A stretch of DNA of 64,000 bases, taken from positions 45,576,540 through 45,640,539 of the forward strand of contig JASCQW010000105.1 of the NCBI GenBank assembly GCA_030264375.1, read 5' to 3'. Shown here in pieces: positions 1 to 64,000 of this stretch (position 1 is the first letter of the stretch; the number at the start of each line of letters is the position of its first letter). Made by a program: the position numbers and the translations under genes. Source of the stretch: Carcharhinus longimanus. Its lineage: Eukaryota. The notes beneath the pieces are model-generated. The model was not told where the DNA came from and did not search any database. It saw only the letters and a program-made list of their open reading frames with translations.

Positions 1-47
1 CAATCAACATTCATTTCCTGGTCATTATGTCTGAACTAGCTTTTCAA

Positions 48-735
48 AGGAACAAAGAACAGTACAATGGAGGAACAGGCCCTTCGGCCCTTAAGTCTGC
101 GCTGAAATATGATGCCTTTCTAAGCTAAAGACCTTTTGCCTCTACGTGGTCTATATCTCTCTATTCCCTGCTTATTCACCTATCCATCTTAGAAAAGCTA
201 AAGATTATCTTTCATCAGACATTTACAGACACAATTTCAGAAAGCAGTTAAGAATCAACAGTGCTGGGGATCTAAAGTCACATGTAGACTCTTAAATGTT
301 GCTATTGTATCTGCTTCTACCACTTCCTCTGGCAGTGCATCCAAGCGCTTATTGACCTCTGTGTAAAAAAACTTGCCTCATACATCTCCTTTAAACTTTC
401 CCCTTTTAACTTTAAACCTATATCCCCTTTTAATTGACAGATCCACCCTGGGAAAAAAGACTCCTATTATCCATTCTATCCACACCTCTCATAATTTGGT
501 AAATTTCTATTAGGCCACCTCTCAAACACTGACGTTGAAATGAAAACAAACCAAGTTTGTCCAATCTCTTCTCACAGTTAATACCATTTAACCAGGCAAC
601 ATTGTGGTAAACTTTTTTTGTACCGTCTCCAAAGCCTCCACAACCTTCTGGTAGTGTGGCAACCAGAACTGTATGCAATATTGCAAATAAGGCCTAACTA
701 AAGTTCAATGCTTCTGCAACATGACATGTCAATTT
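48..735 (-). mobile_element. CR1/HER1-like LINE 3' fragment
   Basis: Reverse-complement CR1 tail at 48-95. Minus-strand frame reads RLDKLGLFSFQRQCLRGGLIEIYQIMRGVDRMD, matching the CR1 ORF2 C-terminus LGLFSLERRRLRGDLIEVYKIM. Confidence 0.85.
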
Positions 736-751
736 TTATACTCTATGCCCT

Positions 752-870
752 GGCCAATTCCAGATTATTCATTCAGTTTAAATTCTACCAAATGTTGTAG
801 TGGGATTTGAAAATTTGGCTTCTGGGACATTAGTCTATTCTTCTGGATTACTGGTTCAGTCACTAATCCA
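752..870 (-). mobile_element. tRNA-derived SINE head fragment
   Basis: tgggatttgaaa...cattagtct...tctggattactggttcagt resembles the reverse complement of the SINE head at 57617-57720. Confidence 0.55.
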
Positions 871-930
871 GCATTGCCTAATTCTTTTGAATCACAAAAT
901 TAAGCCCAATCTGGTATGGATGGACAGACA

Positions 931-1886
931 TGTTGAGTTGTTTCCCCTTTTCTCGTGAAACAGGCATTTATGCAAGTTTAAATCAAAAGAATAAATGTTT
1001 ATTTCTGACAATATCTAAAAGGTCATTGAAACAAATGATCACTCTTCACACATACTATACACATATCAAGAAAAGTTAATTTTAAAAATATCACATGCAC
1101 TTAAATTATTTATAGTGTATAAGAAATAGGTCACTTATTTTAACCGTCCACAAAATGATGGGTGGAACATTGCAGGCCTGAAAATTTCTCTTTTGGTTAT
1201 GGAAAACAAGGGAGGTTGAAAGGTTATCACTTTTCCAGCAAACCCATTGCTGTTTTCCTGTTCTAAGAAACTGTAATCCTATTGTTAAAACAAATTTAGC
1301 TACATTTCACTGCCTGAGATGGCTTTCATTTCAAGACAGAGACCAAACTTGTGCTGTGAGACTGATGGCTTCCCCCTGGTCATCTTGTCCCAAACCGATT
1401 CACTGGGCTACAATTGTGGATCATATGATGTTGGCGATCTCCAGTCAGTTTCAGTTATGTGACAACAGCATCATTGTCCACAACATGAGTTGATGAAGAT
1501 GTAATTGAAACATAATAGAGAATTAATTGCATCCCATCAACATTTCAGCCATCAGTAGCTTGCTGGGTCTCTTTATTTGAAATCTAATGTTCATGGGTCC
1601 AGTAAATCTAACAGTATAAGTCTCTTCAGTTGAAATGAAGAGGCCAGTCATCAAACCTGGGAAGGCCATTTACATTTTAATGACTTTCCAAAGACATGTC
1701 CTGACATAAGTTCATCCCTGCCTGTACATAAACACAAAACATGTCACCTGACCAGCCTAGAATCCATTTTGTGAAGGTAATTGTCCACATTTCAGGTTGC
1801 CTTTTCAATAAAGTGTCAATCTTCCAGAGACATTTTACAGTCATAGGACGTGACTGTGCCATTATATTGATCATTATAGCTGAACA
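931..1886 (-). mobile_element. possible solo LTR
   Basis: TG...CA ends with short imperfect inverted termini (TGTTGAGTT at left, AGCTGAACA at right). Minus-strand AATAAA lies ~70 bp from the left end. TSD is poor (agaca/aaacg). Confidence 0.3.
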
Positions 1887-2351
1887 AAACGCTTACTGAA
1901 ATGTTGCTGATGAAATCACTTAATTTACTGCAAGGTTCACCCAAGGACTGCAACTATAAGATTGCCTGAAGCATTTCAAGGTGTAATCAAACACAAGTTT
2001 CATTTTATAGTGAAAGTGACAAAATAGCTTGCTTGGTACTCCCAGAGATAAAATATTCTTGATAGATTTCAAGATCAGATGATGCAATGAGTTAGAAAGC
2101 ATTTTGTCCTATCATTTCTAGATTAGTGAGAATTCCACACAGGCAGAGGAAATGAAATTCACCAATCCTGGTTTGGTGTATTATTGACACCAGGACTATT
2201 AATGTAATAGAGTATTAAGTTATGGACAGAGTGTTTCCCTAACCTCGGTACATCACACAGCTACAACCACACTCATAAATGAATCAGGGGCATGCCAATC
2301 AGAGCAATGTCTGCATGAAGTGCAGAGAAGTCTGCATAGCTGTAGAGGTCA

Positions 2352-2607
2352 TGATGTGGATGTGCCGGCGTTGGATTGGGGTAAACACAGTAAAAAGTCT
2401 GACAACACCAGGTTTTAGTCCAACCGATTTNNNNNNNNNNNNNNNNNNNNNNNNNNNNNNNNNNNNNNNNNNNNNNNNNNNNNNNNNNNNNNNNNNNNNN
2501 NNNNNNNNNNNNNNNNNNNNNNNNNNNNNNACCTGACGAAGAGGGAAACCTCGAAAGCTTGTGCATTTACTATCAAATAAATCGGTTGGACTAAAACCTG
2601 GTGTTGT
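2352..2607. mobile_element. Fold-back Penelope-like non-autonomous element (family A) with hammerhead motif
   Basis: Perfect 29-bp inverted repeat at 2402-2430 / 2579-2607. Exact 15-bp TSD TAGCTGTAGAGGTCA at 2337-2351 and 2608-2622. The centre is an N gap. Confidence 0.85.
2531..2563 (+). ncRNA. minimal type-I hammerhead ribozyme motif
   Basis: CTGACGA (2533-2539), A, stem II GAGG-GAAA-CCTC, GAAA (2553-2556), then GCT (completing the AGCT palindrome of stem III), T, GTG. Confidence 0.75.
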
Positions 2608-3352
2608 TAGCTGTAGAGGTCACAGACAATGTGAGGAAATACTTGCAAATACAGAAAAATAGAAAGTCAAACAATGCCTCATTCCTTATGGTTCAGGGTT
2701 CTTGTTTACTCAAAATACTAATACTAATACTAATCGTGGTTTCCAGTTTATTTCATTGGAACTCTTTTGCATATATTGCTAGTTTAGAAAATACAGATGG
2801 CACAATCATCTCTGGTTTGTAGTCACACATTCATCAAATTAAATAGTGTTTCTTAATGTGCAGAAAATGCCCCATTACATTTACAGCCCTGAGCTAACAA
2901 TAAATAAAAGGAGACATTAAAACTCACAGTCATATAGTTAACTGCTATACAGCACAGCACCTTGATATCTAGGATAAGTTGGAGGCATTGATATTTTATT
3001 GCCAGCTGTTCCAAAGCTAGAAACTATATAGACCACTAGCCAGCTGTATGCTTCTGGGAGAGAGGGGACAAAAATGAATTGTGCCACAAATTGACACAGC
3101 TAGGCTATACTGCAAAAGAAAGTGACCATTGCTGGTTTAGCAAAATATCAAAACTAGTGCCAGCTTCTGACATGGAACGTGTACCCCTTTCTCTTCTTCC
3201 TGAAGAGTTCAGAAGGCTCAATAATACACACAATGAAATTCAATGTAAGTATTGCTTTGCTTGAAAGCAGCTGGAGATTATTCAATTATTCTGCCTTTTG
3301 ATGCTTTATTTTTCTATTTCAGGAAAGTTGGTTAGCTCTGTTGTTATACTTT

Positions 3353-3671
3353 CATAGAATCTCTACAGTGCAGAAGGAGGCCATTCAGCTCATCAAGTCT
3401 GCACCAATCATAATCCCACCCAGGCCCTATTCCAGTAACCCACATATTTACCCTATTCATCCCCCTGACACTTGGGTCAGTTTATCATGGCCAATCAACC
3501 TAACCAACACATCTTTGGTCTGTGGGAGGAAACTGAAGTACCCAGAAGAAACTGAAGCGGCACAGGGAAATATACAAACTCCACATAGTGAGTGACCTGT
3601 GACCGGAATTGAACCCTGGTCCCTGGTGCCATATGGCAGCAGTGCTAACCACTGTGCCACCGTGCTGCCCC
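3353..3671 (-). mobile_element. HE1-type tRNA-derived SINE
   Basis: Minus strand starts GGGCAGCACGGTGGCACAGTGGTTAGCACTGCTG (A box), has GGTTCAATTCC (B box), the V-domain-like core and a CTGTAGAGATTCTATG tail. Confidence 0.92.
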
Positions 3672-3926
3672 GGTCTTCAGATCTATGCTATGCTGTACCG
3701 TACATTGTGCATTACAGAATCTCTGGATACCACAATAGAGACCTGCTGATTTGTTATACAGCACTGTAGGTATCACTAGTAAAGCTCAGAATGATATTCT
3801 AGCAATTTCTGGACAGATCCAGTCACTGCAGTTTGGTTTTGTGGATCTATTTCCAGACTGGTTTATAGAGCAGCATCATTTTCTATTATTAATTGCTATG
3901 CAGTGTTCTAGAGATTGTTCTGATGC

Positions 3927-5148
3927 TGTTAGGGTTTATTAAAGTTTAAAGAGAAACCCTAACACCCACTATTAACTGACAGAAGTATACAACAAAATTC
4001 CATATTCTTAAGTAAAAACACATTTTACTTTATATTATAATTAAATAAAATGTGCAATATTAACTTAATGTGAAAATGTATGATTGATTATGCGATGAAC
4101 CCAGGTCGACTCACTCTCTGCTATGAATTTCCTTACATACTAGAGAAACTTAAAAGTTCACTCACTTCTGTAGGGACCAACCGATAAGGTATGCCACAGC
4201 ACTCTGGTTTACTTTTGATATGTTCAGTGTTCCAGCTATTCACCAATGTAATTATTATATGAATCTTTCCATGAGCTTTTTTCCAACATAATTCTCCAAC
4301 TTTTCTATAGTTCTTCGTAACTGTGGACATCTCAGTTCCTTGCTCCAATTGTTGCAGCTACCCAACTGCCTTCTCACAGCTTCTGAGCTAACTCTTCATT
4401 CTGATTTCTATCACAAGGGTCTGCGATGACCATTGTAGGATTACTTCCTCCAGCAGCAAATTGGGAAAGTTTTCCAGTCATCCTTTCCTCACTAAATACA
4501 GAGCGAGTCTGTTCCTGAGCTGTATTCCACATGGTACAGGTTAATATTTTCTCGGCTTAACATTAAAGCCTGACTAACAGTTATCTCCCGTTGGCTCTCT
4601 CAATCTGGTGAGATACAGTATTCACCAAAGCAAAACTGCAACTATCTGTTTTCTGAGTAAATGACCTGACAGCTTAAACAAAGAACTTATGACCCCAATA
4701 ACCCATCTCTCAGACAACATGTCATGCTTTGGGCTGGTCTTAAACAGAAATACAAATTAAATGCTTTACCACTGTCATAAATTGGCTCCACCAGGTAAGA
4801 ATTAATTATAAACATTTTTTAACGATCAACTATTTACAGGGTGATGAAGTTTCAATGCTCCCAGACATCACTCTAGGATCTAACTGTTGGGACAAGCCCA
4901 GATAGGTTGGCTGAAGCCCCAACTCAGTTACTGATTGGTCAGTCCAATTCATTTAACCCTTTCAGAATATCTCCCTTTAAAGGGTCAGATGTCACAACCA
5001 CCAACACAATCCATTGTATTCCTAATGGATGTAGATTTGCTTTATTTATCAAGGTACCTGCTCCCAGTCTCTTTTTATCTGGCCATGCATCAATAATTTA
5101 AACCTATAACTGACACAATTGTACACCTTATGGCACCATTACATCACA
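3927..5148 (-). mobile_element. possible solo LTR / unclassified repeat
   Basis: Minus strand runs TGTGATG...CCCTAACA with AATAAA near its end and an 11-bp terminal hairpin. No TSD seen. Confidence 0.25.
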
Positions 5149-5349
5149 AAAAAAAGACAAGCAAAATATTTATCAACCAATTACTTACTCATCTTCAAAT
5201 CTCATGTAATTAATGAGCAATTGTAAGGTTTTATGAGTTGTGGGGAGGTTTTGCAACAGTAGTAAAGGTTATTGGGGGAGGGAGCGGTGGGCTAATAGTG
5301 TTTACTAATCATAAATTAATGAATAAAAATAAATTCATATTTGATTATG

Positions 5350-5975
5350 ATGGAGGGGCAGGTGATATGTTGTGACTGCAGAGTGTGGAAGCAACTAAAT
5401 GCCAGGACAAACTTTGTGGTTTGACGATCTTTGGCTCAGTATCATTGAGCTGCAGGCCAAGCTTCAGACACTGCAATGCATCACAGAAAGGGAAAGTTAC
5501 CTGGATACTTTGTGTGAAGGGGCATTAGCACCTCTTTGGATAGGGTCTTCTGATTTAGTCTAATGGACAGGAGGTTGTGACGACAGGTAAGGCAGGTGGG
5601 ACTCAGAGATAGAAGTAGAGAAGCCTCAGCCAGTCCAATAAATTCAAGGAAACTTCAAACTGTATGGATGAAAACAGTAACTGCAGGGTGGATGAGAGAA
5701 CTGACCATGGCACTATGGTACAGGAAGCCATTCAAACAGAGATAATTAATTGGACTGTTGTGATAGTTGGGGACATTATAGTCATGGGGATAGATACAGT
5801 TCTCTGCAGCTAAGAGTGAGAGTCCAGATGGCTGAGTTACTTGCATGGGTCCTGGGTTCAGAGCACCTGTTCTGGATTAGAGAGGAACTTGCAGTGGGAG
5901 AATCCAGTGGTCATGATCCATGTAAATGCAAACTAAATAAAATTAGGAAAAATGGTTCTGCTGAGGGCATATGAT
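5350..5975 (+). mobile_element. CR1 LINE ORF1 remnant (coiled coil plus SGNH esterase domain)
   Basis: Decayed frames give VIVGDIIVMGIDTVLCS (GDSIVRG motif) and VVMIHV..N (HVGTND motif), preceded by a IELQAKLQTLQCI leucine-zipper-like stretch. Confidence 0.75.
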
Positions 5976-5989
5976 CAGTCAAATCAGGT

Positions 5990-6322
5990 GCATGCCCACA
6001 CTACATTGCCAGAGATTTCTGACACTAACTATCAAGATATTGTTGCATATCCAATTCTCAATAGAATAACAAACAGATGCATAGCCATCCGCCCACAATA
6101 GACTTTCAGGGAACAGACATGTCCCTATTTCCATAATGCCACAGGGGATCAGATAGATCTCCACCCACCTGTAAAAGGCTGCCAGAGATCAGACACATAT
6201 CCACCCACCTGCACCTGCTTGCCAGAATAAACGTCCACCAGTTACAACGGAACCACTGGGAAACAGATGCATTTCCACCCACAAACACTAGACTGCCAGG
6301 GAACAGACACAAATGAACCAGT
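5990..6322. repeat. degenerate minisatellite (~35-45 bp units)
   Basis: Recurring CCACCCAC....(A)GACTGCCAGGGAACAGACACA-like units. Confidence 0.55.
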
Positions 6323-7302
6323 AAAGCACCATTTATCAATTGCATAATCCCTNNNNNNNNNNNNNNNNNNNNNNNNNNNNNNNTGAAAGATACACTACAG
6401 AATTACCATCTTTGTTTAAATGTGGTTCCACTTTTGTTGAGATTCCTGTGATGTCAAACACCATGATAGCATATGTGACATAGGAAAGCTTTAGACAGGA
6501 CAAAGAAACAGCAGAAGACATACACAGAAGAACATTTTAACTACTCTTATATTGCTCTGATGTGGGCTTTGGCATTCCATAAGCCTTTTTGAACTGGAAC
6601 ATTTTCCCCATTGTAATAAAAGCATTTAGCCCCCTAACCCTCATCCATCACACCCTCAATCCCTCTCATGGTTCCTCATGTCCTCATCATGCATGCTTGG
6701 CTGTGAGTCAGACCAATATAAGCATTAGCTCAGCAGCAAATCCGTTTTGACAAAATGGACTGTGCAGTGTAAGTGGTTCATTGTAAATGTGAGAAATGTT
6801 ACTGAGACTGTATACCTCATCACAGGAGTGATGCGATGTCTCATGATCTTGCTCTCTCTTGTAGGCCTCATGGCAAGGAAGCCTGCATGAAGTGATGTTC
6901 CAACAATGATGAACCATTAGTCATGGAGGAGGTGGGCTAACACCATGAAAATTGGGAATGGGAGGCAGCTAGAAAATGCCTATCCCAACAATGGAGCCAG
7001 CCAGATCAGGAGTGCAGGGTGTAGAATTGGCTTGTGCTGGTGAAAATTGACACTACCAGAAATAAAGACGGAATCCTCAACTAGATCCCTCCTCTACTTT
7101 TTAAATGGCAATGGAGTTATTCCTAGCATCTGCAAAAATATAGCCCATAGACATCTAAATCCCAATGCCCCTCCATAACTCCTATTCTCTCACCATTAAG
7201 AAAACATCACGATTTACTTTCTCCGAGTTATAATTTCACACTTTTCCACACAAGACTCCACCTGCCACACCTTCACTCTCTCAACTAATTTTTTAAAAAA
7301 TA

Positions 7303-7621
7303 AAGAATTCCTACAGTACAGAAGGGGGCCATTTGGCCCATCGAGTCTGCACCAACCACAATCCCACCCAGGCCCTATCCCTGTAACTCAATGCATTTAC
7401 CTAGCTAGTCTTCCTGACATAAGGGGCAACATACCATAGCCAATCAACCTAACATGCACACCTTTGGACTGTGGGAGGAAACAAAAGTGTCCGGAAGAAA
7501 GCCATGCAGACACAAGGAGAACATGCAAACTCCACATAGATAGTGACCCAAGGCCAGGTTTGAATCGAGGTCCCAGGCGCTATGAGGCATCAGTGCTAAC
7601 CATTGCACCACCATGCCACCC
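7303..7621 (-). mobile_element. HE1-type SINE
   Basis: Collinear with 3353-3671 (cctacagtacagaagggggccatttggcccatcgagtctgcacc ... gtgctaaccattgcaccacc). Confidence 0.9.
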
Positions 7622-7624
7622 GGG

Positions 7625-7952
7625 ATTCATTCATGGAATGCAGATGTTGCTGGCTGGTCAGCATATATTGCCCATCTCTAATTGCCCTTGAGAAGGTAAT
7701 GATGATCTCATCCAAAACTCTGCTGCTCAGATTCTACTTTTCACCAAGTCCCACTCACAATTGAAATTAAGTAAACTTGCCATAGTCCCAGATAACCATA
7801 GGCTGCTCCCCCACTTTGAAGTGGAGAGCTGACTGGTGATGATTTAACCTATGGCTCACCAACCTTAGGGTTTCATGAATAGGTTCAGCCAGTACAGGAA
7901 TTGAACCTGCATTGTTGGCCATCGCTCTGCAACATGAACCAGCCATCCAGCC
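7625..7952 (-). mobile_element. CR1-type tail plus SINE fragments
   Basis: attcattcatgga..gatgttgctggctgg...attgcccttgagaagg tail, followed by a ggaattgaacc B-box-like SINE head. Confidence 0.6.
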
Positions 7953-7964
7953 CACTGAACTTAC

Positions 7965-8382
7965 TGACTCCTTTATTCACAATTAACCCCGTGCATACTA
8001 ACCTACATCGGAAGCACCTCAATTTTAAAATGCTCATTGTTATTTTCAAGACTGTCCATGTCTTCACTTCTCCAGAACTTTGTTACTGCCTTCAGATTTC
8101 TGAACTCACCTAATTCTGCCCTTTTCCCTGATTTTAATCAAGACACAGTTGAAAATTGTGCTTGAATTCATTTGGAAGCTTTGGAATTGCCTTCTTAAAC
8201 CTCTCCACCTCTCTCCTCTTCTTTAAGATGCTCCTTTAAAATCTAACTTTTTAATCAAGGTTTTGGTTTCAACATCTCCTTATGCGATTTGGTACCATAT
8301 TTGGTCTGACAACACCCCTATGAAACGCCTTGAGAATATTTTATCATATTAAAGGGGCTAGATTAATGACAGTAGCATTGTT
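7965..8382 (+). mobile_element. L2 LINE 3' end
   Basis: ttttaaaatgctcattgttattttcaa ... tgaaacgccttgaga...ttaaaggggcta...ttgttg L2-type tail, similar to 50930-51175. Confidence 0.7.
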
Positions 8383-10389
8383 GAAACAGTTGAAACCAGC
8401 GTGATGTATGTTTTCTGTGCAAGTTCAGGTCAGTTTTATTTTCCATACCTAATTGTAACTGACCCTAGTGCCCACCATGCAGTCGACAGGTAGCTTTCAT
8501 GGGCATATAACAAGTAAACTAGGAATCCTTTAAGAGTACTGCTAGAGATTACCTCTTCAAATGTTTTACTTCTCTGAATGTGGAGCCAGGTAGAATTGTG
8601 GGCCATATTAATTTTTACTGAACTATAGTGGTGGGGTAGCAGTGGGGAAATCATTGTTTCAAATTTCTATTCTTGGTCTCACTTGAGGCTAGTTAATTTT
8701 GAGGCTGTGTCCTCTGGTTCTGTGATCAGTCGATTTGCGTATGGGGAGTAGATGACCTGTATCTTTTCATACAACTGTGGATTGTTATTTTACTGTAAAC
8801 TCACAACCACTGTTTCAAAAAATCTTGACAAAAGATTGTTATGTTATTTTACCAAGCTCATTTTTATCCCCCAGAGCAATATTGTGTCCTATTAATATTT
8901 ATCAAATCTAGCCTTTGATTTCAAAGTTAAAGTTTTCTCTTATTGTGTTATCTTGTTATTATGGCTTTGAAAATCCTTTCCAATTACCTTTACCATTTCC
9001 ATGCCAACTGTTCTGGAAGTAGCAAAATGAAATTGCTCAAAGGATTTCTGTTATTTGCATCACAAAGGAATTCTCCAAGGACATAAAACTGTTGTGATAT
9101 GTAGGCATCTACAAAGCGATCAGCTTATTAAAAAGACAGCGTTCCTTTTGTAATAAGGGTATGAAACATACTGCTAACAAGACCAAAAAGGCCTACAGTC
9201 ATGGAAGCATATCACAAATCCCATCTTAAAAGCTTTTCCACTCTGTGCAACCTAAAGAGCACCTGACATTGATGAACAGATTGTACTATTTACAGCATAT
9301 ACGAGAAAAACTGCCATGGAAAGGCAGCAGCCATTAATCCCAGAGCTGAGGCATGAAATCAACATGCCAGAATTAGAGGAGCATTGAATCCTCAGGGGGA
9401 TGTGAGACTGGAGGATATTACAGAACTAGAAAGGTGTAAAGTCATAGAGGGATTTGAGCACAAAAGTTAACATTTTAAATTCAAGGTTTCGGTGGACTGA
9501 GAGCTAAGGTGGGTCAATGGGCCCAGAGAATGCAAGCTACAAAACAAAATAGCCCATCATTATTTCCTGGGTACCATTTTTATTATCTTTACCCTACCAC
9601 TGACAAAATGCCTTCTCTCGACTTCTCAGCCCCTCCCACCTTACCTCATGAGGCCCATAAAAATCCCAATCTCTTGTTGCATATTGAACTCAGTACAGCT
9701 GAGCACATTGTGGTGGATTTTGACTTTTACTGTTGGATGCGAAATGGACAAAAGCAAATCAACCATTTGGTCCAGATAATGCTTGGTGTCCTTTCTAATT
9801 ATGTCAATGAAGAAACAAAAATTGGCCAGGTGTAAAACAAGTGACCAATCTGTTATCATCTGCTTTTACCCTGCAATAAACTGACAGTTCACTCTATTGT
9901 GTCCATATGATGAACTAAGATTCATGAAAAGACCCTAAATAGATTGATTAATTTGCAAAAGTATACAGGTAATTACTTTTGTTTAAATAGAACAAATACA
10001 AATAGACCATGAAAACAGACTCTCTATCACTGCTTGCTGAATCTTGAGTTTTCATGCTTTGAAACTCAGAACAAATTTTGCATGCAATTTTCCCATTTTC
10101 TACATGGATTGATGAATATTGCATTGGGCTCCATGATGCATTACACAAAGTGTTTCATACAGAATATCCTGTAAACCTCCAGAGATTTACTCTTGGTGAA
10201 CCTTTTGAACACTACTGATATTCAGGTTTTGAGAAAAAACAGATTATATTTTACAACATATTCAGATATTGAGTACTAAAACTGAGAACTACTTGAACAA
10301 TCTGTGTACTCGTCAAAACCGAAAGCTTTTACAAAAGGTAGCATGGAATTAAAGTGATCAAAACAAATTGGATTAAAATTGAATACATT

Positions 10390-10860
10390 ACAGAAAACAG
10401 AGAATAGTTTAGACAGTTTTTAGTATGCACAATGGTGTCCCAAACAGCTGAGTGCTGGGGCATTACTGTTTATAAGAACATAAGAACATAAGAAATAGGA
10501 GCAGGAGTAGGCCATCTGGCCCTTCGAGCCTGCCCCGCCATTNNNNNNNNNNNNNNNNNNNNNNNNNNNNNNNNNNNNNNNNNNNNNNNNNNNNNNNNNN
10601 NNNNNNNNNNNNNNNNNNNNNNNNNNNNNNNNNNNNNNNNNNTCCACTTTCCGGCCCTCTCCCCATAACCCTTAATCCCCTCTCTTATCAAAAACCCATC
10701 AACCCGCTTCTTGAAAATGATATACATCAATGATTTGGATTCTCAGCAGTGGTGTCCAAGTTTGCAGAAGTTAAAGGCGAAGCTGAAAAGGAATATTGAC
10801 AAGGTACAGAGATGCAGCTTAGGGCAAATAAACTGGTCACAGTGGGACAAAACATGACGA
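10390..10860 (+). mobile_element. old CR1 RT fragment, interrupted by a younger CR1
   Basis: Decayed GVPQ.SVLG.LLF (10434-10472) resumes as IYINDLD...VSKFA after 10718. Confidence 0.65.
10474..10718 (-). mobile_element. young CR1/HER1 3' end
   Basis: (AAGAACAT)n microsatellite tail then aggagcaggagtaggcc...cttcgagcctgccccgccatt, near-identical to the copies at 31421 and 44146. Contains an N gap. Confidence 0.88.
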
Positions 10861-11289
10861 ATTGTGTGCCTCAACCTCCTGAATCATGGCAGTTGATAAC
10901 TCTATACTGATAATCTGTCTTTCATCACTCCGTATCACCTCACTCGTATGTAAGTTTGGTTAAACACCTCCTCTTTAAATGCTAAACCACCTCCTAATTG
11001 CAATTCACAGCTAATTAAGAAAAGTTGCATTTTTCCTGTTTACACTGCCTAGCATGTTGTGCTGAAAATATAGCCAATATTTTTCCACAAATTTCAAATA
11101 GGAAAATTGTGAATAATGTTTATTAACCCATATATAGCACACAAACAGCAGTTACATGCTACCCTTATTTCACTTGTGACAGCATATTTGAAAACCTGTA
11201 ACAGATAGCATTCTTACAAATTTATGATGCCATTTATGTAATGATACAGAATATACACTATGAACGATCAGCAGTGGTGAGACTTGAGA

Positions 11290-13085
11290 CTTTTCAGACA
11301 GTTTTTCAAACAAAAGAGGAGTGAGATAAGCATGGTAGGTCCCAGAAACCTTTCAACCTGTACAGTGAAGCTAACTTCAGAGACACAGAAGATCCACCAG
11401 GTTGTAACATTGATGGGTTGAATGCCAATATTTTAAAATACACAGATGACATTGCACTATGCAGATTGCAAAATCAGAAGAAGCACTGCAGGGAATTGTG
11501 AATAGAGTGTAAGGCAAGGAATGTGGAACATGGGTTAAGAGTGAATATAACAATGAGTTAGACAATAGTAAGAAGCAAAAACTAACCTCAGAAGTGAAAA
11601 TTGACATGATTGTGCGATCTGAAGGAGGACTGAGATGGCCAAGGGCAGCTCTGTCAGAATGAGGGACTTGTTAACATCAAAGAAACTGAGCCAAAAGAAT
11701 GTTGAGGTGTATATTTTGTCATCCATGTTATATGCCTCGGAGATATGGACAACAAACAGAGTCACCTGATCAGCTGAATACATTCTGATTCAGACATATT
11801 GGAGGACATTCCACATATCCTACACAGACATAGAGACTAAATGCTGGAGAAAAGAAGAATATAATGTATAACACTAAAGAGAGAAAGATACAATATTTTG
11901 GTCACATCATTAGAGCAGCTAGTAGATGGAGATAATTTTTGGAAATGAAGATCAATGAAAAACCTGGGAGAGGGAAGCAGAGGAGTCAGTGGGTGACAGA
12001 TATAATAGCCAGGATTCTCCCTAAAAAATTCTAAGTCCTCAATTCATGTGAAAATGAAACGTTGGTTTCTTTAGCATGATTTTCAGATTGAATCTCCAAC
12101 ACTCTTCAGCACTGCAGACTGCCCTATCAGGATTGCCTCTGAAAATCAGAGGGCGGAGCCTTTTCCCGTTGGTGAGGCCGACAGCATACGGCTAAGCGGG
12201 CCACAGCGCATGTGCCGAGCCGTCAGAGCAGATATTGGCGCACATACAGTAGCCCACATTGCTGGCCCCCTGGTCTCTGGCCAGCCAAAATCACTGACCA
12301 GCCCCTCAGCCCCCATCGTTGCCCCTCCAACCCTGCACTCCTCCCGAATCACTGGCCTCCTGGATTTCTCCGGGCCAGCCTCGATTTCCTCCCATCCCCT
12401 GGCCAGCTCCGATCTCCCCGATCCCTGATCAGAAATGATCTTCCCCGGCAGCTCCCTCACCCTACCCTCATCCCCACCCAGCAGCCCCAGCACCCAGCTT
12501 CTCCCCCAACCCCCAGCAGCCCCAACACTACCCTCCCCAACCTGGATGATCAGCCCNNNNNNNNNNNNNNNNNNNNNNNNNNNNNNNNNNNNNNNNNNNN
12601 NNNNNNNNNNNNNNNNNNNNNNNNNNNNNNNNNNNNNNNNNNNNNNNNNNNNNNNNNNCCCGGAAGCCCCCCCCCCAATGCCTGATGGGCAGTGCCAAGG
12701 GGCCCCTTGGGCATTGCCAGTTCGCCCTTTGGGCAGTGACAGGGAGGCAGATGCTGGCAGGCCTAGAGACCTCAGTCCCATGCCTATTAATTCAATGTAA
12801 ATGGGAAATTAAATATTGGAATCAGCTCCACACCAATTTCTGCCATGGAGCTAATTATTCTGAAAAGTTTTGCCGCAGAGATGTGCTGAGGCCCAGGCGT
12901 CCAGCAGGAAGCCTGCAAAATGATCTCCACTGATATCTCCCATGCCATCGCACTGCTAGAGCAGCACAGCCGGCTGGGGGAATCGCCCCCAACGAATTAG
13001 ATGCAGCTGAGCTATCTGGGAAGTACAGACAGAGGTAGAGATCCATGCAAGTCAACCATCTGGAAATAAAATGATAGCAAGGAAC
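11290..13085 (+). mobile_element. RTE-clade LINE 3' part, split by a MITE at 12007-12990
   Basis: FNLYSE...ILKYTDDIAL (YADD motif), YFGHIIR and GRGKQRSQW motifs. Tail-like sequence resumes after 12990. Confidence 0.7.
12007..12990 (+). mobile_element. GC-rich PIF/Harbinger-type MITE
   Basis: Imperfect TIRs AGCCAGGATTCTCCC / GGGGGAATCGCCCCC. Subterminal homology to 13504-14332 and 32248-33226. Confidence 0.75.
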
Positions 13086-13503
13086 AATGATGCAATTGTA
13101 TACTGTTTAATTTGGGCCACTCTGAGTTCTAAATAGTGTCCAAATCCAATGATATCTTGTCCAGTTTATCAAAGACAACTTTTTTTTTTAATTGGAGACC
13201 ATTGCAGGTTATTTTCCACTTGTGTTTAGAAATGGCTGAAATGTGTAGCGATACTAGCCATGTTTATTTGACATGATAATAACACTCATGAGATTGCACA
13301 GAAGTTGGAAACTCGGATTACAAGTGGGAATGAACCAGAGGTCAGTCAGCATCCGAAAGATAAAAATAATATTTTTGGCATAATCTTTCATTAGAATGGA
13401 ATATTCCTACCCAAAATATTAACATTTTTATTTTGCTGACATTGACCAATCTGCTGTGTGTTTCTGGTATTTTCTCTATACCATGTAATCCTTTGAAGTC
13501 TGT

Positions 13504-14332
13504 GGGCTCAATTCTCTCATCCTGATGTGCATGTCTTTTGGTGCATCGGGTTGGGAGAGACACGTTGGCCAATTCATGGGATTCATGCATGCATTCCCGA
13601 CGCATTTGCATCTCCCAAAGCCGGAGAACAGGCAGAGTTAGAACCACGGGGCGAGGCCTAGGGGTGGGGCGTCCTGCTGCTATTCTGTAGATAGGATCAG
13701 TCAGGGCTGGAGGGAGGCCAGTGATCAGGGTTAGTGGGGTAATGGACTGCTGGGGGGGGCGGGGTCTGACTCCTGTGGGAGGTCTGCGACGGGTATCTGC
13801 TAGTGGCGGGGGTGTGGGATGGGGATCATCATTGCTGAATGGGGTGGGGGGCAGCTGGAGATTGCGAGGGGATGGGGGCAGAGGGGAGGGTCGGGATTGG
13901 CCCAGGAATGCTTGTGCAGGCTGCAGTAGGGCCATGGGGGGCTTGCTGAAGGGGCAGCACTGCAGGGGTCCTGGGCTGGCCAGTGATCAAGCTGGACAGC
14001 AAACTGCACTCTGACAGTTCGGGGCTACTGCACACGTGCATGCTTGGTGCATGCGCAGGGGCCCGGAACTACCTGACTGTAGCGTGAATAGGCTGAGCTT
14101 TTAATGAGATTCACAATTGTGACATCTGCTGACCCCCACCCCTCCAGGAGGCAGACAACCCCCCTCCAGCACACCTTGATCGCTGGCCTTTTTCCAGCCC
14201 TGACTAGTCCTATCTGCAGCATGGCAGAGTGTAGGAGATTCGAGTCTGAGCTCCCACTGAAAAAACAATTGTGAATTACAACATTTTTCTCGCCAATTCT
14301 GCACTTAGAGTTTTTTTGGGAGAATCGGGCCC
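13504..14332 (-). mobile_element. GC-rich PIF/Harbinger-type MITE
   Basis: TIRs GGGCTCAATTCTC / GAGAATCGGGCCC with a 3-bp TSD TGT at 13501-13503 and 14333-14335. Confidence 0.82.
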
Positions 14333-14929
14333 TGTATTTCTACAACTGAATAACATGGAGATACAAAGCCAAAGAGAGAGGAAAAAAACAGCATTTTAGT
14401 TGGAAACAATTTCATCCTTTTTGGCCTCTCACAGAAAAGGGAGGCTGAAGAATTGTTGAATGTTGCATGTTTTCTCAAATCTGTGTTTTGACATTCACCA
14501 TTAGTAATCTATGAAAAACACATTTTGACAACTATAGGAGTTATCTGATTGTAAATTTCCAAAGGGTATTCAGTTTATATCAGACCTAAGTCACTGGAGA
14601 CTGAAAAGCTGCAAATAGAAAACTAGGTGAAATAGAGAGTCAGCAGCAGGGTAGATGCTTTATAGCAGCGAGATGCTTAGAAATGACAATCCTGGAAGTA
14701 AGTTTTTAAAAAGGTGTTATTTTGTATAGTTTTCTTTAGTGTATGTAATGAGCTTTGCTATCAAATTATCTTTCACATGGCCACATTATTTGAAGCAATT
14801 TCAATTTAAAGAAAATTCTTTGAAAGTGTCTTTGGAAAAGACTCCAACAAGTTAATGGGCAAGACAGCCAGATTTTTTAGTTAGTATCCCAGCAGTGGTG
14901 ATGCCCAAATGTGGCATATAATAAAAAAA

Positions 14930-15345
14930 TCAAAGACTTACACTTTAATTACATCTTTTGTGCTCTTAAGACATCCCAATAAAATATTTGGAAGTCAAGT
15001 CACTGTTGCTTGCAGGGAATGCAGCAGCCAATTTGCATACAGCGAGATCTTACAAACAATGTGATAATGATTAGAAAATATTTAGTAACGATGGTAGAAT
15101 GAATGGCGGCTGGGACATCAGGGAAAACGCCCCTGCCTTCCTTAGAAATATGGGATTTCTTAAATCCACACAAAAAGGGTAGAAGAAGCTTCAGTTTAAT
15201 TTCTCATCCAAGAGACAAAACCTTGAACAGGGCAGCACTCCCTCAGTGTTGTGCTGGACAGTCAGCTTAGATTTCTTTTAAAAACTTACCTCTTGATCCA
15301 TAACCTTCTAACTCAAGAGGTGAGAGGGCTGTACTAAGCCAAAAC
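14930..15345 (-). mobile_element. DeuSINE-like SINE (SacSINE1/AmnSINE-related)
   Basis: gcagccaatttgcatacagcgagatc and tttaatttctcatccaagagac...gcagcactccctcagt, which I recognise as DeuSINE-type sequence. Confidence 0.7.
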
Positions 15346-15437
15346 TGACCTAATAATGCTCCCAATAATTTGCACTTATGTAAAGAGATATATCTGTTCT
15401 GATTTAGGATATGTGCAGCAATGAAGAAACAGTATTA

Positions 15438-15890
15438 GAACAACAAGAGTGTATATTCATATAGCACCTTTAAAATAGTTTTATATATATAAAGGCATTT
15501 CACAGGAGTGTTATCAATCAAAAAGCAAGCCACCAAATGCAAGGTCAAAGAGGTAGATTTTAAGGACTGACTTGAAAGGAAGAGAGCAAGATCAAGAGGG
15601 AGAAAGATTTAGGGAGGGAATTTCAAAGGTTAGGGCCTAGGTGGCTGAATGCATGGCCACTGATAGTGGCAATATTAATGCACAAGGTCAGAATTGGCGA
15701 AGGATAGTGTTTTCAGAGGTTGGAGTAACAAAGAGGGCTGAGGTAAAGCTGGGATTTTAATACAAGAAACAGAATTTTAAAATTGAGGTCACATTAGGAG
15801 TCGATCAGCAAGCACAGGGATGAAGGGATGCAGAACATAATTCAATTTAGGATATGGCAGCAGACTCTTATATTAGTTCAAGTTTATGGA
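15438..15890 (-). mobile_element. L2 LINE 3' end
   Basis: aacaac...atatagcacctttaa...gcatttcacaggag tail and tttagggagggaatttca...ttagggcct. Confidence 0.72.
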
Positions 15891-17699
15891 AATTGTTGAA
15901 AAAGCCTTTTCAAACCTGCTGCTCTAATTAAAGAGTACTCAGTGGACTACAGGCTGCTTATATCAGAATGTCATGGACTTGATCAATTACATATCCACTG
16001 GAAAATGCATAGATCTATTCCTCGTTAATTGTTTCATGGGATGTAGGCATCACAGGCAAGGCCAGAATTTGTTACTGATCCCCAATTGTCCTTGACAACC
16101 TAGTGACTTGATTAGCTATTATATGTGGCAAATAATAGTCTTGCTTTGGGTCTGAAGCTCAAACTGCAGACATTTACTGCAGACTTGTTTTCCCTGGGTG
16201 ATCCTGGTGTCCAGGAACCCCCACATTCTGCAGTCACAACAATTTACTTGCCTAACCATCTTTGTGTGTTAATTCGTTTTTTCTTAATTAATTGATTATG
16301 AATAAACACTGTTCAGCACAATAATATTCAGTACTGCTAGTAAACCTCAGCACAACTAATACAAATGTACAACTTATTGTACATTACACAAGTTTTGAAG
16401 ACAAATCAGCAAAATGTTCACCCATCAACCTGCATTCCTGTGATATTGCAGTTTGATTTCTCTCAGAATGCAATTTCTTTGTTCTGGAGCCACAGACTGG
16501 ACTAGTTTGGATAGCTCTTCTAGGTGATATTACTACCTCCAGGTCCTCTTTTCGCCACCTGCTTTCTCTGCAGATTACTTTCATTTTATGAACGCAACCA
16601 AATTCTAACATGCAGTCAGGACCCTTTCTCACCCATGATTAGAACTCTATTAAAAAATAAATATCTTCTCTGATACAGCTAAAACCTTCATCATGATGAA
16701 TATATTATAAGTGGCACCTTTGTAAATGACTCTCTCTTTCTTTATTTCTTTCCTTTCCTTCACAATTTTCATCAGAGGAGCATTTGTCTCACAAATATTT
16801 ATTGGTTCAGCAAACTAAGAATGGTGTAATTTACACAATAGAGTGGCTTTCTATCATCACTTCTAGAATGGTAATCTGGTGAGATGGATCACATGTTCCT
16901 TGGAACCCATTTGATTTTTGTTCTGTAATGGAGTGAAAATCAGATGGGTTCTTATAAGGGTCATGACTATCTCAGCAGTGAGGATGGAAATGTATCCTTA
17001 TAACTCACTTATTCAGTAAAGGCAACATAAAATCAACTTTTTATTTCAGATTTTTAGCCATGGTTTATTTTTAAATGATATATGATCAACTTCATTAGGT
17101 GGTGGAGAAGACTCTTGGATTTTTAATCACACCGCCACACCCCTCCCACAGTCAAATATCCTGCTAGCATTCAATTTTCAAGTACATGGATAAAGATTAG
17201 TCACTTAAGAAAGCCACATCTTCAATACGGGGATAGAAAGAAATTAGACAGCAGCGACACAGTGACGCAACTTCATCACCAGTCACTTTAGCTTTCTTGG
17301 ATTTATTTCTGAAACCTGATAAGGGTTTCTAAGCCAATAATGCAAAATCCCCCCTATGATAAAGGAGCAAGCTGCAGTATTTACATCACCTGCTTCAGTC
17401 ATCTACCCCATTCAACATGGAAGCACTCAAGTTACTGAACCAGGTTATTTTTGATGCTGGCTGGAATTGAATAGAATCAACAATTCCCTGCTCCATTGGT
17501 CAGTAATCATAAATAAGTTGCCATCAACATTACAACACCTCAACATTGGACTTCATTCCCATCCCCACTCCCATGTCTGCAGTTGGCGATCACTTTTCCA
17601 CTTAAATAACACCTTGGACTTCAACATTCCCTCCTGAGGCCAAGACTATTTGCAGGTGTTAAATCTACTGCCACCCAGGGAAACAGTCACTCACCTGTC

Positions 17700-17722
17700 T
17701 CCCCCCCCCGCCCCCCCCCCCC
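17700..17722. repeat. poly(C) tract next to a gap
   Basis: About 22 C residues with one G. Confidence 0.9.
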
Positions 17723-17733
17723 NNNNNNNNNNA

Positions 17734-18200
17734 ATTAGGAGTAGGTCATTCAGCTCCTAAGCCTGCTCTGTGATTTGAGAAGATCATGGTAAAATCTGAA
17801 TGTAGCCTCAACTTCATTTTCCTGCCTGCCTGCCCCCATAACACTTGACTCCCTTGCCGATCAGGAATCCAACGCAGCCTTGAATACATTTGATCATCCA
17901 GCTTCTGCTGCTTTGAGAAGGCACATTCCACAGGCTAATGACCCTCTTGTGTGAAAATATCTCAAATATCTTAAATTGGCGACTTTTTAATGTTAAACTA
18001 TTGACTGATCCTCATCTCATCCATAAATGAAAACATTCTTCCAGTATCCACCGTGTCAAGTCCCCTCAGAATTGTATACGCTTGGTATGTTCACCTCTCA
18101 TTCTTCTAAACTCTAATGGGTATAAGCCCAAGCTGTCTAACCTTTCCTTGTATGACAGCCACTTCATCCCAGGGATTGTCTGAATGGACCTTCTCTGAAC
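17734..18200 (-). mobile_element. CR1/HER1 3' fragment
   Basis: aggagtaggtcattcagctcc...gcctgctctg tail and tcacctctcattcttctaaactc (reverse of LEFRRMRG). Confidence 0.82.
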
Positions 18201-21200
18201 GGTTTCTTATACACTGCTGGCTCTTGAACCTACCTCTGCAAAAATGGCCTGGTGAGCACGAAGTGAGAGGGAGCCTGAAAATATCACACTGGCTAGCATG
18301 CCAGTTTCACAATCCCATTCCCAGTATCAGCAATTTGTGCCAAAGAGGGTCCGACAGGGCTACCTGGCCTCGCCAGTTAGGCTCATTAACTACCTTAAGG
18401 GCACTCAAAGGAAGCTGACAATGATGCTTCAGTTATCCTCCAGTTTCCCAATGCAAAAGGGGGAAGTTTGAAGATCTGGAGTCAGGCACCTAAGCCATAG
18501 TTTGGAGCATTAGAGTTCTAGGCATGCCTGCCTGGGTGCAAGTGAAGCTAAACAGTGCCCTGTCAAGGTATTCCACACCCAGCTCCTTACAGTCATGATC
18601 TGGTTGCATTTTCTGCATTTTGTTTAAATTTGTAATAAAGTTGGCAAGGGGCTCCTCCAAATTGAAGTGTCTTGTCAGTATGTTATCGATTGCTACCTCT
18701 TGCAGTCCTGCTGAGGGTGGAAGGCCTCTGATTGGCTGCCACTTTAACTTATATAAGGAACATTTCTCCATGCCAATTAAGGACATGCCTCCATAAAAAT
18801 GCCAGATCAGTGACCACTTCCTTCTGAGAGCAGATTCAGGATATTAAAAACCACCCCAATTCTTGTTCTGGTGCCCAAAGAAAATTTGTCATTGTCTGAA
18901 AACTTTGCATTGATTTTGATTCATGAAACTGCATTCTTACCATGGTACAATAAAATTAAAAGTCTGTCAAATAAACATGTAAATTGTTAGTTAAAAAGAG
19001 GGTTTAAAGCTGTTTTAATCCAATAGGTGTTCAATCACAAGTCAAAATTTAACAAGTAACTTGCAATGCACGAAGGCAGTTTAAAGAGTCAGCATAAGTA
19101 ACGAGTTTAATGTTGAAGCAGTTGTCTGAAGTGATGCAGCAGGTTTCACATTCTTTATCAAATTTAAAGAGGGCTTGTAAAATTAATTGACTAACAAAAC
19201 TTTCAAATTGTTAAATTTAATAGGAACTTTAGGTTCAATGTCGCTTAACATTTCACGTAAAATGAAAAACAAGTCATAGAATTAAAACTGAATTACCTGG
19301 ATTCCTGCACAACACAACTATCAGAACACTGAAATGTAGCAAACTGGTATGAATTTGTTAATATGCTGGCAGATTTTCAAAAGGTTTTCTTTAATGCAAT
19401 GAGCAGAATGATTTCTTTCTGTGGTAATGATGATTCTACATTCTTCAGGAAGAGTGTTAGAGGTTAATACAGATGGAAGATCTCATTTGAGTAAAAAAAT
19501 TGATGCCATGTTACCACAGTTGAAGCATGGTGTTGCCTCAATAGTTCTCAAACAGATTCTGTTCTTGTCAAATGCAGGGACATCATTTTTCAGAAACAGT
19601 CAGTGCCAGCATTTCAGCTCCTGGGGAAATATCTTGCAGCAACAATTGTAAATGCTACATCCTGAGCTTTAGCGAGAGTTTGATGTTTTTTCCTTCTGCA
19701 TTTTTCATGGAACCTAAAGGTTTTGTGATTCATATGGTTATTATATATCACCAATCCTGCTAATGGAGTTTTCTCCATTTAGAAGGCACTTCATCAAGCA
19801 GCGGCATTCCTTTAAATCATTCGTAATACCTGTAACCATCTGTAAACTAATACTGTAATCAGTATTAACACAAGCACATTTCATTCAGACTGCACTTGTG
19901 CTTTGTGGTGTGTGGTGAAAGATTGAGTGGGGTTTTGTTGGTTCTTTCGCAGCTCATGAACTTCACAGATCTTGGTAAATCACACCAATTAATGTTATGG
20001 AAAATTTAAGCTTAGAAAGGTTAACCGACTTGAGTTGTGCCAGTGGGATGTAAACTACTTTTAACGGAAGCATTTATTTTTCCCTTTTTGAAATGATTTG
20101 TGTCACCACCACTGTAATTAGTTTCTCCAAACCCACTCTCCACATCCATGCACCAACAGTTTGAACAGGATGTTAATCAGGAGTAAATTTAATCAGTGAA
20201 ACAATANNNNNNNNNNGTTCTTGCTGAATTTGACATGAGCGAAATGAAACACCTGCTTGGGAGTACTTCTCAGGGCTATCCTTATCACAGTGAGGCCAGC
20301 AATATTTTTATATTGAATCAGGGGAATGCAGTAGGTTGTGCTTAAGTACTCAGTGCACAGATCAAAGTCAAAACAATTTGCTGTGCTTCCATTTCACATT
20401 AATGCCTCTGTCATCTTGCAACTGTTCACTCACTCAGGCAATACATGAGAGATATGACTAACACAACACACAGGGTATCGTCTGTTATAAATGTCTTTAC
20501 TAATATCTGAAGGTGCCCTATGCTATCATAATGTGCACTGCATCATAAATATAGCAGAGTTTTTTTAATTTAAATTTAGTTTAAGATTTCTACTCTTATT
20601 GGATTGGTAAACCTCTGCTTTTGTGACATATTCAGGATTGTCATTTTACAATGTAAAACAGTGTGCTCCAGGCTATAGTTTAATAACACCCTTTTGATAA
20701 ATTGACATTCTTTAGAAAATTAAAGCAAACAAGAGAGAAACTTTTTCACATTTGAGAATATGAAGTCTAGTACAAAGAGTATTAAATGTAATAACTGCAG
20801 TGCTGAAACTTGATGGAGAGACCATTGAATTGGCAGCATAGAATTGGCACATTAGCCATCACCATGACCATTCTTCAGGGAGGGCAGACATTTGGAATTG
20901 CAAGTTGTCCACCAGCCATGCCCTTTGGAGACATTCACCTCCCTCCATCCCTTCGCCCCTGAAACTGACAGCAGCCAATGGTAATCAACACATTTGGGCT
21001 GTGCTTCCATAGTTTCCATTCATGCATTCAGCATTCCCAACCCATGGTCTTCATTACTTATCCATTATCCTGGTCATTCAACGAACTCTTATATTTTCCC
21101 ACTATTGCTGTATCTCTCCAATAATCTGATCCTTGCTGGTATCTCAATATTATGAGACCCACGAGTCGAGAAGAATCTTGCCGCAGTGCAGATTTTACCC

Positions 21201-21440
21201 ACAGAGAGGAGAACACAACTGTGCATCCAGTTGCTTCAAATATCAATCCCTGTAATTGACCAGAGGCACTGACCTTAATGTCCACCTGCCTGAAAAGGCA
21301 GACCTCCCATATTGAGAGATCACACTGACTAACTGTTTGGTCAAGGTCAAATTGGAAAAATAGTGTGTGTCAATTTTCAAACATGCTCACCACCTCCAAC
21401 TTCCCTTATTACCATAGGCAACCCAATATCACCATTCCTC

Positions 21441-21627
21441 AAAGATAAAAGCAAAATACTGCGGATGCTGGAATCGGAATCAGAAACAAAAACAGAAAAC
21501 GTTGCAAAATCTCAGCAAGTCTGAGAGTATTTGTGAAGAGAGAATGAAGCTAATGATCTGAGTCTGGATGACCCTTCATCAGAGCTCAGATGAAGGGGTG
21601 TCCAGACTTGAAAGGTTGGCACTATTC
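21441..21627. mobile_element. Fold-back Penelope-like non-autonomous element (family B) with two decayed hammerhead motifs
   Basis: Exact 14-bp TSD TATCACCATTCCTC at 21427-21440 and 21628-21641. Palindrome is centred on AGCT (21583-21586). Minus-strand CTGATGA at 21576-21582 and plus-strand CAGATGA...GAAA at 21587-21613. Confidence 0.8.
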
Positions 21628-23344
21628 TATCACCATTCCTCTCCCCTCAGTCACTCTTAAACCCCCTCCCATTATGCTGGACCTTCTAACGATCCACCTC
21701 CAGATGCCTTCCCTCTCCTCAGAGCTGAAACCCATTAACCATTGCCATAGCCAGCCTCACCCTATCTTCTCTGGTTATCCACTGTCTACTTCCCCCTCCC
21801 TGAAACAACCCCGCTTGCTTCTCTTGTTCAATCTTGTTGCAGAGTTCGTATAACTTCACTTGAATGCCGGTCACAAAGGCAAAAGCATCTCAATGTCATG
21901 GAAGAGGTGAAGCTTTTGTACCATTTATATACATGTGTAAAACTAGACATTCTAAATTTTTGCAGGCGGAGAACTTAATTGGGAGAACAAACCTACTTTG
22001 GGTGTGGCTGTCTTTTAATTAGCAAGCACAGCATGCTGATGAATGCAAGTTGGGTTCTCAACCTTCCTTTAAATTGCACTTATCAAAGTTGGGAGAACAA
22101 AACTCCAAAATAATCTCTTGCCAGCCAGGAACTGACTTTTTCTAATCATGGCGGTTTAAGTGCCCCACCCACTACAATCTCTGCAGCTGGTAGGAGTAGG
22201 AAATCCAGCCCAATGTCTTTACGTTTTTTTGCCATTTTTAAGATGATTTCAGCTAATATTCAGATTCGCAAATAAACCAGTGGTGAGCATTTCATTTTAA
22301 AAAAACTGCATTTTGTTATATGCTTTTGTTTTTCTGCTCAACTTTTCTGTTTTCTCTTCTGAAGGGCAATAAGCTACTGTTGGGGCTATACCTTCTCATG
22401 TGACAACAAGAATCAAACAGCTCACCTACATGTCATTTCTTTGTACTTGAGAGTAGAAACTGAGAAGGCTACTTAAATCTCAGAACATCACAGCTAAAGC
22501 ATATTCTGCCCACAAGCCACATCCAAGAATGAAAAACCCTGCTATCTTTCTCTTCTACTGAGCTCAAAAATAAAGCAGCTATTTATAGCAGATCTACTAA
22601 CAAAGAACATGACCAATTTGGGATCTGAAATCACCACGTGGTATATTCACTCAAGTTACCAGTGACTCTTTTGAAGCTTGCATATCTTCATGTGTTTCAT
22701 GTTTTGATTCTCAGTTTAGAACAAGCTTTACAATATCTTTACAATAATCAGCTATTTGATGGTAGTAGTACCCTCACTAAAGTATTTTCGACAGGTGTGA
22801 TTAAATGATTTAGCCTGAGGCACGACATGAAATTGAGGTCTGCTCTCCTCTGCTGACTACATTCCAGCACACCTGACCACAAGTTAGCTTTCTCGTAAGA
22901 TTGAATTGTGGCAACCAGCAGAATAGTGAAAAAGGAAGATGAAAGAATGAATAGAGGAAAATGGCCAAACTTGGTGTAAAGTATACATGTCATCTCTCCA
23001 AGATAGTTCCATTTGTAACCACTCAAGATGTTCAATGCACATTTCTAGGTATTGAAAATCTCAGGTGATAATCAATATACTTTGAACCTTTCCTTTCCTC
23101 ATTGTTTTTCTCTGCAAATATAGACACTCTTTAGCTATCGCGTGTAGTGCGGTTTTGTGGGCACACAAATGGAAGATATTTAATTCTCTTAATGGACCTC
23201 TTTCATTACTGCCGCTTTCCATCACACTGTTCTCTTGTTCTTTCTATTCCTCTGTGCAATATATCATTTCTTCTCTTTTATCACTTGCACTCACAATGTG
23301 TTAATGGCAGTGAAAATTCATGAGGATGATAGCAGAAATTATAG

Positions 23345-23460
23345 TATTGCAGTGGCTCAAGAAGGCAGTTCACCGCCACATTCACAAGGGCAATTAGAGT
23401 TGGACAACAAATGCTGGCCTAGCCAGTGATGCCAACATCATGCAAATTATTTTTTAAAAA
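23345..23460 (+). mobile_element. CR1-type 3' tail
   Basis: caagaaggcagttcaccgccac...aagggcaattag...aaatgctggcctagccagtgatgcc. Confidence 0.75.
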
Positions 23461-26009
23461 AGAATGCTACTTGCTTCTTAAAAGGTCCTGAATTTTATGT
23501 ATTTTTTTTCTTTTAGCACTTAAAGCCTTTTGTCAAATGATTTGTCAACAAAATGCAGTTTTGTTCCGAACACCCTGATGACGCTGTTTGATTTCCATAA
23601 TTTGTAGTCTTCCTTTAGTATGGATAACATCCTGAAGCATTTGCCTGCTTTGAGAGTTGTACCCACGATAATTGTTATAATCAGCAGATGCTTCCTTGAT
23701 TTAATTTGGCCCTGGTTAAGTTATTGGTTTCTGAGCAAGCTGAGGGTCCTCTACGGACATCTTGTTGTAATGCATGAATTACCGTTATGGGAATATTTTG
23801 GGTTAATTTATAATTCCAGCTCAGCTTCAGAATGGGTCAAGTCACATGGGAAACCCTGTTGTCCGAACAATCATCTGGGACACTGATAGCAAGGGACCAC
23901 TGTAAAACATGGGAGTATTCAGCAGTTGAGCAACAGGATATGTGAAGCATGAATGACAGGATGGTGACTGCACAGACATCAGCAGAGGGAGACTGACCCT
24001 GGCAGTAACTCAAGAATGTAACAACATGTCTGCAAGCACCACTGAGCAATGAAAGAAAGAGGATCAAACCCACTGAAAATTGCTTATGAAATTCCATCCT
24101 GGCAGTATCTAAGCTTTGTAAAGACAATTTCTTGATAACATACTTGCAGTTAACTCCAGTCAAAAGAAGGATGGAACTACAGCTAGAAAAAATGATGGCA
24201 AAGGCGCTGATTTATTAATACCATCAACAAGATGTTAAGTCCATTCTAAGCTACATAAACCTAAGAATACTTCTGCAATCGGAGTCTAGCATCACAAATT
24301 GCAACTTTTGTTAGATGGTGCCCTTCATGTGGTATCCCCAGTTTACATTCAGCCTTAATTTTCACAACCAGTATTTTAAATGGAAATCAGTGATTTAGTT
24401 CCCTCTCAACCTTCCAATTGAATTGAAATTCATTCCAGTGATTAGCATCTCAAGATTAATCAGTAAAAAAATCGTGGCTGTTGAATTGTGTCTGCAATCA
24501 GGAATCAGGTAAGTGAGGGCACTATTTTGAAGTGGAAGCAATGCTTCATTTTCTCAACTGGCATACAAACATCCTATGTGACTGACCCACTCTCTTCTGC
24601 TACAACCTTTTAATGGAAGTATAATCTAAATAATGACATGGTTCTTAATCAGAATTCATTACAAGTCGATCACGGTGAATGTTTTGTGGTTAACCATTAG
24701 CCATGTAAGTGGTGTTTGGTACTACATAATGAAACCCCAATTCCCACATTCTCATTAATGCACCACTTTGTTCAGGAGAGCTGCACTTATTGCATTAGTT
24801 GTCAATTTATCTGTAAGATAGTTCATGTCCAGCCTTCCTACAAGCAATGTGTTGCCTTATTAATTTCCCATTTTAATACTGCCCACACACAGCTCCAAAG
24901 CAATCAGCTTTGCTAATTATACACTTTGAAGCAGTGTTATTCTGAAGGAGAGGGCAAGGATATTGGCATTTGGTAGATACTAAAATGGAATGATAACAAG
25001 ATTAACAGAATAGCTTTGTTACTAATGCATAATATCAATACTGGTCGAAGCTGGTGTAATGCATACGCCAGGAACCAAAGAAAGTAGGCAATTACCAGAG
25101 TCCATCTGATAATACCTATCTGGCAGTATCTTATCATAAACCAAGCAACAACACAGGGGAAAAAGGCTCTGTTCAGGTTTTGAATGCCTGGCCCAACCTA
25201 CACTATGTCTACTGGAATTTCTATTCCATCACCTAAAATGCTACTTCATCTCTGTGTGCCTATCACACTACAGAAGTCATCACTGTTGGAATGCTGGAAA
25301 AATGAATTATCCAGCATCAGTTTGCAGGCTGCCAACCTCTGTGAAGGAGCACACATTGGACTTTGATTCTAGACTCATGTGGAAGAATAATTATTTTCTC
25401 TGTGGTCTTTGCTCTGTAAATCTCTTTTCCTCTGTCCCTCTCTATTATTGTACGAGTGAAAACGAGTTTGTGTTGTGACTCTCCTCTCACATTTGAGTAT
25501 GTGGAAATAAACTAATCCTGTGGAGTTCATCCCATCTCTAGTTTGCTGTGTGGTTATTAATAGAAATTGCATCATACCACAACCTAGGTGTTGGGAAATA
25601 AACCACATCTTATAAAAGGGGAAATTGAAATCAAAACACCCTTCTGTGTATGGACAGGTGGTGAAAAGAGAAATCAGGACCATTTAAATTAAACCCTCTT
25701 CTGTCCATTACATCTCTCAAATTTGCTAAATTGCTAAAATCTTCATAATGTTTTTCAGCAACTCTGTCTTTATACTGGAATCTGCATTTAATCTGTATTT
25801 AATATTTTGTCAACCTCGAAATTTGGCCACAGCATTACCTGTATTTAATGGGAAAGTAGCTGGAAATGACTGTTTTACCAAAGTTTTGTAGGGCAGCAGC
25901 TACTTGATCTGTCAATACCTAAAATCTATTAAAATGAGATATGCATGCATTACAGAGTAAATTAAATGACACATTTGCACTACACGTCCTCAAGAAAAAT
26001 CTAATAGAT

Positions 26010-26610
26010 TGGTCAATTCCATTTTCATAAAACCAAACAGGCTCTGCTGAATCATATTATGATTTTCTGTATGCCGTCTTGCCATTTCCTTAACAATGGT
26101 TTCAGCATTTTGCCAGTAAATGATGTGAGACTAACTGGCCCATAGCACCCTGTTTTCTCTTCTCCGATTCTCTTGAATAGCAGTGCTGCACTGGGCAGAT
26201 ATTGAGAGGCTGTTTCTCTTGGTCAGGGGAATCTGGAACATTGGGGAAGAGTCTCAGATAAGGGATTGATTGTTTGGCACTGAAATGAGGAGAAAATGCT
26301 CACAGCATCATGAAACTTTGTCATTTTCTACCTCAGAGAGTTGTTTATGGTCCATAGTCAAAAATCTTTAAAGCTGTGATAAGCAGATTTTTGTCTCTCA
26401 GGGTATTAAGGGATATGGGGACTGGGTGAGAAAGTTGAATTGAGACAGATGTTCAGCCATGGCAATATTGAATGGCAAAGTAAGCTTGAGCGGCAGCACA
26501 ATCTACTCATGCTCCTATTCCTTCTGACCTTACTGGACCATTCTAGGATCTAGGAAATTTTCAAAGTCAACATAGCTACATCTTTTGGAACCCAAGACTG
26601 TGCACCAGAA
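26010..26610. mobile_element. minus-strand CR1 fragment with a nested plus-strand CR1 3' end (26195-26530)
   Basis: gatgtgagactaactggccc (reverse of GPVSLTS) flanks a plus-strand tail ending tactcatgctcctattcctt. Confidence 0.7.
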
Positions 26611-27221
26611 CTTTAAAAGTCATAGGTTAAGTTGGTTTTAAATATCTTACTTTATTATAATAAATAGGTCAAGATCATGGAGAGAATACTGAAGAGGCTC
26701 CGAGGACGATATCAGTATTAAACATTGAGCAAGACAGCAGTATCACATTTTCTCAGTAACATTTTTTCAAGTGGTACAACTTGGAGAGCAACTTTTGGGT
26801 CTTTGAGTGTGACTGTGCTTTTCCTGGAGTGGCTGTACCATTTTCATATAAATAACTGAATACCGCTGTCCTCACCATTACTTTGGCAGGAAAATCTAGG
26901 CCAATGCTTTCGTACACAGGGACTTGTTAGTATACCAGAAATACTGGAGTGGAAGAAGAATCCACAATAACCCTTAAAAGGAAAATGAATAAATAATAGA
27001 AAAATAAGTAACAAAATGGTATGTGGAAAGACAGGGGAATGGAATTAAGTAGATACCTCTCTCAGAGAGCTGACACAGATGCAATATACTGATGACCTCC
27101 TTCAATGCTGTGAAGTTCCATAGTTCACAATATAACTTCTCTTTCTCAAAATCATTCAATCTCATAAATCTTTTCCATAGTTCTGATATCTTCTCTATAA
27201 TATTCATGTAATTTAAATTAA

Positions 27222-28402
27222 AAATGGTGGATGTGAAGGGGTTGTTTCCTCTTGTGGGAGAATCTAGCACTATGGGTCACTGTTTAAAAATAAAGAGCAG
27301 GATCATGGCATTAAAGAACTTCCCAGCTGTCTGTTCCTCCCAGATTGAAACCTCCCCCCTCGTCGATGTGATGTCACATCAGCAAAGTTTACAAAATGTT
27401 TTTAAAAACAGAAACTGGGTGGAGGGACTCCTTAGCTTCCTGAAACTGCCAGAATGTAGTGTCAAGTTGGGACCCCTCTGGGGAGTTCCACTGAGCTGGG
27501 GTTTCTCTTATCCCTGCGGGGCGGGGGGAAGGCGGGGATTCCCCATCTCCATTGGGGATTTCTGCTTGTATGTGTGGGAGGGGTCTCCATGTATGGAGAG
27601 GGTGTGGGAGGTGATCGCTGTTTTTTTTAATGGAGAGTGGGGAGCCCTGTAAGAACTACAATCTCAGAATTTCCATCATTACTGGCTTTTTCTGGCTCCA
27701 CATCACCAGCGTGACAACTTGAGCCACACCTGTGGATTGTTTTTGCAGTGCTGCACAATGTGATGACAGAAGCTGGCTGTGCAGCAAGCTGATTGGGCAC
27801 TGCTGTCTCACAGCGCCAGGGGCATGAGTTCAATTCCGGCCTCAGGTCACTGTGTGGAGTTTGCACATTCTCCCCATGTGTACATGGGTGTCTTCCAGAT
27901 GCTCCCACAGTTCAACGATGTACAGGTTAGGTTGATTGGCCATGCTAAATTGACCCTAGTGTCAGGAGGATTAGCAGGATAAATATGTGGGGTAATGGGA
28001 ACAGGGCCTGCTGGGATTGAGGTCAGTGCAGACCTGATGGGCCAAATGGCCTCCTCTTGCACTGTAAGGATTCTACAATTCAATGGTTTTCTCACCTCAG
28101 CCAGCACTCTGTGCAGAAAAGTGGAACTTCTGCTCATGGGGTCACCCATTTAAGACACAGATCAGGAGAAATTCATTGTCTTCAGAGTTTTGAGAGTGTT
28201 TGGAATTTTCTTCCTCAAAAAGTATTGGAAGCAGGGTCTTTGAATATTTTTAAGACAGAGGTGGATAGATTCTTAATAAGCAACCAGGTAAAAGGCTATA
28301 CGGTACAGGTAGGCGAATGAAGTTGACGTTACAATCAAATCAGTCATGGTCATACTAAGTGGTGGAACATGCTTGAAGAGCCAAGTAGACTACTATTCCT
28401 AA
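27222..28402 (+). mobile_element. CR1 3' end interrupted by a MITE-like insert (~27293-28137) that itself contains an HE1 SINE
   Basis: VDVKGLFPLVGESSTMGHCLKIK stops near 27292 and resumes as ggggtcacccatttaagacacag at ~28138. Confidence 0.75.
27795..28077 (+). mobile_element. HE1-type SINE (5' end damaged)
   Basis: gcactgctgtctcacagcgccagg...gttcaattccgg...ttgattggccatgctaaattgacc...gcactgtaaggattcta. Confidence 0.9.
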
Positions 28403-28536
28403 TTTGTATTTTTCTTTGTTTGTATAATGGAAGGTCCAGAACTGCATTTTAATTAACTAGCAATGGACTACTTGTGAGTTTAACATCATTATCTTGCTGT
28501 TTCTGTAAATTATATTCTCAAATTGGTTCATACAAT

Positions 28537-28690
28537 CATAGAATCATACCGTTCAGAAGAGGCCCATCGAGTTTGCACCGACAAGTTGAAAACACTTGAC
28601 CTCCCACCTAATCCCATTTACCAGTGCTTGGCCAATAGCCTTGAATGCTACAACATGCCAAGTGCTCATCCAGATACTTTTTAAAGGATG
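28537..28690 (-). mobile_element. CR1 3' tail
   Basis: catagaatcatac...agaagaggcccatcgagtttgcacc. Confidence 0.65.
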
Positions 28691-29134
28691 TGAGGCAACC
28701 ATCCAAGTTGGTGTTGATTGACTATTCTCCTTTGAAGTGCACTGGGATGTCTTAATATGTTAAAGGTGCTATGTAAGTTCAAGTCATTGCTATTTAATTC
28801 CATTAGGTTTTTGTTATCTTTTTGTACCTGCATGGCTATCTTTAAACTTCTGTGTATCTGCAATCCATGTGTTTCTCCCACTCCTAGTCTGAGCTTTCAT
28901 GTATACTTTCAGTTTTTCTTTTTATATAAAGTATCACACATTTTCCTGCATTCGTTTGTAACTGCTATCTATCTGCCCAAACTGACAGAGGTGTAACTAT
29001 AGATTCCTGAGACAAACTAATGGCCACATCTTTTCAAGCAAAGGAACAACCATTTACTTCTAAGGTCTCTTTTTGGGTCCTTAACAAGCTCACATTCAAT
29101 GCAGTTGCATCAATACCATGTGCTTTGATTTTTG

Positions 29135-29340
29135 GTGTGGAGTTGCCAGCGTTGGACTGGGGTAGGCACAGTAAATAGTCTCACAACACCAGAGTAAAAG
29201 CTGACAGGTTTATTTGATAGCATGAGCTTTCAGAGCATTGCCCCTTTATCAGGTGACTCTCCTGATAAAGGGGCAACGCTCCAAAAGCTTGTGCTACCAA
29301 AAAAACTGTTGAAATTTAACCGGTGTTGTGAGACTACTTA
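29135..29340. mobile_element. Fold-back Penelope-like element (family A, gap-free copy) with two opposed hammerhead motifs
   Basis: Exact 12-bp TSD CTTTGATTTTTG at 29123-29134 and 29341-29352. About 80-bp imperfect arms. TTATCAG (29246-29252) and CTGATAA (29262-29268) flank the axis. Homologous to 2352-2607. Confidence 0.85.
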
Positions 29341-30072
29341 CTTTGATTTTTGTAATGTCTCTTATGTGACACTTTATCAACACTTTCTGAACATCCACAT
29401 AAGCCAACATCCACCACACTTCCTATAGCAACAGTGCTATTTTCTTTATTCACTGAAACTTGTCAAAGGAAAACTGTTATTCATTGCTGACTGCCTGTTA
29501 TTATCCTAACAAAAACCTAGAATTAAATCTTATGAAGAATAATCTGGAGCTCAGTAAGTCCATGTTGTCAGAACGTGCAGCTGCATTTATATATTGAAGT
29601 TAAGTGAAAACGTTTTGGGCCCCACTTTTTTTTACTTTGGACGATGGTCTATTCACAGGGAAAAATAAATTTGGTGCGATAACCTTTTGGAAGAGCTTCC
29701 ATGTGACAGCAGCTTCCAGAAAGTCTTGTTTTGAAGATCTTTTGAGGTTTTTTTCATTTTGTGTTGGCTTTGCTGCATTTTGTTCCATGCATTAGTTAAT
29801 TTTGCCAACCGGATCTCCACTTCTGTCTACCAGCACTAATTTGTACGCATGCCTGTGATATTGTGGGGGTGAAGTTACCACTGCACTCCACTGGTCAATG
29901 GGCAGGGTGAGCTGATAAATCACAGGCGAGCCAGGAAATCAGGTTTGCACCTGAATTTCTTGCCTCTCATGATCTTACTAGTACTATGTATCTGGCAAGA
30001 TCAGTCTCATGCACAAAGAGGCTGACCTCAATATTTAAATTGCATTTAAATCAGCTACAGAGCCCTGCAGTA

Positions 30073-30106
30073 GTGTGTGTGTGTGTGTGTGTGTGTGTCT
30101 GTGTGT
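30073..30106. repeat. (GT)n microsatellite
   Basis: About 17 GT units with one interruption. Confidence 0.95.
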
Positions 30107-30494
30107 GGGGCAGGGGGAATAAAGGTAGGGTAGTTGTAACTAGCAGGGACAATGGCAGATCTCTGTGCTCTCAGAGTTCAGAAATCTGCACATGCGTACT
30201 TGCGTTGTCTGCTGTTATCAGTCAGTTTTTGGATGGTTTAGGCCGCACCCACTCCCCCTACTGTCAGATTTCAAGTTTTGCCTCATATTTTTGACTAAGT
30301 CAGTTAAGATTAGATTTTTAAGTCGCCCAAAATAACGGCACAAATTTCTCCCATTTTCACATTCATTTCACACTGAAAATTTTTTTGATAAGATCGTCCT
30401 TTATTAGCTTTCATTGAGGTTAGTGTTAATATTATTTTGGGTGTTTCCAAACGGACTGCAGAATTGAAATAAAGGCAGCATTAATTGGACTTTT

Positions 30495-30640
30495 AAAAAA
30501 TTAATTCATGTGGGCTTCACAGGCTAGGCCAGCATTTATTACCCATCCCTAATTGCCCTCGAGAAGGTGGGGCTGAGCTGCTTTTTGATCTATTGCAATC
30601 CATGTGGTGCTGGAGAGAGAGTTCCAGGATTTTGACCCAG
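30495..30640 (-). mobile_element. CR1-type 3' tail
   Basis: ggctaggccagcatttattacccatccctaattgccctcgagaaggtgg. Confidence 0.8.
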
Positions 30641-31339
30641 CTGGACTAGTTCCACAGTTTTTGCCAAATGGCTAGATAACTCTGAATGTGAACAGTCATT
30701 AAAGATACCAGTGTGGGAACCTGAGATCTTTTTGCACTGTATTAACATTCAAGACACAACATTTTAATTATGCAAAACAGCAGCTCTTATCTAGGAACAA
30801 CAATTACACCTTCATTGCGTGCATTCCTTGATGCTCACATTATTTGACAGAGAAATAATGATTGGTGGATGACTCTTAAGAGATTAGATCTAAAGCTGAA
30901 ACTATGTAGATTTTCTCTGAAGCAAAGGAAGTCTTATCTTGCAAGAAATTAGGCCACAGAACTTAGGCAGAATCAAAGAGCTTGACAAAAGAACATGGGT
31001 TGCAAATAAAGTTAGAAATGGATGATGCAGGCATTTCCATTGTAAATGGGGCTCACAAGAAATGTTTGCAGAAATGAGGAACACATTCAATGTCATTGAG
31101 TACTCTGCATCAACATATTTTCTCTTTATTTTGTGTTAGTTATGAAGGGTGTGGATAATCCGATTGACGTGATATGATGCTACGATGATGGAGAAAAAAC
31201 ATGGAAATATTGGACTTTAACTAGACCCGAGTTTATATTTTTTAAAAATGGAACCGGAGCATGACGATTTCTTGCAAGCTGCGCCCAACATACCCTCAAA
31301 TTCTATTGTTTACTCTCATTCTATGCCTTTAAAACTCTA

Positions 31340-31740
31340 TTCTAACTCTGTCAACACTACAATTTGCATCCTTTCCTTTCCTTCTCTATGTACAGTATGC
31401 TTTGTCTGTATAGCATGAAAGAACATAAGAACATAAGAAATAGGAGCAGGAGTAGGTCATCTAGCCCTTCGAGCCTGCCCCGCCATTCAATAAGANNNNN
31501 NNNNNNNNNNNNNNNNNNNNNNNNNNNNNNNNNNNNNNNNNNNNNNNNNNNNNNNNNNNNNNNNNNNNNNNNNNNNNNNNNNNNNNNNNNNNNNNCCCTA
31601 TCTATCCCCTTCATTATCTTATATGTCTCAACAATACTTTGTATTGTCTTATGTCTCTTATGTCACTTATGTCTCTACAATACAAAAGAAACAATACTTT
31701 TCATTATCTCCTAATACCTGTGAAAATAATAAATCAAATG
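31340..31740 (+). mobile_element. Rex1/Babar-like 3' end interrupted by a young CR1
   Basis: tgtctgtatagcatgaaagaa ... acaatacttttcatt...tgtgaaaataataaatcaaat tail. Confidence 0.5.
31421..31625 (-). mobile_element. young CR1/HER1 3' end
   Basis: gaacataagaacataagaaataggagcaggagtagg, near-identical to 10474-10542. Confidence 0.88.
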
Positions 31741-32247
31741 AAACCAAACCCTGAAGAGGATTGAGAATGTAGTTAGTAACTGCCAAAAGTGACTGCAGGG
31801 TGTTTCTCTCAGCAATAATGGAATCACATCCTGTCTACAGACAAGGTACTTCTAAAAGCACCCAAAGATTGATTATGATCCCTAGTAGAAGACAGATGGA
31901 TATAACGACTATGTCATCTCAAAAATCCTGGGTGTGTTTGCCTAGATAGTCTTGTATTCTGTGTTTCCAATGTCTGCCTGTGTCTGTCTATCAATCTATC
32001 TGTGTGTGCTCAGAGTATAGGCAGATGCAAGTTTTTCCATACTGAAAATGTGCGGTTCAGTGACAGAAATAGCAACCTTGCAAAATGAAACTAGCCATCT
32101 TTTGCAGGTATATCTCAAAACTCTCTCTCTGACTGGGGAAATTAACCCAAGCAGCAAAATGAGCACAGCTGAAAATTAACTGAAATTTTTCTGCCAAACT
32201 ACTGAAAACAGGAATCGAAGAACCAACAATTTGCCTGCAAAAACCAA

Positions 32248-33226
32248 GGCTGCAATTCTCCCATCAGTTGCTTTTTTTTTTAGTACAGTGGGCCAGAAGA
32301 TTCTCACGTTGACTGATTCATGGGGTTCGCATTTAAATATAATTAAAATTTCATTAACGGGTCCGGGACGAAAATCTCCGGGCCTGCTAGCATCTGTCCA
32401 ATCCACCCTCTCCAGCTAGCATGGTTCGCTTCAGTGGGGATTACAGTAGCTGCCCCTTAAAGGGAACTAGTGTCCCAACCACATTGGAGTGAAGGGGGAG
32501 GGGGAGGGAGGCAACCAGGGCCTCCACAGAGAGTCTGGTGGCTGCCAAGGGGGCAGGGCATGGTGGGCCAATTGGTGGGGGTGGGAGGGGGTCCCACTGG
32601 CACTTTGCAGATAGGATCAGTGGGGAAGGAGGGAGGCGAGAGATCAGAGCGGGCTGGGGTGTGGTCAGCCTGCTGGCAGAGTTGGGACCGTGGGAAGCGC
32701 TTGAAATCGGGATGGGCTGGGGGAGGGGGTTTTGGGAGTTCAGGGCTNNNNNNNNNNNNNNNNNNNNNNNNNNNNNNNNNNNNNNNNNNNNNNNNNNNNN
32801 NNNNNNNNNNNNNNNNNNNNNNNNNNNNNNNNNNNNNNNNNNNNNNNCTGGTTGGGGAATGATTGGGGGCGGGGGGCAGCAATTGGGCCACTTTGGGGAC
32901 GGGGGGGGATTGGAGGGCCAACAATGTGGGGATCATGGGATCGGCAAGGGATCCAGCTGGCTGGCAATCGGGAGTCTGGCTATTGTGTGCGCTGATCTCA
33001 GCACTGACGGATCAGCATATGTGCAGTGGCCCACTTAGTATTATGCTGCCAACCTCCTCCAGCCAATCCCTGCCCCCTGATTTTTTAATGATATACAAGC
33101 TAGTGACCTCTGCAGTGCACAGAGTGTGGGAAACTCTTCTCTGAACTCCCACTCAAAAACCAGTGTGAATTATTCCAGTTTTCACGTGAATTCAACACAC
33201 AGAACTTTTGGGGGAGAATTCCAGCC
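32248..33226 (-). mobile_element. GC-rich PIF/Harbinger-type MITE
   Basis: TIRs GGCTGCAATTCTCCC / GGGAGAATTCCAGCC with a 3-bp TSD CAA. Same family as the 12007 and 13504 copies. Confidence 0.8.
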
Positions 33227-33714
33227 CAACTTTATTCTTGCAGAAATCAAATGATAACAGCAACATGCTTCATCATCATCTCCTCTCAAATAAAGGAGTG
33301 TTCCACATAACTTTTTATGTCTATTGACTTACAATTGGACACTCAATTCTTACTTCTAATCTGCATGAATAGATATGCATATGCTTGATCATTCCTTCTT
33401 ACCTTTTGTTCATAAACTTACTCTATCTTAGCTCAAGAGAGCCTGGCTAAATTGTCTCATTTTTAAACATAGATATTGGGTTTGGAAGAGGTATCCAAGG
33501 GTAAGGGAACCTTGTTAAATTAAATCTTTATTGCTGCCAGCAGAGGGCAGGGTGAGTAAAGACAAGGAGCCAGTCATCCTTCCTCACCCAGGTTTGTAAC
33601 AATTTTGGGGGTTATCCCATTTAGATGGTGATAAACTGAGAGGTCTCACCCAGATCAACAAAATTGAAAACAACTATGTAAGAAATGAGAAAGCGAGAAA
33701 GTAATAAACTATCA

Positions 33715-34045
33715 GCCAATTAGGCTAGCTCTGTCAGTCAGAAAAGGATAGAGACAGCAAGAGGACATTTCGAACACAATAATCTAATTAGGGAGAGTCA
33801 ACATGATTTTGTGAAAGGGAAATCGAGCCTTAGAGTTCTCTGAGGATGTAACAAGCAGAGTGGGTAAAGGGCAACAAGAGGATGTAGTACTAAATTTTCA
33901 GAAAGCTTTCAATAAGGTGCCACATTAAAGGTTATTGCACAAGGTAAGATCTCATGGTGTTCGAGATGATGTATCAACATGGATGGAGGATTGGCTAATC
34001 AACAGGAAACAGATAGTAAGGATAAACAGATCATTTTGTGTCTGT
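33715..34045 (+). mobile_element. CR1 RT fragment
   Basis: ESQH.FVKGKS...FQKAFNKVPH..LLHK...WMEDWL.NRKQ motifs. Confidence 0.8.
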
Positions 34046-34049
34046 TGTA

Positions 34050-34548
34050 ATTGTCCTTCGAGATGGTAGCATTTATGATCTTGGAAGGTGCTGTCTCAGG
34101 AGCCTTGGTGAATTCCTGCAGGGCATCTTGTAGATAGTACACACTGCTGCCATTATGCATTGGTGGTGGTGGGAGTAAATGTTTTGTGGATGGGTGCTTT
34201 GTCCTGAATGGTGTTGAGCTTCTTCAGTATTGTTGGAACTGCACTCACGCAGGCAAATTAAGGGCATCCTATCACATTCTTTTTTTGTGCCTTGTAGGTG
34301 GACAGACTTTGGAGAGTCAGGAGGTGAGTTACTTGCCACAGGTTTCCTAGCCTCTGACCTGCTCTTGTAGCCACAGCAGTCAGCTCTGTTTCTGGTCAAT
34401 GGTAATCCCCAAGATATTGATAGTAGGGGATTTAGTGACGTTTATGCCATTGGATGTCACGGGGAGATGGCTAAATTTTGTCATATTGGAGATGGTCATT
34501 GTCTGGCATTTACGTAGTGTGGATATTACTTGCACTTGTCAGTCCAAG
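34050..34548 (-). mobile_element. CR1 (second family) ORF2 3' fragment
   Basis: Minus-strand MAAVCTIYKMPCRNSPRLLRQHLP is homologous to 47580-47650 and 36780-36850. Confidence 0.8.
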
Positions 34549-35289
34549 CTTTTGAATGGATATTCTGTTGTCCCTTAACCAGGGGAAATAAAGTGCTCTA
34601 GCTTTGAAAGATTGCTTACATTTTACATGTTAGGTGAGAGCTAAGTAGCTATCAAATTACTAAAAATTGATGTTTAAAACATTCCTAGTCTATCAAATGC
34701 TTCCCCCAAAATTCTACTTAAGTTTGTTTCCAAAAACTTTGTGCCTGAATTGCGCAATCTGACTTGATGGAAAGCTGAAACAGCTTTCCAATGAAACAAA
34801 CTGAATGGCTGGCCTAATTGTGCTTTGCAGTACAGAAAGAAGGATTTATTAAAACTGTGTCTGCCATTGGGGAATATAATTGTTAATATGTCATGGATGA
34901 GAAAGATGACCTACATAGCTCGTGTACAACATTCTGCAGGACTTTTCAGGCACTTCAATATTAAACAAATCCTCAGTGTTGCACTCACAGGTGCCAGACT
35001 AGATGGAACCAGCAATGCTTTTTTTGGATTGACAAATCAATACATCTTTTTTTCTCCCTCCACTGATTTAGCCAAATGCATGTTTGGAAGTTTTTGAATA
35101 TATACTTTGTCCTTATCTTCAGAGGTTATCGTATCAATTTGGTGATGTCTCTTCCATGTAGCAACTGACAGTGATAGGCAGATGTTAATTAAACAGCACA
35201 GCATAAAGACTAAACTGGTTTATATCATCTAAGAGTTAAATCAATGACAATTTTTTTGTTATCTCAAAGATCCTTTGATGTCATAGTCA

Positions 35290-36112
35290 GGGTTACTATT
35301 GTTCATGCTTTTTATTTGGAGTTTGCAACAATTCGTAAGTCCACATCAGGTTCTATCATTTGTTTGTTTTGGATTATTGAGTTGTTCGTTCCACAAACCA
35401 ATCTGTCTCTCAACATTCCATCCAGAGATGACCCGCATTCACAATGTTCTGCCAATTTCTGCTATTGACCAAAAATTCTTTAATGTGTTCCTCAGGAGTT
35501 CATTCTGTTTTATCAAGACAGTACCCAGTATGACGAAGGGCTTTGGGTCAAAGTAGTTGTTAATAAAATTTACAAGTTCACCGAATGTCTTTGAATCAGG
35601 CATACCTGGGTAAGTCAATCTTTTTATTATGCTGAAAGTTGGGGCCCCACATGTTGAGAAAGATTACTTTCTGTCCTTCACTTCCTTCACTCTTATTTGC
35701 CTAGAAGTAGTCGCGCATGTGCTCTATGGCATTTTTGTTCCTTTTCTCACCAGAGAGGAAACATGGTTTCTGCCCATTGATGAAGGTTAGAGGAGTAGAA
35801 GAAGGAAAAACATCTTTTTCACCTTTGTCGCCAATGTAATAACCTCGCAAAGGACAGTCCTCTGGTACAACACTGCTTTATTAGAACAAAAGGTCACATT
35901 CACGGCTTACAACACATCAACGCCTGTACTTTGGACTTACATAACCCTGGTCCAGGCTGTGAGTGCACATTTTAAACATCCATCATTCGTCTCTCACTGG
36001 GTGAGCTCCCGCTTACTCAATAGGGTAATTCATATTCTACAAAATATTCTACAAAATCTCCTGTGGGGAGATCGATTAATAATGCCTCATGTCCTTCATG
36101 GCCACTATAACT
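35290..36112 (-). mobile_element. truncated Ty3/Gypsy element: 5' LTR (35835-36112), PBS and gag start
   Basis: LTR ends ...TATTACA followed by a TGGCGAC PBS. Decayed gag reads FLSTCGAPTFSIIKRLTYPGMPDSKTFGELVNFINNYFDPKP and RDRLVCG. Confidence 0.82.
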
Positions 36113-36437
36113 GAAACAATCCCCAATTGGGCCTGTGTGTGAGCTGTACATGATCTCTCATCACTTAGCAGTTTACTTTCTGTAAGTCCCTGCTACTTTG
36201 TAACCTCTGACCATGCTCTATTGAAGCACAAACTTTTGAGAATGGAATTTCATGCCTGTATGAATGTGTTTTCCTCAGAGAAACTTAAAAAAAAGCTATG
36301 TTACAACAAAGGTTTCTGTATTACAGATTTAGTTCTGAGGTCATGAGGAGTTGAGCAATGTACTGGTCATCTAATCTCAGATGAGAAGACTATGATTTTC
36401 TCACAAGTATGGCCAAAATGTGGTCACGAAAAACATG

Positions 36438-37033
36438 GGCCAGGATTTTATGGCCCTTCCTGCCCAGTGGAATATTATAGTTCTGCTGGGCAGAATTTAT
36501 TTTATTCATTCAACTGGATGTGGGCAAGGCCAGCAATTATTGCCCATTCCTATTTCACAAGGTGGTGGTGCCTTCTTGAATCACTGTAGACCCTGTGGAG
36601 TATGTACAACTACACTGCTGTCAGCGAGGGAATATCAGGGTTTTGATCCAGTGACAGTGACGAATCAGTGATATATTTCCAAGTCTGGATGGTGAGTGAC
36701 ATGGAGGGGAACCTCCAGGTGGTGGTGTTCCCAGGTACCTGCTGCTACTGTCTTTGTAGATGGTAATGCTCATAGGTTTGGGAGGTGCTGCCTATGGCAC
36801 CTTGAGAGTTCCTGCAGTGCCTCTTGAAGAAGGTACACACTGCTGCCACTGTTCATCAGTGGTGAAAGGATTATGTGTTTGTGGAAGGGGTAGGAATCAA
36901 GTGGGCTGCTTTGTCTCGGATGGCATCAAGCTTCAGGAGTGTTGTTGGGCTGCACTCAAGGAGATGAAAATTTAAATGGCTTGCTGCATCCACCAGGGGA
37001 GACACACTTTGCTGGTGCTATAAAATCCTGGCC
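36438..37033. mobile_element. short Harbinger-type MITE with a nested minus-strand CR1 3' end (~36500-36962)
   Basis: Perfect 13-bp TIR GGCCAGGATTTTA / TAAAATCCTGGCC with an ATG TSD on both sides. Confidence 0.8.
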
Positions 37034-37429
37034 ATGGCTTCAGCAGATGTTAACTTATATCGGACAAAAAGACGTGGAGTGAACTGACATTAAAATGTGA
37101 AATTAGTAGATAATTAGTGAATAATTAAGGATTATTCAGAAAAGAATATCAACTGACAATGCTGAGACTATCTCTTGTTTTGAGTACAGCCTAATAAAAT
37201 TATGAAAAGTGGGTGAAAGGAAAACCCCGTGACAATAGCCACTATAGTAATAAGTACCTGCATGCATTACAATTTACAGGTGCTCAGCAGAACAAGACTT
37301 AACACCATGTTGTATTGTATTTGGAACCAAAGATTGTGTTGTATCCACTGTTAGAAGGAAGATTTTCAAACAAGAAGATGTGATGAAATGTGCATGCACG
37401 TATTATACTTTTAAGCGCTTCGCAAAGCA

Positions 37430-37648
37430 TGTATAAATATGGGACTGGAGTGTGGCACCACCCACAGTGTGATGTATGCAGTCACATGGTCAGAGAAAAG
37501 CCAAGAAGAACACTCTGTAAGCAGCTAGCCTGTATGGTGGGGGCAAAATCATGCAAAACTATGTTCGGAACAATAGTTAAAGCCCAACAGCAAAGGTGTT
37601 TTTGCCTAAACATATGAGCCTCAGGATCTGATCAATGAGTCACCACCA
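37430..37648 (+). mobile_element. possible short solo LTR
   Basis: TG...CA ends with aagca/tagca flanks and a tgtgatgta..agtcacatgg motif typical of fish Gypsy LTRs. Confidence 0.3.
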
Positions 37649-37889
37649 TAGCAGCAGAAAGAAACTATATTATGACAATCACTTAGAAGAGAGGATGAAG
37701 AAGAATATGAGGCAGTAACCACCAACTAGGATCCTGAGAGAGGAGCAGCCGGGTTATTAAGAGTGACAGAGGAGCAATGGGGCCACTAACAATGGAAAAA
37801 AATCAGTGGGCCATTCACAGCAACAGAGGAGCAATGCGGCCATTAACAGTGAGAGGCCAGCACCACCCTCATAAGACTGCCACTACACT

Positions 37890-40000
37890 TTATGAATCCC
37901 AGGCAGAGAGGTCCTCTGAGAAGGAGAAAGTAGGATGGTAGGAGGGCATGTGTGGCCCAGGCCCATACAGCTGAGCCTGGTCTCCAGGCATCTTGAACCT
38001 CTTGCCACTGGACCAAGGCCTTGCTCCGTCAAACTGATGTGGTAGCTGGTGTGCAACGGCAACCCTACATTAAAAGAGCTTACACACAGGCATCTTCCAC
38101 CTCCTACAACTGGAATGTCAGGACCCACATGGTCCATCCTCACAGCAACAGACTTACTGTTGTGACAACTGACAACAGACTAACAGCTTACTGTTATCAT
38201 TGTCCAGAACCTCAGGCATTTCAACATTTTCAACACTGTCCTTAGTGAGACCCAATGGACAGGGGAAAAGGCACATTGAGGAACAAGGTGGCAATTACAC
38301 CTTCTTCTGGAAATGCAAACCAGAAGAAGATCCTGGCGCTACAGAGTTGGCTTTGGCATTGAAAACAAACTTGGTGTTCATGTCAGAGATGTGGGATAAA
38401 CAAATGTTTCATGACTCTTCACCTCATCCTTGCCCAGACCCAGTGTGCTACAGTCCTTAGTGCCTACACACCAACACTAGAAGCTACAGATGAATCAAAA
38501 GAGGAATTTTACTCCAGCCTTAAACAATCATTGGCCCAAGAACCAACAGGCAACAAGCTGATACTCCTTGGTGCCTTCAGTGACAGAGTTGGAAAAGGCA
38601 CAGATCTCGAGGGAAGTGTAATTCTTGCTACCATGCTCCACCTCAACCTCAGCAAGCTCCCTACTGGAATGGAGCTAAAGAACAGGAATCTTCACCACCT
38701 GCAGGCCAAATCCAAACTCAACCTCTGTAATTGATCTACAATGTGCAGACAATGCTTTTGTCTCTGCACAATTGGAACCCAAGCTCCAAGCCATCATCAA
38801 CACCTACATCCAGGGATATGAGAGCATGGGCCCTACATTAAATATCCGTAAGACAAAGGTCCCCAACCAACCTGTCCCAGCTGCAGAGTACTGTCCCCTT
38901 GGTTATCAAAATCCATGACAAGGCTTTGGACAGTGTGGATCACTTTCCATAACTTGCAAGCTTACAGTCAACAAGGGTAGACATTAAGCACGAGGTTCAG
39001 CACTGTCTTCAGTGTGCCAGCATAGCTTTTACTCACCTGAAGAAGAGAGTGTATCAGGACCTCAGTCCTGGCATCAAGCTCATGATCTACAGAACAATAA
39101 TGATACCAACCCTCCTAAATGGCTCAGAGACTTGGATTATGTACATCAAGCACCTCAAAACACTGGAAAAGAACCACAGCATTACCCACTCAAGGTCCTG
39201 CAAACCCGTATCAGGAAAGGAGCATCAACATCTCCCTCAAGCCAACATCTCCAGCATCCAAGCATTGACCACAGTTGATTCGCTCCACTGGTGGGTCATT
39301 TTGCTCATATGCTTGACACTAGACTCCCGAAACATATGCTCTACGCGACAGAGCGAACAAGCCACAGGAGGGCAGGGGAAATGCTTCAAGGACACCTTCA
39401 AAGCCTCCTTGAAAAAGTGCAACATCCCCACCGACACCTGGAATCCCTGGCACAAGATTACTTGTGTTGGAGAGGAAGGAGTTGAACACCTCGCGTTTCA
39501 TCAACGAGAGCAAGCTAAATCTAAAAGATGTCAATGAAAAGACATTTGGCAACCTGAGTACCCCTCCCACCTGGTCATCCATCTGCCCCACCCGTGACAG
39601 AGAATGTAGGTCGCGCATTGGACTCCTCAGTCACTTGAAAACTTATTTTAATTGCAGAAGACAGTCATCCTCTCATTGGACCGTCATTGGGATGGCACAG
39701 TGGCAGAGCAGTTAGCACTGCTGCCTCACAGCGCCACAGACCCGGGTTCAATTCCAGCCTCGGGTCACTGTCTGTGTGGGTTTCCTCCGGGTGCTCCGGT
39801 TTCCTCCTACACTCCAAAATGAGGTAGACTGGCCATGCTAAATTACCCTGTAGTGTTAGGGGGATTAACAGGGTACATAAATGGGGTTAAGGGGATGGGG
39901 CCTGGGTGGGATTGTGATCGGTGCAGACTTGATGGGCCAAAGTCCTCCTTCTGCACTGTAGGGGTTCTATCCTCGACTCTGAGGGACTTCCTAGGATGAA
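37890..40000 (+). mobile_element. RTE-clade LINE, internally deleted and decayed
   Basis: AP-endonuclease motifs WNVRT, GGNYTFFWK, VLSAYTPTL..KEEFYSSL..LILLG. Jumps to the late RT region, then KLMIYR...LLNGSETW and CFKDTFKASLKKCNI, and a C-terminal CPT...CRSRIGLLSHLKT zinc knuckle. Confidence 0.9.
39689..39968 (+). mobile_element. HE1-type SINE inserted in the RTE 3' end
   Basis: A box and GGGTTCAATTCC B box. ATCCTC is duplicated at 39667-39672 and 39969-39974. Confidence 0.9.
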
Positions 40001-42134
40001 AAAGAAATAAAATTAATCACAGACATCGGGACTCCTACTGCATCACAATAATTCAGCCCACAGACTAACCTCCATATCACAGTTTCACTGCTGTGCACCC
40101 GTCCTTCATTAAAAATACACAGGGTCTGTGAGTCTGTTTACTTTTGCAGAATTGTGATAAGCTCTATATATTTCAGGAACTTAAATCGAAAATTTAACTG
40201 CATAAATCTGCATATCACCATGTGAACAAAATCGTCCCATGTTTCACTCAATTGTTAGGTCTATTTTGAATTGAGCAGTGAGCAGAAGGCAGCACAACCT
40301 TGCCAAAATAATCAGTGGCCACAAGATGGCAGAAAACCCACATCTAATCAAAAATGGATCACCCCCTTAGATAAATTGTGGAGCTCAGATTTGTCCTGGC
40401 GAGATGAGCTTGAGGCAAGTTGCACATTTTGTTTGGTCCATGTTCAACGTTGTAAGTTTTAAAGTTCTTTTTGAGAGAATTTGCGCACTACCCAATCCCC
40501 ACATTTCTTTCGCAATGATTATTCTGGCTTAAATTAAACCATGCTTCCTGATTTATATTTTGTTCAGCTGTCGGCAACAGGCAGCAGATCTCAAGTCTGT
40601 GTAATGTGTCAGAAAATCACAGGCTGTAACACTGCAGAAATTACAAGACATGAAAGGATTCAATGTTGAGTTATTAATCCAGTATGAGCGCAGTCAATCA
40701 AACAGTAATTCACTTATTTTATGTGCCACCCTATAGCGACATCAGTTGCTTGCAGTGCGTAATTGCATCACTGCTGAAGAGATTTGTTTCCACACGATAC
40801 AAAGGCAAAATCTTCAAGGGCTTGTCATCTGCCTCTATCATAGTTCTTTTTTCTTCAATGTCTCCGCAGTTTCTTCTGAAATTGCTGACAGCTGCTAAGG
40901 TATAGTTTACTCCCTTCCACTCACAGAAGAGCAGATTCATGGACAGATCATTCAATTACCAACAGGCCTCACAGATGAATCCAACCCTACCTTCAATCAA
41001 TGTCCAAACAAATGCCCTTTCTAGCAGGGATCACTGAGTAGTGAACGGAGCCAGGAACTGCAGCTGATTTTGCTCCTTTCAGGGAATACTAAACACATTC
41101 ACAGCATTCTCATCACTGACCCAGCTGAGACCGGCTAAGTCAGCAAAATCTGGGGATCAAACCTAAGCAGTTCCTGGACTCTTGTTACTGTGATTTGCGA
41201 CACAAGGAAGAAGCTTTTCCTGACACTGTTTTATAGCCAACTAATAAACATGTTCCTCATGCTGTTACTACTTTGCTACCAAAGGGAACAGAGAAAATGT
41301 TTTTCCAATAACATCTCAACTGCAGCACTCCAGAAGAATAAGCGGAGGAGGTTAAATGTAGCGGTAGGGTTCAGCCACAGCTGTACCATATTCACTGAAG
41401 GAAGCTCAACAATACAAAAGAAGCTTTGATCAGATCGCCTTCCTGGCTCTTGATTGAAAAATGTCCCCGCACGTGGAGGATGAAAAGAAAAACACTAAAA
41501 AAGGAGAGCACATTAGCAATTTAAATGGATAAAGGAAGCTTTTTTGTAAAAAAAAACTATCTTGGTGTCTTACTGTTTACCAAGCTGCATACGCCAGCAG
41601 AGAGGACAAACATATATTCTACAGGGCTCTGACAGAGGCTCCCCTTGAAGTGACACCTTAGATGAAGTATGAGTGACCAGTCCGAGGAAAACTCATCTAT
41701 TCAACTTCCCCTCCCATCCACCTGCTATCTGATACTTTCTTAGGTAACACAAGGGACAGGGACAGTTGCCTGAAGCATATATCTGCCACTGCTCCTGCCC
41801 TAGACATAGCACAGCGATAGATAGCTGTAGCATGTCTTCAAACCAATTGAAATTCAATTCATTTTTTGAACAACACCCTCAGGTCAATGAGAGTAAATTA
41901 TAATTTCAGATCCTTTTGATTAATTTGTTTGCCCTTGAGTACCAAAACTACATGCCTTCAAAACAAACTTTGCATATATCTAAAGATGTTCCTTAAGGGA
42001 AGGGAGGATCAGCTTGTTCCAGTGATCTAGTGTGGATGATATTTTCATGAGTTCTTCGCATCTTGACATTCACAGTGAGTGACATGTAATCTTTTATGCC
42101 TGCTCATGAACTAAAACTATTTTCACTGCTACAG

Positions 42135-43030
42135 GCACCAACAGATCGAGGCAGATGTGAAGGGCCAACATAAGCCCCGCCCCACCCCACCTCAGGTGAG
42201 GGTCCTGAAGAAGCCACCTAGGAAGAACTGTCACTGCACTCTCCTGCATCCTTCACCAGCATAGTGACACACATCTTGGTGAGTCAGGCTCAGGCTCACG
42301 TGCTGGAGAAAACTTCACTGACGTGTCTCCACAGCAGTTGGAAGCAGGGACAGCCCAGGTCTCCTGCACTCAGAGGGCTGCTGGAGATCAGTCACCCACT
42401 CAGAGTTAGACGATCAACCTCAGTGATTTGCCAGACACAACACTGAAAATGCAAATGCCAAGGAACATTAGGCAATCACTCAGCAGACTAGAGTGAAGGA
42501 TGGAGACTCCATCTGCTTTCCTTCTGATGTTGTAGCTCCAACATCTGAATGTCTCAAGGTCACTGCGGAAAGGTTGATGACCACCATGGACACCTTGGCC
42601 CAGTATGTTTTGCTGGATTTGGGCTCAGTCCTTGACTCTGTAGTCACATATATTGGCAGGAATGAAGAGTGTCTAGGCAATAAGGGATTGGGACATTTTG
42701 ACCACCCTCTAGGTGCCCCTTCTTCACAAGGTTTCAGGGAGCAGTCCTTGGGCATCCACTGGGGAAGAGCATCAGCTGACATTCCCAGGTGTCCACTCAG
42801 GACACACCAAGGATATCCAGCCACTCAGAATCCTCTCTGTCTGTGACCAAATTCATTCCAGTTGCTCTGACCAAGGAGGGTACATCTGCTCCTGAGCATG
42901 AGACCCTTATCAGGCCTCAGGCAACCAGAAGATGTCTGCCAAGTTCATCACAGATGGCAGGATGTAGCAGTTGGCGGCAGATTATCTCCACCTCTACTGC
43001 AGATGTTGGGGCTGCACCGAAGACAGTGGT
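42135..43030 (+). pseudogene. Harbinger Myb/SANT-like accessory gene, last exon remnant
   Basis: Starts after a ctacag acceptor and shares gacacaca.cttggtgag and an S/T/P-rich character with exon 3 at 61932. Confidence 0.55.
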
Positions 43031-43718
43031 AGGGTTAAAAAATTTAAGAAATACTGAAATCACTTTGGTTATAGTTGTGCAATCACTTTGTAAAGATTGC
43101 ACTTTTGTTAATACCTTTTGTTTCATGTGAGTGGTTTGATCAGTTAGAGACCTGTTAATTTATGTACATTATCATCTTATTGTGAAATTTAACCTTCCTT
43201 GAGCTTCATGTGATATCAACTGTACTGAAGATAGTTGCCGGCTCTTTGTGTTTTGTCTGGTAGATGAGTAAAAATCTTTATTAGAAATGTGTGCTACATG
43301 CATTTGTAACATGTGTCTGCTCATGATACACCATTGTATGAAGCAGCTTAGCATCCTTTAAGGATGAGAGGCAGTTGCATCTCCTTGGTGGTAGTACCAA
43401 AGGACAAGACCTGAACAAGAGGATGATATCCCCAACCATGTCCTCATCTCACTGGCTGCTGTAATTTATCATTAATGTGGTGACAACTGCATCAAATTAG
43501 TGATGCCGTGTTCTGCTGTCAACTTTCACTTTCCAGAGTGAGTGCATATAAGGCTCACCACTGACTTTCTCAGAAGTCATGACTTGATGTATCGTGAGGT
43601 TAGATGGTGTAGGTCTGAACACTGAATTCGGTCTTGATGTGACTGTTTGAACATCACTCAATACAATGGAATGGCATTAAGGAATAGGAAGAATATGGTA
43701 TCTTTTATTATCTTCACT

Positions 43719-44300
43719 TTACTTCCCTTGTAATCTAGTGGCAATTAAAGTAGCATAGACATGTCCTCTATGTTGTGCTTCCCTAATGGAATCATCCCTT
43801 AGAAGCTTACCCCCATCATGCTCTTCAGGTTCCATGTCCTTCTGCCCTTCATCCTCCAAGGAGCTCTCATTCTGCTCAATTTCTCTCTCCAGCAAGGGCT
43901 CACCTCTTTGCAGCACCAGGTTATGAAGGGCACCACATACAATGATGTGTGAGACCATGACTGGAATATACAGCAGATTTCCATCTAAACATTGAGGGAA
44001 CCGAGTGTATGGTGTCGAAATTTGTTGATGACACCAAGATTGGTGNNNNNNNNNNNNNNNNNNNNNNNNNNNNNNNNNNNNNNNNNNNNNNNNNNNNNNN
44101 NNNNNNNNNNNNNNNNNNNNNNNNNNNNNNNNNNNNNNNNNNNNNTGATCTTATTGAATGGCGGGGCAGGCTTGAGGGGCTAGATGGCCTACTCCTGCTC
44201 CTATTTCTTATGTTCTTATGTCTCGAGATATGAACTGTGTTCTGATTCTCATCTGAGGAACTCTGAGGCCAATACCAGGTGTCACAAGACAGCATTTCAG
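43719..44300 (-). pseudogene. PIF/Harbinger (HARBI1-like) transposase C-terminal remnant
   Basis: Minus strand reads VSHIIVCGALHNLVLQRGEPL..acidic tract..LIATRL, matching the I..CC.LHN motif and acidic tail of Harbinger DDE transposases. Interrupted by a CR1. Confidence 0.8.
43992..44221 (+). mobile_element. young CR1/HER1 inserted in the transposase
   Basis: VSKFVDDTKIG RT motif, an N gap, then a tail ending ttatgttcttatg. Confidence 0.88.
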
Positions 44301-45129
44301 TGGGTACCCCTTATCTCCAAGTCACCATCCCTACAGACAATCAGTCTCTTTGAATGTGTGAGGCACTTGAGGATGACTCAGGATAGGCACTGCCCAGCCA
44401 TGCCCCTGACGATCTGGGATTCCAATGGATTCAGAGCACAAGCATCAACCCCCCCAACCCCCACGTGCCCCCCTCCCCAAACCAGTGTGGCCATCATGCC
44501 TGGTCCCCATTTGTGAAGACCAGCAGTGATTCCTGACAACATCACATTGTAGCGGTGGGACGGTGAATACCGGGATCTGGATAAATCTGGCTAAAACCTA
44601 GAAATGCATATTTAAATTAAGATTTAAATATGCAGATCTGATTCACACTCATGCTGTGTGTGAACCAGATTATGCTGCCTTGGGGGGTGGGGACAATCAC
44701 AAAAGGGGCTCTCCCTGGTGCAAATTGCATAATGGCCCCTCTCACAAGATTCTCTGGCTATGAGCTCTGCATAGATGCGTAGGGCCAGAGAGTTTCCCCC
44801 TTCCTTCATGACTCTCTGTGTGACCCATCCTTCTTATTCCACACCTACACTCTCTTCCCTAACACTCAATCTCCCTCTGCCAACATTCCCTCTGTCCCCC
44901 AATTCCTTGCGATGCTTTCTTGCCTCTTTACCTCCCATTTGTCTGTTAACTTCCCACCAGCCCCCTCTCCCTCAGTCACAATTCTGGTCTCTGTTTGAGT
45001 ACAGTCCTGCCTGAGTACCACTGCACAGGGGCAGGAAGGCATTACAAGGGGCTGGCAGTGGGAGAGAGGAGGAGGGGTGGGAGTGGGGGAAGCACCCACT
45101 AGGAACAGACCAACCCTACACACCCAGCA

Positions 45130-45550
45130 ATGTGGCATTCCACTGACATCACAATAAACTCAGCAGAACACTCCAACAGGTAGACTATGAATGCTACACT
45201 CACTTCCATGTTATGAAAGAAGTGAGCTCTGAATATTGCATGCCACTCCTTTTCATACGTGACCCAGACTGGCATGAGTTCCCACTGGCATAACACAAGA
45301 TTAGAAAGTGCTGCATATTTCTGGTGAGAAGCATATTTAATGAGCATTCATGACTGGTAATAAGTGCAAATGGTGTTCACGTCTCTAGTCAGTGAGATAC
45401 CCACTCCACCATCAATCAGCCAGCAAACAGTTGTCAGGAGCATCACAAACTCTAAACACCGGTGGAAATCCAAATTTTTGACTCTCACCAAACTCTCCAC
45501 TTTCACGTGTCATAAAACCCACCACAGGCAGGATGGGAAAGTTCCGCCCT
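45130..45550. mobile_element. Harbinger-type terminal region
   Basis: Ends in GGGAAAGTTCCGCCC, a TIR-like sequence resembling the other MITE termini. Confidence 0.5.
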
Positions 45551-46029
45551 TTGTGTTTCAGATTGAACCTTTCATCAGAACTGAATTCAAACATGATGAA
45601 TTTTCACTTGTATCAAGTCTGTTTAGTGTTTGTTGAGGAGACTTAATTTGACTGTGGGGTGATCTGTGAATAAATATTATCCTGTACATGATGTTGACTT
45701 GCAAGCATCTACAGTTCAAAGTGAAAAGACCATTATCACAATTAAGTGAGATTGGCAAGTGGTGCAGGACATTAATAAGGAATGTAGAAGAGCATACCAA
45801 GGGCAATATACCGAGTATACTGAGAATGAGGTGCCAACCTGGTGAGGTTCCAGTGCAGAATACATGCATGTTAAACCATAGACGCAGCATACTATAAACA
45901 GAACTAAAGAATTCCATAACAAATCAATCCAAACAAAGCTCTGCAGCTCTGCCAGCTGTAAATGGTTGAGGACAATTAAACAACTAACAGAAGGAGGTGG
46001 TCCATAAACATCATCATAATTAATGGTGG

Positions 46030-47925
46030 CTGAGTTCAGGACATGAATACAAAAGATAAGACTTAGGTGTTTGTAATAATCTTCAACCAGAAGTGCTGAG
46101 TAGGTGATCCAGTTTGGCCTCCTCCTGAGGTCACCAACATCACAGATGCCATAATTTGATTTGCTCTGTCTCATGTCAAGAAATGCTTAAGTGCATTGGA
46201 TACAGCAACGGCAATGAACCCTGAAACTACCTGGCTGTGGTGCTAAAGGCTTGTGCTGCAGGGCTAGGCTAGCTGTTCCAGTACAGCTAAAACATTGGCA
46301 TCTATTTTATCATTTGGAAAATTGCTCAGGTGTGTCCTGCTCACAAAGAGTAGGACAAACATAATTTGGTCAATTACTGTCCCATGAGACCACTCTCAGT
46401 CATTAACAAAATGGTGTTGTTGACAGTGCAAATAAGTGACATTTTTACTCTCCAGTGACTGCTTGCTGATACTCTGAGTTCTGCAGGAGCACTTGGCACC
46501 AGACCTCATTACAACCTTGGTCCATAGGGAACAGAGTAGAATTCCAGTGGTGAAAATGACTGCCCTTGATATCAAAGCTGCATTTGACTGAGTGTGGCAT
46601 CATGGACCTCTGGTAAAAAATGAAGTCATAGAATCACAGAATGGTTGCAACACAGAAAATGCCCTTTGCCATGGCTGGGCCAGCTCTGTGAAAAAGCACA
46701 TCAGCCAGTGCACTCCCCTGCTCTTTCCCAATTGTCTGGCAAATTCCTTCTCCAATTCCCTTTTAAAGCTCTGATTAGATCTTCCTCTATCATACTCTCA
46801 AGTAGCACATGCCAGATTGTAACCACTCACTGCATGAAGAAGATTTTCTCTGTTGGTTCGTTAAATTGGTGTCCGAAGGAACTTAACCCTTCTGCCAGTC
46901 ACTGGCATTTAGGAGAAGATTCTCCACAGCTGGAGTGATACTCAGTACAAAAAAAAAAGACGGTTATGGTTATTGGAGGCCAATCATCACAACCCCATGA
47001 TATGATTGGAGGAATTCTTGAGGGAGTGTTCTAGGATGAACCATCTTCAGCTGCTTCATCATTGACCTTCCCTCCATCATAAGATCAGAAGTGGGGACAG
47101 TCACAGATGATTGTACTGTGTCAGGTTCCATTCTGATCTACTCAGATAATAAGGCAGTATATGTCTGTATGCAGCAAGACCTGGACAACATTCAGGCTTG
47201 GGCTGGTAAGTGGCAAGTGACATTCAGGCCACAATAATACTAGCTAATATCCAAATCCAACTGGGCAGCATTACCATTGTTGAATGCTCTACCATCAAGA
47301 TCTCAGGGACTACCAGTGACCAGAAACTAAACTTGGAAAACCAAGTAAATACTGTTGCTACAATGATAGACTGGATATTCTGTGGTGAGTAACTCAAGTT
47401 CTGACACCCCAGATCATTTCCACTATCAGCAAGTTATAAGTCAGGAGTTTGTTGGAATGCTCTCCACTTGCCTGGATGAACACAGCACCAACAACAAAGA
47501 AGTTCATTATCCAGGACAAAACAGCCTGCTTGACTGGCACCCCATGCACCATCTTAAAGATTCACTCCCTCCACCACAGATGCACCATGGTTGCAGTTTG
47601 TACAATATGCAAGATTGATTGAAGCAACTCCTTTAACAGCACCTTCCAAACCTATGCCAGTTGGGATCCATTGTCACGAAGGACAAGGTCAGCAAGTGCA
47701 TAGGAATACCATCACTGCAAATTTTCCACTATGTTACACACCATTGTGACTTCAAAATATATCATCCTTTCATTGTTGCTCATCAAATTATGGAATCCCT
47801 AATAATTAGCACTGTGGATGGATTTACAATATGTCACTACCATCTTCCCAAGGACAAGAAGGGTTGGGTAAAGACCTACCAATGATGCCCACATCCTATG
47901 AATGAATTAAATAATAAAAAAATGA
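46030..47925 (+). mobile_element. CR1 (second family) ORF2 to 3' end, with a nested minus-strand CR1 tail (~46625-46915)
   Basis: WKIAQVCPAHK, TALDIKAAFD.VWH, IFSCFI.DLPSII..EV..FTDD and MQQDLDNIQAWA.KWQVTF motifs. Ends gatgcccacatcctatgaatgaat. Confidence 0.88.
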
Positions 47926-50900
47926 TGACCAAACAATGGAAACAGTATATTTGAGGAAATCCATCAGAAAATTAGAATTGGGGAACTCAAGAATATTCTG
48001 ATCATTTGGGTTTGGGTATTGTCTCTATTTCCTATATTAAATTGAAGATATAGGGTACGGCATGGGGAAGAATGCTCCAGGATTACAGTTCCCTCATTTT
48101 TTGCAGCCATCCACATGACAAATACAATTATTCCTTGATCAGATAGACAATGCTTTTCTGCCAATGCAATGGTCCTTCTGAACTGCAACTAAATTTTCTC
48201 CATCATTTTTGTTGGACACCAATTTCTCTTCCTTAAATTACACACTTGATAAATACTTTCATTCATACTAAACCAAAAAAACCTCAATTATGGGCACACA
48301 ATATCAACTACATTGATGAATTGACAATTAATGTATGCCAATACTTACAAGATTTTGCTACTAGACATGTTACCTAGCAACCTGTGTTGCCTATGGTTAA
48401 ATTAATCAGTTTTTCAATTTGTTTCTGATTCTTTCGACAAATTGCAGAGACTTAAAGGTTAAACTTTTATCAGGTTTGCTATATTGTACAAGGAAAGCAT
48501 GTAATAAGGACAATCAAGCTTGATACATAGGAACAAGTTTTACATCACATGGTATTTAGAATGAAAACTATCTCATGACAAAGTCAAAAAAAGGTAGCTT
48601 GAAAGGGCAAAGGTTGCCTCTTTTCTATTCATCCATTACACATTTTCCCTCCCTTTTCATTTCACCACATAAGATCTATCATTCTTCATTAGTTGAAGTA
48701 GTTAAATCTCCTGTTGCCACATGTTGTACATTTCTTAAAGGCAATTATCATCACAATATTTACTAACATAAAGAAAGAATAAAACCACCAAGGAGATCAT
48801 GTGGCTCATTGTGCCTGTGTTGACTCTGCTCAAGTGAGAGGTAAGAGATTTGAATAGGTAAGGATTAGTCAGATTGGTCTGATGGCCAAGCTTAACACTT
48901 CCAGTAGCAAGTTAATGGGGACTGGAATTTCAGTGTGCGAGAAACTTGGGACATAGATCCATCTCCCAATAGGTTGCAGCACAGCACATTGGAGCTTCAC
49001 ACCACTGTTTGATGACATAAAATTCATAAGATTGAAGATATTGGGTAATGTATTGATTGAACTGAGGAAGTTGTGAAGAGTTTTAGCTTGTGAACAATCT
49101 TCACATTTCATTAATGTTAGTGAAGCTGAGCCTTGCACTTCATGTGAAAAAATACAATTAGATGGTATTCTTCTTTGTTGAAAGGAAAATAAATAACCTA
49201 CCGTCTCTGATCTGCATTTTATCTCATCATACTACTTTCCAGAAGCTGGTGTTTGGTTCTGGTTCTTGCATCCACACTTACCTCAAAGCCACAATTTGCC
49301 ACCATTTTTTTAAAGTTAGCAATCACAGATCACACAGCTGCCAAGTTTTACATATTAAATTCAGTAAGTTTATCAGTGAAGGTGAACCAGTTTTCCTCTC
49401 TCTTTCCCTCACAACCCTAACTCAATCACATCCTTAGCTTGCCAGATACCATTGGGCTAATAGTCCTGGTCATATGGTTTGAGAATAATTTTTTTTTGCA
49501 TGTCATATTTAAGATAAATGTTTTAAAAAAAATTGTAATGCAAGAATGCAAATTAGGCATGGAAGTAAAATGTGACAAAGTCAATGAGATTGCTGTTATG
49601 TGGTAAGATTGTGAAAACTTGGAGTACTGAATGTGCCACATCTGAAAATCTATGATAGGTCTTATGATCTATCACTTCAGTTGGATGAATCTAGTCCTCA
49701 TTTCCTCTTCTGAGATATTTGTTAAATCACTGGCTATAATGTTTAATTTTGTTTCAACAGCAATAATTCGGCCATATTTTGTAAAACACGAAGACAATGT
49801 CAAATGTGTTTTCCATTTGTCCCGTCTTTGGGGTACAATTTTGCTTGCTGGCCAAAGAAAGCATCCCATTCAATTCCATTGAAATTATGAAAATAGGAGA
49901 TGTAACAGAAGACCAATCCAAAATGCCAATTTATACACATGTAACAAGTTGAAAATGAAGTGTCAAGCCGGCATCCATCTTAGGTTTTAATGATTGACTT
50001 TTTAATTCTTCCTTATTTGTGCATGTTTAAGATATGGAATGTCACAATAAGAATATTTATGCACACATTGATGCCTTAAGAAAGGATGGAAATTTCTTGC
50101 TGTCCACATGTTGACAGCAACTGCAAATGTGCCAAGTCTTTGGTTTATGTAGAAAACTCTCTGGAGCCAATATTCATTTTACAAGAAGCTGTGACCTACT
50201 GTTCAGAACTAAGCACCAAATTAAATTATTGGCTTATTTAAAAGTTATGTTTTGCATGGGAACTCAAACAGAAATATCATAAAATGCATTTTGATTCACA
50301 AAATATCTTCTGTCCTTACCATTCCAGAGGACAGCAGGTTCCAAGGAAGCCCATCTCTCTTTCTAAGCTGCACTTTAAAACTGTATGTGACTGCATTTTG
50401 TGGAATAATAGAAAAGAACCTGACCATGGACACTGCAGCATTTCTTTTTGTTTCAGCATGCAGACATTTTTTTTATTTCAGAGAGATTTAGGGTGCAATG
50501 ATTCAGTTGGGTTTCTAATTTCAAGGTCGGAAACTCAATGATCAGAGTCAATCTGATTAGTGGAAGGAGATTGAGAGTCAAACCTGGGATAGATTAAAAT
50601 GACAGCATTGATCTTTTATAATTTCAAACCTTTCTGTAGATGCAGATGCTCTTTACTGGCTCTAAGTACTGTGCCTCAGTCACTGACATTTATAATTTCA
50701 GTAAGATAGACAACATTTTAATTCTATCCATGTTGTTCACTTAATACTGCACACAGAGTTGTTACTTTTTTCTTGTAAACCTCTGGTCAATTTTCACTTC
50801 TCTCCAATGTGCTGACTCTTGGGTGCTTACAGTTCCTTTTGTGAGATGTCTGCATCATGAACAGTGAGTAGCATGGCAGGCAAACAGTCTGATTCTCAAC

Positions 50901-50929
50901 TGGTATAATACTGCAATACTTCATTATTT

Positions 50930-51175
50930 GAGGCCACACTTACAAGCACCTAAGCCCAAACCTCTAGAATTTCTCCTTAGATCTCCCTGCCTCTCTAATT
51001 CTTGCCAATTTTAAGACACTCCTTAAAATCAGCCTCTTTAATCAAGCTTTATGTCATCTTGCCTTCATAGCACCTTTAATGGTTCAGTGTCGAATTTCTT
51101 TTTCAATGCTCCTGTGAAGTGCCTTGGGATGTTTTATTATGTTAAAGGCGTAATATAAATACAAACTATTGTGTT
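50930..51175 (+). mobile_element. L2 3' end
   Basis: gctcctgtgaagtgccttgggatgttttattatgttaaaggcg..atataaat tail. Confidence 0.78.
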
Positions 51176-52967
51176 GATGGCGCACAAGTCGGACAGAGTT
51201 TATCACAGTATCCAGAGGTAAAGAAAGGGAAGATTCAACCTGGTGTTTTACTCTTAACTGATATCCAGTGACTCTCTTAATGAGTGTTGATGGATGCTAT
51301 GTTTGATCAATTGTGATGTTTTCTACTGTTGAATAACTGCTGACATTTGATAATCTGATCACATGTAGTCATCTAGGAGTGGAACAATGCCTCTGGAACT
51401 ATGAATATAAATAACCACCTCCAGAAAAAAGATAAATGGGAAAATCATAATCAGCAACCAACAACAATTGATGGAAAATAAAATCTTTGGAAAGTATCAA
51501 ATGACATTTAAAGGCATTAATTGTCATTTGGTAAAATCACAACATAATGTGTTTTCCTATTTCTATCTGGAGTGTACAATTTAATATTGCTTTTGTACGT
51601 TAGCATCTAATTGGTAAAATGTTGCTTTTAATTACAAGTTTAAGGCTCCACAACGAGTGGAGAATAACACTTACATTGGATAGACAAATAAAGAAATAAG
51701 AATTTGCTTATGGATAGCAAAACTAAAGACTCAGATCTGCTCACACTGAGTAAGAGACTGGAGGTCCAGGCTTGATCAAATTTTTAAATTTCAAATTCAC
51801 AAGTGTTCATTTTCAGCTTAGTCATGCAAACAAGATGGTGAAAAGGTTGCAAATGTTATTGCAGGTATGACAGTACTGAAAATGCAAATAGATCCATTAT
51901 GTCACTTGTGTTATTGTGTAATGTATTTGCATGGCATTCAATTTTTACATGTTCTTCATGTTGTTTTCATAGCCTGGTGACTATCCAAACACATTTTCCT
52001 TGAAGACTAATTACTGATGATTTCATGTTCGTAACTTTCAAAATTTTTGAGTGTCTCTTGTTAACTAATTAAAAGAATTAACATGAACAATATTGTCCTA
52101 ATTTTATATCCCATTACTTTAAAATAATCCAAATATTAAAACTTATGATAATTCAAGAAATACTAACATTACCTGTAACAACTGGATGAACTACCCCAAT
52201 CATTATTTCCACACACTTTGTGATCTCTGATTAGTATCTATGGATCACAAAAATGGAATGTGGTCATCTGTCAAATGAATGCGTTAACTGTATCTCATTC
52301 TGAGTTTTACTTTGAACAAAAGAGCAACTATTTTTTCTAAGTTAGAAAATTGCTGGTAAATTTACAAATGAGAGATAATGCGTTCTCAAGTGTGACAATG
52401 GTTTACCTGGACAACCTTAACTTCCTACTTCCCACCAGACTAAAGTTACACTATAAACACTACAGTGTCATGTGATATGAGGCAGTATTATAACTCCTGT
52501 ATTCATGCATTTGGGAAATGCATCAGTGACCTGGTTCTGGAAATAGTTTGACAATTTTGCATCAATGTGCAAAGGGCCGTTTAATTGTGGATCGAGCTCA
52601 CACTAATTGTTTCTGACAGAACTCTAAATTCATGATGTTTGCCACATCTCTCAGTTTCTATTAACCACCACCATCCCAACAGAGGGGAGGGAAACTAGGA
52701 GCAAATGTATATTAAATAGTTATTAATCCAAGCATTTCCTATACGCACACACACAAAATCTAAAATTCACCTTCAAGATGCACAATGCATCTAAAGAACT
52801 GGCTACCAATATATGGGCATTATGAACTGCTCTAGATGGTTGTCAATCAATTACAAACAACAATTAAATCTCAGTATTCAAGAAGTTTTAAAATGGACTG
52901 TGAGATTGAATTACTTACAGGCATCCATCATTTTGTATATATTACACAATTTTAATAAATAGCTTGT

Positions 52968-53935
52968 TGGGGGGGTTTTCAGCTCACATTCACCACCAGA
53001 GAATGGTGACACAGACGGAAAACCCAGAGAGACTCAGAAAATGCAATTCCCTTTGGACAGATCGCATTTGCTCATTTTCCCCACCTTTCGCCAGTGATGT
53101 CAAGAGCTTTATGCCCATAAAGGACAGGAATCTCATTTAATTACATGTCCCTCACCACATGATTCCACCCCCTTCACTAAATATTTACAGCTGGTCAGCA
53201 AGGTTCAAAACAAATTTGGTCAAATGAGAAACAGACGAGCGAATCCCTCCAGGGGGCAGTGCCAGGAGCGGGCCCCAGTGTGAGCCACATGGAGTTGGGA
53301 GGGGGTGGTAATATAGGGATGTTCAGGTGGCAGGGGAGGGGGTGGGTTGAAAGAGCAGACAATGGCGGGAGGGAGGGAAGCCTAAGGATTTTGTGCCATA
53401 TTTAATGGCGGGTCAGGCCAGATGGTGCGTAGTCCATGGCAGTTGTATCTTGGTGCCATTTCGGAAACATACCCAACATTACTGAACTATCACTGAAATA
53501 AGAAGATAGGCCCCTAAAAATGAAGAGCGATCTGGAGGAACATTCTCTGCCTGGAAGGTGCCTCCGGGGCACCCCTCTTACTGCTGTGGAGTTCTGGGTT
53601 CCAGGGTTCTGGCAGCCTCCATCCCAAACTCTCGGAGCAGTCCCAGGCATTGTTCAGGTGAATGCTGACATTTGCACACCATGTTATTCCAGACATATTT
53701 CACATCAGCATGTTTTCCCACTAGCACCGTGGAAAACTGGGCATGGATGGTTGGATCTTCATTTGTACTCTATTAGGGGGATGAAAATTGGTTTCATGTC
53801 AGCTTCCTGCTGATTTCTCAATCTGGTATGGTGGGCACCAGTGGAAGATCCTGTGGGAAATTCATGTTGGCATTAACCCGATTCTTGGGCCTCCTGCCGA
53901 ATGCTCCCGGGTCTCCATGGTAGTCAGAATTCTAC
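52968..53935. mobile_element. decayed GC-rich Harbinger-type MITE
   Basis: Abrupt GC-rich block with a G-run interior and an ATTTAATT.CAT motif as in the other MITEs. Termini are degenerate. Confidence 0.5.
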
Positions 53936-53936
53936 A

Positions 53937-55885
53937 AATGGCTGCAGGATGACATGGATTGGTACCTGAATATTAAAAAGTATAGGATATTTAGGAAGGA
54001 CAGCAAGTAGAGAAAGGTGAATGGGGTGATTCTGTTAATTAATTGTTGCATTAGTGCAATAGAGATGGATGACCGAAGTTCAGTAAACAAGGATATAGCT
54101 TGGGTAGAGATGCAAATGATAAAGGCAAGAAGTCACTTGTAGGAATGCAATGCAGACTCCCTGATAGTAACCACATTGTAGGAAGGGGTATGAAAGAAGA
54201 AATAATTGGAGCTTGTCAGAAAGGTGCAGCGAATGTCAAAATTTTAAACAACATAATGACTGGAAATATAAGATGGACAAAAGTACCTCAGATGTAGATT
54301 TCATAGAATGTTATCAGGAGAATTGGCGGAATTATCCCATGCCCTCCTGTTGGGAGTAGGGGGACAATTTGGTAGGGGGTCCAAAAATCAGTTTCATAAC
54401 AATGTGATTTTTCACAGGACCTTCCACTGGTGCCCAACGTGGCAAATCAGGAAACCCACTGATAGCTAACATGAACCTGATTTGCAGATGAAGGCCTGGC
54501 AAGAATCTTGCTCCACACCCAATTCTCTGCAATGCCAAGGAGAAAACATGCCAGTCTGGAACAACGTAGCATGAAAAAGTTGGGACTTATCTGAGGAATG
54601 CCTGAAGTTGCCTCTGAAATTCAGAATGGAGACTGCCAGTGGCCCAGATACACGGGGTAACATGATGGCACAGGTAGAAAATTGGTTAAGAGGAAACAGA
54701 GAATATGCATAAATGGGTCATGTTCTGGTAGGCAAGATGCAACACGAGGAGTGGTATAGGGAGCAGTGGAGGTGATTCAGTATTTTACAATTTATAGAAA
54801 TCATTTGGATGAAAGGACAGGAGGTACAGTTGCTAAATGATACAAAGATGGTTGGGAAAATAACCTGAAAAGTGGGCATAAGGAAGCTACAAAGAGGTAT
54901 AAATAGCTTTAGTGAGGGGGAAAATATCTGACAAATAGAATATTCGCTGGAAGTCTACCACCTTGCCCGTAATGGAATTGGAGTGGGCGAGGGTCTGGCA
55001 ACGGAAATCTCTGTTGATCTCAGGCAGGAGTTTCTGGTCTCGCCTGAGTAAGGCCATAAAATCCTGCCCATTATGTGGGAAAATGTAAACCTGTCTATTT
55101 TAACAGAAAGAATAAAAACGGAGCATACGATCCAAATGGTAAGAGACTACAAAGTACTGAGATTCAGGGGGATTTGGGTATCCCAGTGCATGAATCACAA
55201 AAGGTTATTATGCAAGTACAGCAAATAATAGAATAATAATAGAAATAATAGAAAACTAATAAAATGTTATAATTAATTTGAGGAGAACTGAATACAAAAG
55301 TAGGGAGTTATGCTTCAGTTGTACAGGGCATTAGTGAGACCACAGCTCGTGTATTATGTACCCCGTATTGTCTTCCTAGTCAAGGATGTTAATGTATTGG
55401 AAGCAGTTCAGAAAAGGTTTATTAGATTAATACCTGTAATGAGCCGGTTGGTCTTATGAGGAAAGGTTGGACAGGATAGGTTTGTAACTGTTGGAGTTTA
55501 GAAGACCAAAAGGTGACTTAATTGAAACTTATCAGATCTTGAGGTATCTTGACAGACTGCATGTGGAAAGGATATTTTCTCTTGTTTGAGAATCTAGGAT
55601 TATGGGTCACTGTTTCAAAATAAGCATTTAGGACAGAGTTGAGGAGAATTTCTTTCTTTCAGAAGGTGATGAGTCTCTGGAACTCTCTCAAGAGACAATG
55701 AAAACAGCACTTTTGAACATTTTTCAGACAGACTAGATAGATTCTTGAGAAGCAAGGGGGCGAAAGATGTTGCTGTAAGTGGGAATGTCGACCTGAGATT
55801 GCAATCAGATCAGCTATGATCTTACTGAATGGTGGAGCAGGGTCATGGGGCGCAGTAGCTTACTCCACCGTTCTTTGTTTTCTTT
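53937..55885 (+). mobile_element. CR1/HER1 ORF2 remnant with nested MITE inserts (~54325-54650, ~54945-55070)
   Basis: Endonuclease-region GY.IFRKD and RT-to-tail motifs (MLQLYRALVRPQL.Y, LEAVQKRFIRLIP, YEERLDRIGL..LEFRR). Confidence 0.85.
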
Positions 55886-57616
55886 GGCCTGACTCGATAA
55901 TTTAACAAATTTTACTTAAAAAAATCCCATCCAATTGCTTATTAAGATCTTTTTATTGTTAGTTTGTTTACTCCCTCTTTTCATGTTTCCAAATGGATTG
56001 CAACTCTAAAACTGACAGATTTGACAGATAACTTGAACCAAATGTATCCTAATGTTATTCATGAGCTTGCCACTAGGTGAGATATTGGACAGCTGCCATT
56101 GAAATTATCTTCACACACTGTGGACAAATGTTCTGATTTCACAGGAAGTTACTGCTTGTGGCATTGCATGTAGAATCATTCATACCAACTGTTCTATGAA
56201 CAGCATGAGATGCAGTGCTTTGATAGGCTCACTCTAGCAAACAAATATTTCTGACTGCTTTAAAACTGAGAAATATTTGCTATTGTATGTACTAACTTGC
56301 AAATTGTAAACATATATAATAAATATCTAATTGAACTTTGCAGATATCCCTGCATCAAAAATATTAACCTATTTTGATACTCAACCTTCAAGACATTTAA
56401 TAGTTACAGACTTCCAATAACAATGAAAATAAGGCCATTATGTTTTTAGTACAACCAAGCACAAGGAAATTAGCTCAGTTTAAAGTCATTGCAGTATTGG
56501 ATCTTCAGTACAGGTGAGAACTGAATGCAAAACTGACTTAGTGATGAACAATGAATAATGCAGTCACTGGCCTATGGTATCAGTGTCTACCACCAACCAG
56601 GGTCCAAGCTGTCAGCATGGACAGAGGATCATGAGTCATGACACAGTTCCACCAGAGCAGGACACAAGCTGTACAATGCCATAGCTGCTTACAAATCACA
56701 CTCTAAGTCAAATCAAAGCTGTAAAGAGAAATCATCTCTTTGGAGCACAATACGTTTAGGAATAATGAATAATTAAATCCAGTTATCAATGTTATTTTTC
56801 CTCATCTGAATTTTGGGGATTTTCTTTTGCAATATTCTCCAGTCTTTATCATCACATGGTCACATCAGTTGAGCTTTTGTTTGAAATCTTTGTCATTTAT
56901 TAAAGTCAGACTGGCTTACAAAAACTTAAATGGAATCTGAACAGGCACTACACAAATTCATTAGCACAGTTTTTTTAGCATCCCCATTCACAGCCTTAAA
57001 TTTCCACATTGTTGCATAATTATATTTTTCTCACTTTAAACCTTTATTCTATTCAACCAGGACTTCTATTTCACACTGGGGTTGGCAGGGGAAGGATGAG
57101 GGTGTTGGGTGGGGGTGGAGGGGGAAGAGGGAAATTTCTTGCTGTTGCTGTATTCTATGACAACACTTAAAACTTCACGTCTAAATCTGTCACACATATA
57201 AAAATTTATATTATTGCTATAGAGTTCAGAGATATGAAATATACAAGAATCATCTTTCTGAGGAAGCTGAATGTATGCCATTTGTTGCATGATTCAGAAC
57301 ACTGCTTTACATGAACTTCGGACCTGGGCAAAGCTCGCAATCATTTCAATGATAACCTTAAAATGTCTTTGTGAAACAATATTCATATCCATCTGCCCAA
57401 ACTAGATTATACCCCAAGGTGAAAATAGCAGAACTGTATCTTATTATGTGGCCTGGTGCCCTAGTTTCAACTGATTAATTGAGCTAAGATAAATTGCTAC
57501 CCTGCTCATATTATATCTCTCATTTTGAATTAACTGTGTTACCTAATATGATATTTTTGTTGTTAGATTACTTTTACTGACATGTTGGTTGTAACAATGT
57601 GATGAATATATTGATG

Positions 57617-57985
57617 AGATGGTGGCACAATGGAAACATCACCAGACATGAAATCTAGAGGACCAGGCTGAAGCTCTGGTGGTTCAAATCCCTCCATGGC
57701 AGTTGGTGGAAGTAAATTACAGTTAATTAAAAAGTCTGGACTTGAAAATTAGTCTTAGTAAATATAACCATGAAATCAAACCATTGATTGGCATAAAAAC
57801 TCATGTTGTTTGCTAGTGTCCTTTTGTGAATGAAATCTGCTGTCCTTACCTGGTCCACGTGTGACTCCAAACTTATAGCATTATGATTGGCTCTTAAATA
57901 CTCAAGGGCAATTATGGGTGGGCAACAAATGCTAACTGACTTTCTTTACCAGTGACACGCACACTCTATGAACAACAAAAAAATA
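57617..57985 (+). mobile_element. tRNA-derived SINE with CR1-type tail
   Basis: TGGCACAATGG A box, GGTTCAAATCC B box and a caagggcaatta.gg.tgggcaacaaatgct tail. Confidence 0.75.
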
Positions 57986-59397
57986 AAGAATGCAACCAGA
58001 AGACAATTTTCGTGACAGGAGTGTCAAGACCAGATGAATTTTTAATGTGAAATATTTGTTCTTGAATTAGCTGCACACATCTGGCATTTTGCTGGTGGTG
58101 GGGTAGGATATCAGAGAAAAAGATTGGCGGTATCTTTCAGTGGCACATTCCTGATGTTGGTGCTTCAATTGGGCACAGCGTGTCTGACAATGAGGGATCT
58201 TTCCCAGAAGGCTGGCTTTTGGGAGGCACAGGAACGTTGTCCAACTCCCATTTAATCTCTGAGCCACAAGTAAATTGTGGTGGCTTCAGGGTTGAGTGGT
58301 GTCAATTGACTCATCAATGAATCTAATTGACATCCAGCCATGAGCAGGTGAGTTTACTGCACGGGCCCCTTCCTGACTCCAGCTCAATCCTGGGAGATTT
58401 TCTTCCACCAGGAGACTGACATGCAGGTTCCTTGAGATTAAGCGTGCTCAATTGCCAGGTTTCCGGCCGCAGAGGAGTGGATTAAATTGTACCCATGTCT
58501 CCAGCTGAATGTAAGGAGTCATTTTCCACACAGAATGATTTGAGAAAAAAAAGGAACATTTTAAGAGGATTACTGCCAATGATGGCAACATATCTGAAAA
58601 ATACTTGTGTCTCTAAATGGGGATTGGAGGTCACTATTCCTTCAATTCTAAAATAAGCCAAACTTGAAAAGAAATGTTAGTTTCATACAATTTAGGACAT
58701 AGTGGTGCTATGAACCTTAGCTGAGGAGCTAATTTTGTTATCAATCATAGTCATACAGCTGACTAATAAGTAGAACACACTTCAGAATAAATTTCAGCTA
58801 TGAATTGGAAACTGCAAGCTGGAACTTTATCAAATTAATATTTTACAGTGTGAACAATATTTGGGTCACTGTTGTAACTGAGTATGTTAATACTAATTAG
58901 ACAGGACAATATTCAATGTAACACTATATTTTTTCTCCATTAATGTTGAAAGGAGAAATTATACACCATTCATTAAAACTAACAATAAAGTATCAAAGTA
59001 ATTAATTACGTTCATTAAGATAATATATTTGCAACTCATATGTTTGTCAATCATTATATTGTTTACTCAGTTACTGGAGTAGGAATCAAATGTAATCAGG
59101 CATTAAAATTTATGCTTAGTGTGTTAATTGGTATATTAATCATTGTCAGATATTGTCTATTGTATTTGATTCTGTCAGCTTTTTACATGGTGGGTACCTA
59201 TATGAACTGTAGAAGTCTGTACATCAAGTAAAGTGCCATGCAGCCAATCCTTAGCATCATTCCTTTACAACAGGTGGGGAGACATTGGGTTACAGTTATG
59301 TTCAGAAGCTAAAAATCAATATTCATGAGCATCTTTTCTCTTGTAGAGGGTCTTTCTGTAAAATTATTTTTACTGTGGCAAATTTTTGCACATACAT

Positions 59398-60052
59398 TAA
59401 GAAACCACTTCTCCTTCTGGAAGATCTTGGTGCAGCATAGTCTACCGGTACTGCAAAAAGAGATGTTTCAGTTCCTCTGATGCTCGATGTTTCCTTGTGT
59501 GCTGATGATTACCGCCATCAAAAGAATGTTCTACAGAATTCACAGCCACACCATGGGCATGTGGCCAGCTGTTTATTTTGGCCTTGTATTAATGATAAAC
59601 CCGATGGGTTTGTCAATATGACTAGCACCAGCAACAATGCCAACAACAGCTCTACTAGCTGAGGAAACAATTTTCTTACAATCTGATGGAAACTTGACAC
59701 ATCTTTTGGTGTCATGATTGTGGGAGATGACTGTGGCATCATTACCAGTGGCATGTAAAAGATTCCCATGGTCACTTGGCTTTTCCTCCAGGCAACACAC
59801 AATGGTACCTTCTGGCATAGTACCCAAAGGGAGGACATTTCTAATGTTTAATTGAGCCTTCTTGTCATAGTAAATATACTGACCAATGTGGATACCCTCC
59901 AGTCTAATGAACAACTCAGTCCTTCCTTTGAACCTGTAAGGATCACAGAATAACACCTTTGCTAAAGAAGTACCACAACCCAGGTCATGAACTTTATCCT
60001 TGACAATACCCTTGATATAGCCATGACATTCAGCAAAGTCCACAGCTCTCGA
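59398..60052 (-). pseudogene. RPL8: processed pseudogene of 60S ribosomal protein L8 (uL2), 5'-truncated
   Basis: Intronless [18 protein letters not shown]...DPYRFK.RTELFI..EGIH.GQ...[28 protein letters not shown]...RAVVGIVAG...IDKPI. Continues after a frameshift as YKAK.NSWP...VEHSF.GGNHQH. Has stops and indels. Confidence 0.95.
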
Positions 60053-60321
60053 TGCGTATACAAGTGAAATTAGGCCCAACTTTATCCAATTCATATCGAA
60101 GAGGAGCCCAATCCACAAATCTGTCCTAAACTGGGTGGAGACTCTAACAGCTTCATCTGTACATCTGGCAAACATACTTGCATTGGGTTGAAATTGTACT
60201 GAAGTCCTGAGTAAGAAGACATCATCACTGAGCCCATCAGATTACTAACGAACAGGTGACTGTCTTTCAGAATGGGGACATAATTTAACTTCAACATTGT
60301 CTCTGAGGTGTCAAGTAACAT

Positions 60322-60460
60322 AGCAGCTGGGATTCTCCTGTCTTGTACGCCCTATCAACACTGCCAGTGAGAACACAGAATTTGGCACTTGGCTAAATCT
60401 CCATTTACTGCAGCGGGACCGGAGAATCCCAACTGTAGGTGAGGTCAGAGAATTCTGGTC
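60322..60460. mobile_element. short Harbinger-type MITE
   Basis: gctgggattctcc ... gagaattctggtc termini with an internal ggagaatccc repeat. Confidence 0.6.
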
Positions 60461-60599
60461 AACATCTCAGTAACCATATTTGTATATTTCCTGGATTATC
60501 ATGGGCAATAGCAGTGATTCAATATCAAGCACAACTTTTCAATGAAGGCTTAAAGGCAAATAAGACTTTTTTTAAAACATTCTAAACAACATACAGAGT

Positions 60600-60750
60600 A
60601 AAAAAAAAGAAATGAGAGAAATCAACAGTCTGTCCACATCTGTAAAAAGGAAAAAGTATTACTTGTGTTGATGATCTACCCTTGGAATGCTCTGCATTTC
60701 TGGCTTTTTTTTCCACATTTCAGGTTTCCAGCATGTGTTAATTTTGTTGT
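60600..60750. mobile_element. highly decayed family-B fold-back element
   Basis: atttcaggtttccagcatgtg..attttg resembles the reverse complement of caaaatactgcggatgctggaatc at 21452. The left part resembles 21500-21545. Confidence 0.45.
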
Positions 60751-61071
60751 TCAAAGATCACAGAGAATAGCTCTTGCAAACATTATTTTTCATGGAGCAT
60801 AATGAGCAAAATTGTCTCCAAAATTGAAAAAGTCCAATTTCAGGCAGGGAGAGTGATGTTAAGCATACTGACAGCAATGGCAGCATTTTTTACCGTATTG
60901 CATGGCATTTGCAGGGAAAAAAATTGAAGGCATGGGTTTTCACGCTGTATTGCTGGCAGATGGCCTCTGATTTGCCCATATCACTATCAACTCAGTGCTT
61001 CAATGATCCAGACACCATATTTAAAGCCACCCTGCAAACAGCCAGCACACATCAGAAGGCACTGGGAACCA

Positions 61072-62500
61072 ATGGCTGCCAAACCCAGGAAGCATTCGGC
61101 ACCCAAGTTTAGCAATACCTCCCTCGGGCATATGCTAGATGCAATGGAGGTTCACTGTGATGTACTTTACCCAAGCTAATGGTGAAAAGCTGCAAGCAAG
61201 GGCACTAATTCAGCATGGGAGGAGGCGGTATCGGTGATTGGCAATAGTGCCCTGCAGAAGAAGAATGCTATCCAGTGCTGCAAGTGGATGAATGGTCTCC
61301 TTTGTTCCGTCAGGGTAAGTCATTCTTCTCTCTTCTCAACACTTACAACTCTCACATTCACCGACCCCTCCCATATCTACAGAGATCTGACTCAATGCGG
61401 CACACGGGACTCCCACTCTTACTGTCATCTCCCCTGCCGGTCATGTCCTCATCGTCTCAATGGTCCCACCTACCATCCACACATGCCAAATATCTTCATC
61501 CTCTGCTCTGATATGCATCCTGCTTACATTCTCTCCATCTGNNNNNNNNNNNNNNNNNNNNNNNNNNNNNNNNNNNNNNNNNNNNNNNNNNNNNNNNNNN
61601 NNNNNNNNNNNNNNNNNNNNNNNNNNNNNNNNNNNNNNNNNTGATATGCATCCTGCTTACATTCACTCCATCTGTCTTCACACAGGCCAAGCTGGCTCAT
61701 AATATGAGGGAGACATCCTCGACTGTGCAGAGATGTCAGAACTCAAGGTCCTCATAGACTGAGGAGAGATCCATTCATTGGCTTCTGAGGATGTGGACCA
61801 TTCCTGTGCTGATGGTGAGGCGGTCCTTGCTGAACCAAGTGAGAATCCAGCAATGCAAAATCCATCAGACAATGATGCCTTGTTTCTCAGGCCTCTGCCA
61901 TGCACTCATGATTCCTCCATTTTTTTCACAGGCACACCTGAGAAGCACCCAAGGGATCCACAAGCCTCAGCTCCAAACCAACTGAAGAAAAAAGCAGGAT
62001 TTATGGGAACTAAAGTAGAAATACAGCACTCACCCATATGTTCCACTAACAAAGAGACACACACCTTGGTGAGACCTAATTCTAGAGTATCCTTGAGGTC
62101 ACAATCTAGTGAACACATCACACAATCTGATCCTCAACATGTGGAGGCAGGGATAATCCAGGCTGCCAGCAATCAGAGGATTGCTGGAGGCTATGTATCT
62201 GCTGAGTCCTGGTCAGAAGAGGAACTTCTGAATTAGGTCATGCCTCAGTTGCTGAAGTGCAAAGATAAGCTCGGGAAAATCAGGCAGAGATGTCCGCTGC
62301 ACTCATCAGATTGCAAGGTATGATGGAGGAGTCCATCCCCCTTTCGACCAAGATGATAGTGCTGACACACCAAACACCAAGTAAACACTGGTAGAGTGGC
62401 AACTGCCGTGGAGAACTTGGTCCAGGACATCTGTCCTGCATTGCCATAGGAGCTGCACTCAGTGGCTGTGGCACTTGCTGGCATCTATCAGTGTCAACAC
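61072..62500 (+). pseudogene. Harbinger Myb/SANT-like DNA-binding gene (3 exons: 61072-61314, 61686-61838, 61932-~62500), inactivated
   Basis: Exon 1 reads MAAKPRKHSAPKFSNTSLGHMLDAMEVHCDVLYPS*W*...AWEEAVSVIGNSALQKKNAIQCCKWMNGL (NAIF1/MSANTD-like trihelix pattern). GTAAGT donor at 61315, exon 2 KLAHNMRE, canonical AG acceptors. Confidence 0.8.
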
Positions 62501-64000
62501 CAGAGGGAGAGGTGGGGGATGGGAGGGGAGGGGTGTCATCCAGCTGTCTCTCCTTCTTGAGGCAGCCTGGCATGTTGCATAGAACATTCCGTCTGTGTTG
62601 CCTCCACCCCATGCTTCTCTTCCCTTTCCACAGCCCCTCCAAGAGGCCCAGCAGCAGAAGGCATTCTCGAAAATACCGCTGTTCAGACTTGTTTGTAGAT
62701 CTTCTGCTCCCCCAAATCAAACTCTGTCCCCCCACCCACCAAATCAAATACTGTCCGTCTGACTTGTCCCCTGTTCTTTTCCTGCATCCCACCATCCCCC
62801 ACCCCTCCAAAAGATGCAGAGCTGCTCCCCTGGGCATCCTGCTTGCACGGTGAATACCTGTTGAAACTAGTCATATTCACTACTGACAGAGGGAGGGGAT
62901 GATTGTGTTCTGCATCCATGTCAATGTGAAATGCGACTAAGGGCTTCTTGAAATATTTTCCACTCTTGCTCCCAAACCTGCTTGACTTGAACAAGAGCAG
63001 GATAGTGGAAATAGGTTTTTCCTCTGTTTTATCACTGATACGTTAACAGTACTGTACTGAGTAGACTAATGGGGGCTAAAAGTTAAACAGAAATGGTTGC
63101 ACCACATCTTTCCCCATTTTTCCCTCTTCATTTTTGTTCATTCTGGCATCAACACCCAAATAGAGGCAGCATACTTAAATAAGAGGATAATGATATTGTG
63201 ACAACCTACAATGTCCTTCCATCAATGCTGTCTTAGTCATGCTTGATATTATGATGTATGTCTATCACTGTCATTCAGCAAAGTAGTGTATGTTAAAGAA
63301 AATTCCACATAACAAAGACATGTAGGGTTATGGACTGCTAGACTCCCGTTGCTTTTTAATTGAACATTCATCACAGATAAAAACATAAATTTCTTCTTGG
63401 TAGGTGGCTTGATGTTCAAACTGCTACGAGCTATTTTGGTTTACTTCCTCTGCAGCAGTTATTTTCAAGCCTGAAGTTCAGCATCCTTCTGCTTTTAGTG
63501 AGCTGAAATGTTGCTATCCAATTTTTGTGTGAGTTTCATCAATGTCCCAAAATATACCCAATATATTAAAATGAACACAGTCTAATTCAATGGTATTTGT
63601 GCTGGTTGTGTGTTTTCCCTTTTCCATTCATTTGTATAAGAGTAAAGGAAACGGATATGTTTTAAATTTTCAGTTAACTTGAATTAGTGTTTCTTGTTAA
63701 AACCTTCTATTTCACTTTTTTAAAGTTTATACTGTATTAATTTTCAGAAGATTAAAAGGAGGGGTATTTATCTGATTCCTTAAGTTTGTCTTCAAACCAC
63801 CTCTTCATAGTTGGTGAGATGGAAATAAGAGATATACCATGTATCAGAACACCAGTCATCCAGGTCAGCTTACATAACTTCTCAAAAATTAGAGGAGCTT
63901 CGTTGCTTAAGATTATGATTTTTGGCCTTTAAAGGCATCAAGGGATATGAAAAGAAATACTAGGGGGAGGGAGGTGGTTGCTGAACCATTGGAGGTGCCA

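What the first reader, a model, noticed from the sequence alone, without database searches (positions are those of the whole stretch)
2337..2622. Young fold-back mini-retroelement carrying an intact-looking minimal hammerhead ribozyme
Seen: exact 15-bp TSD, perfect 29-bp inverted repeat, a ~50-bp unpaired left extension, and a complete hammerhead core (CUGACGA-A, stem II GAGG/CCUC closed by a GAAA tetraloop, GAAA, self-complementary AGCU stem III, predicted CUU cleavage triplet, then GUG). Established: Penelope-like elements carry minimal type-I hammerheads in their pseudo-LTRs, which cleave efficiently only as dimers, and they often have inverted pseudo-LTRs plus a tail. Inference: this is a non-coding ribozyme-bearing element mobilised in trans by target-primed reverse transcription, and the mirror hammerhead is hidden in the N gap.
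Basis: partly seen in the sequence, partly recalled or inferred. Interest (0 to 1): 0.8.

Follow-up and report, generated by a model that had tools for sequence, protein, structure and literature searches.

The report
Fold-back stub of a Penelope-like retrotransposon
This is a recent insertion made of two short, back-to-back copies of the ribozyme-motif-bearing end of a Penelope-like jumping gene, one of thousands in this shark-like genome, and it is likely a dead by-product of ordinary retrotransposition rather than a new kind of mobile ribozyme.

Summary
In detail: 15-bp duplication, 29-bp perfect inverted repeat, minimal type-I hammerhead motif. Three related organisms carry the empty site with one copy of the 15-mer. 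The arms are the 3' end (pLTR plus tail) of a high-copy Penelope-like element (at least 4,110 exact 28-mers); sister copies run into its GIY-YIG coding end, and older copies encode the RT. The gap is a 100-N placeholder, so size and mirror hammerhead are unknown. A mirror would be antisense and is predicted to trap the ribozyme in a hairpin, not dimerise with it. TSDs are 9-18 bp, so not a MITE. Nearly every fold-back pairs one tailed with one untailed end (36 of 39; 26 of 28; none tailed twice), which fits both nicked strands priming at the two RT start sites described in vitro for a lizard element. No 5' ends fall at the cleavage site (0 of 26). I found no intact coding master for this young subfamily. 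The anatomy is published, and the scan noted it before in other genomes. Verdict: new member of a known kind, low interest.

The parts
2337..2351 (.). Left copy of the 15-bp target-site duplication; its last 4 nt also match the element template at the ORF start
2352..2430 (-). Inverted long arm: element 3' end read on the minus strand, ending at the ORF start codon (distal start site); includes the ~37-nt tail; runs into the gap
2431..2530 (.). 100-N assembly gap of unknown true length; holds the inversion junction, and perhaps the mirror hammerhead and more pLTR
   Evidence: no contig crosses it
2531..2563 (+). Minimal type-I hammerhead motif: CUGACGA 2533-2539, extra A 2540, stem II 2541-2552, GAAA 2553-2556, palindromic stem III, predicted cut after U2560, stem I 3' strand 2561-2563
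2531..2607 (+). Direct short arm: pLTR 3' part without tail, ending 49 nt before the ORF start codon (family mode 35-38)
2608..2622 (.). Right copy of the 15-bp target-site duplication

Best explanation
This is a 5'-truncated, head-to-head double copy of the 3' end of a Penelope-like retrotransposon, flanked by a 15-bp target duplication, and it likely arose when the element's nuclease nicked both strands 15 bp apart and each strand primed reverse transcription at a different start site on the element RNA. The top strand would prime at the start codon (long arm with tail), the bottom strand about 49 nt upstream (short arm); both cDNAs stop early and are joined through a few bases of microhomology. 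The hammerhead is a passenger part of the pLTR. It is conserved in the lineage, but in this copy it has no same-strand partner in view and is likely inert. Shown: anatomy, empty sites, copy number, link to coding sequence in sister copies, end-site rule. Inferred: the two-strand priming, the joining step and the inertness.
For: Empty site with one TSD copy in runs of organisms B, C and D; both junctions filled in X1, X2, X4, left junction in X5. 484 exact copies of the 28-nt core and 4,110 of the downstream 28-mer, reversed controls 0. Young-lineage copies continue upstream into the GIY-YIG C-terminus (L036 about 620 nt, L150 about 370 nt) and downstream into the first codons of the ORF (L121, L122, L125). 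Older copies carry RT motifs, a CX4CxxC linker and the CCHH GIY-YIG; closest proteins are from sharks, 79-86% identical for the top 13 of 71. One tailed plus one untailed end in 36 of 39 fold-backs and 26 of 28 in an independent sample, none with two tails; P about 3e-6 and 2e-6 if ends were chosen independently. Distal ends at -1..+1 in 15 of 24, proximal at -35..-38 in 17 of 23. TSD 10-18 bp in 26 of 28 fold-backs versus 2 of 16 single-orientation copies. PMC11167929 reports nicking and extension of both strands and two RT start sites that bound the tail.
Against: The gap is not closed, so length and junction of this copy are unseen. No intact coding copy was found among 69 scored of 39,236 candidates; the 12 best coding loci are closer to the older pLTR wherever a pLTR is present, and none of 30 of 96 tail-to-ORF junction copies showed the young pLTR. 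PMC11167929 saw no difference in start site between strands in vitro, and studied a Poseidon, not this clade. PMC3846280 explains junction palindromes by self-priming on an antisense template. This copy's short end (-49) is about 12 nt off the mode. 46 of 90 sampled loci had an outer end at an N gap and were left out of the counts.
Confidence: 0.8

Rival explanations
1. Same insertion chemistry, but the source RNA of the young subfamily is a non-autonomous, internally deleted pLTR unit that borrows RT and nuclease from a coding relative.
For: Young copies are very short; no coding master with the young pLTR was found; L123 shows a young-type end directly before an old-type pLTR and ORF; non-autonomous PLE derivatives are described (bioRxiv 10.64898/2026.07.22.740005; PMC3846280).
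Against: Young-lineage copies reach up to about 620 nt into the coding end, with no fixed 5' boundary; one carries an inverted fragment from further up the ORF (L052); 66 of 92 arms are cut by N gaps, so a master could lie in unassembled sequence. I saw no head-to-tail arrays of a short unit, though I ran no dedicated search for them.
Confidence: 0.2
2. The mirror arm is made by fold-back (self-primed) DNA synthesis on the first cDNA or on an antisense template, not by second-strand priming on RNA.
For: Arms of one insertion agree at subfamily-diagnostic sites far more than random pairs (8 of 69 discordant versus 43%); PMC3846280 favours self-priming.
Against: Often each arm holds sequence that the other lacks, and in L051, L060 and L200 the arms barely overlap. 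L174 and L190 carry different stem II variants in their two arms (assembly path errors beside the gap are not excluded).
Confidence: 0.12
3. The fold-back is itself a mobile, self-cleaving unit: its transcript is cut by paired hammerheads and reinserted.
For: The core is intact and stem II pairing is kept across variants.
Against: Junctions differ among copies. Mirror copies are antisense and fold into one long hairpin that swallows the core (L125, L189, L203 and window 29133-29352). 0 of 26 uncensored 5' ends lie at the cut site. Many fold-backs lack a complete core.
Confidence: 0.04
4. A MITE of a DNA transposon, or an assembly artefact.
For: Terminal inverted repeats and a central gap.
Against: TSDs vary from 9 to 18 bp; the ends are asymmetric; the arms are colinear with an RT/GIY-YIG element; both junctions occur in independent runs and the empty site in relatives.
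Confidence: 0.01

Closest known systems
Insertion units of EN+ Penelope-like elements: inverted 5'-truncated pLTR plus 30-40-bp tail at one end (PMC8557442 Fig. 2 legend and passages; PMC3846280 passages)
   Same: Head-to-head arms, tail on one end only, variable TSD, assembly trouble at the inversion, C-terminal GIY-YIG partner.
   Different: Here the unit is reduced to little more than two pLTR ends; TSDs (mostly 11-15 bp) are longer than the 8-10 bp seen in the rotifer passages; thousands of copies.
Minimal type-I hammerheads of metazoan PLE pLTRs (PMC4209133, parts 1-2 of 4 read)
   Same: Extra base between 9 and 10.1, G10.1-C11.1 pair, palindromic 15.2-16.2, no helix III loop, mostly solo copies; that paper already notes opposite-strand pairs 100-700 bp apart.
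   Different: Stem II is short (3-5 bp) and stem I is 3 bp plus an imperfect extension; the triplet is CUU or CUA. Sharks are not named in the parts I read; supplements not seen.
Anolis Poseidon PAc (PMC11167929, parts 1-2 of 4 and passages)
   Same: Two start sites that bound the tail; both strands extended; uncut RNA is the template.
   Different: In PAc the ORF starts inside the hammerhead and the start sites lie about 111-118 nt or more into the ORF; here the ORF starts about 100 nt downstream of the motif and the distal site is the start codon. The strict one-site-per-strand pairing seen here was not seen in vitro. The ORF here has the linker Zn-finger that Poseidon lacks.
Non-LTR retrozymes (bioRxiv 10.64898/2026.07.22.740005, part 1 of 5 and passages)
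   Same: Non-coding, type-I hammerhead, PLE pLTR origin.
   Different: Retrozymes are defined as head-to-tail tandem units with two or more hammerheads; this is a head-to-head pair colinear with a coding element.

Membership tests
EN+ Penelope-like element (truncated copy) | [quoted passage not shown] | tested here: met
   Sister and older copies: RT motifs and GIY-YIG with the CC and two H by eye; Pfam RVT_1 E 2.6e-5, below the curated cut-off, and GIY-YIG E 0.083, weak, on fragments; RVT_1 above cut-off on homologues. No coding sequence in the window itself.
EN+ Penelope-like element (truncated copy) | pLTR with hammerhead, directly before the ORF start in tandem units | tested here: met
   Tail joins the start codon: 96 exact junction matches, L123 continues into the ORF.
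EN+ Penelope-like element (truncated copy) | Inverted 5'-truncated copy and a 30-40-nt tail on one end | tested here: met
EN+ Penelope-like element (truncated copy) | Variable-length TSD made on insertion | tested here: met
   Empty sites; 9-18 bp
Neptune / Nematis clade | CX2-5CxxC motif in the RT-EN linker | tested here: met
   CX4CxxC in translations; definition from PMC8557442
Neptune / Nematis clade | RT phylogeny with named references | not tested
   No named reference sequences were fetched; 'Neptune-type' rests on architecture only
Minimal type-I hammerhead | CUGANGA and GAAA boxes, extra base, G10.1-C11.1, palindromic stem III | tested here: met
   Among 89 cores picked for intact boxes: extra A 89, G-C 75 and G-U 13, stem II of 3 bp or more 82; 43 of the 89 are the searched variant
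Minimal type-I hammerhead | Stem II pairing kept across different sequences | tested here: met
   6 of 6 recurrent variants pair at least 3 bp; shuffles mean 0.34, maximum 3; alignment
Minimal type-I hammerhead | Self-cleavage as dimer or with protein help | not testable with these tools
   Cofolding two sister copies pairs the palindrome between molecules, but not in the full dimer fold
Non-LTR retrozyme | Head-to-tail tandem of units, each with a hammerhead | tested here: not met
   This copy is head-to-head between one TSD
MITE | Fixed short TSD and symmetric terminal inverted repeats | tested here: not met

The most novel reading that the evidence does not exclude
These thousands of stubs record the Penelope reaction in vivo: one RT-nuclease complex nicks both strands about 12-15 bp apart and assigns one strand to each of two RNA start sites, always one each, and now and then copies the two arms from two different pLTR variants. 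That would explain inverted pLTR, one-sided tail and TSD by a single step, and would set aside the self-priming model.
Probability: 0.5. Interest if true: 0.45.

Novelty: new member of a known kind. Interest (0 to 1): 0.2.

Why it matters
The locus is ordinary: one stub among thousands. Its modest value is as data on how Penelope-like elements form their inverted structures, which PMC8557442 calls undefined. The one-tailed-end rule, the tie between inversion and TSD, the absence of 5' ends at the ribozyme cut site and two mixed-arm copies give predictions that the existing in vitro PLE assay could test. The insertion could also serve as a lineage marker, since it is absent in three related organisms.

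Tried and rejected
Closing the gap: only contigs of public runs were available and none crosses it. No RNA holder listed; this says nothing on expression. Run X11 did not cover the junctions. Rfam: no hammerhead match. Coding partner inside the window: none. Intact master ORF: none among those scored. Ribozyme cut as source of 5' ends: 0 of 26 uncensored ends at the site, 66 of 92 arms censored by gaps; some ends called at 30-33 nt are likely stem II mismatches with my references. Lead from earlier notes that 5' ends cluster at the upstream edge of stem I: 9 of 57 arms end within 5 nt of the core, against a lower rate further up, but that sample was selected for the core and the independent sample shows no clear peak; inconclusive. 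In one search the 330-nt values of L013 and L191 are self-matches. Primer-template microhomology: my first permutation test was too lenient; with a two-sided null the long end keeps an excess (39 versus 22.6, P about 0.007, n = 24) and the short end none; only 24 of 53 loci passed the script's filters, so a hint only. L036 and L131 have arms of different subfamilies but no TSD or a gap, so I do not count them as single insertions. Look-up of earlier findings by sequence gave nothing. Literature searches for a description in sharks or of twin priming in PLEs listed none by title or abstract start; the library lacks most subscription papers and Repbase/Dfam were not available, so the family may well be catalogued.

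Full report
Observation. The coordinates are right. An exact 15-nt direct repeat lies at 2337-2351 and 2608-2622, and an inverted repeat at 2399-2430 / 2579-2610, of which 29 nt are perfect. The gap 2431-2530 is exactly 100 N, like 6 of the 10 gaps in the window, so its true size is unknown; it also hides the outer pair of stem I. Rfam finds no hammerhead here or on a sister copy, so the motif is called from its defining features as given in PMC4209133.

The insertion is real and recent. I laid 8 of 22 listed runs, all as contigs. In X6, X7 and X12 (organisms B, C, D) one contig passes from 2336 straight to 2608: the element and one copy of the 15-mer are missing. X1, X2 and X4 have contigs entering the element from both sides, X5 from the left; X11 does not cover the site. 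X1 may be the source sample and X2 and X4 are one sample, so these are not all independent. The flanks of the empty sites differ from the window at 14 of about 930, 15 of about 730 and 30 of about 730 letters. No contig crosses the gap.

It belongs to a large family. The 28-nt core occurs 484 times exactly, the 28-mer downstream of it 4,110 times; reversed controls give 0. Walking upstream from sister copies leads through about 210 nt of 3' untranslated sequence into the end of a GIY-YIG ORF, then, in older copies, to RT motifs. The closest proteins are from sharks; I infer a shark-like host from that alone. The ORF has a CX4CxxC linker and the CCHH motif, the architecture that PMC8557442 gives for Neptune and Nematis; I built no tree. 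On the other side the tail ends at the ORF start codon. The arms are therefore the pLTR and tail of an EN+ Penelope-like element. The genome holds several subfamilies; the window copy is of the youngest, 97-100% identical to the best matches.

How the fold-backs are built. From 118 loci of four searches plus the window (2 duplicates dropped, 2 without a central hit, 3 skipped), 39 were fold-backs with both outer ends mapped: 36 have one end at the start codon and one 28 nt or more upstream, none has two tailed ends, and 3 have two short ends, 2 of them at gaps; 28 of 39 have a TSD of 9-18 bp. An independent sample of 90 loci, taken in order along one contig from the first 100 listed of 4,110 matches, gave 46 with an outer end at a gap, 16 single-orientation copies and 28 fold-backs: 26 long plus short, 2 with one intermediate end. 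TSDs of 10-18 bp flank 26 of 28 fold-backs but only 2 of 16 single copies, where my boundary calls are less sure; mismatched flanks gave at most 7 nt in 108 pairs. Independent choice of ends would give such counts with P near 1e-6. The two end classes lie about 37 nt apart. Junction centres differ from copy to copy, several with 2-3 shared bases, and gap-free fold-backs span 122-457 bp with one of 1,028.

Mechanism. PMC11167929 shows for a lizard Poseidon that both target strands are nicked and extended, that RT starts at two sites bounding the tail, and that hammerhead mutants insert normally. Applied here (inference): nicks 15 bp apart leave two 3' ends; one primes at the start codon, the other upstream; both cDNAs stop early and join. 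This gives arms, one-sided tail and TSD in one step. Arms of one insertion mostly share diagnostic bases (8 of 69 discordant, random pairs 43%), as expected for one RNA or one source. L174 and L190 carry different stem II variants in their two TSD-flanked arms, which suggests two templates at times, though both have a central gap and a path error is possible. Against the model: that paper saw no strand difference in start site, and PMC3846280 prefers self-priming.

The ribozyme. Across 89 cores with intact boxes the extra A, the G-C closing pair, the palindromic stem III and stem I are kept, and stem II changes sequence and length while staying paired. The lineage has thus likely been under selection for the fold. 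This copy is another matter. A mirror would be antisense; in copies that have it the predicted fold is one long hairpin that absorbs the core. Both cores are present in 2 of 19 gap-free fold-backs, but those have perfect inverted repeats of at most 49 nt, so the gapped ones may hide longer mirrors; for this copy I cannot tell. None of 26 uncensored 5' ends lies at the cut site, in line with uncut RNA as template.

What is open. No intact coding copy turned up among 69 scored candidates. The 12 best coding loci are closer to the older pLTR, and none of 30 of 96 tail-to-ORF junctions showed the young pLTR; the one automatic 'young' call, L328, is unrelated flank by eye. Young-lineage copies do reach several hundred bases into coding sequence. 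A cis master hidden in gaps is my preferred reading; a deleted, trans-mobilised source keeps about one chance in five.

Comparison and verdict. Inverted pLTR, one-sided tail and assembly trouble are described in PMC8557442 and PMC3846280 (passages); solo and opposite-strand minimal hammerheads in PMC4209133 (parts 1-2 of 4). It is not a retrozyme as defined in bioRxiv 10.64898/2026.07.22.740005 (part 1 of 5 and passages), nor a MITE. I read no supplements; those of PMC4209133 may list shark motifs. Earlier notes of this scan report the same kind of stub in other genomes; I had reached my reading before that look-up and do not count them as support. New member of a known kind; interest 0.2.

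Noticed in passing
window 29123-29352: An older-subfamily fold-back of the same element, gap-free, with a complete but mutated mirror hammerhead and a 12-bp TSD.
   Followed up: yes
L174 1124-1580; L190 1398-1719: TSD-flanked fold-backs whose two arms carry different stem II variants: two templates, or an assembly path error at the central gap.
   Followed up: partly
L123 about 1095-2640: A young-type pLTR end directly followed by an old-type pLTR and the ORF start: a mixed partial tandem.
   Followed up: no
L318-L347: Many old-type copies end about 55-130 nt into the ORF, which may mark a further RT start region; the search pattern biases this.
   Followed up: no
L228-L317: Fold-backs nearly always have a TSD (26 of 28), single-orientation copies seldom (2 of 16), which may mean two routes of resolution.
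   Followed up: partly
L082 2265-3233: A coding fragment inverted against itself with a 100-N gap at the centre, showing that such gaps also sit inside long copies.
   Followed up: no
L225 1414-3102: A stop-free stretch of 563 codons covering most of the RT of an old-type copy, with local frame changes and a gap before the nuclease end.
   Followed up: no
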